This document shows, piece after piece, positions 1 through 40,647 of a DNA stretch of 40,647 nucleotides. The DNA is from Deltaproteobacteria bacterium (lineage in GTDB: Bacteria; Desulfobacterota; Desulfobacteria; Desulfobacterales; UBA11574), in assembly GCA_019310125.1 (NCBI GenBank), contig JAFDEW010000006.1, positions 1 through 40,647 on the forward strand, read 5' to 3'. Under the pieces are notes generated by a model. It saw only the letters and a list, made by a program, of their open reading frames with translations, ran no database searches and was not told the origin of the DNA. Position numbers and translations under genes: made by a program. The stretch's first letter is position 1. Each line of letters begins with the position of its first letter.

Positions 1-73
1 AAGTGTCTTCCTCTGCAACCTATTGCTATTTATGCATTTATTATATTATGATGTCGATTAAAAACGTTGCTCG

Positions 74-208
74 TTATACCGATAAACGGGCTCTCCCTTT
101 AGATCTTCGCCGGTTAATAATCCTTCTCCCCTGTTTGGTTGACATTCTTTTTAAAAACCCGTGTGTTCGTGCACGCTTTATTCTACTTGGTTGATACGTT
201 CTTTTCAT
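74..208 (-). CDS. rpmH: 50S ribosomal protein L34 (44 aa; below the ORF-track size cutoff)
   Basis: Hand translation of the minus strand gives [44 protein letters not shown], the near-universal L34 sequence. AAGGA lies about 8 nt upstream of the ATG at 208. The window ends 73 nt downstream, so rnpA cannot be assessed. Confidence 0.92.
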
Positions 209-250
209 ATGTAAAATCCTTAATATAATTCCCAGCCTGGGTAATTGCCC

Positions 251-270
251 AAAAAGAACTAAAGTTCTTT
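251..270 (-). terminator. Weak A/U-rich hairpin plus U-run between rng and rpmH
   Basis: The minus strand reads AAAGAAC-TTTA-GTTCTTT followed by TTGGG. The stem is 7 bp with only 2 G:C pairs, so it is weak. Confidence 0.25.
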
Positions 271-358
271 CCTGCCGATTGAACAGACTGAAGTTAACTT
301 AAAATGTACTATGTAAGCATAAGCTTTTTATATTGTCAAGACCCAAAAACACATTGAA

Positions 359-438
359 CAGGGTAAACGCATTTGATTTCGGTGCAGCGTAGCGACGGCG
401 TGTTCTCCCTGTATTGGGATTCAAATGCGCTTGCCCTG
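359..438. other. Long imperfect hairpin (18-nt arms, 44-nt loop) just downstream of the rng reading frame
   Basis: Arms are cagggtaaacgcatttga (359-376) and tcaaatgcgcttgccctg (421-438). They are complementary at 16 of 18 positions, and one of the two mismatches is a G:U wobble on either strand. Confidence 0.5.
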
Positions 439-549
439 ATATATTGAAAATTAACGCTCTTTTATTCTTTCAGAATTTCTAAAACATCAAATTCTTCCAT
501 ATGAAGTTGTGAATTGGGATATATTACAATCTGTTTTCCAATAATTCGT

Positions 550-1992
550 TCAAGGGAAACAATAAGATGGTTTTCCTCGCCATGAAATTTCCGGATTGAC
601 CCTCAAGCTCACCTTGACGCCCATCATGTCGTGGGATTCACGGAGTATCTCCCTGTATATATTATAACATATGGTCTGCCTTGATATAAGATACCCTTCC
701 CCGTCGCAATAAAAACACGGCTCACATAGAAACTGGGTAATAGGCTTCCTGATTCGTTTTCTTGTCATTTGTATCAGCCCCATCTCTGATATGGGAAGGA
801 CATGGGTTTTACTCCTATCCTTTATAAAAGCCTCTTTTAGCGCATTAAACACTTTCTCCTGATTGGACTTTTTTTCCATATCGATAAAATCGATAATTAT
901 AATGCCCCCGATATCCCGGAGGCGGATCTGATAGGCGATCTCCTTTACGGCCTCCAGATTGGTCTTTAAAATTGTTTCTTCAAGGTTATACTTGCCCACA
1001 AAGCGTCCGGTATTTACATCAATTGCAATAAGCGCCTCGGTATGTTCTATTACGATGTAACCGCCTGATTTTAACCACACCTTCTTTTCCAAAGCACGTG
1101 AAATGTCACCCTCTAAATTATAGGCATCAAAAATCGGTTCCAGACCCTCATAAAACTCCACCGAATCTTTTAAACCGGGAACGAATGACTCAATAAACGA
1201 AAGAATAGACTCATAACCCGAACGGGAATCGATGATAAGTTTTTCAGCTTCGTGCACAAGCAAATCCCGCACAGCGCGAAGGCTAATGGCAACCTCTTTA
1301 TGTAAAAGAGACGGCGCCGGAGATGTCTGGTACTTTTTTTGTATATTTTCCCACAAATTTTTTAAAAAACCCATCTCATATGCAATTTTCTCTTTCCTGA
1401 TATCTTCCGCAGCAGTTCTTGCGATATAACCGAACTTGTCATTACATAAAGATTCAACGATTTCCTTTAACCGATTCCGCTCCGTTTCATCCTCTATTCG
1501 ACGGGATATACCGATATGATCAGATGTTGGCATAAGTACGATAAAGCGGCCGGGAAGAGATATATGTGTTGTTACGCGAGCCCCCTTAGAACCCATAGGG
1601 GCTTTGGCGGCCTGAACCATTATATCCTGACCTTCTGTAATCAAATCCTCTATATGATATTCGTGATTAATAAAGTGCGGGGAAGGGCCGGCGCCATGGA
1701 CACTAATGGAATTATTTTCATCCTCGGTCCCTTCTATCAGCAGGTTTTCAATATCACTATATCTTCCGCCATGTATATCGCGTACATATATAAACGCCGC
1801 CTGCTTAAGTCCAATGTTCACAAAGGCGGCTTGCATACCCGGTAGAACGCGTTGCACCTTGCCCTTGTAAATATTGCCGGCAATATCTGAAACATCTCCA
1901 CGCTCGATAAAAAGTTCCGCTATGTTCCCGTCCTCAAGAAGAGCCACTCGTGTTTCATGTTCTGCTGCATTTATGATTATCTTTTTATACAT
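550..1992 (-). CDS. rng: Ribonuclease G/E family (Rne/Rng), with an apparent frameshift near the 3' end
   Basis: The N-terminus MYKKIIINAAEHETRVALLEDGNIAELFIERGD (S1 domain) begins at the internal ATG at 1992, which has AGGAAA upstream. The 2109 start looks like a spurious extension. The RNase E/G catalytic core is present throughout. The conserved C-terminal tail lies in another frame down to 462 (see findings). Confidence 0.85.
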   Translation of the reverse strand: MYKKIIINAAEHETRVALLEDGNIAELFIERGDVSDIAGNIYKGKVQRVLPGMQAAFVNIGLKQAAFIYVRDIHGGRYSDIENLLIEGTEDENNSISVHGAGPSPHFINHEYHIEDLITEGQDIMVQAAKAPMGSKGARVTTHISLPGRFIVLMPTSDHIGISRRIEDETERNRLKEIVESLCNDKFGYIARTAAEDIRKEKIAYEMGFLKNLWENIQKKYQTSPAPSLLHKEVAISLRAVRDLLVHEAEKLIIDSRSGYESILSFIESFVPGLKDSVEFYEGLEPIFDAYNLEGDISRALEKKVWLKSGGYIVIEHTEALIAIDVNTGRFVGKYNLEETILKTNLEAVKEIAYQIRLRDIGGIIIIDFIDMEKKSNQEKVFNALKEAFIKDRSKTHVLPISEMGLIQMTRKRIRKPITQFLCEPCFYCDGEGYLISRQTICYNIYREILRESHDMMGVKVSLRVNPEISWRGKPSYCFP

Positions 1993-2121
1993 CTTTTTTA
2001 TTTCCTGTGAGAGCGGTATCAATAAAAGTATAATATATCTCAGTGGGTTATGTTGACGCATGGACTTGGCTTCATGAAGTGAAAAAATGAGCCCAATGGT
2101 TTTTTTCAAACGGCTGAAATA

Positions 2122-4623
2122 TTACAGTTTGACGATAGCAGCCTGTTTTATTTCTTCAACGGGTATAAAGAATATTTTTTCAATAACCTCAAAAGGTCGC
2201 ACCGTTCTGCCCGGTTCTTTTTTAAGGGTCATCTTCAGTCTGTTCGAATCCGGCAACTCTATTTTCAAAACCATTTCTTTTAAATCTATATTTTTTGTTT
2301 TCCCTTTTGCTCCGGTTCTAGTAATAATTAACTCTTTTTTGTTTTTAAAACAGATTAAGTCTTTCTCATTAAAAAAACCATCTTTTTTTGTCACAAGATA
2401 GGTTGATGACGACATCGCTTCAAACACAGGCTTTCTTATGGCAAGCTGACTATCCAAGACCTTAAGACCTTTTGGAAGATGTTTATTTATTCGACCGATA
2501 ATACTCTGTGGTTTAACATCGCCTCGTAATGATAAATAAAATTTTTCATTCAGGCTTTCCAAACCCACCGGCAGCGGATCTTCAAATGAAATTTTCGGCT
2601 TCGGGTGAAACCCTTGTGTAAATTTAATGGGTATTCCTGCGCGACTGATGGCTCGCAAAAATATTTTTACCAGTTCAAGGTGCCCAAAATATTTTGCCTC
2701 GCCTTTTTTTGAAAATGAAACCTTGAGGTTTTTATAAAAGGTTTCATTCATATTGTCTGAAATAAATTCTTTTGGGGCCATTTTTTCATAGTTTTCAAAC
2801 ACCTTGGGCCCAATATTTTCAAAGTCACAAACCCCGCAATTGTTACAGTCGCCCCTGCGACAGTCAACCGTAAATTCACCTTGTTCGGCTTTTTTTAATT
2901 CGCCTTTTAAAAAATCTTTTGTAACCCTTGTATCAATGTAATCCCAGGGCAAAGGTTCCTTCGTATCCCTGACCCGTGTGGTATAGAAATCCATATCCAC
3001 ACCCTCGTCGCATAACGCGTCTTGCCATAACCGGAACTTAAACCTGTCGCTCCAGCCGTCAAATTTACACCCCTTCCCATATGCTTTCTGCAACAACCGG
3101 CCAAGGCGCCTGTCACCACGGGCCCAAAGCCCTTCAAGTATGCTGACCTCAGGGCTTTGCCATTTAAAATGAACCCCGGACATCTTAAGGCTCTTTTGTA
3201 ACCATCGAATCTTCTGCTTTGAATCGGCCAAGGAAATCTGTGAAGACCACTGAAAAGGCGTGTGGGATTTTGGGATAAATGTTGCCACACTTACATTGAG
3301 TTTACCCCTTGGGCCCTTGGGCCCTTTGATCTTACGCAGCTTTTTTACAAGATCAACAATGGCCTGCAAATCATCATGGGTTTCCGTGGGAAGACCGATC
3401 ATAAAATAGAGTTTTATCACCTGCCAGCCAAGACCAAAAGCATTTTTGACCGTATTTTCAATGTCTTCTTGCGTTATATTTTTATTAATAACATCCCGGA
3501 GCCGCTGGCTGCCGGCTTCCGGTGCTATGGTAAACCCTGTCTTCCGGACCTTTTTGACAAGCTGCATAAGTTCCGGTGTTAATGTGCCGACACGTAGTGA
3601 CGGCAATGAAACCGCTATTCGGCGGGACATGTAACGGTTCATCAAACATTCCATGAGCGGAAATATACCTTCATAATCCCCTGTGCTTAAGGATAAAAGA
3701 GAGATGTCCTCATACCCGGTCGAAGCAATACAGGCTTCGGAAAGAGCCAGCAGTGTCTCTAAGGATCGTTCGCGAACCGGTCGATAGATCATTCCGGCCT
3801 GACAGAATCTGCACCCCCTGGTGCATCCCCGAGATATTTCAATCCGAAGACGATCATGCACGGGTTTTCCATATGGAATGATGGGCGCATCCGGAAACGG
3901 GGCATGGTCAAGATCATTTACAACCGCTCTTTTAACCGTCTTATGGTCAGCAAACTCGGGAACAAGGGTCTGGAAACCGTTTTCATCATAGTTGGGTTTA
4001 AAAAACGAGGGAATATATACACCTTCAATATGGGACCAGTTTCTCAAAAGCGTTTTTTTATCGCGCTTGCCCCTCGCTTTCCATGTAAGCCAGGCTTGGG
4101 ACATCTCTATGATCACGTTTTCCCCGTCTCCTACCACAATGGCATCAAAAAAATCCGCCACCGGCTCCGGATTGCAAGTGCATGGTCCTCCTGCAATAAC
4201 AAAGGGGTGTGAATCGTCTCTTTGTCTCGTAAAAAACGGTATATGTGCCAACTCAAGTATGTTAAGTATATTGGTATAGTTAAGCTCATAAAGCAAACTG
4301 AAACCGATGATATCAAACCGGTTAATTGGCTTATGAGATTCCAGGGACATCATCGGGATGCCGGAGGATCTGAGGTGGCTTTCCATGTCCTCCCCGGGAG
4401 CAAAAACCCGTTCCGCAGCAATCTCACGGTGACGGTTAAGAATATGATAAAGGATCTGAAGACCAAAATGCGAGGTGCCGATTTCATAGAGGTCCGGAAA
4501 AGCAAGCGCAACGCACAGATTGACCTTGCTATGATCTTTTTTAATCGTGTTTATTTCCGAGCCTAAGTACCTGCTGGGTTGCTCTACCAGCGGCAAGATG
4601 TCTTGAATGATTTTTATGCTCAT
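2122..4623 (-). CDS. B12-binding-domain radical SAM protein (TIGR03960-like) fused to a radical-SAM-linked DUF2344/TIGR03936-like domain
   Basis: SRGCTRGCRFCQAG carries the CxxxCxxC motif. The N-terminus MSIKIIQDILPLVEQPSRYLG is typical of this family (start at 4623). The C-terminal third, GEAKYFGHLELVKIFLRAISRAGIPIKFTQGFHPKPKISF, is typical of DUF2344. Confidence 0.78.
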   Translation of the reverse strand: MSIKIIQDILPLVEQPSRYLGSEINTIKKDHSKVNLCVALAFPDLYEIGTSHFGLQILYHILNRHREIAAERVFAPGEDMESHLRSSGIPMMSLESHKPINRFDIIGFSLLYELNYTNILNILELAHIPFFTRQRDDSHPFVIAGGPCTCNPEPVADFFDAIVVGDGENVIIEMSQAWLTWKARGKRDKKTLLRNWSHIEGVYIPSFFKPNYDENGFQTLVPEFADHKTVKRAVVNDLDHAPFPDAPIIPYGKPVHDRLRIEISRGCTRGCRFCQAGMIYRPVRERSLETLLALSEACIASTGYEDISLLSLSTGDYEGIFPLMECLMNRYMSRRIAVSLPSLRVGTLTPELMQLVKKVRKTGFTIAPEAGSQRLRDVINKNITQEDIENTVKNAFGLGWQVIKLYFMIGLPTETHDDLQAIVDLVKKLRKIKGPKGPRGKLNVSVATFIPKSHTPFQWSSQISLADSKQKIRWLQKSLKMSGVHFKWQSPEVSILEGLWARGDRRLGRLLQKAYGKGCKFDGWSDRFKFRLWQDALCDEGVDMDFYTTRVRDTKEPLPWDYIDTRVTKDFLKGELKKAEQGEFTVDCRRGDCNNCGVCDFENIGPKVFENYEKMAPKEFISDNMNETFYKNLKVSFSKKGEAKYFGHLELVKIFLRAISRAGIPIKFTQGFHPKPKISFEDPLPVGLESLNEKFYLSLRGDVKPQSIIGRINKHLPKGLKVLDSQLAIRKPVFEAMSSSTYLVTKKDGFFNEKDLICFKNKKELIITRTGAKGKTKNIDLKEMVLKIELPDSNRLKMTLKKEPGRTVRPFEVIEKIFFIPVEEIKQAAIVKL

Positions 4624-4736
4624 GATATATGGTTTTGATGGTTCACGGTTGTAATCGGTCGGTTCGTTGAGACAAATCAGTTTCAAACCTGCCTCGAGTA
4701 TAATAAAATTTTTATATCAGTATAACGGTGTGTAAC

Positions 4737-6146
4737 ATGACAAAAATAAAAACACAAAGCAAACGCTTCGTTTCAGCGTTTGTCTTTCTTGTTTTTTTTA
4801 TTATATTTCTTGTTAAGCTCCCGGACGGCGTTGGGTCCGATAACCTGCGGGAGAGCGCTGTTGTAATCGCCGTTAAAAAAGTCAGTCCTGTTGTGGTTAA
4901 CATAAGTTCGGAGTTCGAGGTTCGCAAGCGGGTAAATCCTTTTTCCGGATTGGGCATGGATCCTTCTTTCGAAAATTTTTTTAATGACTTTTTTGACCCC
5001 GGATTTGGACGCCGATACAAACGAACCAGCTTGGGATCCGGCGTCATTATCGATGGAAAACGGGGGTTTATCCTGACCAACAAACACGTTATCTTAAAGA
5101 GCAAAACCATTACGGTTGCACTTAAAGACGGACGAGAATTCACGGCACAGATTGTTGGAGCCGATTCCGACTCTGATCTGGCGGTACTGCGTATTTCTTC
5201 CCCAACAGCTCTGCCTGACATCACAATGGGCGATTCCAGCAATCTGATGATCGGCGAAACCGTAATCGCTATCGGCAACCCGTTCGGCTTTTCCAATACT
5301 GTAACCACCGGTGTTATCAGCGCTACAAACAGGAGCGTTAGGACCGATGACATGGTCTACCATGATTTTATACAGACCGATGCTTCAATCAACCCGGGCA
5401 ATAGCGGAGGCCCCCTGCTGAACATAAACGGAGAGCTTGTCGGTATAAATACCGCCATATATGCCAAGGCTCATGGCATCGGCTTTGCCATACCCATAAA
5501 TACCGCCAAAAGAATCATCTCCGACCTTATAAGATACGGAGAAGTTATACCGGCATGGATCGGTATCACCATACAGGATATTAACGAAGACCTTGCACGG
5601 TATCTAAGCGCATCGGCCATCAATGGCGTCCTGGTCAAAAAAGCGGAAATCGCCGGACCCGCCCGTAAAGCCGGTATCCGTGAAGGTGATATTATTCTTT
5701 CAATTAATACCAGCGACATTGCTTCTGAAAAAGATTTCCATAGAGCGATGCTCGCTCTTTCTGCCGGAGAAAAAATTGATATGACGGTCTGGCGGGAGGG
5801 CAAAACCAAAACGGTTTCAGTAAAAACATCGACATTCCCCAAAGAACTGGCTCTGGATCTAGCTTACGACCTTCTGGGGATTTCTGTTGAAAATCTTACA
5901 ACAAAAAACCGTTACACCTATAAAGCGTTGGCAAAACAAGGCGTGCTGATTTCAGATGTTAATCGACAATCTTTTCTGGCTCATATCGGCGCAAAACCCG
6001 GAGACGTTATACGACGAATAGACGATATTCCCATTAAAAACATTAAAGACTTTGAGCAGGCCATCATAAAATACCGCCAAAAAAATTCTCTGGTAATCGT
6101 TTTACAGCGAGGAGATCAACTCTATAATATAACTGTAAAATTATAA
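4737..6146 (+). CDS. htrA: Periplasmic serine endoprotease, DegP/DegQ/HtrA family, with two PDZ domains
   Basis: A signal-anchor sits at the N-terminus. The trypsin-like triad context is LTNKHV, DSDLAVLRI and GNSGGPLLN. Two PDZ-like segments follow. The ATG at 4737 is preferred over the GTG at 4728. Confidence 0.85.
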   Translation: MTKIKTQSKRFVSAFVFLVFFIIFLVKLPDGVGSDNLRESAVVIAVKKVSPVVVNISSEFEVRKRVNPFSGLGMDPSFENFFNDFFDPGFGRRYKRTSLGSGVIIDGKRGFILTNKHVILKSKTITVALKDGREFTAQIVGADSDSDLAVLRISSPTALPDITMGDSSNLMIGETVIAIGNPFGFSNTVTTGVISATNRSVRTDDMVYHDFIQTDASINPGNSGGPLLNINGELVGINTAIYAKAHGIGFAIPINTAKRIISDLIRYGEVIPAWIGITIQDINEDLARYLSASAINGVLVKKAEIAGPARKAGIREGDIILSINTSDIASEKDFHRAMLALSAGEKIDMTVWREGKTKTVSVKTSTFPKELALDLAYDLLGISVENLTTKNRYTYKALAKQGVLISDVNRQSFLAHIGAKPGDVIRRIDDIPIKNIKDFEQAIIKYRQKNSLVIVLQRGDQLYNITVKL

Positions 6147-6279
6147 ACACAACTCTCGTTTTCTAATATGAAAAATGGGCCTCGTTTTTAGACAAAGACA
6201 TTTTATTTAAAGCAAAACAAGGTGCCGAATAATGCTGTTTTTCAGATAGTAACTACCACGCCTGAAAGAGAGATTATAA

Positions 6280-7662
6280 ATGAAACGTACTAAAATAGTT
6301 AAGCTGTTACAATCGGAAATCCCGGCAACTCATGTTCTTATAAAAGGATGGGTTCGAACCCGTCGAGATTCAAAAGGTTTTTCTTTTATCGAAGTCAACG
6401 ACGGATCCTGCCTCAAGAACATTCAGATCCTTACCAATAGCTCATTAAGTAATTACCCGGACATCTTAAGGCTCTCGACAGGATCTGCAGTAATTATCAG
6501 CGGTAATTTGGTGGAATCCATGGGGTCCGGACAAAAATGGGAGATCCTGGCGGATCGGGTTGAAATTGTCAGTTTTGCCCCTGAATCCTATCCCTTGCAG
6601 AAAAAACGCCATACGGACGAGTTTTTAAGAACCATTGCCCATTTAAGACCCAGGACCAACAAATACGGCGCCGCATTTAGGATAAGATCCGAGCTTTCAT
6701 ATGCCATCCATAAATTTTTCAGGGACAGAGGTTTCAAATATATTCATTCCCCCATCATAACCGGTTCCGATTGTGAAGGCGCCGGCGAATTGTTCCGGGT
6801 AACAACCCTAACTCTGGAAAATCTCCCTAAAAAAGACAGCCGGGTTGACTATGCACAGGATTTTTTTGGATCCCAAGCAAACCTGACGGTCTCCGGGCAG
6901 TTGTCCGCCGAAATGTTTGCCCTGGCGTTGGGAGATGTCTATACCTTCGGCCCAACGTTTAGGGCTGAAAATTCTCATACCAGCCGGCATGTTGCCGAGT
7001 TCTGGATGGTGGAACCGGAGATGGCGTTCTGCAACCTTGAAGAAACCATGGATCTTGCCGAAGAAATGATAAAATATTTAACCCGTTTTATACTCAAAGA
7101 AAACATGGAAGATCTTGAACTTTTTGCAAATTTTGTAGATAAAAATTTGATAAAAACCCTTGACTCCGTGGCGTCGTCCAGTTTTAACCGCCTGTCGTAT
7201 GCCTCAGCTGTAGAAATATTAAAAAAATCCCGGATAAAATTTGAATATGATATCGATTTTGGAAAAGATCTACAAACCGAACATGAACGTTATCTCACGG
7301 AACAACACTTTAAAAATCCTGTGATCGTCTATGATTATCCTAAAAATATAAAACCATTTTACATGCGCGTAAACGACGACGACAAGACCGTTTCTGCCAT
7401 GGATGTTCTGGTACCGAAAATTGGAGAAATTATCGGGGGAAGCCAGCGCGAAGAACGATTAGACATGCTGGAAAAACGAATGGACGAAGCAAGAATGCCT
7501 AAAGACGATTACTGGTGGTACCTGGACTCCCGCCGGTTCGGAAGCGTGGAGCACAGTGGTTTCGGTCTGGGATTCGAACGACTGATTATGTTTATGACCG
7601 GAATTTCCAACATCAGGGATGTCATCCCTTTTCCAAGAACGCCGAACAATATTGAATTTTGA
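6280..7662 (+). CDS. asnS: Asparagine--tRNA ligase
   Basis: It has an N-terminal OB fold (IKGWVRTRRDSKGFSFIEVNDGS) and class II motifs including FRAENSHTSRHVAEFWMVEPE and GFGLGFERL. The 460-aa length fits the family. Confidence 0.9.
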   Translation: MKRTKIVKLLQSEIPATHVLIKGWVRTRRDSKGFSFIEVNDGSCLKNIQILTNSSLSNYPDILRLSTGSAVIISGNLVESMGSGQKWEILADRVEIVSFAPESYPLQKKRHTDEFLRTIAHLRPRTNKYGAAFRIRSELSYAIHKFFRDRGFKYIHSPIITGSDCEGAGELFRVTTLTLENLPKKDSRVDYAQDFFGSQANLTVSGQLSAEMFALALGDVYTFGPTFRAENSHTSRHVAEFWMVEPEMAFCNLEETMDLAEEMIKYLTRFILKENMEDLELFANFVDKNLIKTLDSVASSSFNRLSYASAVEILKKSRIKFEYDIDFGKDLQTEHERYLTEQHFKNPVIVYDYPKNIKPFYMRVNDDDKTVSAMDVLVPKIGEIIGGSQREERLDMLEKRMDEARMPKDDYWWYLDSRRFGSVEHSGFGLGFERLIMFMTGISNIRDVIPFPRTPNNIEF

Positions 7663-7695
7663 CTCAGCGGGTTTTTGCCGTTGTCCGCTTGAATT

Positions 7696-8487
7696 TTAGG
7701 TTTTCATACACCTTAATTTTGCAAGATCTTCGGCATAGCCGTATAAGTGTAGCCCCTTGCTTTCAACAATCATTTCACCGTCTTTCACACCGATTTGCCC
7801 GGCCATATAGTTTTTAAGATTCTGAATACCGGCCAGATTTGCCGGAAGTCCTCCCCATAAATCCCATGATCGAAAATATATAATAAAATGAAGGGAGTCA
7901 TCCTGTATTCGTGTATCAATAGATCTCAGGCAAGGGGGGTCTAAAAGCGTAAGATCAGACGGGTGAGCAACCTGTAATACCATTTGGTTATTCCTGCTCC
8001 CGTATGCTTTATATGTCTGAATAATCCACTCGATCTGGTTTAGATACAGCTTCCCGTTTTCTTCAAAAACAGCCTGGCCGTCAACCTGTCTTTTATCTAT
8101 TATTTCAGTATGTCCCTGTTCCCACCATGCAAGCTTATCACCGGTAAGAGGGGCTTTTGTTAATCTTTCACCATAAGTATAAGATTCGCCGGGCTCTTTT
8201 TGCCCGGTCATCAAATACTCAATGTATGATCGTTGATACCCCTCCCCACCAAAAACATAATCATACTCCACTGGATTAGGAATTCCACATGCGGGAGGAA
8301 TATCCGGTAAAATCGGTTCCGAATATGGGTGTATGACATGACCCAAAAAATAATCATATTCAAGTCTTGTCTGCCCGGCATAACTGCCTCTATCTATTTT
8401 AAACCGTCGTCCATGATCGAGAATATCATGAACGGCCTGAAACCAAAGGTCCGGTAAATCTCTTGCTTTAATCTTATGAATATACAC
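7696..8487 (-). CDS. Divergent thymidylate synthase (ThyA-fold) family protein, archaeal/methanogen-like
   Basis: DPPCLRS resembles the ThyA catalytic-Cys motif LPPCH. YFRSWDLWGGLPANLAGI resembles QRS.D..LG.PFNIASY, with the Asn retained. The start codon is GTG. The rest of the protein is too diverged for me to align by eye. Confidence 0.55.
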   Translation of the reverse strand: MYIHKIKARDLPDLWFQAVHDILDHGRRFKIDRGSYAGQTRLEYDYFLGHVIHPYSEPILPDIPPACGIPNPVEYDYVFGGEGYQRSYIEYLMTGQKEPGESYTYGERLTKAPLTGDKLAWWEQGHTEIIDKRQVDGQAVFEENGKLYLNQIEWIIQTYKAYGSRNNQMVLQVAHPSDLTLLDPPCLRSIDTRIQDDSLHFIIYFRSWDLWGGLPANLAGIQNLKNYMAGQIGVKDGEMIVESKGLHLYGYAEDLAKLRCMKT

Positions 8488-8566
8488 GGTTATATTTTTT
8501 TATATAATGGTGACGATTCTTTGTTTGGATAGAAAAATCATCGATCAAAAAAATTTAATCCATATC

Positions 8567-12125
<3,559 letters not shown>

Positions 12126-12386
12126 TATTAGTTCCTTTTAATATTTTATAATATGTTATTAGTAATATTAAAGGCTGTTAATAAGTATAATAACTTTTGA
12201 ACCTGTTTATTTGATAGTAAAAATTTAATAAAATTATAAAAAAAAAGACTATAAAAAAAATATAAAACTAATGAGTTTTAAAGAGATCAAAAATAATTGT
12301 TAATAACTAATAAGTTATTAAAAAGATATATTTTAAAATACCCAAAATTTGATTGTTTGCTAAAAACTGATATTTTTGATAGTGTA

Positions 12387-12410
12387 TTATATACTATATA
12401 TAGTATATAA
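12387..12410. repeat. Perfect 24-bp AT palindrome
   Basis: ttatatactata|tatagtatataa is self-complementary around the 12398/12399 centre. Confidence 0.95.
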
Positions 12411-12471
12411 CTTATTATATATATACTGTTTATAATTTTTACACAAGAGTTTTTATGGAATATGGATGCAA

Positions 12472-12493
12472 GTTTTTACGAATTCGTAAAAAC
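12472..12493. repeat. Perfect 22-bp palindrome built from the terminal-repeat core of the 144-bp repeat family
   Basis: The sequence is gtttttacgaa|ttcgtaaaaac. Each half matches the element ends ctttttacgaa / ttcgtaaaaag at 26654-26797 and 32117-32260. Confidence 0.9.
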
Positions 12494-12643
12494 ACGAATT
12501 TATAAAGAGTTTGTTATTTAGTGTTTTATGGTTTACTTAAACAATATTTTGATATAACAGTAGGTTATACCATAAAACACCTTTATAATCGGCCACTTTT
12601 CAACCTTTTAATAAAACCATCACGGTTTAATTCATTATCTCAT

Positions 12644-15600
12644 ATGAGATTTATTGCTGATTTTCATGTTCATTCACATTTTTCAAGGTCAACGGCGAAA
12701 AATCTTGATCTTGAAAACCTATACATAGCAGCCCAGTTAAAAGGTATAACGGTTATCGGAACCGGTGATTTTACCCATCCGGGATGGTTTGCAGAAATTA
12801 AAGAAAAACTTGTTCCGGCTGAACCCGGACTTTTCAAGTTAAAGGAAAAAATCGCAAAACTATGCGATCAACGGGTTCCCCTGTCGTGTCGAGGGAACGT
12901 TAGGTTTATACTGGTTTCTGAAATAAGTAATATCTATAAAAAAAATAATAAAACCCGTAAAAATCATAATCTTGTATTTCTGCCAAACCTTGACCTTGCA
13001 GAAAAATTTAATTCAAAATTAGATAAAATCGGGAATATTAAATCTGACGGCAGGCCCATTCTCGGCCTTGACGCAAGAGACCTTCTTGAAATTCTTATAG
13101 AGACTTCCGACAAGGGGTTTCTAATACCTGCTCATATCTGGACCCCATGGTTTTCACTCCTTGGTTCAAAATCAGGATTTGATTCCATCGAAGAATGTTT
13201 TGAAGATCTTTCATCTTATATATTCGCAGTTGAAACCGGCCTTTCATCCGATCCGGCCATGAACTGGAGAGTATCCTCTTTGGACGGAAGGACGTTGATC
13301 TCGAATTCTGATGCCCACTCCCCCTTAAAACTTGGAAGGGAAGCAAATATTTTTAATACGGAGCTTTCCTATTCATCCATAAAAAAAACCATCAAAAAAG
13401 GAGACCCCGAAAGTTTTGTCGGAACTTACGAGTTTTATCCCGAAGAGGGAAAATATCATATCGATGGACACCGAAAGTGTAATGTTAGTTTTTGGCCGGA
13501 ACAGACCCGAAAACATGACGGAAAATGTCCAGTCTGTGGGAAACCACTGACACTTGGTGTTTTGTACAGAGTAGAGGAACTTTCCGACCGTTTGGAGGGT
13601 GAAAAACCCAAAAATAAACCCCCTTTTTTTAATATTGTTCCACTTACGGAAATATTATCGGATGTTTTAGAAGTGGGTTCCGGGTCAAAGAAAGTGATGA
13701 GAAATTATATGACCTTGCTTGAGAAGCTTGGACCCGAACTTGAAATTCTTAATACCAAAAAAAAAGAAGAAATTAATTCGGCGGGAGTTCCTTTGCTTGG
13801 TGAAGCAATTTCAAAAATGAGGCAAAATAAAATCGTTCTTTTACCCGGATATGACGGAGAATATGGAAAAATAAAAATTTTTAATCTTCAAGAACGGAAA
13901 AGACTACTCGGACAAAAAGAGCTTTTTTTTATTAAGCCACCGGAATCTGATAAAAACAAGAAAAAAAAACACCAAAGATCACATCAGCAAAAACTATCTA
14001 AACAAATTCGCCATACGGCACGCATTGAGACGGTGTCAGAAAAAAAAGATACTAATTCTAATCCGTTGCAGAAAGAAAGCCCTGTCGAATTCGGCCTGTT
14101 TGAGCTGAACAAGGAACAGCGTCGGGCGGTTGAATACGAAACGGGCCCCATGATTATCGTAGCAGGTCCGGGTACCGGTAAAACACGAACCTTGACCCAT
14201 CGGATAGCGCACCTTGTAACAGATAAAAAAGTTTTGCCGAAAAATATTCTGGCAGTAACATTTACGAACAAGGCCGCACAGGAAATGCGGAACAGACTAA
14301 AATATTTAATAAAAAACCCAAAACAACTTCCTTTTACGGGAACATTTCACAGTCTTTGTTTAAACCTGTTGAACGATCATCAAAAAAATGGCTGTGTAAT
14401 CATCGATGAGGATGATCGAAAAAATATAATTTCGGACGCAATCAAACATATGGAGAAAAATGGCCATACAGTTGCCGTTAAACCGAAAAGACTTTTAGAT
14501 TGGATTGCGTCAGCCAAGCAGTTGATAAAACTCCCCGAAGAATGTGCTGATGAAATTGCCGGTTCCCAAAAGCAGATTTTTCTTACTGTATTAAAATGTT
14601 ATCAGAATCTGCTATCCATTCAGGGCCTTTGTGACTATGAAGACCTGATATATAACACCGTCCGTCTTTTTGAAGAAGATAAAGATATTATAAAAAAATA
14701 CCGGGAACGCTATAAATATGTTTTTGTAGATGAATATCAGGATTTAAATCATGGACAGTACTCTTTACTAAAAACTCTTATGCCCCCTGGAACAAAAAAA
14801 AGAAATATTTGCGTTATTGGAGATCCGGACCAGTTAATTTATGGGTTCAGGGGGTCGGATGTTAAATATTTTAATAACTTTATTAAAGACTACCCTGATG
14901 CCGAGGTTTTCAGGCTGACACAAAATTACCGATCAACCCAGACCATTCTTGATGCATCCTATCAGGTCATCAGCGCACGAGAAAAAGACGCTCACAGATC
15001 GCGTATTTATTCTACGATCAACGGTGTAAAAACGATCAGTGTTATTGAAGCGGGTTCGGCAAAAGGCGAAGCTGTTGCGGTCGGCAAGATTATTGAAAAA
15101 TTAATTGGGGGTATGGGGTTTCATTTTATGGATTTCGGTTCCGCTTGTGACCGGCACCAGATACCGAACAAAAGCTTTTCTGATTTTGCCGTGTTATACC
15201 GAACCGATGTTCAGAATAGATTTTTTTCAGATGTTTTTGTTAAGGTGGGCATACCCTTTCAAATCGTTAGCTGGACAAATGCGTTTGACACAAAAAATAT
15301 AAAAGAATTAATCTCATTATTGAAAACCATTGAAGGATTGGGATGTTTTGCTGATTTTGAAAGAAGTATAAATTTATTGAACAAACCGATCAGTAGAAAA
15401 ATCGTGGAAATTTTTAAAAATTGGAGTTACAAAAACCGATTTGCACTGTCAAAAGCAATAGATAGCGCGCGAAAGTTACCCATACCAGAAATGGGCCGGG
15501 CCAGGCACTTAAAATTGAATGGTTTTTTAAGTGATCTTTTGGAAATGAAAAAAAAGATCAGAGAGTTGGATGTTGAAAAAAAGCTTGTTTTTCTCGTGAA

Positions 15601-16093
15601 AAACACCCGGCTTGCGGAAACCATAAACGGTAATCCAAAAACAAAACAGGTGGTAAAACGATTAATTGATATTTCCAAAACATTCGATTTTAACATGTCA
15701 GGTTTTGTTGCCATGATCGCCTTGAACACCGATACGGATAGTTACGAACGCGAGGCTGAAAAAGTTTCGTTGATGACCATGCATACCGCCAAAGGCCTTG
15801 AGTTTCCGATAGTTTTTCTTGTGGGGTGTGAAAATGGGTATCTCCCGTTTCAAGGATTGAACTTGGAGACGACGGATGTGGACGAAGAAAGACGGCTTTT
15901 TTATGTTTCCATGACCCGTGCCCAGGAGCGACTATACTTAACCTTTGCCAAAAAAAGGAAAATTTATGGAAAAACCAAAGATCGGATTATGTCGCCATTT
16001 ATCGGGGAAATCGAAAACCGTCTAAAAATGAAAGAGAAATCTATTCCGGGCAAGAAAAGAAAGAACGGTCCAACACAACTCAAACTTTTTTAA
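12644..16093 (+). CDS. Fusion protein: EndoQ-type PHP-domain endonuclease (TIGR00375-like) plus UvrD/PcrA/Rep-type superfamily 1 helicase
   Basis: The N-terminal half carries DFHVHSHFSRS, GTGDFTHP, SNSDAHSPLKLGRE, GKYH, the zinc finger CPVCGKPLTLGVLYRVEEL, and PGYDGEYGKIKIF, matching my recollection of Pyrococcus EndoQ. A Lys-rich linker follows. The helicase motifs are AGPGTGKTRT, VDEYQDLN, QNYRST, TMHTAKGLEFP and RRLFYVSMTRA. The last residues are QLKLF. The ATG at 12644 is preferred over the GTG at 12521, which lies inside a hairpin. Confidence 0.8.
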   Translation: MRFIADFHVHSHFSRSTAKNLDLENLYIAAQLKGITVIGTGDFTHPGWFAEIKEKLVPAEPGLFKLKEKIAKLCDQRVPLSCRGNVRFILVSEISNIYKKNNKTRKNHNLVFLPNLDLAEKFNSKLDKIGNIKSDGRPILGLDARDLLEILIETSDKGFLIPAHIWTPWFSLLGSKSGFDSIEECFEDLSSYIFAVETGLSSDPAMNWRVSSLDGRTLISNSDAHSPLKLGREANIFNTELSYSSIKKTIKKGDPESFVGTYEFYPEEGKYHIDGHRKCNVSFWPEQTRKHDGKCPVCGKPLTLGVLYRVEELSDRLEGEKPKNKPPFFNIVPLTEILSDVLEVGSGSKKVMRNYMTLLEKLGPELEILNTKKKEEINSAGVPLLGEAISKMRQNKIVLLPGYDGEYGKIKIFNLQERKRLLGQKELFFIKPPESDKNKKKKHQRSHQQKLSKQIRHTARIETVSEKKDTNSNPLQKESPVEFGLFELNKEQRRAVEYETGPMIIVAGPGTGKTRTLTHRIAHLVTDKKVLPKNILAVTFTNKAAQEMRNRLKYLIKNPKQLPFTGTFHSLCLNLLNDHQKNGCVIIDEDDRKNIISDAIKHMEKNGHTVAVKPKRLLDWIASAKQLIKLPEECADEIAGSQKQIFLTVLKCYQNLLSIQGLCDYEDLIYNTVRLFEEDKDIIKKYRERYKYVFVDEYQDLNHGQYSLLKTLMPPGTKKRNICVIGDPDQLIYGFRGSDVKYFNNFIKDYPDAEVFRLTQNYRSTQTILDASYQVISAREKDAHRSRIYSTINGVKTISVIEAGSAKGEAVAVGKIIEKLIGGMGFHFMDFGSACDRHQIPNKSFSDFAVLYRTDVQNRFFSDVFVKVGIPFQIVSWTNAFDTKNIKELISLLKTIEGLGCFADFERSINLLNKPISRKIVEIFKNWSYKNRFALSKAIDSARKLPIPEMGRARHLKLNGFLSDLLEMKKKIRELDVEKKLVFLVKNTRLAETINGNPKTKQVVKRLIDISKTFDFNMSGFVAMIALNTDTDSYEREAEKVSLMTMHTAKGLEFPIVFLVGCENGYLPFQGLNLETTDVDEERRLFYVSMTRAQERLYLTFAKKRKIYGKTKDRIMSPFIGEIENRLKMKEKSIPGKKRKNGPTQLKLF

Positions 16094-16124
16094 GTCAAAG
16101 CCAAACGTTTGAGATAATTTAGGT

Positions 16125-16490
16125 TTAAGTTTTATCATCAAGAGCATGTTTTTCTATAATCGACAAACCGATTAAAAAATGCCCCTTAAATGATCCCTGT
16201 TCTTTTTTTGTGATATGTTTGATTTTTGTTTTTAAGAATTCGGCAGAACGCGACGCTTCCGGCGGATAATATTTCATTTTTAATATTTCGTTTACTGTTA
16301 AATGTTCCAGTACCGCAGAATCTTCATTTACCAGAATGCCCAAGCCGCTTGATGAAAGATCCCTTAATTTAAAATGATAAAGACTACCGGTCTCTTTTAA
16401 CTTAAACTCTACGCTGTAAAACCTATCCAGTACCTTTCTTAATTGAGATCTTTTTTCTTCACGGTTGCCTGTGGAGGTATTTTCTTGCAT
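16125..16490 (-). CDS. PilZ domain protein (putative c-di-GMP receptor)
   Basis: RSQLR (RxxxR) is followed about 26 aa later by DLSSSG (DxSxxG). The ATG at 16490 is preferred over the TTG at 16514. Confidence 0.65.
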   Translation of the reverse strand: MQENTSTGNREEKRSQLRKVLDRFYSVEFKLKETGSLYHFKLRDLSSSGLGILVNEDSAVLEHLTVNEILKMKYYPPEASRSAEFLKTKIKHITKKEQGSFKGHFLIGLSIIEKHALDDKT

Positions 16491-16754
16491 AAACGCTCTT
16501 TGAGACCTTTGCAAAACGAAAAATCGTATGCTGTAACCATAAACGGATCATAATAAAAAGTTTCCGTTATGTGTACACGTTATACAAAATTAGACGAGGG
16601 TTCAAGTTTTTTTTGAAGAAAAGACAAAGAATTAAAAAAACAAATCAATTCTTGCTTTAAAATGATAAAGGACTATGTTTTTGTTTTTTCATAAAGATAA
16701 AAATTTACGATTATTCATTAAAACACAAAAAAGTGAAGAGGTGAGCTATAAATT

Positions 16755-17540
16755 ATGAAGGATAATATCTTTAATGGGCAAATAAGCGGCAGAAAAAAGA
16801 TCCATACGAAAGACAAGATCCGGTTTGATTGCCATCCGGAGGTTGCGTGTTTTACCCGATGCTGCAAGGATGCTGATATGTATCTTTATCCCTATGATAT
16901 TATCCGCATGAAGAACGGACTCGGTATGTCTTCGGATCGATTTCTTGAAAAATATAGTATTCAAGCATTTAGAGACAACCCATATTTTCCAAGTCTTATG
17001 CTCAAGATGTCGGACGATGAAGAAAAATCATGCCCCTTCCTGTCTCCTGAAGGATGTACCATATACAAAGACCGGCCCTTTTCCTGCCGGTCTTATCCGC
17101 TGGAACGCGCCGTGGCAAGAAGCGGTGATGAAAATGGACGTAAGGTTTTATACTTCATTATGCGTCACAGCTACTGTCTCGGGCATAAAGAATCTCGCGA
17201 ATGGACGGTAAATGAGTGGATTGAAGATCAGGAGGTGGAATTATATAATGAAATGAACGACTTGTGGGTTGATGTCGATTCCATATTCAGAGCAAATCCA
17301 TGGGGCGATCAAGGGATTGACAGCCCCGCCTTAAAAATGGCGTTTATGGCCTGTTTTAATATAGATATGTTTAAGAAATTCATCTTCGAGAGCAGTTTTT
17401 TATCGCGCTTTGATTTGCCCGGGGAAAGAATTGAAAAGTTCAAGCGGTCAGATGTCGAACTGATGAAGTTTGGTTTTGACTGGACAAAGTTTTTTCTTAC
17501 CGGATCCGGACCGCTCGTTTTGGCTGGACCCGAAACTTAA
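16755..17540 (+). CDS. YkgJ/UPF0153-family cysteine-cluster (putative Zn/Fe-chelating) protein
   Basis: The Cys cluster is CHPEVACFTRCC, with a downstream CPFLSPEGCTIYKDRPFSCRSYP. A good RBS (GAAGAGGTGA) lies upstream. Confidence 0.6.
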   Translation: MKDNIFNGQISGRKKIHTKDKIRFDCHPEVACFTRCCKDADMYLYPYDIIRMKNGLGMSSDRFLEKYSIQAFRDNPYFPSLMLKMSDDEEKSCPFLSPEGCTIYKDRPFSCRSYPLERAVARSGDENGRKVLYFIMRHSYCLGHKESREWTVNEWIEDQEVELYNEMNDLWVDVDSIFRANPWGDQGIDSPALKMAFMACFNIDMFKKFIFESSFLSRFDLPGERIEKFKRSDVELMKFGFDWTKFFLTGSGPLVLAGPET

Positions 17541-17596
17541 TTTGTGCCCAATAAAGATTCATGGATGGCCACCAAATTAAGCGATCCGCTTTCGAG

Positions 17597-18871
17597 TCAG
17601 CCAATAAGAATGCCGACAACCGCTCCGGTCATACAAGTGGCCAGGGTACCGGCGACGATGGAACGGAACCCCAACGAAACGATTTCCTCACGTCTTTCAG
17701 GCGCCATTGTCCCCATTCCGCCGATCATAATCCCCAGACTTCCGGGATTGGCAAAACCGCACATGGCATATGTCATAATCACCAGGCTTTTTTGGCTCAA
17801 AGCGCCTTGTGCCAGACGGCTCATATCAAGGTAGGCCAAAAATTCGTTGAGGATGGTTTTGGTTCCCATAAGTGCGCCGGCCACGGGGGCCTCTTCCCAA
17901 GGGACACCCATAAGCCAGACAACCGGTGCCATCATCAGCCCAAGAAGTCTTTGCAGCGTAACCGGTTGATCGCCAAATTCCGGCAAAAGAGACAGGATGA
18001 TATTAACCAGGTGGACCAGAGCCACCAGCACAATGAGCATGGCGATGATATTGATCAGGAGCTGGATACCCTGCAGGGTTCCTTTGGTGATCGCGTCCAT
18101 GGCACTCAAAGACACTTCCGGAGATGTCAACTCTCCGGAGGTTTGCCGGCCGGTTTCAGGCACCATGATCTTGGAAATCATGACAGCCGCCGGTACACTG
18201 ATAATAGACGCTGTCAGAATATGCCCCATAATACCTGGAATAATGTTTCCCAGAATGCTGGCGTAGAGGACCATGACCGTGCCTGCTATAGTGGCCATTC
18301 CCGAGGTCATGAGTGTGAAAATCTCACTTCGGCTCATCTCATTCAGATACGGGCGGATGAAAAGCGGGGATTCGACCATACCAATAAATATATTGGCCGA
18401 GACACCCAATCCCTCGGCACCGCCCAATCCCATGGTTTTTTGCAATGCCCAGGAAAAGGCCTTTACCACCACGGGTAGGATTCTCCAGTAAAACAGAAGC
18501 GCCGACAGGGCGCTAATGAGAAGAATGAGAGGAAGCGCCCTGAAGGCCAAAATAAAACTGGCTGACGGATATTTTTCAGCAAATGGAAGTGTTCCGCCGC
18601 CAAGGTAACCGAACACCATGGAGGTTCCTGCGGTTGTGGATTCTTCAAGGTATAGAACCAGCCGGCTCAAAGAGATAAAAAAATTTCTGAACACCGGCAG
18701 TTTTAGCAGGATTAATCCCACAGCAAACTGGATTAAGATTCCGGTGATGATAATTTTAAAACTCACCTTTGTGCGGTTTTCACTGATCAGCCAGGCAATT
18801 CCCGCGAATACGACCAGACCCGCCATGCTTTGGGCGATCATGGCACTTCCCTTCTGGTGGACACTAACCAA
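17597..18871 (-). CDS. nupC: NupC/CNT-family nucleoside:cation symporter
   Basis: It is a polytopic membrane protein whose N-terminus (LVVFAGIAWLISENRTKVSFKIIITGILIQF) is typical of NupC. The conserved CGFANPGSLGIMIGG motif is present. An alternative start lies at 18841. Confidence 0.85.
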   Translation of the reverse strand: MVSVHQKGSAMIAQSMAGLVVFAGIAWLISENRTKVSFKIIITGILIQFAVGLILLKLPVFRNFFISLSRLVLYLEESTTAGTSMVFGYLGGGTLPFAEKYPSASFILAFRALPLILLISALSALLFYWRILPVVVKAFSWALQKTMGLGGAEGLGVSANIFIGMVESPLFIRPYLNEMSRSEIFTLMTSGMATIAGTVMVLYASILGNIIPGIMGHILTASIISVPAAVMISKIMVPETGRQTSGELTSPEVSLSAMDAITKGTLQGIQLLINIIAMLIVLVALVHLVNIILSLLPEFGDQPVTLQRLLGLMMAPVVWLMGVPWEEAPVAGALMGTKTILNEFLAYLDMSRLAQGALSQKSLVIMTYAMCGFANPGSLGIMIGGMGTMAPERREEIVSLGFRSIVAGTLATCMTGAVVGILIG

Positions 18872-18880
18872 GTTGCTTGA

Positions 18881-19333
18881 TTACAACAGGGGTATGATTC
18901 GCTCTATGTGCTCCTTGATTATCGCAAATATCTTTTGGTATTTTTTGTAAGAACCGCCCATGGGATCTTCGATGGCGCTTTTTCTGGTTTCCTTGTCGGG
19001 CCAGGCGCCCAAAAGAGCGACCCGGTCTCGACGCCATGGAAAGAAGACCTGAACGAATTTTTTCTGGACCGGTTCCATGCATAGAATCAGGTCCGCCCTG
19101 AGCAACTCTTCCCCGACAAGACATCGGGCTCTGTGGGATGAAATGTCAAAACCGTTTTTTCTACAGACAGCCTGGGCATGTTCGGTGGCCGGAGAATCAG
19201 TTACTCCGTGAATGCCCATGGATGAAACAAATAAAGCACCACGTTCCATTCCATGCCATTTATATCGCAAAAATCCTTCCGCCATGGGGCTGCGGCAGAT
19301 ATTACCCGTACAGACAAAGATAATATTTAACAT
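18881..19333 (-). CDS. Low-molecular-weight protein-tyrosine phosphatase / ArsC-like phosphatase family
   Basis: MLNIIFVCTGNICRSPMAEGF carries the CX5R(S/T) P-loop. The internal ATG at 19333 removes an unsupported 39-aa extension that would overlap the upstream gene. Confidence 0.8.
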   Translation of the reverse strand: MLNIIFVCTGNICRSPMAEGFLRYKWHGMERGALFVSSMGIHGVTDSPATEHAQAVCRKNGFDISSHRARCLVGEELLRADLILCMEPVQKKFVQVFFPWRRDRVALLGAWPDKETRKSAIEDPMGGSYKKYQKIFAIIKEHIERIIPLL

Positions 19334-19352
19334 ATTACACACATTAAAGTGG

Positions 19353-19829
19353 TTATAGAGATAAGTCGTCTCGGCAAAAAACTGTTTCCAGGATATGGAC
19401 CGTGGTCCGGTATATAGCAGGGTCCTTGCTTGCTCTGGGCCCCGCAACATTTAGAACTTCAATTTCATGTTCTGCCAACCAAAATCTGATCTGTTTTGCG
19501 GCTTGAAAAGACTCGGTCTTGTTTAAATCTATATGAAGCCACGGGCGCCCATGACCCAGCACCATGTCTCGAGTATATTCTGATCCTCCGGTAAGTTTAC
19601 CATGGGATATTACCAGCGTTCCGTCGGAATCTATCACGTTCTGTTCCGTTCGTTTGTTATGGTTGGCCGTTTCCATCTCTTTTAGATGGTATTTGTCATC
19701 CAGCATTCCGTTTTCCGTTAATCGTCCTTTGGGTATCCATCCCCCATGTGAAATCCCCAGCTTTATAGCAACATCAAGGGCGGCTTGGTCAACGCCGGTC
19801 TGACCGCCGGAAATTATTTTTTTTACCAT
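19353..19829 (-). CDS. Circularly permuted YpsA-like SLOG-fold protein (family formerly called 'putative molybdenum carrier')
   Basis: The N-terminus KIISGGQTGVDQAALDVAIKLGISHGGWIPKGRLTENG, followed by RTEQNVIDSDGTLV, matches my recollection of the PF12694 signature. Confidence 0.6.
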   Translation of the reverse strand: MVKKIISGGQTGVDQAALDVAIKLGISHGGWIPKGRLTENGMLDDKYHLKEMETANHNKRTEQNVIDSDGTLVISHGKLTGGSEYTRDMVLGHGRPWLHIDLNKTESFQAAKQIRFWLAEHEIEVLNVAGPRASKDPAIYRTTVHILETVFCRDDLSL

Positions 19830-20098
19830 GATCGTGTCTCTCCTGCGAAAAATTTACAGAGGGATTTCAATATAGGCTAACCGTTGGCGGGTGTCAATGG
19901 GAAGGGCTGGAAGGTTTTTATTCCATCGGCTTGTCTTGTCCAATAACCTGGAGGGCTTAAAGATTATGCGTTGACTAAATATCTATGTCTTAATATGGTG
20001 AATGCATACCGGTACAATTTGTTTCTCATCAAAAGGTTAGCCGTTGTAATCAAAATTTTTTTGCCAAAAACAGCAAAATTTCAGAACAAGGGATTCAC

Positions 20099-21238
20099 AT
20101 GCTGCGTTCAAAACTTCCTGGTGTTGGTGTTACCATTTTTACGGTAATGTCCAAGCTGTCCAATGATCATAAGGCCATAAATCTTTCACAGGGATTTCCG
20201 GATTTTGATGTTCACCCGGATCTTTTGGATCTGGTGAACACCTATATGCGTTCCGGACACAATCAGTATGCGCCGATGCAGGGCGTTCCGATTCTTCGTG
20301 AAAGGATTGCTGAAAAAGCAATGAAATTATATAACGCAAGCTACGATCCCGAATCTGAAATTACCGTGACATCCGGTGCCACCGAGGCGTTATTCGCGGC
20401 AATTACTGCCGTTGTCCATAAGGGTGATGAAGTCATCGTTCTCGAGCCGGCATTTGATTCCTATGTGCCGGCCATTACGTTAAACGGGGGGGTTCCGGTA
20501 TATGTCAAATTTAAGTTTCCAGAGTATCGTATAGACTGGGATGACGTCAAAGACGCTGTGACGTCAAAGACACGGCTTATTATATTAAATTCGCCCCATA
20601 ACCCCACCGGAGCCGTATGGTCGCATGAAGACATAACCGCTTTGAAACAAATTGTTATGGATACGCAAGTGTTGATCTTGAGTGATGAAGTTTACGAGCA
20701 TATTATTTTTGACGGCCGCAGGCATGAAAGCATATCCCGCCATCCCGAGCTGGTTTCACGAAGCTTTGTCATCAGTTCCTTTGGAAAAACCTATCACACA
20801 ACCGGATGGAAGATCGGATACTGTCTGGCACCGGCGGTGTTATCCAGAGAGTTTCAAAAGGTGCATCAGTTTCTGACATTTGCGTCCAATACGCCGATTC
20901 AATTTGCCTACGCCGAATTCATGCGGAACCGGGATGTTTATCTGAACCTTTCAAATTTCTATCAACGAAAGAGGGATAGATTTTTAACACTCATTGAAAA
21001 ATCTCGCTTCAAACCCATACCCTGTCACGGCACTTATTTTCAGATGCTTGATTATTCTGAAATTTCCGATGAATCCGACGTGGAATTTTCAAAACGGCTT
21101 ATCCTAGAGCATGGTGTGGCTTCAATTCCACCTTCGGCGTTTTATCATGGAAAAGACGATCATCATGTGTTGCGATTCTGCTTTGCGAAAAAGGATGAAA
21201 CCCTGGACAATGCCGCGGAGAAATTATGCCGGATTTAA
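20099..21238 (+). CDS. ybdL: Class I/II PLP aminotransferase, YbdL-type methionine/glutamine transaminase
   Basis: SKLPGVGVTIFTVMSKLSNDHKAINLSQGFPDF is a typical YbdL/KAT N-terminus. The PLP lysine sits in SSFGKTYHTTGWKIGY. Confidence 0.78.
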   Translation: MLRSKLPGVGVTIFTVMSKLSNDHKAINLSQGFPDFDVHPDLLDLVNTYMRSGHNQYAPMQGVPILRERIAEKAMKLYNASYDPESEITVTSGATEALFAAITAVVHKGDEVIVLEPAFDSYVPAITLNGGVPVYVKFKFPEYRIDWDDVKDAVTSKTRLIILNSPHNPTGAVWSHEDITALKQIVMDTQVLILSDEVYEHIIFDGRRHESISRHPELVSRSFVISSFGKTYHTTGWKIGYCLAPAVLSREFQKVHQFLTFASNTPIQFAYAEFMRNRDVYLNLSNFYQRKRDRFLTLIEKSRFKPIPCHGTYFQMLDYSEISDESDVEFSKRLILEHGVASIPPSAFYHGKDDHHVLRFCFAKKDETLDNAAEKLCRI

Positions 21239-22008
21239 AAACCACGATTATACAGACCGAACTGGTATGGGAAGATATTGAGTCCAACCTTGCTGCATTT
21301 GATGATAAGATTAACGCCATCGAGGAGGATACACATCTTATCGTATTGCCGGAAATGTTTACGACCGGTTTCAGCATGAATCCCGCCGGTCTTGCTCAAA
21401 ACATGAACGGGTCTTCCGTAACATGGCTGAGAGAGAAATCACGGCAAAAGAAGGCTGACATCATCGGGAGTATCATCGTCACTGAAAATGGCAAGTTTTT
21501 CAACCGGTTGATATGGGCGAAACCCCAAGGCCAGATCTATACTTACGATAAACGGCATCTCTTTCGTATGGCCGGTGAAGAAAAAGTATACAGTGCCGGC
21601 CGTCAAAATATTACGGTTGAACTGCGAGGCTGGAAGATCAGACCGTTTATCTGTTATGATTTGCGGTTTCCGGTCTGGACGCGAAATATGGAAAACCGGT
21701 ATGATGCGGCTATATTTATCGCCAACTGGCCTGAAAGACGCTCAGCTCACTGGAAGTTACTGCTTCAGGCTAGAGCCGTTGAAAACCAGTGTTATGTTAT
21801 AGGGGTTAATCGCGTGGGAATCGACGGAAACGGTCACCATTATAGTGGTGATTCTTCAATCATCGACCCCCTTGGTAACATTATATTCCACAAGAAGAAT
21901 GCGACAATCACCCATACGGTGAATTTGTCCTATGAGACCCTGCAAAACGCCAGGGAATCCTTTCCCGTCTGGATGGATGCGGATAATGATTTGATTGGTT
22001 TTAAATAA
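21226..22008 (+). CDS. yafV: Nitrilase-superfamily omega-amidase (YafV-like)
   Basis: The Glu-Lys-Cys triad contexts are VLPEMF, YDKRHLF and ICYDLRFP. The gene overlaps ybdL by 13 nt. Confidence 0.78.
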   Translation: MPDLKTTIIQTELVWEDIESNLAAFDDKINAIEEDTHLIVLPEMFTTGFSMNPAGLAQNMNGSSVTWLREKSRQKKADIIGSIIVTENGKFFNRLIWAKPQGQIYTYDKRHLFRMAGEEKVYSAGRQNITVELRGWKIRPFICYDLRFPVWTRNMENRYDAAIFIANWPERRSAHWKLLLQARAVENQCYVIGVNRVGIDGNGHHYSGDSSIIDPLGNIIFHKKNATITHTVNLSYETLQNARESFPVWMDADNDLIGFK

Positions 22009-22148
22009 ATTTAATTCGTTGTAACAGCAGCTATCAACAATATTTTTTAAATATTCCTTGGCATACCTGTTGATTTTGATACAAAAAAGCCCCTTGAAGG
22101 AATCCAAGAAGCTTTGACGTGATCAACCAAAACGGTTGGCTTTTGGGT

Positions 22149-22235
22149 TGGTGCCGGAGGTCGGAATCGAACCGACACGGGGTTGCCCCCGCGGGATTTT
22201 GAGTCCCGTGCGTCTACCAGTTTCACCACTCCGGC
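22149..22235 (-). tRNA. tRNA-Leu (anticodon CAA), with encoded CCA
   Basis: The minus strand reads GCCGGAGTGGTGAAACTGGTAGACGCACGGGACTCAAAATCCCGCGGGGGCAACCCCGTGTCGGTTCGATTCCGACCTCCGGCACCA. The 7-bp acceptor stem pairs, the long variable arm is class II, and GTTCGATTC forms the T-loop. Confidence 0.92.
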
Positions 22236-22561
22236 ATTTGTCTTGCGATGTAGAAGTTTCGATGACTTACAATATTTTTGTCGACTCCTTTGACCAGTAA
22301 AATACGGCAAGTCGTATGCTCTATAAATTATTTTGTGTTTGAAAACAAGATAATTTCAAAACATCAGGAAAAAAACTATTTCGCGAAAATTATTTATTAT
22401 TATACAAGCAGGTTAAGTGGAATTTTAGTAACATCTCAATAAGTGCTGGTGCATTAAATGGTGATATTGAGCGACGGGGGGGTATAAGGGGTCTTTATTC
22501 CTGCATGTTGATGTTATGAACTCATGATGATTTCAAGTTCGTAGAAAGGCATCGTGTTTAT

Positions 22562-22990
22562 CTAACAATATTGGAATGCAACCGGTTTTCTTCTATCCCA
22601 AATCTTGCCTCTCCTGTCTGCGCCGCTTCGCCTTTCCAGCCCTGTATGCCCGGTACTGTCGGCCTGCCTGCGGTCGATAAATTCAAAGGTTATGCCCACC
22701 GGAACCCTGCTTTTGCGTCTTTCTATACCATTTCTGCGATCTTCTCTAAGATAGGGATAAATATTGTTTCTTGATACTGTAGTTTGTCTTGGAAAATAAA
22801 CGGGTTTTTTCTTAATCAAAGCCTTCTGCACGTCACGCCGAACAGGTATGACTCTATCCTTAATCCGTTCGTCAAGCATTTCTTTGATCTCTTTTTGCGA
22901 TCTTTTTTTTCCCTTTGTACGTTTTACAATGAGATTGATCCATGCACACAAGAGAAGAGCCAAAAAAAATATCAATATGACGTCTTTCAT
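22562..22990 (-). CDS. Hypothetical membrane-anchored, Arg-rich protein with [D/E]RR repeats
   Basis: It has one N-terminal TM helix (VILIFFLALLLCAWINLIV) and a very basic tail carrying ERRKSR, DRRQ, ERRSGADRRGKIWDRRK. I recognise no family. Confidence 0.45.
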   Translation of the reverse strand: MKDVILIFFLALLLCAWINLIVKRTKGKKRSQKEIKEMLDERIKDRVIPVRRDVQKALIKKKPVYFPRQTTVSRNNIYPYLREDRRNGIERRKSRVPVGITFEFIDRRQADSTGHTGLERRSGADRRGKIWDRRKPVAFQYC

Positions 22991-23233
22991 TTTCCCCGTT
23001 GCTCCCTTTGATCGGCTTTTTGGTATAAAATCTTGCCCGTTCTTAATTCAGAGTGCACACAAAAACCAACTTGCTTATAGGAACATTCTTTGGCAAAACA
23101 ATTATGAATCATATCATAAACTTGTGATTTTCATGTGTCAAGCAATTTATATATAATTTATATATAATTTTATAGAATTACAACATATTGCGGTTTATTA
23201 AACAAAATACCATTTAAATATTTGAGAATAAAA

Positions 23234-23668
23234 TTAAAAAGCTCCCAGCTGGCAGTATTTTATCTTGACACCCATGGCCTCGCAGGCACCGCTGACTTTC
23301 ATTTTGTGCATTTTAAATCGCAAGGCGATATCCCATGCGCTCTTGCATGGGAGTCGTCCCTGGACCAGCGCGTCAGAAATGGCATTTTTTAAATCTTCGG
23401 TTACCGTATGTTGAGGCTTCACAATCCTTTTTTTTGGCTGATACCCAAACAATCCCAGTTGGCATTTTACCAGCCTATAATTAATCAGGTCAACGGTCAT
23501 ACCCACCGCATCTGCTGACACTTGCAGCTCTTTTGCTATTTCAAAAGCAACCGCACAAGGAATTTCATTTTTATTAGTCCTTTTTAAAATCTCATTTTTA
23601 ATTAAACGGTCCGGTTTTGCATCCGGCCCGTGTTTTTCCACAAATCTTTTTCCATTTTGCAGAGCCAT
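23234..23668 (-). CDS. Hypothetical protein made of two copies of a Cys-containing HTH-like module
   Basis: A strong RBS (AAAGGAGAAAGG) precedes the ATG. The internal repeat follows PC..A..IA...(22)...CQLG.F, with one copy at about aa 36-75 and one at 106-144. Confidence 0.55.
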   Translation of the reverse strand: MALQNGKRFVEKHGPDAKPDRLIKNEILKRTNKNEIPCAVAFEIAKELQVSADAVGMTVDLINYRLVKCQLGLFGYQPKKRIVKPQHTVTEDLKNAISDALVQGRLPCKSAWDIALRFKMHKMKVSGACEAMGVKIKYCQLGAF

Positions 23669-24049
23669 TACCTTTCTCCTTTTATAATTTATATCTCGGG
23701 AATTTTACAAAAGAATTGAGTTGCCTATAAATATTTTGGCTTCCTTTTCAAGATGAATTTTACCAACAACCCATTTTTCCATTTTCCAAAGCTCCAGACC
23801 CGGACCGTAATTCCGGTATTCCATCATTTCAATTAGGGCGAGGCCCCTAAGTTTTTATACTACCATATTTTTTATAAGCAAAATACAAAATCTGTATTTT
23901 TCTTGAACTTAAAAGATCTGTCTGCTAATTATATGTTTTGATATATTTTGCTAAAATTTTATAAAAGCATGTTTAATAAACACATAAAACGTATTTTGCG
24001 AGCAAATCATACGGGTTATGATACTATTACATATTAATAACAAACGGTT

Positions 24050-25132
24050 ATGCCTTTTTTAATAAAACGAAAAAATACATGCCCAATTAAGGTCGGAAAT
24101 GTTCCGGTGGGCGGCAATGCGCCGGTTGCGGTCCAGTCCATGACAAATACATTTACTCAAGATGTTCCGGCCACTGTTTCACAAATTCAGCGCCTGGAAA
24201 GGGCCGGATGTGAAATTGTAAGGGTGGCGGTACCTGACCCGGAGGCGGCTGAAGCAATTTCTTCAATAAAGGAACAAGTATCTATCCCGATAATAGCTGA
24301 CATACATTTTGATTATCGTTTGGCCATCGCTGCGGTAAAGGCAGGTGCTGACGGGCTGAGACTCAATCCCGGCAATATCGGTAGTAATAAAAAAATAAAA
24401 GCGGTTGTTGACTGCGCAAAGACTTTTAATATCCCCATTAGAATCGGGGTGAATTCCGGCTCCCTTGAAAAAGACATCCTGAAGAAACATAACGGGGCAA
24501 GCGCAGAAGCCATGGTTGAAAGTGCCCTGCGGCATATTGATTTAATAAAGTCATTGGATTTTCACAATATAAAAATTTCGATTAAGGCCTCTGATGTACA
24601 TCGAACCGTAGAGGCTTACCGGCTTCTTTCCTCAAAAACTGATTTGCCGCTTCATGTGGGGGTAACAGAGGCGGGAGGGCTTTATTCAGGAATCGTCAAG
24701 TCGTCCCTGGGCATCGGAATGCTTCTTGCGGAGGGTATCGGAGATACGATCCGTGTTTCTTTAACACGGGATCCGGTTGAAGAGGTTCGGGTTGGATATG
24801 AAATTCTGAAAGCACTGGATATCCGGCGGCATGGGCCGGACATTATATCATGCCCGACTTGCGGGCGCTGTAAAATCGATCTTTTTAATATTGTGGAACG
24901 TATTGAAAAAGCTTTATTGTTAAACCCCTTGCCCATTAAACTTGCCATCATGGGCTGCGTTGTTAACGGGCCGGGAGAAGCCAAGGAGGCGGACCTCGGT
25001 ATTGCCGGCGGTGACGGCACCGGGATTCTTTTTAAGAAAGGAAAGGTCATAAAAAAATTTCCTGAAGAGAAACTCGTCGAGGTTTTACTGGCTGAGGTTG
25101 AAAAATTTGATAATTATAGGAATTCAGAATGA
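24050..25132 (+). CDS. ispG: 4-hydroxy-3-methylbut-2-en-1-yl diphosphate synthase (flavodoxin)
   Basis: It contains VGNVPVGGNAPVAVQSMTNT, RVSLT, and the [4Fe-4S] Cys ligands in ISCPTCGRC ... GCVVNGPGE. Confidence 0.95.
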   Translation: MPFLIKRKNTCPIKVGNVPVGGNAPVAVQSMTNTFTQDVPATVSQIQRLERAGCEIVRVAVPDPEAAEAISSIKEQVSIPIIADIHFDYRLAIAAVKAGADGLRLNPGNIGSNKKIKAVVDCAKTFNIPIRIGVNSGSLEKDILKKHNGASAEAMVESALRHIDLIKSLDFHNIKISIKASDVHRTVEAYRLLSSKTDLPLHVGVTEAGGLYSGIVKSSLGIGMLLAEGIGDTIRVSLTRDPVEEVRVGYEILKALDIRRHGPDIISCPTCGRCKIDLFNIVERIEKALLLNPLPIKLAIMGCVVNGPGEAKEADLGIAGGDGTGILFKKGKVIKKFPEEKLVEVLLAEVEKFDNYRNSE

Positions 25133-26649
25133 AAAAACAAAACAAAACTGCGATAACCCCTACTCGATCTCAAGATTATTCCGAATGGTACCAGCAGGTG
25201 GTCAAGGCGTCCCAAATGGCAGATCAATCACCCGTAAGAGGATGCATGGTGATAAAACCCTGGGGGTATGCGCTCTGGGAAAATATAATGCGCGTACTCG
25301 ATGATATGTTCAAAGAGACAGGGGTTAAAAATGCGTATTTCCCTCTTTTTATACCACTTTCTTTTCTTGAGAAAGAGGCCGAACATGTGGAAGGCTTCGC
25401 AAAAGAATGCGCGGTTGTTACCCACCACCGACTTGAAAAAGGGGTTAACGGCGGTCTGGAACCCGCAGGAAGGCTCAATGAACCTCTGGTTGTACGACCG
25501 ACTTCTGAAACCATCATTGGAGATTCATTTTCCAAGTGGGTGTCAAGTTATCGCGATCTTCCCCTCCTTATAAACCAGTGGGCAAATGTTGTCCGATGGG
25601 AGATGCGAACCCGTGTATTTTTAAGGACCAGTGAATTTTTGTGGCAAGAAGGACACACGGTCCATGCCACCGCAGAAGAAGCCGTTGAACGGACTCAAAT
25701 GATGCTCGATATTTATACCAGGTTTGCCGAAGAATACCTGGCCATCCCGGTAATCAAGGGGAGAAAGACGGCCTCGGAAAGATTTCCCGGAGCCGTAGAT
25801 ACCTTGTGCATTGAAGCAATGATGCAGGACAGAAAAGGACTCCAGGCCGGCACCTCACACTTTTTGGGGCAGAATTTTGCCAAAGCTTCTGAAATAACGT
25901 TCCAGTCTTCCATAGAAAAAGAGGAATATGCCTGGACCACTTCATGGGGAGCATCCACTCGCCTGATCGGCGGAGTTATAATGACCCATGGTGATGATGA
26001 TGGTATTATTCTTCCGCCCAGGGTTGCATCTTCACATGTGGTTCTGATGCCCATAATCCGAACCCCTGAGGACAGGACGACCGTTATGACCTATGTGGAA
26101 AGCCTGGCAAAAGAACTGAGAGATAAATTTTATTACCACCGCCGTCTTGAAGTGGAAATTGACGATCGCGAGATCGGGGGCGCCAGAGGATGGGAATGGA
26201 TTAAAAAAGGAATACCGTTACGGGTTGAAATCGGTCCCAGAGACATTGCCGACAATTCTGTATATGTTGGAAGGAGAGATAAGGGGCACAGAGAAAGAAC
26301 ATCGATTAAAAGGGATCGTTTTGTTGGAGAAATAACACATATCCTGGACGAAATACAGCAGACTCTTTTTGATCGTGCCCTTTTGTTTAGAAAAACACAT
26401 TCCATAACCCTGGACGATAAAAAAGAATTTTACAAATTGTTCACCCCGGAAAACCCCGAACAGCCTGAAATTCATGGGGGCTTCGCATTGTCACATTGGT
26501 GCGGGGAAGATCATTGCGAATCGAAAATAAAAGAAGATCTCAGTGTGACCATTAGATGCATCCCCCTGTCCGGCCCATTGGAAAAAGGCAAGTGTATTTA
26601 TTGCGGCGGACCGAGCAGTGGACGGGTAGTATTTGCAAAGGCATATTAA
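25129..26649 (+). CDS. proS: Proline--tRNA ligase (archaeal/eukaryote-like type lacking the INS domain)
   Basis: It contains DYSEWYQQVVKASQMADQSPVRGCMVIKPWGYALWE and class II motifs. A C-terminal zinc-binding domain (CGEDHCE ... CIYCG) is present. The gene overlaps the ispG stop (ATGA). Confidence 0.9.
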   Translation: MKKQNKTAITPTRSQDYSEWYQQVVKASQMADQSPVRGCMVIKPWGYALWENIMRVLDDMFKETGVKNAYFPLFIPLSFLEKEAEHVEGFAKECAVVTHHRLEKGVNGGLEPAGRLNEPLVVRPTSETIIGDSFSKWVSSYRDLPLLINQWANVVRWEMRTRVFLRTSEFLWQEGHTVHATAEEAVERTQMMLDIYTRFAEEYLAIPVIKGRKTASERFPGAVDTLCIEAMMQDRKGLQAGTSHFLGQNFAKASEITFQSSIEKEEYAWTTSWGASTRLIGGVIMTHGDDDGIILPPRVASSHVVLMPIIRTPEDRTTVMTYVESLAKELRDKFYYHRRLEVEIDDREIGGARGWEWIKKGIPLRVEIGPRDIADNSVYVGRRDKGHRERTSIKRDRFVGEITHILDEIQQTLFDRALLFRKTHSITLDDKKEFYKLFTPENPEQPEIHGGFALSHWCGEDHCESKIKEDLSVTIRCIPLSGPLEKGKCIYCGGPSSGRVVFAKAY

Positions 26650-26653
26650 TCTT

Positions 26654-26797
26654 GACGGTTTCGTAAAAAGTCCAACTTCTGCGTTGTGCTGCATTTCGTA
26701 ATCATTCAACGTACGAAAAGCACTTCTTATGATTACAAAATTTGCACGCCTTGAATTTGAACTTTTTACGAAACCGTCTAAATCGGACTTTTTACGA
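26654..26797 (+). repeat. 144-bp hairpin (MITE/REP-like) repeat, copy 1
   Basis: The 18-bp perfect terminal inverted repeats are gacggtttcgtaaaaagt (26654-26671) and actttttacgaaaccgtc (26761-26778). An extra half-repeat ctttttacga lies at 26788-26797. By hand alignment there are 8 mismatches in 144 against copy 2. Confidence 0.9.
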
Positions 26798-26812
26798 AAC
26801 CATTAAACTTCG

Positions 26813-28900
26813 ATGATTCGTATCAATGACATAATTGATAAAATTACAGCATATTATCCGGATGTGGATCTGGATATCATAGACCGTGCCTATATTTTCT
26901 CGGCAAGGGTTCATGATGGTCAGATGCGTTTGTCCGGAGAACCCTATCTTTCTCACCCCTTGGAAGTCGCCGGCATTCTGGCCGACATGAAGCTCGATGT
27001 GATCAGCGTTGCGTCCGGCCTGTTGCACGATGTGATCGAAGATACCCATGCCACCCCGGAAGAAATAAATGCAATGTTCGGCGAGGAAATTACCCATATC
27101 GTCTCGGGGGTAACCAAGTTGAGCGCTCTCCCCTTTAGCAGCAGCTCTCAGGCACGCCAGGCCGAAAGTATCAGAAAGATGATTCTTGCCATGGCCGACG
27201 ATATCCGGGTCATACTGATCAAGCTTGCTGACCGGCTTCACAATATGAGGACGCTTAAGTTTCATTCGGAGAAAAAAAGGGTAAAAATAGCGCAGGAAAC
27301 CCTAGACATCTATGCTCCTATTGCATCCCGTCTCGGTATTTACTGGATAAAAGAGGAGTTGGAAGACACCTCGTTCATGTATCTTCAGCCTGAAGAATAT
27401 TCTAAAATAGAAAATTATGTCAATAGAGACAAGGAAGAGGGTGAACAATATATCGAAACCGTTAAAAGCGTTATCAAGAAAAAAATAGATGAGCACAATT
27501 TAAACTGCGAAGTACTTGGAAGATATAAGTATTTTTACAGCACCTATAAAAAAATGATCTCTCAGAATCTTGAATTTGAAGAAGTATACGATATTATTGC
27601 GTTCAGGATAATCCTCGATACAATACCTCAGTGCTATGAAGCGCTTGGTTTGATACATTCGCTCTGGAATCCGGTTGCCAAAAAGTTCAAAGATTATATC
27701 GGTGTTCCAAAACCCAATATGTACCAATCCTTACACACAACAGTTATTGGGCCTTTTGGTGAACGCATAGAGATACAAATACGGACCCGGGATATGGATA
27801 GGGTCGCCAAATCCGGCATCGCAGCCCACTGGAGCTACAAAGAAGGTCGCCGTTTCGATGAAAAGATGACCAAAACATTTTCCTGGATTCAAAACCTTGT
27901 GGAACACCAGGAAGATTTCAGAGATCCGGATGAATTTCTGGAAAATGTCCGAATCGATCTTTTTCCTGATGAAGTTTACGTTTATACTCCCCGAGGAGAA
28001 ATAAAATCCTTACCCAGAGGCGCGACGCCTGTCGATTTTGCGTTTCTAATCCATACAGAAGTCGGAAATCAATGCGCCGGAGCCAAAGTGAACGGCCGTA
28101 TTGTCCCTCTTCAATATGAATTAAAAACAGGAGACACGGTTGAAATATTTACATCAAAAAAGGGCCATCCGAGTAAGGACTGGTTGAATTTTGTCAAGAC
28201 GGTCAAGGCCCGTTCCCGAATAAGACAGTGGATTAAAATTCAGGAAAAAGGACGGAGCATTTCTCTTGGCCGGGAGATGTGCGAAAAGGCTTTTCGCAAA
28301 CACCGGCTTAATTTTAATACGCTTTTGAAATCCGAAGACATGGATAAGGTTGTTGAGCATTTTGGCTTTAAGCAGATGGATGATCTGATTGCCAGTGTGG
28401 GGTATGGTAAAATTACCCCGTTACAGATCGTACGAAAAATTGCCCCCAAACCCGATGAGGAAAAAGAGCGCGAATCTTTCTTTAACAAAATCATAGGCCG
28501 TGTACGGAAGAAAAAGCCGAGCGAAGGTGTGGTTGTAAAGGGGGTTGATGACATCCTGATAAGGTTTGGCAAGTGCTGCCAGCCGGTTCCCGGAGATCCC
28601 ATAACAGGCTATATCACAAGGGGGTACGGGGTTACCGTTCACAGGACCAGCTGTGTCAATGCGTTGAAAATGAGCCCCGAACGGCAAATAGACGTGGAGT
28701 GGAATGTCGATGCTAACGATACATATCCTGTAAAGATTCGAATTCGATCTTACGACAGAGTTGGATTGCTGGCGGATATTACTTCCAATATCAGCAAAAA
28801 TGGCGCCAATATACTCAGCGCACATACGGAAACCCGGGAGAACAAGATCGTTGACATCTATTTTACCATAGCTAAAGAGAGTAGACGCGTAATCCCTTAA
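26813..28900 (+). CDS. relA: Bifunctional (p)ppGpp synthetase/hydrolase (RelA/SpoT homologue)
   Basis: The HD domain carries HPLEVAGIL ... HDVIEDT, and the synthetase domain carries YQSLHTTV. TGS and CC/ZFD (CCQPVPGD) segments follow. The ACT domain appears to be cut short after beta-3. Confidence 0.9.
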   Translation: MIRINDIIDKITAYYPDVDLDIIDRAYIFSARVHDGQMRLSGEPYLSHPLEVAGILADMKLDVISVASGLLHDVIEDTHATPEEINAMFGEEITHIVSGVTKLSALPFSSSSQARQAESIRKMILAMADDIRVILIKLADRLHNMRTLKFHSEKKRVKIAQETLDIYAPIASRLGIYWIKEELEDTSFMYLQPEEYSKIENYVNRDKEEGEQYIETVKSVIKKKIDEHNLNCEVLGRYKYFYSTYKKMISQNLEFEEVYDIIAFRIILDTIPQCYEALGLIHSLWNPVAKKFKDYIGVPKPNMYQSLHTTVIGPFGERIEIQIRTRDMDRVAKSGIAAHWSYKEGRRFDEKMTKTFSWIQNLVEHQEDFRDPDEFLENVRIDLFPDEVYVYTPRGEIKSLPRGATPVDFAFLIHTEVGNQCAGAKVNGRIVPLQYELKTGDTVEIFTSKKGHPSKDWLNFVKTVKARSRIRQWIKIQEKGRSISLGREMCEKAFRKHRLNFNTLLKSEDMDKVVEHFGFKQMDDLIASVGYGKITPLQIVRKIAPKPDEEKERESFFNKIIGRVRKKKPSEGVVVKGVDDILIRFGKCCQPVPGDPITGYITRGYGVTVHRTSCVNALKMSPERQIDVEWNVDANDTYPVKIRIRSYDRVGLLADITSNISKNGANILSAHTETRENKIVDIYFTIAKESRRVIP

Positions 28901-28925
28901 TTGTAAATTTTGTAAGTCCTTAGGG

Positions 28926-29117
28926 TTAGGGCGCTTTAACGATATGGCCTGATTTTATACAGTTTGTGCAGACCTTCATCCTTTTAACCCTGCCGTTATA
29001 CATTGTCCGTACGCTCTGAAGATTTGGATTGAATCGACGTTTTGTCACATTGTGGGCGTGGCTAACATTATTTCCAACAAGCGGTTTTTTCCCGCATATT
29101 TCACATACTTTGGCCAT
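28926..29117 (-). CDS. rpmB: 50S ribosomal protein L28
   Basis: [34 protein letters not shown] is the canonical L28 sequence. Confidence 0.95.
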
Positions 29118-29208
29118 TATTATTTCTCCTTATATTTATAAAAACCTGATTCAATACATCTTAACAAACAAGATGTAAAGGATTTTTCTTAACCACCGCA
29201 TTTCTTTT

Positions 29209-29877
29209 CTACAGAGACCCCTTTTCCTGGTCCTGTTCTTTTAATAACGCCTCACAGGTGGCAATATGCTGCAAAGCCTTTTGGTGGACTCCCACATCAG
29301 GGTATTGGGTAAGGATTGACTCGAACCGATGTAAAGCAGCTTTGTAATGTTTGCTCTTTAAATAAAAAAGTCCAACATAAAGTTCATGCCCGGTGAGGCT
29401 TTTCAGACATTTTTTGATATTTTCTTCGGCTTTAATCGCATATGGATCTTTTGGAAACTGTTTTTTAAGACGATGGAACGTATCAAGGGCTTTTTTAGCC
29501 GTGGACTGATCCCTGTCGATGGTATCTATCTGCTGAAAATAACAAAGTCCCATTTTATAAATAACATAGGGTATGGCTTCGTTGCGTGGATGAAGGCTTT
29601 CAAACTCTTCATATGCTGAGACCGCTTCTTCATACTCTTCAATATTATAATTGGCATCGGCTATTTTTAATTCCGCAAAAGGCACATATTTGCTGAAAGG
29701 ATACCAGTCTTTGAGTTTCTCAAAGGATGCTATGGATTTTTCATATTTTCCACGGTTGAATAGATCCATTCCATCACTTGCGAGTTCCTGTGCGGTTTTT
29801 TCCTCTTTGGTTTCGAACCATGCACACCCCGAAACCAAAAACAATGAAATGAGGCTTAACGCTATGATGTTTTTCAT
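29209..29877 (-). CDS. bamD: Outer-membrane protein assembly factor BamD (TPR lipoprotein)
   Basis: The lipobox is LVSGC. TPR repeats are present, and the Y..A...F..L...YP.S.Y pattern is typical of BamD/YfiO. Confidence 0.78.
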   Translation of the reverse strand: MKNIIALSLISLFLVSGCAWFETKEEKTAQELASDGMDLFNRGKYEKSIASFEKLKDWYPFSKYVPFAELKIADANYNIEEYEEAVSAYEEFESLHPRNEAIPYVIYKMGLCYFQQIDTIDRDQSTAKKALDTFHRLKKQFPKDPYAIKAEENIKKCLKSLTGHELYVGLFYLKSKHYKAALHRFESILTQYPDVGVHQKALQHIATCEALLKEQDQEKGSL

Positions 29878-30803
29878 TTTTTTATGTTTTCGATATAATT
29901 TTCTGCAGAAATAGCTGCGATAGCGCCGTCGCCAACCGCAGTTACAACCTGGCGCAACGGGGTATTTCTGACGTCGCCCGCGGCAAATACACCGGGCACG
30001 GATGTCTCCATATTTAAATCTGCAATAATAAATCCGTATTCATCCAGTTTTACACTATCCCCCAGGAATTGAGCATTGGGAATTGTGCCGACCCATATAA
30101 AGCACCCATCCACAGAAAATTGTGTTTTATCACCTGTTTTGACATTTTTCACGGTAATATTTTCAACATGAGTTAACCCGCTAATATCGGTCAACACAGA
30201 ATCCCATATCATTTCTATTTTTTCATTGGCCAATGCACGTTTTTGAAGAATTGCCGCCGCGCGCAATTTATCTCTCCGATGAATAAGGTATACTTTTTTC
30301 GCAAATTTGGTTAAAAACAAACTTTCCTGTACAGCGGTATCGCCACCGCCCACCGCCGCCACAATACCTTCTTTGAAAAACGGACCGTCACAAGTGGCGC
30401 ATGAAGAAATACCTTTGCCGTAAAAAGTTTCTTCTCCGGGAACCCCCAGCTTTTTCGGTGAAGCACCGGTTGCGATAATTATTGCATGAGTTGTGAGCGT
30501 TCTGTCGTTTAAGGTAATTTTCTTAACCGGTTCAGAGAAATCTACGGAAATAACCTCATTGCTTTCGATGGACAGGTCAAATCGTTTGACCTGCTCGGTC
30601 ATCCTCTGAACCAGGTCGGGTCCGCTGAGTCCTTCCGGAAATCCTGGATAATTCTCGATCCAGTCGGTAATAATGATCTGCCCGCCGGGCACAATCTTTT
30701 CGATCAGGATTACATTTAATCCGCCCCGTGCCGCATAAAGACCGGCGGTGAGTCCCGCAGGACCACCGCCGATAATGACAAGCTCATAATCGACGCTTTT
30801 CAT
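29874..30803 (-). CDS. trxB: Thioredoxin-disulfide reductase
   Basis: The FAD motif is IIGGGPAGLTAG, the redox centre is CATCDG, and the NADPH motif is GGGDTA. The gene overlaps the bamD start by 4 nt. Confidence 0.92.
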   Translation of the reverse strand: MKSVDYELVIIGGGPAGLTAGLYAARGGLNVILIEKIVPGGQIIITDWIENYPGFPEGLSGPDLVQRMTEQVKRFDLSIESNEVISVDFSEPVKKITLNDRTLTTHAIIIATGASPKKLGVPGEETFYGKGISSCATCDGPFFKEGIVAAVGGGDTAVQESLFLTKFAKKVYLIHRRDKLRAAAILQKRALANEKIEMIWDSVLTDISGLTHVENITVKNVKTGDKTQFSVDGCFIWVGTIPNAQFLGDSVKLDEYGFIIADLNMETSVPGVFAAGDVRNTPLRQVVTAVGDGAIAAISAENYIENIKK

Positions 30804-30817
30804 TGCATATTTTCCTG

Positions 30818-31141
30818 TTACGCCTTGGTTATAATTTCTTCGAGTTTTGATTTGGGAACGATACCGACAATCTTGTCGAGAACTTTTCCTTGCTTAAAGA
30901 AAATAAGGGTAGGAATAGATTTTATCCCGTATTTGCTCGGGGTAGTCGGGTTTTCATCAACATTACATCGTGTGAATTTGAATTTGTCGCCATAAGTTGC
31001 GGCAAGCTCTTCAACAAGTGGCTCTATGGCCCTGCACGGACCGCACCAGGGTGCCCAGAAATCAACCAATACGGGTTTTTCAGACTCCAACACCTCGGCA
31101 TCAAAGTTGTTGTCATCGATTTCCATAATATCATGTGCCAT
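30818..31141 (-). CDS. trxA: Thioredoxin
   Basis: The WCGPC active site is present. The ATG at 31141 gives a canonical 107-aa protein with AAAGGAA upstream. The 31240 start is a spurious extension that reads through a repeat fragment. Confidence 0.92.
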   Translation of the reverse strand: MAHDIMEIDDNNFDAEVLESEKPVLVDFWAPWCGPCRAIEPLVEELAATYGDKFKFTRCNVDENPTTPSKYGIKSIPTLIFFKQGKVLDKIVGIVPKSKLEEIITKA

Positions 31142-31158
31142 AACAGAAATTCCTTTCT

Positions 31159-31193
31159 TTGAATTTGAATTTTTTACGAAACCGTCTAAATTA
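31159..31193 (+). repeat. Partial copy (right end only) of the 144-bp repeat family, in the trxA leader/promoter
   Basis: ttgaatttgaattttttacgaaaccgtctaaat matches ttgaatttgaactttttacgaaaccgtctaaat at the right end of the full copies, with 1 mismatch. Confidence 0.85.
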
Positions 31194-31506
31194 AAACCAA
31201 CAATAAAAGAAAATATAGTCCTATGAATAGCTATTGTCAACCTTTTCAGAAGGACTCTTGGTATCCTTTAAAGGAAGCCGTTCCAGAGAAATAAATTCCC
31301 TTTTACGTCTGCTTTTTAAATACAATTTGAAGTGTTGTTCTGTCATAGCGCATAAATTTAATAGGAATTGAAGATTCAATCTGTTATTTATGTATTAGAA
31401 ATACGGTATCAGTTTGGATGAATTTGTAACAGGTCGAGTTCATAAGGCGTTAGGAATTTATCGACAGTATTTAGTAAGTTATCGAGACGTTAAGGAGTTA
31501 TTAAGT

Positions 31507-32118
31507 ATGGAAGTTATGGGCGACAATTATGCTAAAATTGTTCAGGGTAATCTTAAAAGACTTTATGAAAGTTTTCCGGAAGATCTGGAACGGACGCTAC
31601 CCGCTGAACGGAATAAAGATTCCTTTTTATTTCATGCTTTTGGTGAGAAGTGTGAGCTTCGACCCGGTGGAATCTTTCTGAGTCACATTCAGCAGACCGG
31701 GGTGATCGGGATCCTGATTTCCCTGTATGCACTTCATACCAGGCCTGAGCCAACCATACTGGCGCCGTTAAAGGCCTTTAAGGATTTTCCGAACAGTATG
31801 CCTTACGCCGGAGCTTTCGTTACCCATACCCAGCAGATTCTGGTGCCGCACGTTGAGAGAATCGAAAAAACAAAAGACCAAATTATGGCAAATCTTAGCG
31901 GACGTAAGGCACCGGCAGGTGTGGAAGGCGATTTTTCATTTATTGTCTACCCATTGCCCAAAATAGCCCTTGGCTATATTTTCTATGAAGCCGATGATGA
32001 ATTTTCGGCGTCGGTCACCTGCCTTTATTCTAATAATGCGCTATCCTTTTTGCCCATAGACGCGCTGGCGGATGTCGGGGAATATACTTCAAGGAAGATA
32101 CTTGACCTCATCCATTGA
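31507..32118 (+). CDS. Hypothetical protein, DUF3786-like
   Basis: A strong RBS (TAAGGAG, 9-nt spacing) precedes the ATG at 31507, and the TTG at 31414 is unsupported. The DUF3786 call rests only on my memory of family-like N-terminal organisation. Confidence 0.45.
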   Translation: MEVMGDNYAKIVQGNLKRLYESFPEDLERTLPAERNKDSFLFHAFGEKCELRPGGIFLSHIQQTGVIGILISLYALHTRPEPTILAPLKAFKDFPNSMPYAGAFVTHTQQILVPHVERIEKTKDQIMANLSGRKAPAGVEGDFSFIVYPLPKIALGYIFYEADDEFSASVTCLYSNNALSFLPIDALADVGEYTSRKILDLIH

Positions 32119-32260
32119 CGGTCTCGTAAAAAGTCCAACTTCTGCGTTGTGCTGCATTTCGCAATCATTCAACGTACGACAAGAACGCCTCATGATTACA
32201 AAATTTGCACGCCTTGAATTTGAACTTTTTACGAAACCGTCTAAATCGGGCTTTTTACGA
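32117..32260 (+). repeat. 144-bp hairpin (MITE/REP-like) repeat, copy 2
   Basis: The terminal inverted repeats are gacggtctcgtaaaaagt (32117-32134) and actttttacgaaaccgtc (32224-32241). A half-repeat lies at 32251-32260. The first 2 nt overlap the TGA stop of the upstream gene. Confidence 0.9.
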
Positions 32261-32330
32261 GTTCATCATCCATTGATTATCAAACAAGATTACCCATTTC
32301 ATCCCAAGGAGGTTTTGGGTAAAAATAAAT

Positions 32331-33362
32331 TCAAGAGATAACCGTCAGTTTATCTTGGGCAAGGGAAACATCCGGGATAATCTTGAGGGATTTGATTTGA
32401 AATTTTTTTTTCAGACTTTCCACGTTCTTATTTTTTAACCCCCTCATTTTCGAAATGCTCCGGGGATGAACGTTTATGATAATTTTGTCACATGAGCCTG
32501 TCTTGGCTTCCAAGAGGGATGCCGCCATATCCATAAAAATCTCGGAATGAACCATATGTCCGAACGCCGGATGAAAAGGTCCTGCTAAAATCGTTGTGTT
32601 TTTTGCAAGATCCTCCGTGGCCTGAAGCCCCATACGAATGACCGGTATGTTTTTGCTTTTGAAAAAAAGGTAAAGATTTTTTACCAGAGAAACGCATCGT
32701 GAAACAGACCAGGGCGTATAGTCTCCGTTTCGATACCATACGGCAAGACGGCTATGTGCAAGAACAACCGTAGGATAAATCCTGACAAAATCAGGAGAAA
32801 GTGACGCAATTCTTTGTGCGGTAAACAGGGATTTGGTTTCATCATCACCCGGCAGCCCGACCATCATCTGCATGCCCACGTCATAATTTTGTTCCTTTAG
32901 CAGGGCCGCGGCTTTTTCCGTATCCAAAGCGGTGTGTCCCCGGTTTGCCATGGCCAGCACCTGATTGTCCATGGACTGAACACCGATTTCAATGGTTGAA
33001 ACAGGATAATCCTTAATGATATCAAGCTGTTTATTGCTTATCGTGTCCGGCCGAGTAGAAAAGCGAATACTGTCGACTTTTTTATTTTTTACAAATTTTG
33101 TAGTTTCATCAAGTAGAACTCTGATGTAATCTTTTTTCAGGCCAAGAAAATTTCCCCCGTAGAAAGACACCTGAACACACCGTCTCTGTGTTTTTTTATA
33201 TTCAAGAAACTCAGTTATCAGCAAGCACAGCGTTTCCGGGGAAATCGTGTCCGGCGTTACACCGGTGATGGAGGTTTGGTTGCAGAAAGCGCACTGATGG
33301 GGACACCCGAGATGGGGTAAAAAAATCGGAATGATAAAGGGCGTGTCTTTCTTTAGGCTCAC
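32331..33362 (-). CDS. Radical SAM protein, Elp3/COG1243-like core without an acetyltransferase domain
   Basis: FIIPIFLPHLGCPHQCAFCNQ carries the CxxxCxxC motif close to the N-terminus. The gene abuts the rnc stop with 0 nt between them. Confidence 0.7.
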   Translation of the reverse strand: MSLKKDTPFIIPIFLPHLGCPHQCAFCNQTSITGVTPDTISPETLCLLITEFLEYKKTQRRCVQVSFYGGNFLGLKKDYIRVLLDETTKFVKNKKVDSIRFSTRPDTISNKQLDIIKDYPVSTIEIGVQSMDNQVLAMANRGHTALDTEKAAALLKEQNYDVGMQMMVGLPGDDETKSLFTAQRIASLSPDFVRIYPTVVLAHSRLAVWYRNGDYTPWSVSRCVSLVKNLYLFFKSKNIPVIRMGLQATEDLAKNTTILAGPFHPAFGHMVHSEIFMDMAASLLEAKTGSCDKIIINVHPRSISKMRGLKNKNVESLKKKFQIKSLKIIPDVSLAQDKLTVIS

Positions 33363-34067
33363 TTAACTGGGAGTTCCGGACTTTAAAATATCAAGGCCTT
33401 TTCTGGCGGCATCCTGTTCGGCAGCTTTCTTGCTTTTTCCGATTCCTTCTGTCTGGACCTCACCAACCGTCAACTGAACCCTAAAGGTTTTGTCATGATC
33501 CGGACCGCTTTCATGGACGACATTGTAAATGGGGATGGATCGGTATTCCATCTGAACAAGTTCCTGAATCTGGCTTTTGAAATCATGATTGGCAGTGGGT
33601 GTGGCTACGGAATTAATCAGAAACGAAAAATGGCCGTCAATGATTTTAAAAGCAGCATCAAAACCGCCGTCTATGTAAACTGCTGCAATTAAGGCTTCAA
33701 ACGTGTCTGCCAGTATGGATTGCTTATTCCAGCCTTGGGATTGAATTTCTCCCTTGCCCAGTTGTATATGGGAACCCAGATCTATTCCCCGGGCAATGGA
33801 TGCAAGTTGAGATTCATTAACCAGATTGGCCCTCATCCTGGACAGATCCCCCTCCTTTAAATCCGGATATCTTTGCATGAGAATGTGCCCGACAACAAGA
33901 TTTAAAACAGCATCCCCGAGAAATTCAAGGCGTTCATTATCTTTGAGGTCTGTGTCCAGTTGTTCATTGACGAATGAACTGTGCCTTAAGGATTCAACAA
34001 GGAGATCCGTATTCTTAAATTCATAACTAAGTTTCCGAGTTAATTCAAACAGAGCTGTTTGTACCAT
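33363..34067 (-). CDS. rnc: Ribonuclease III
   Basis: The signature NERLEFLGDAVL is present, followed by a C-terminal dsRBD (GPDHDKTFRVQLTV ... GKSKKAAEQDAA). Confidence 0.93.
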   Translation of the reverse strand: MVQTALFELTRKLSYEFKNTDLLVESLRHSSFVNEQLDTDLKDNERLEFLGDAVLNLVVGHILMQRYPDLKEGDLSRMRANLVNESQLASIARGIDLGSHIQLGKGEIQSQGWNKQSILADTFEALIAAVYIDGGFDAAFKIIDGHFSFLINSVATPTANHDFKSQIQELVQMEYRSIPIYNVVHESGPDHDKTFRVQLTVGEVQTEGIGKSKKAAEQDAARKGLDILKSGTPS

Positions 34068-34079
34068 GTGTGTTCCTAT

Positions 34080-34931
34080 TTATAGATTTGAAATTAATTT
34101 TTCATACAGTTCATAAGGAACCGAGAAATTCCCCCTGCCCGATCCCATTTTAATTTCGGGCTTAATGGAACCGTGAAAATCCGTACCCCCGGTAATTAAT
34201 AATCCGTGCCTCTCTGCCATCTCGGTATATCGGGCAATAAGATCCGGCAGTTGTTCAGGGTAATAGGCCTCTACTCCCTTAAGGCCCTTTTCTTTTAAAC
34301 AGATAATCAGCTTTTCAAGGACATCATCGTTGATGTTGAGAAGAACGGGATGGGCCAGAACGGGGAGTCCCCCGGCATCGAGTATAACTTCAATGGCGCG
34401 GTCACAGTCAATACGATATTTGTTAACATATGCCGGTTGCCCGGTTGCCAGATAGCTGTCAAATGCCTCGCTAAGGGATTGAACAAAGCCTTTTTTTACC
34501 ATTTGTTTTGCAATATGAGGTCTTCCAAGCTGACACTCTCCGCAATCTTTCCGTATTTCGTCCAGCGACAGGTCAAACCCCATGCGATTCAGCAGTTCAA
34601 TAATCCGGGGATTTCTGTTCTTTCTGGCCTCCTGTAACCGGACAAGGGTATGGTTCAATTGAGTATCATCTATATTGATACCATACCCCAAAATATGAAA
34701 GCTTCCCGGATAGGAAAAAGTCGGCGGGGGATTTGCGCTGATTTCAACACCGGTTAAGAATTTAAGAGAAGGGGGTATCCCAATGGCAAGGGCTTCTTTT
34801 ACGCCCACGATGGTGTCATGATCTGTAATGGATATGGCCCCGAGATTGAGACGTTGGGCCATCTTTAGGATTTCCGATGGTGAAAGCGTTCCATCAGAAG
34901 CGGTTGAATGAATATGAAGATCAATTTTCAC
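34080..34931 (-). CDS. trpH: PHP-domain phosphoesterase, TrpH/YciV (RNase AM) family
   Basis: MKIDLHIHSTASDGTLSP is the typical N-terminus, and downstream His/Asp metal ligands (ISITDHDT, LAHP, GGTDFHG) are present. Confidence 0.8.
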   Translation of the reverse strand: MKIDLHIHSTASDGTLSPSEILKMAQRLNLGAISITDHDTIVGVKEALAIGIPPSLKFLTGVEISANPPPTFSYPGSFHILGYGINIDDTQLNHTLVRLQEARKNRNPRIIELLNRMGFDLSLDEIRKDCGECQLGRPHIAKQMVKKGFVQSLSEAFDSYLATGQPAYVNKYRIDCDRAIEVILDAGGLPVLAHPVLLNINDDVLEKLIICLKEKGLKGVEAYYPEQLPDLIARYTEMAERHGLLITGGTDFHGSIKPEIKMGSGRGNFSVPYELYEKLISNL

Positions 34932-34939
34932 ATTCTTAT

Positions 34940-35302
34940 TTATAATCCGAGGGCTTTTTCAAAAGCCTCTTCTTTGGTTTTACAAGCAATACATAATGTC
35001 GTAACCGGTCTGGCCTTAAGGCGACTTGCTGAAATATTGTCACCGCATTTTTCACAGATTCCGAACGTGCCGTCGTCGATACGTGCCAAGGCCTTTTTTA
35101 TCTTCTTGATCAGCTTGTTTTCTCTATCCCTTATTCGAAGCATAAAATTCCGGTCTGATTCAAGAGACGCACGGTCCGCCGGATCCGGAAAATTCTCTTT
35201 CGGGGTGGTCATACCTGAAACCGTATTATCTGCATGACTTAACAGTTCTTCCAACCGGTTGGTTAAAAAGTCTTTAAAATATTCGATATCATTCTTTTTC
35301 AT
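34940..35302 (-). CDS. dksA: DksA/TraR-family C4 zinc-finger protein
   Basis: A coiled-coil region with acidic residues precedes the zinc finger CEKCGDNI ... LCIACK. The ATG at 35302 is preferred over the TTG at 35329. Confidence 0.72.
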   Translation of the reverse strand: MKKNDIEYFKDFLTNRLEELLSHADNTVSGMTTPKENFPDPADRASLESDRNFMLRIRDRENKLIKKIKKALARIDDGTFGICEKCGDNISASRLKARPVTTLCIACKTKEEAFEKALGL

Positions 35303-35571
35303 GTCAAACCCTTTGAATAAAAAAAACAACTCGGATTTTGTAAAATTAATTAATTTATATTAACAAAATGACTATGTAAAGTAAAATTTTATTTTTTTGT
35401 TATTTTTAAAAATTAATTTGACAATCTTGCAATAATCCATGGTTTTTATTTTTAAGCAAGACGTCAATGTTGGTAAATATTCATAGCGCCTTTTGGTATG
35501 GATAGAGTATCCAACCATGGCCAAACAAAAATATGCATTAAATAAAAAACATTATCATCCCCACAAAAAAA

Positions 35572-36533
35572 TCAAGTGGTTGCTTTCAAGAATCGCTCCA
35601 GCTGTTTCATGCTGTTTACCGTATATATTTTACCGGGATAATCCTTGGGCAATATTTTTTTTATTAAACCGGTAAGAACCTTTCCCGGGCCCACTTCAAC
35701 AAAGACCTCCACATTTTCGGCCATAAGCCTGCACACGGAGTCATACCATTTTACGGGGCTGCAAAGCTGCCGGGCCATAATCGATTTGATTTCATTGGGA
35801 TCTTCAGCATAATCGGCCGTTACATTAAACACCACCGGGCGGTCCGGTGGGTTAAAATGCATGGATTCGATAACGTCGCTAAACTCGTCCTGGGCGCCTT
35901 TTATCAATTCACTGTGCCACGCGCCGCTGACTTTCAAGGGGATGGCTTTGGCGCCCCGGGAAGAAACCAGGGCGGAAACCTTTTTAACCATGTCCGGCGC
36001 TCCGGTGATGACAATCTGCTGTTCGGTGTTGTGGTTTGCCACGGCAACAATTCCGAGTTGTTGCACCTCGGCGACCAGTTCTTGTACGGTATGGATCGGC
36101 AACCCGATGATTGCATGCATGACCCCTTGATGCCGGGTAGCTTCACGGTGCATGAGTTCGCCTCTTTTAAAAACCAATCTGATCGTATCTTGTTTTGATA
36201 TGATGCCCGATGCATGTAATGCGCTGTATTCGCCTAGACTGTGGCCGGCGCATATATCAGGCCCGACCCCATGTTTTTCAATGGCAAAAAAACAGGCCAG
36301 ATTTACAACGGTTACTACAGGCTGAAGATTCACCGTTTGGGTAAGCTCGTCGAAAGGGCCTTTAAAACACAGGTTGGATAGCCTTTAAAACACAGGTTGG
36401 ATATATTGATTTTGGTTATCTCTTCCGCCATGTCGAAAATTTCTCTGACACCGTCATATTCCTGATAAAAATCAAGACCCATACCCACGGACTGTGATCC
36501 CTGACCGGGAAAAAGAAATGCTGTTTTTTTCAA
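35572..36533 (-). pseudogene. fabD: Malonyl-CoA:ACP transacylase, frameshifted by a 23-bp tandem duplication
   Basis: The two ORFs (36330-36614 and 35572-36333) together encode FabD, with FLFPGQGSQ and the GHSLGEYSAL active site. Deleting one 23-bp unit restores ...SNLCFKGPFDELTQTVNLQPVV... and a 312-aa protein. The likely start is the TTG at 36533, which has GGAGG 6 nt upstream. Confidence 0.82.
36358..36403. repeat. Perfect tandem duplication, 2 x 23 bp (gcctttaaaacacaggttggata)
   Basis: Units at 36358-36380 and 36381-36403 are identical, and the flanking bases differ. The unit length is not a multiple of 3. Confidence 0.97.
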
Positions 36534-36546
36534 GGTTATCCTCCGT

Positions 36547-37815
36547 TTATTCATCAAGTTTAAAAAGTTTTCGGGTAATGTCAAGGTAAGCGGATTTGTT
36601 TTGATGATATCCATTGCTCTTTAACAGCAGCATGGGATCATGCATGATTTTATTTATCATGGCGCTTGTCATTCGGGCAATGGCCTGGCGATCATCATCT
36701 GACAGATGTTTTAACGCATGCAATGTTTTTTTTATTTCCGCCTGGGCGATGGCATCCATTTTTTCTCTTAAGGCGACGATGGTGGGCACCATGTCCAGAT
36801 TGTCGTACCATTGCCTGAACCCGATGACGGCCTCGTCAACAATTCTTTCCCCTTTAATCGCCTCCTTGTTGCGGTTTTCAATACTTTCATCGATGACGCC
36901 TTTCAGGTCATCGATGTCATAAACATATGAATTCGCCAGACGGTTAATTTCCGGATCGATATTTCGAGGTACCGCGATATCAATAAAAAAAATGGGGCGA
37001 TTCCGGCGTCGTCGTATGATCGCCTTGACCTGTTCGCGGGTCACAACGTAATCCGTTGATCCGGTAGAGCTGATAACAATGTCAACCCGCTCCAAGCTGT
37101 CTGCAATCTCTTCAAATCGGATGGCGCTGCCCTTGAACCTTTTGGCAAGTTTAACCCCGTTTTCAAAGGTTCGGTTGGCGACCAAAATATCCCCGGCTCT
37201 ATTTCGAATCAGATGTTCAACCGCCAGTTCAGCCATTTCCCCGGCTCCGATAAGGAGCACTTTTTTTCCTTCAAAGGCGCCGAATATTTTGCGCCCCAAC
37301 TCAATCGCCGCATAACTGATGGATACCGCATGATCTCCGATCCCGGTTTCACTGCGGACGCGTTTTGCCACGAAAAAGGTTCGATGAAACAATTTGTTCA
37401 GAATAACACCGGATGTTTTTTTTAAGGTGGCCAGCTTATACGCTTCTTTTAACTGACCCAGTATCTGAGGCTCTCCGACAACCATGGAGTCAAGACTCGA
37501 GGCCACCCGGAATATATGCCGGACCGCATCCTCCCCCTTATGGATATAAAGGGATTTTTCAAATTCGGACGCCGGCAGTTTTTTAAATTCGGATAGAAAC
37601 ATTTTCGCCGCTCTAACCGCATTGGATTTGTCCTCGGTGGCCATGAGAACTTCTACGCGGTTGCAGGTTGAGACAAGCACTGCTTCACTGATTACCTGTG
37701 ATTCCAGAAAAGCCCGCAGTATCGCGGATGTCTCGTCCGGCGAGAAGGCCAGGCACTCCCTCAACGCCACTGGTGCGGTTTTATGATTCAATCCCAATAA
37801 GACGATTTCCAACAT
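36547..37815 (-). CDS. hemA: Glutamyl-tRNA reductase
   Basis: The N-terminus is LGLNHKTAPVALRE, the catalytic Cys sits in STCNRVE, and the NADPH motif is IGAGEMAEL. Confidence 0.93.
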   Translation of the reverse strand: MLEIVLLGLNHKTAPVALRECLAFSPDETSAILRAFLESQVISEAVLVSTCNRVEVLMATEDKSNAVRAAKMFLSEFKKLPASEFEKSLYIHKGEDAVRHIFRVASSLDSMVVGEPQILGQLKEAYKLATLKKTSGVILNKLFHRTFFVAKRVRSETGIGDHAVSISYAAIELGRKIFGAFEGKKVLLIGAGEMAELAVEHLIRNRAGDILVANRTFENGVKLAKRFKGSAIRFEEIADSLERVDIVISSTGSTDYVVTREQVKAIIRRRRNRPIFFIDIAVPRNIDPEINRLANSYVYDIDDLKGVIDESIENRNKEAIKGERIVDEAVIGFRQWYDNLDMVPTIVALREKMDAIAQAEIKKTLHALKHLSDDDRQAIARMTSAMINKIMHDPMLLLKSNGYHQNKSAYLDITRKLFKLDE

Positions 37816-37929
37816 ATTTCTTAATAATATAAATCAGTTGTCTTTGTGTTTGGTAACTTCTCAATAAGTTCTGGTTTATGAAATAATCATATGGACCCGA
37901 ATCCGTCATTTATTGAAAAGCACCTGTAT

Positions 37930-38760
37930 TTATAGTTTGGTAAAGCCTCCGTGATGGCCCTGCAATAGAAAGTTAACCCCAAAAAAAGTAAATAAAATCA
38001 CGACAAAACCGATGATCGCCATAATTGCCGCCCTGCGCCCCCGCCATCCCACAGTGAGGCGCTGGTGGAGCAAGGCCGCATACAACAGCCAGGTGATTCC
38101 TGACCAGACCTCTTTGGGATCCCAGCTCCAGAACCGGCCCCAAACCGATTTGGCGTAGATGAAACCGGTGATCAGTCCCAACGTAAGCATGGTGAATCCG
38201 GTAACAATGCATGCATATCCGGTGGTATCGAGAAGATCTAAAGACGGAAGGCGTTTGAAAAAAAATCCATGAGTTTTGGATTTTATCGTGTGTTCCTGCA
38301 CAAGATACAACACTCCCACCCCGCAGGCCAGAGCAAATGACGCCTCGCCGATAAAGATGGTAATAACATGAGCCACAAGCCATACACTATTTAAGATAGT
38401 GTCGGCCGGATGGGGTGCGCTCGGTAATTGGGCGGCGATGATCATTATCAGGGTGACCAGTGGAGCGGCAAATATGCCCAGAATCTTAAGATGGAACCGA
38501 AAGTGAAAGATCAGAAAAACACCGGCAATGGTCCAGCCTGCCATGGACAGGGTTTGGTGAAGATTATTTACGGGAAAATTCCCGGATTGAACAAACCCAT
38601 AGCCGAGCCATGCCGTATGACATAAAAAGCCGGCTGAAATCAGGTGAATCCCGATCTTTTCAAGGTAATCTTTCTGCAGGAAAAGATAGGCCACGTATCC
38701 TGCCGTGCTCAGCATGTAGAAAAAAATGGTTATACCTATCAAAATTTCCACGGATGGCAC
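37930..38760 (-). CDS. ccsA: Cytochrome c assembly protein, CcsA/ResC/HemX-like heme-handling membrane protein
   Basis: It is polytopic and carries the Trp-rich motif WGRFWSWDPKEVWS. The start codon is GTG and directly abuts the sirC stop. Confidence 0.8.
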   Translation of the reverse strand: MPSVEILIGITIFFYMLSTAGYVAYLFLQKDYLEKIGIHLISAGFLCHTAWLGYGFVQSGNFPVNNLHQTLSMAGWTIAGVFLIFHFRFHLKILGIFAAPLVTLIMIIAAQLPSAPHPADTILNSVWLVAHVITIFIGEASFALACGVGVLYLVQEHTIKSKTHGFFFKRLPSLDLLDTTGYACIVTGFTMLTLGLITGFIYAKSVWGRFWSWDPKEVWSGITWLLYAALLHQRLTVGWRGRRAAIMAIIGFVVILFTFFGVNFLLQGHHGGFTKL

Positions 38761-39453
38761 CTATGCGTCTTTCAAAACCGGGTTGGATGTGGGTGGGTTT
38801 GCCATTAATTCGTCAAATAGATACCCCTCACCAAGAATTTCAAAAAGCAAGGAGTTAATCGCTGCAATATCGCCCTGTTTTATCAGGTTAACCACGTCCC
38901 GTTTGATCAAGTTTTCAAAAAGATGCTTATGCGCCTCGGGTTCGTGATCTTCGCTTAACAGTTTGGTGCGGATGCCGCCCATAAGCGTCAGAAATTCGGC
39001 ATATTCGGTTCCGAATTTTTTTTCGAGATCTTTTCGCATTTTTTTTGCAAACGCAGGACTTTTGCCGGAAGTGGATATGGCGATGATCAAATCTCCCCGG
39101 TTTACAATGGCCGGGAGAATAAAATTACAAACTTCGGGGCGATCCGCGATATTGCACAGCATACCGAGCCGTTCCGCTTCGGTATGAATCTGTCGGTTCA
39201 ATTCCGGGTTGTCTGTTGCGCCGATGACCAGAAACATTTGATCAAGATCTGTGGGCTTGAACCCCCTTCTTTCTAATTTCATTAAGCCCTTATTTGAAAG
39301 CTCTTCTATCTTTTCGGTAACCGCCGGACTGACAACCACCACCATTGCACCACAGTCCAGCAGGGTCATTACCTTTCGGGTGCCCACATCACCCCCACCC
39401 ACCACCAGACAGTTTCGATTTCGGATATCAAGATTGACCGGATAGTATCTCAT
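38761..39453 (-). CDS. sirC: Precorrin-2 dehydrogenase / sirohydrochlorin ferrochelatase (siroheme synthase N-terminal type)
   Basis: YPVNLDIRNRNCLVVGGGDVGTRKV is the Rossmann motif. The roughly 230-aa length fits SirC/CysG-N. Confidence 0.85.
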   Translation of the reverse strand: MRYYPVNLDIRNRNCLVVGGGDVGTRKVMTLLDCGAMVVVVSPAVTEKIEELSNKGLMKLERRGFKPTDLDQMFLVIGATDNPELNRQIHTEAERLGMLCNIADRPEVCNFILPAIVNRGDLIIAISTSGKSPAFAKKMRKDLEKKFGTEYAEFLTLMGGIRTKLLSEDHEPEAHKHLFENLIKRDVVNLIKQGDIAAINSLLFEILGEGYLFDELMANPPTSNPVLKDA

Positions 39454-39738
39454 GGACCCTCAAAACAAACCCCATAACCGTTGCCGGAAGGGGGCCAAAA
39501 CATAAAAGCTATTGTCAGAAAAAGCACAAAACTCAAAATTGAGTAACTCGTAAAAAGTTAATAAATCCAAATAACATGTTCACATCAAAATAGCCATCCC
39601 AATCAAAAAATCAAGCCATATACATTACTTTTATTGTAATATCAATCCATTGTCTTGCCCAGTTCCCGGTGTAAATCAAAACCGTTGGTAAACGCTAATC
39701 CTTGTCTTGTCTATTGACAAACCGTGGTTCCGATGTCG

Positions 39739-39794
39739 GGTGTCAGGTTTCAGCTCTTCAAGTTTCTCAACCCTGACACCTGAAACCTGACACC
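39739..39794. other. 15-bp perfect inverted repeat with a duplicated right half-site, followed by TTTT on the + strand
   Basis: The arms are ggtgtcaggtttcag (39739-39753) and ctgaaacctgacacc (39780-39794). cctgacacc also occurs at 39772-39780, which gives an alternative pairing partner. Confidence 0.6.
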
Positions 39795-39940
39795 TTTTCC
39801 CCAAAGCTAAATACGTAGCGCAGACAAACATGGATTTTCATATTGCCAACAGCCGTGATTCACACCCCCCAGTTCCCGGACCTGTAATGATACGTTTATC
39901 CGAACACGCGGGGGGATACGTTTTTGACCGTTATGCCGTG

Positions 39941-40647
39941 TTATTCTTTTTTGTCCTTGGGATAAATAATCAGCCGATCTCCCGGATGGATCGGCTCATT
40001 CAAGTCAATACGGTTCCAGATAATAAGCACATTCAGGGGTACATCGAACTTCTCGGCAATAGAGGATAAATTGTCCCCCTCTTTAATGACATAGATCCGA
40101 TCGGTTTTGTCTGCCTGGTACGCCGTAACCAGTTTTTTATACCGCGAATCAAACTCTTTTTTCGCCCCTTTGGGAATGAGAAGTGTATGGGTGCCTTCGG
40201 CAAGATAATGTCCCCGAATTTCGGGATTAAGATCCTTGATGGCTTTAAAATCCGTTCCCGAAGCCTTTGCGATCAGGCTGATGGGAATTTCCCGGAAACA
40301 ATCCATGGTGATCCGGTCGAATTCAACGGCCGGATAATACTCATCATCCGTGAGATTAAATCCGAATTTAACCGGATCTAAAACAATCAGCTTGACCGAA
40401 AGAATACGAAATATGAATCGCTGGGTTTCCAGGGGCAGGTAGAGCCGGTAATAATCGCGGGTGTGCTGCACCATAATTTCAGCAGTTAGCCCTTCTTCAC
40501 CCATATTATACGCGGCCGCGGCAAGGGTCCAGTATCCCATGGATTGGTATAGCGTCTTAAAATACGTTATGGCAGCCCGGGTGGAGGCAAATAAGTTGCG
40601 CCGTTCATCGATATTTTTGTCTATTATCAGCCCGTTCTTTCGGCCCG
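39941..40647 (-). CDS. mltD: Membrane-bound lytic murein transglycosylase (SLT domain) with a C-terminal LysM domain; 5' end lies outside the window
   Basis: The frame stays open to the window edge (…DERRNLFASTRAAITYFKTLYQSMGYWTLAAAAYNMGEEGL). The LysM domain is YVIKEGDNLSSIAEKFDVPLNVLIIWN. Confidence 0.72.
   Translation of the reverse strand, partial: GRKNGLIIDKNIDERRNLFASTRAAITYFKTLYQSMGYWTLAAAAYNMGEEGLTAEIMVQHTRDYYRLYLPLETQRFIFRILSVKLIVLDPVKFGFNLTDDEYYPAVEFDRITMDCFREIPISLIAKASGTDFKAIKDLNPEIRGHYLAEGTHTLLIPKGAKKEFDSRYKKLVTAYQADKTDRIYVIKEGDNLSSIAEKFDVPLNVLIIWNRIDLNEPIHPGDRLIIYPKDKKE

Follow-up and report, generated by a model that had tools for sequence, protein, structure and literature searches.

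A clamp-motif-bearing EndoQ-helicase fusion encoded beside dnaN in a Desulfobacterales genome

The fusion gene and its genomic setting

The window analysed was a 40,647 bp stretch of contig JAFDEW010000006.1 (assembly GCA_019310125.1) from a Deltaproteobacteria bacterium of the Desulfobacterales. It contained an open reading frame, listed as 12,521 bp–16,093 bp (+) and beginning at an upstream GTG, which encoded an EndoQ module followed by a UvrD-type helicase. An ATG at 12,644 bp gave a protein of 1149 amino acids with the N-terminus MRFIADFHVH. As the closest 120 homologues all begin with M[KR]FIAD, 12,644 bp was taken to be the real start, which placed the complete fusion gene, stop codon included, at 12,644 bp–16,093 bp (+). 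A preliminary description of this DNA had reported one uninterrupted frame here, and the 1149 amino acid frame was indeed single. The strings it had listed were also found in the translation: DFHVHSHFS, SNSDAHSP..LGRE, GKYH, CPVCGK and PGYDGEYGKIKIF in the EndoQ half, ESDKNKKKKHQRSHQQKLSKQIRH in the linker, AGPGTGKT, DEYQD, QNYRS, TMHTAKGLEFP and RRLFYVSMTRA in the helicase, and QLKLF as the last five codons (16,076 bp–16,090 bp).

The fusion gene diverged from dnaN (11,007 bp–12,125 bp, −), which encoded a beta sliding clamp of 372 amino acids (PF00712, PF02767 and PF02768) that is the predicted docking partner of the fusion protein. DnaN aligned end-to-end with solved clamps (E 1e-40) and had the C-terminus MPMRI. 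The two genes were separated, as originally described, by an AT-rich spacer of 0.5 kb (518 bp; 12,126 bp–12,643 bp), presumed to hold the promoters of both; GC content was 27% over 12,001 bp–13,000 bp. The + strand of the spacer had its best sigma-70-like site at 12,376 bp–12,404 bp, overlapped by a perfect 24 bp palindrome (12,387 bp–12,410 bp), and no DnaA boxes were found in the spacer. The neighbours in the window, encoding DnaN, a PilZ protein, a CxxCxxCC protein and a nucleoside transporter, represented a housekeeping chromosomal context.

Adjacency to dnaN was found at 23 of 80 loci, all of them from a subset of Desulfobacterales-type genomes and none from other phyla. It is a lineage-specific synteny rather than a general feature and adds little functional evidence. 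A search of 108 flanking ORFs from 60 loci revealed no polymerase, ligase or flap-nuclease neighbour conserved across phyla.

Modules and motifs of the fusion protein

The EndoQ module (amino acids 1–413; 12,644 bp–13,882 bp, +) comprised PHP catalytic, Zn-binding and C-terminal helical domains and ended in PGYDGEYGKIKIF. A profile search matched TIGR00375 over positions 2–374 of 374 (E 4e-54), with a score of 184.3 bits that was below the curated NCBIfam cut-off of 326.6, and a precomputed Pfam match to PF27218 was present in all homologues. Amino acids 5–412 matched PfuEndoQ (5zb8/7k30) with an E-value of about 1e-52 (2e-52 for 5zb8), and a Foldseek comparison of the AF2 model with these structures gave a target TM of 0.74–0.77. 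The Pfu PHP metal ligands H8, H10, E76, H84, H139 and D193 (PMC5961232) aligned to H8, H10, E93, H108, H164 and D223, which together with H225 were invariant among homologues (A1, A2). The Pfu lesion-recognition pocket and wedge residues T142, W144, E167, G169, L170 and N191 (PMC5961232) aligned to T167, W169, E197, G199, L200 and N221, all likewise invariant (A1, A2). These results agree with the earlier identification of the N-terminal half as EndoQ; judged by alignment, residues 1–413 form a complete EndoQ module that keeps all of the Pfu metal-ligand and lesion-pocket residues, the set with which the Pfu enzyme binds its catalytic Zn ions, flips the base and admits uracil or hypoxanthine. 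The putative zinc-finger ligands, located by alignment to 5zb8, were H276, C279, C295 and C298 (13,469 bp–13,537 bp, +), four positions invariant in the clade. The Pfu finger is C4 (C249, C252, C268 and C271; PMC5961232), whereas here the first ligand is a histidine, so that an H-C-C-C site in place of the canonical C4 is plausible.

The helicase core (amino acids 487–1133; 14,102 bp–16,042 bp, +) comprised domains 1A, 1B, 2A and 2B of an SF1A UvrD/PcrA/Rep-type enzyme with all motifs intact. Pfam profiles PF00580 (E 1e-74, 251.6 bits against a cut-off of 23) and PF13361 (E 4e-48, 165 bits against 25.6) were both matched, so all three profiles named in the preliminary description, TIGR00375 included, gave matches. 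GPGTGKT, DE.QD, GDP.Q, NYRS, H..KGLEF and ER.L..V..TR were invariant in an alignment of 52 homologues, and Foldseek placed the AF2 model with PcrA (3pjr, E 3e-36), UvrD (2is1) and Rep (1uaa) at target TM 0.72–0.77. Pfam, motifs and fold thus all upheld the description of a complete SF1 helicase; it is of the UvrD/PcrA type and probably works 3′–5′. The best NCBIfam match, TIGR01073 pcrA (profile positions 4–641 of 725), fell short of its equivalog cut-off (486 against 911 bits), as did the other equivalogs (uvrD 377 against 1144; rep 392 against 951). Both the EndoQ and the helicase modules score below curated cut-offs; they are divergent subfamilies, and their specificity could differ. The Tudor-like C-terminal domain of PcrA/UvrD, described as binding RNA polymerase, was absent and a short basic tail was in its place.

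Two other identities for the helicase found no support. Matches to AddA and RecB (addA 151 bits against 708; recB 129 against 696) were confined to the helicase region, the nuclease being an N-terminal PHP domain. The Gabija GajB identity was set aside as no GajA partner (OLD-family ATPase/TOPRIM nuclease) was encoded beside the gene.

The C-terminus of the protein was the pentapeptide QLKLF (amino acids 1145–1149; 16,076 bp–16,090 bp, +). Q[LMI]x[LM][FI], which has a background frequency of 1.5e-4 per position, was found within the last eight residues of all 120 close homologues and at the exact C-terminus of 114, and Q1145, L1148 and F1149 were invariant in the 52 homologues. Terminal Q-[LM]-x-L-F was present in 63 of 83 complete non-redundant fusions, compared with 0.23 expected, and was retained across phyla; a recognisable terminal motif was absent from about 16–24% of such fusions. 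The commonest terminal forms in the family as a whole were QLSLF and QLDLF, the QL[S/D]LF-type beta-clamp consensus given in PMC4858679 (Suppl. Fig. S1). With the motif kept across phyla and its commonest forms equal to the textbook consensus, the designation of QLKLF as beta-clamp-binding-like stood.

Another clamp-binding-like motif, QKELF (amino acids 424–428; 13,913 bp–13,927 bp, +), lay ten residues past the EndoQ core. This second motif had been overlooked in the preliminary description. E417, Q424 and F428 were invariant in the 52 homologues, and of 117 full-length homologues 114 had Q..[LM]F at offset 10; retention in the cross-phylum set was only about 60%. Where EndoQ was encoded by a separate gene, the protein terminated on this motif (QMVLF at L070, QLTLF at L080 and QLALF at L083), and ten short bacterial EndoQs likewise end on such a motif (PMC4858679, Suppl. 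Fig. S1). By position, the internal QKELF is the true counterpart of the archaeal PIP tail.

Amino acids 429–486 (13,928 bp–14,101 bp, +) formed a variable linker that was basic and predicted to be disordered, in agreement with the Lys/Gln-rich linker of roughly 60 amino acids reported previously. In the alignment of 52 homologues no column from F428 to N489, these two residues excluded, was conserved, and AF2 pLDDT was below 50 over 423–486, the low-confidence segment beginning at residue 423. The terminal motif was preceded by a short variable basic tail (amino acids 1134–1144, the KEKSIPGKKRKNGPT region; 16,043 bp–16,075 bp, +). Its sequence differed among homologues, lysine and arginine made up 26% of the 25 residues preceding the terminal motif, and pLDDT was below 50 over 1131–1149. 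Both Q-x-x-L-F peptides were thus located in low-pLDDT segments with variable flanks, and one or both are predicted to dock on DnaN.

Distribution and possible function

The EndoQ-helicase fusion is real, widespread in bacteria and not rare. How common the architecture is had been left as a question, and in the census the fusion was carried by 68 of 80 species-representative genomes, drawn from at least eight phyla. The groups carrying it were Desulfobacterota, Chloroflexota, Myxococcota, Binatia, Gemmatimonadota, Rhodothermaceae, Planctomycetota and Alpha- and Gammaproteobacteria, and 120 of the best 150 representatives of 50%-identity clusters were at least 1000 amino acids long. EndoQ and the helicase were adjacent separate genes at L070, L079 and L080, and EndoQ occurred alone, rarely, at L004, L066 and L083. 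This series of fused, adjacent and lone arrangements reads as a Rosetta-stone pattern. In the split forms EndoQ ended in QMVLF or QLTLF and the helicase in QLKLF or QMKLF; as each separate polypeptide has its own terminal clamp-type motif, the clamp looks like a common platform.

The proposal that this is an artefact of assembly or annotation, two genes run together because a stop or frameshift in the A-rich linker was overlooked, has practically no probability left. Adenine made up 42% of the linker DNA, where its longest run was 9, an in-frame TAA separated the modules in one lineage (L001–L003) and some loci had truncated EndoQ-only ORFs. Against this, the closest 120 of 120 protein clusters, from independent assemblies, were uninterrupted proteins of 1129–1175 amino acids at 100% coverage, 60 complete species-level loci were also uninterrupted, and the frame was retained even though linker length differed among homologues. 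The concern, raised in the preliminary description, is effectively refuted and the fusion holds. It is very unlikely that the protein is a nuclease-helicase directed against phage or other foreign DNA, destroying invaders whose DNA contains uracil or is otherwise modified; a defence role had previously been ranked as the weaker alternative and keeps that rank. According to a suggestion passed on in a review (PMC8307549), uracil-DNA phages might be targets of Bacillus EndoQ, and PADLOC gave strong GajB-type (UvrD helicase) matches, but these reflect generic UvrD similarity. Neither a GajA/OLD-type partner nor any other defence gene was found among the window neighbours or the 108 flanking ORFs of 60 loci; no phage homologues of the module were found and a single distant plasmid match was. 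The conserved housekeeping context, the spread over at least eight phyla and a tether to the replication clamp suit genome maintenance better.

Two further readings were considered. Under one, the helicase would be this lineage's housekeeping or accessory replicative PcrA/UvrD/Rep-type enzyme, clearing roadblocks at forks and tethered to the clamp instead of to RNA polymerase or DnaB, with EndoQ added on for uracil and AP sites met in replication. PcrA as the best NCBIfam match (486 bits), a clamp motif where the PcrA/UvrD C-terminal domain is missing, and the location of the gene in some of the Desulfobacterales, where it neighbours dnaN and gyrB close to a switch in GC skew, are consistent with this. 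We nevertheless regard it as improbable: the scores come to about half of the PcrA, UvrD and Rep cut-offs or less, as a paralogue would give, the dnaN synteny is missing outside one lineage, and the invariance of the lesion pocket points to lesion nicking as a core activity and not an accessory one. Under the other, which is unlikely but deserves some weight, two independent clamp clients would have been fused, or set side by side, so as to be co-expressed and recruited together, and the nick would not be passed from one to the other; Pol I nick translation would process the nicks made by EndoQ, and the helicase would perform other clamp-associated tasks. Such an arrangement would fit the variable linker of about 60 residues, the lack of a fixed interface in AF2, the split forms in which each protein retains its own clamp motif and the genomes with EndoQ alone (L004, L066 and L083). 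However, fusion or adjacency spans at least eight phyla, 68 of 80 loci and 120 of the best 150 cluster representatives, and among the top 120 full-length matches the helicase clade occurs only with EndoQ. Functional coupling is favoured because this persistence is hard to account for otherwise.

We therefore prefer, with a probability of about 0.6, to regard the fusion as a clamp-tethered, glycosylase-independent nick-and-unwind repair enzyme for dU, dI and AP sites. The preliminary description had put forward a tethered nick-and-unwind enzyme, and the parts of that proposal open to computation (EndoQ residues, helicase and terminal motif) held; that the window protein itself nicks, unwinds and binds the clamp is what we infer from its sequence. 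One or both peptides would insert into hydrophobic pockets on the DnaN dimer, retaining the enzyme on clamps left on freshly replicated or repaired DNA. EndoQ would nick immediately 5′ of a dU, dI or AP site, leaving a 3′-OH and a 5′-phosphate on the lesion nucleotide. The tethered helicase could then load at the nick on the intact strand and move 3′–5′ along it, lifting the strand with the lesion away as a 5′ flap and displacing the product-bound nuclease as well. The flap would go to a 5′ flap nuclease or exonuclease, after which polymerase and ligase, bound to the clamp, would complete the repair. Least certain among these steps are which way the helicase unwinds and how the two clamp motifs share the work. 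As AF2 gave no confident inter-domain geometry (pTM 0.49), it is only a proposal that the nuclease physically hands over to the helicase.

Comparison with known systems

The window protein appears to be a further member of a family known from sequence and in part present in the literature since 2016, when Shiraishi et al. (Sci Rep 6:25532; PMC4858679, Suppl. Fig. S1) tabulated the terminal motifs of 34 long bacterial EndoQ homologues, among them those of Desulfobacterium autotrophicum (WP_015906045), Geobacter metallireducens (WP_004512662) and Sorangium cellulosum (WP_012236160). It resembles these in length class (945–1244 amino acids), QL[S/D]LF-type terminus and lineages. That study gives the motif and its position only; the helicase, the internal motif and the series of fused, split and standalone forms are absent from it. 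The literature searched for the EndoQ-helicase fusion yielded no biochemical data on any fused member.

Endonuclease Q was compared through the P. furiosus, T. kodakarensis, M. acetivorans and Bacillus pumilus enzymes (PDB 5ZB8 and 7K30–7K33; TIGR00375; PF27218). The window protein shares the three-domain fold (PHP, Zn-binding and helical), metal ligands, lesion pocket and wedge Trp of Endonuclease Q, and differs in its fused helicase of about 650 amino acids and its plausible H-C-C-C rather than C4 zinc site. Archaeal EndoQ contacts PCNA through a C-terminal PIP box (KD 55 nM), which stimulates nicking (PMC4858679); the window protein similarly has a clamp-interaction peptide in a disordered tail past the core, but of the bacterial beta-clamp type Q-x-x-L-F. 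EndoQ remains on its nicked product and has been proposed to recruit downstream enzymes, and one EndoQ pathway model postulates a helicase step (PMC5961232, PMC4357722). The Bacillales-type EndoQ of Brevibacillus, unlike the window protein, is standalone, with a C4 finger and without a clamp-like tail.

With UvrD, PcrA and Rep (3PJR, 2IS1 and 1UAA) the helicase shares all motifs, the four subdomains and 28–33% identity. It lacks their C-terminal domain of about 80 amino acids, is an equivalog of none of them, and has in addition a beta-clamp-type motif at its end and a predicted lesion-specific nuclease on its N-terminal side. NucS/EndoMS is comparable as a lesion or mismatch nuclease common to Archaea and Bacteria that depends on the replication clamp, going by the titles of references 19 and 52 in PMC8438529, which name archaeal clamp activation and a bacterial clamp-mediated mismatch endonuclease. 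It differs in its unrelated fold, its double-strand cuts at mismatches and its lack of a fused helicase.

AddA/RecB/AdnB and MutL-UvrD also couple a UvrD-family motor to a nuclease. The nuclease of AddA/RecB is a C-terminal PD-(D/E)XK domain acting on DNA ends, whereas that of the window protein would be an N-terminal, PHP-type, lesion-specific nickase. In E. coli mismatch repair, UvrD-driven excision is directed from a nick, an analogue of the unwinding step proposed here; the coupling of nuclease and helicase in the window protein is covalent, rather than through MutL.

The EndoQ and helicase modules of the fusion gene

The fusion gene occupies 12644–16093 (+) of the window in one uninterrupted reading frame, which automatic ORF listing opened at an upstream GTG (12521); the ATG at 12644 was taken as the start, giving a protein of 1149 aa, as it matches the M[KR]FIAD... 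N-terminus found in 120/120 of the closest homologues. The sequence strings quoted in the preliminary description were all present in the ORF, and codons 16076–16090 encoded QLKLF, which it had given as the last five residues. The arrangement it had described as back-to-back with dnaN over a 0.5-kb AT-rich spacer was likewise found: dnaN (11007–12125, -), whose product has three beta-clamp Pfam domains and aligned end to end with solved clamps, is divergent from the fusion gene across 518 bp (12126–12643) within a stretch of 27% GC.

A perfect palindrome of 24 bp (TTATATACTATA/TATAGTATATAA) at 12387–12410 of this spacer shares bases with the fusion gene's best sigma-70-like promoter (12376–12404) and could be an operator. 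Additionally, a 15-nt inverted repeat (12521–12535 and 12566–12580; 93% complementary, 30-nt loop) lies in AT-rich sequence of the presumed 5′ leader, upstream of the ATG at 12644. The GC skew switches sign at approximately 12 kb; this and the AT-rich spacer prompted consideration of an oriC there, an idea that was unsupported, the spacer having no DnaA box and the 40-kb window no dnaA. One-mismatch DnaA boxes in the whole window numbered 10, against ~12 expected.

Residues 5–410 covered the entire TIGR00375 model (E 4e-54) with a score of 184 bits, below the NCBI curated cut-off of 326.6, and a phmmer search of the PDB aligned aa 5–412 to Pyrococcus furiosus EndoQ (PfuEndoQ; 5zb8, 7k30-33) at E ~1e-52. 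The published PfuEndoQ residue lists (PMC5961232) were mapped through this alignment. The metal ligands H8/H10/E76/H84/H139/D193 corresponded to H8/H10/E93/H108/H164/D223 of the fusion protein, and the pocket and wedge residues T142/W144/E167/G169/L170/N191 to T167/W169/E197/G199/L200/N221; none of these residues varied when 16 EndoQ modules, or 52 full-length homologues, were aligned. Invariant H276/C279/C295/C298 were found where the Pfu C4 zinc finger has C249/C252/C268/C271. The N-terminal module is therefore of EndoQ type, as had been proposed, and its sequence predicts an intact lesion-specific nickase.

Residues 487–1133 form the complete SF1 helicase (SF1A) that had been noted after the linker, matching PF00580 (E 1e-74) and PF13361 (E 4e-48); all its motifs, Walker A, DExQD and III to VI among them, were invariant in the 52 full-length homologues. 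The best match was PcrA at 486 bits, far under the cut-offs that define PcrA, UvrD and Rep equivalogs. As this match ended at model position 641 of 725, the protein lacks the C-terminal domain that these helicases possess. These features show what is predicted to be an intact 3′-5′ helicase-type motor.

Both modules folded in an AF2 model built on the 52 homologues (mean pLDDT 70, pTM 0.49), in which pLDDT fell below 50 over residues 423–486 and 1131–1149. Foldseek comparison of this model gave target TM scores of 0.74–0.77 with PfuEndoQ and 0.72–0.77 with PcrA, UvrD and Rep, and none of the Foldseek matches was a solved structure spanning the two modules together. The inter-domain geometry was discarded, as a pTM of 0.49 is too low for its interpretation.

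Distribution and gene neighbourhood

The best 120 protein clusters, drawn from JGI, ENA, NCBI and Logan assemblies, were without exception uninterrupted (1129–1175 aa, 100% coverage, 56–92% identity). A search with the EndoQ module against 1.84 billion representatives of 50%-identity clusters matched 3,630 of them, 1,099 at E <= 1e-30, and 120 of the best 150 were at least 1000 aa long. In a scan that took each species as a single genome, at least 589 genomes had a relative of the EndoQ module. Classification of the best 80 of these loci by purpose-built HMMs revealed 60 complete fusions, 8 fusions cut by a contig end, 3 pairs of adjacent separate genes and 7 EndoQ genes alone, with 2 undecidable. 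Fusions were carried by Desulfobacterales (including the complete Desulfonema magnum genome), Caldilineaceae/Anaerolineae, Gemmatimonadota, Rhodothermaceae, Sorangium and other Myxococcota, Binatia, Pirellulaceae, and Alpha- and Gammaproteobacteria. The frequency of EndoQ–UvrD fusions had been left to a census; from this spread over clusters, species loci and phyla, the architecture is common. The fusion is the prevailing form among the closest relatives examined, and fusion or adjacency of the modules persists across phyla.

The window is housekeeping throughout, encoding RNase G, a radical-SAM protein, HtrA, an Asn/Asp-tRNA synthetase, gyrB and dnaN, and beyond dnaN PilZ, a nucleoside transporter, IspG, ProS, RelA/SpoT, TrxB and HemA. 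A divergent upstream dnaN (0.2–3.4 kb) was present in 23 of the 80 loci, all Desulfobacterales-type, and in none from other phyla. This adjacency is thus lineage-specific inherited synteny and weak functional evidence, and it was set aside as such. A Pfam census of 108 flanking ORFs at the 60 fused loci revealed no partner of any kind conserved across phyla, be it polymerase, ligase or exonuclease; the recurrent neighbours were lineage-restricted, namely SLT/DUF4124 (8–11 loci), an RdgC-like ORF (10) and dnaN (3). The SLT/DUF4124 gene comes after the fusion gene. The RdgC-like ORF (~204 aa, ~612 bp; weak match to PF04381) separates dnaN from the fusion gene in ~10 Desulfobacterales loci, just upstream of the latter on the opposite strand (L012, L013, L015, L017, L019, L024–L027, L057 and others; 7068–7682 in L001). 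Both are absent from the window.

The only match of a 263-aa ORF beside gyrB (7696–8487, -) was to thymidylate synthase, weak and over part of the profile (E 1.7e-10, positions 101–212 of 266), and the same gene lies beside gyrB in L001. Its product may be a ThyA-like enzyme that has diverged, or one that modifies dCMP/dUMP, a noteworthy neighbour for a putative uracil-repair gene. The ORFs for an LMW phosphotyrosine phosphatase (18881–19450, -) and a circularly permuted YpsA (SLOG) protein (19353–19829, -) overlap by 98 nt as listed; since the phosphatase domain begins at residue 43, a downstream start codon is likely for the former.

Clamp-type motifs of the two modules

The pattern Q[LMI]x[LM][FI] occurred within the last 8 residues of 120/120 close homologues, and at the exact C-terminus in 114, against a background of 1.5e-4 per position in the same proteins. 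The 25 residues preceding it were variable (26% K/R), and Q1145, L1148 and F1149 were invariant among 52 homologues, with conservation equal to that of the Walker A residues. The motif was kept across phyla: 63 of 83 complete non-redundant fusions carried the strict pattern in their last 10 residues, compared with 0.23 expected (maximum 3 in 2,000 resamplings), and 70 carried the relaxed pattern, compared with 0.92 expected. Family-wide, the commonest C-terminal forms were QLSLF and QLDLF, which are the QL[S/D]LF consensus. Cross-phylum conservation and these family forms favour the earlier suggestion that QLKLF is a beta-clamp-binding-like motif.

A second motif, ERKRLLGQKELF (Q424–F428), which the preliminary description had not noticed, lies exactly ten residues past the end of the EndoQ core (...KIKIF413). 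E417, Q424 and F428 were invariant among the 52 homologues, with no further invariant column from F428 to N489. The form Q..[LM]F at offset 10 was present in 114/117 close homologues and in ~60% of the cross-phylum set. EndoQ proteins encoded by a separate gene terminate on this motif (...QQMVLF in L070, ...KQLTLF in L080, ...DQLALF in L083), and the helicase gene adjoining a separate EndoQ retains its own terminus, ...QLKLF or ...QMKLF. The archaeal EndoQ PIP tail binds PCNA at 55 nM, stimulating nicking (PMC4858679). Because it follows the EndoQ core and ends the separate EndoQs, the internal motif is the positional counterpart of that tail, and the natural split forms indicate that each module is tagged independently. 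Split forms with their own predicted motifs are the strongest comparative argument for the clamp as a shared platform. Together these alignments show two conserved peptides of predicted clamp-binding type, both in segments modelled as disordered.

Several loci departed from the fused form. In L001 (GCA_001735875.1, DS021230.1; also L002 and L003) the EndoQ and helicase ORFs share one frame and are parted by a single TAA (9258–9260), inside the internal motif (between ...KIFKAQERE and LQGQKALFSNP...). It may be a recent nonsense mutation giving a two-gene version, or a read-through site; the 419-aa EndoQ product recurred unchanged in 85 blocks of the collection. L006 (7257–8300), from a MAG with a 92% identical EndoQ module, keeps the window synteny of dnaN, EndoQ, then nucleoside transporter and aminotransferase. 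Compared with window 14100–16760, it has a gap from just after the helicase start (...LNKEQRRA) to the start of a CxxCxxCC ORF, and thus no helicase or PilZ gene; the gap reflects a genuine deletion or an artefact of co-assembly. Three Desulfobacterales MAGs (L028, L033, L043) encode EndoQ-only genes of 425–441 aa, with no Q-x-x-L-F tail and no helicase downstream, divergent beside dnaN-gyrB; these may be secondary helicase losses at the same syntenic slot. A Bacillales-type standalone EndoQ (L086, 3423–5170) on the Brevibacillus laterosporus megaplasmid NZ_CP011075.1 has a NUDIX hydrolase gene 2 bp upstream and spoIIM, fur and xerD downstream, a context that is possibly informative (nucleotide-pool sanitation and lesion nicking).

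Proposed mechanism and relation to known EndoQ systems

We propose, at a probability of roughly 60%, that the fusion protein repairs dU, dI and AP sites by a clamp-docked nick followed by unwinding, an interpretation already put forward from the sequence and here given computational support. The protein would dock on DnaN, and its EndoQ module would nick 5′ of the lesion. The helicase would then load at the nick onto the intact strand and travel 3′-5′ along it, displacing the lesion-bearing 5′ end by analogy with 5′-nick-directed UvrD excision in mismatch repair; this movement would also free the nuclease from its product. Completion would fall to a flap nuclease or exonuclease, a polymerase bound to the clamp, and a ligase. 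We hold the predicted nuclease activity, helicase activity and clamp binding, each taken separately, with more confidence than the whole, and the direction of unwinding with less.

Nuclease and helicase might instead be merely co-localised with no hand-off between them, which we regard as unlikely, and it seems improbable that the protein is a PcrA-like accessory or housekeeping helicase, tethered to the clamp, to which a nuclease was added. A role in defence against uracil-DNA is very improbable: PADLOC returned generic GajB (UvrD) similarity only, with no Gabija partner nearby, and no association with phage or mobile elements was found, the EndoQ module having no phage homologue and one distant plasmid match. 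A missed stop or frameshift splitting the gene in two had been raised as a concern; the chance of such an artefact is negligible, refuted by the full-length uninterrupted homologues.

Beta-clamp consensus motifs at the C-termini of bacterial EndoQ homologues were stated by Shiraishi et al. 2016 (PMC4858679), so the terminal motif had been predicted in print. Of the 44 proteins in their Supplementary Fig. S1, 10 are short (motif at ~401–464) and 34 long (motif ending at 945–1244), the long ones including those of Desulfobacterium autotrophicum, Desulfobacter curvatus, Caldilinea aerophila, Sorangium cellulosum, Rhodothermus marinus, Geobacter metallireducens and Desulfovibrio vulgaris. Term look-ups in that paper gave no mention of a helicase, and neither the EndoQ papers and reviews consulted nor literature searches aimed at the fusion yielded a description of it; a mention may exist in the structure paper of 2021 (PNAS, PMC7958190) or the B. 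pumilus paper of 2017. NCBI names family members "UvrD-helicase domain-containing protein". From the database entries and the 2016 list, the window protein is an added member of a sequence-known family, neither new to databases nor wholly overlooked in the literature. As far as could be determined, the explicit EndoQ–UvrD reading with its fused, split and standalone series, the internal motif and the scale of the family were previously undescribed.

The fusion is a widespread, coherent and, judged from its sequence, putative repair machine. The size of the EndoQ family, the prevalence of the fusion in the closest relatives and the clamp-type peptides on both modules nominate a UvrD-like helicase as downstream partner, and DnaN as platform, in bacterial EndoQ-initiated excision repair. 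More tentatively, the helicase-fused, doubly clamp-tagged form may be the main bacterial EndoQ, defining a widespread, replication-coupled, glycosylase-free 'nick-and-unwind' removal of uracil, hypoxanthine and AP sites; its two Q-x-x-L-F peptides might fill the two pockets of a single DnaN dimer, or hand over from one pocket to the other, and the fusion would reveal, Rosetta-stone fashion, the enzyme acting after the EndoQ nick. What follows that nick becomes directly testable in tractable carriers that the 2016 list already includes (Geobacter, Desulfovibrio vulgaris, Zymomonas mobilis and Rhodothermus). The Bacillales-type EndoQ of Brevibacillus differs from the fusion family in having neither a clamp-like tail nor a helicase. 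The fusion family itself would neatly illustrate how a PIP-tethered archaeal enzyme can be refitted with clamp motifs of the bacterial type.
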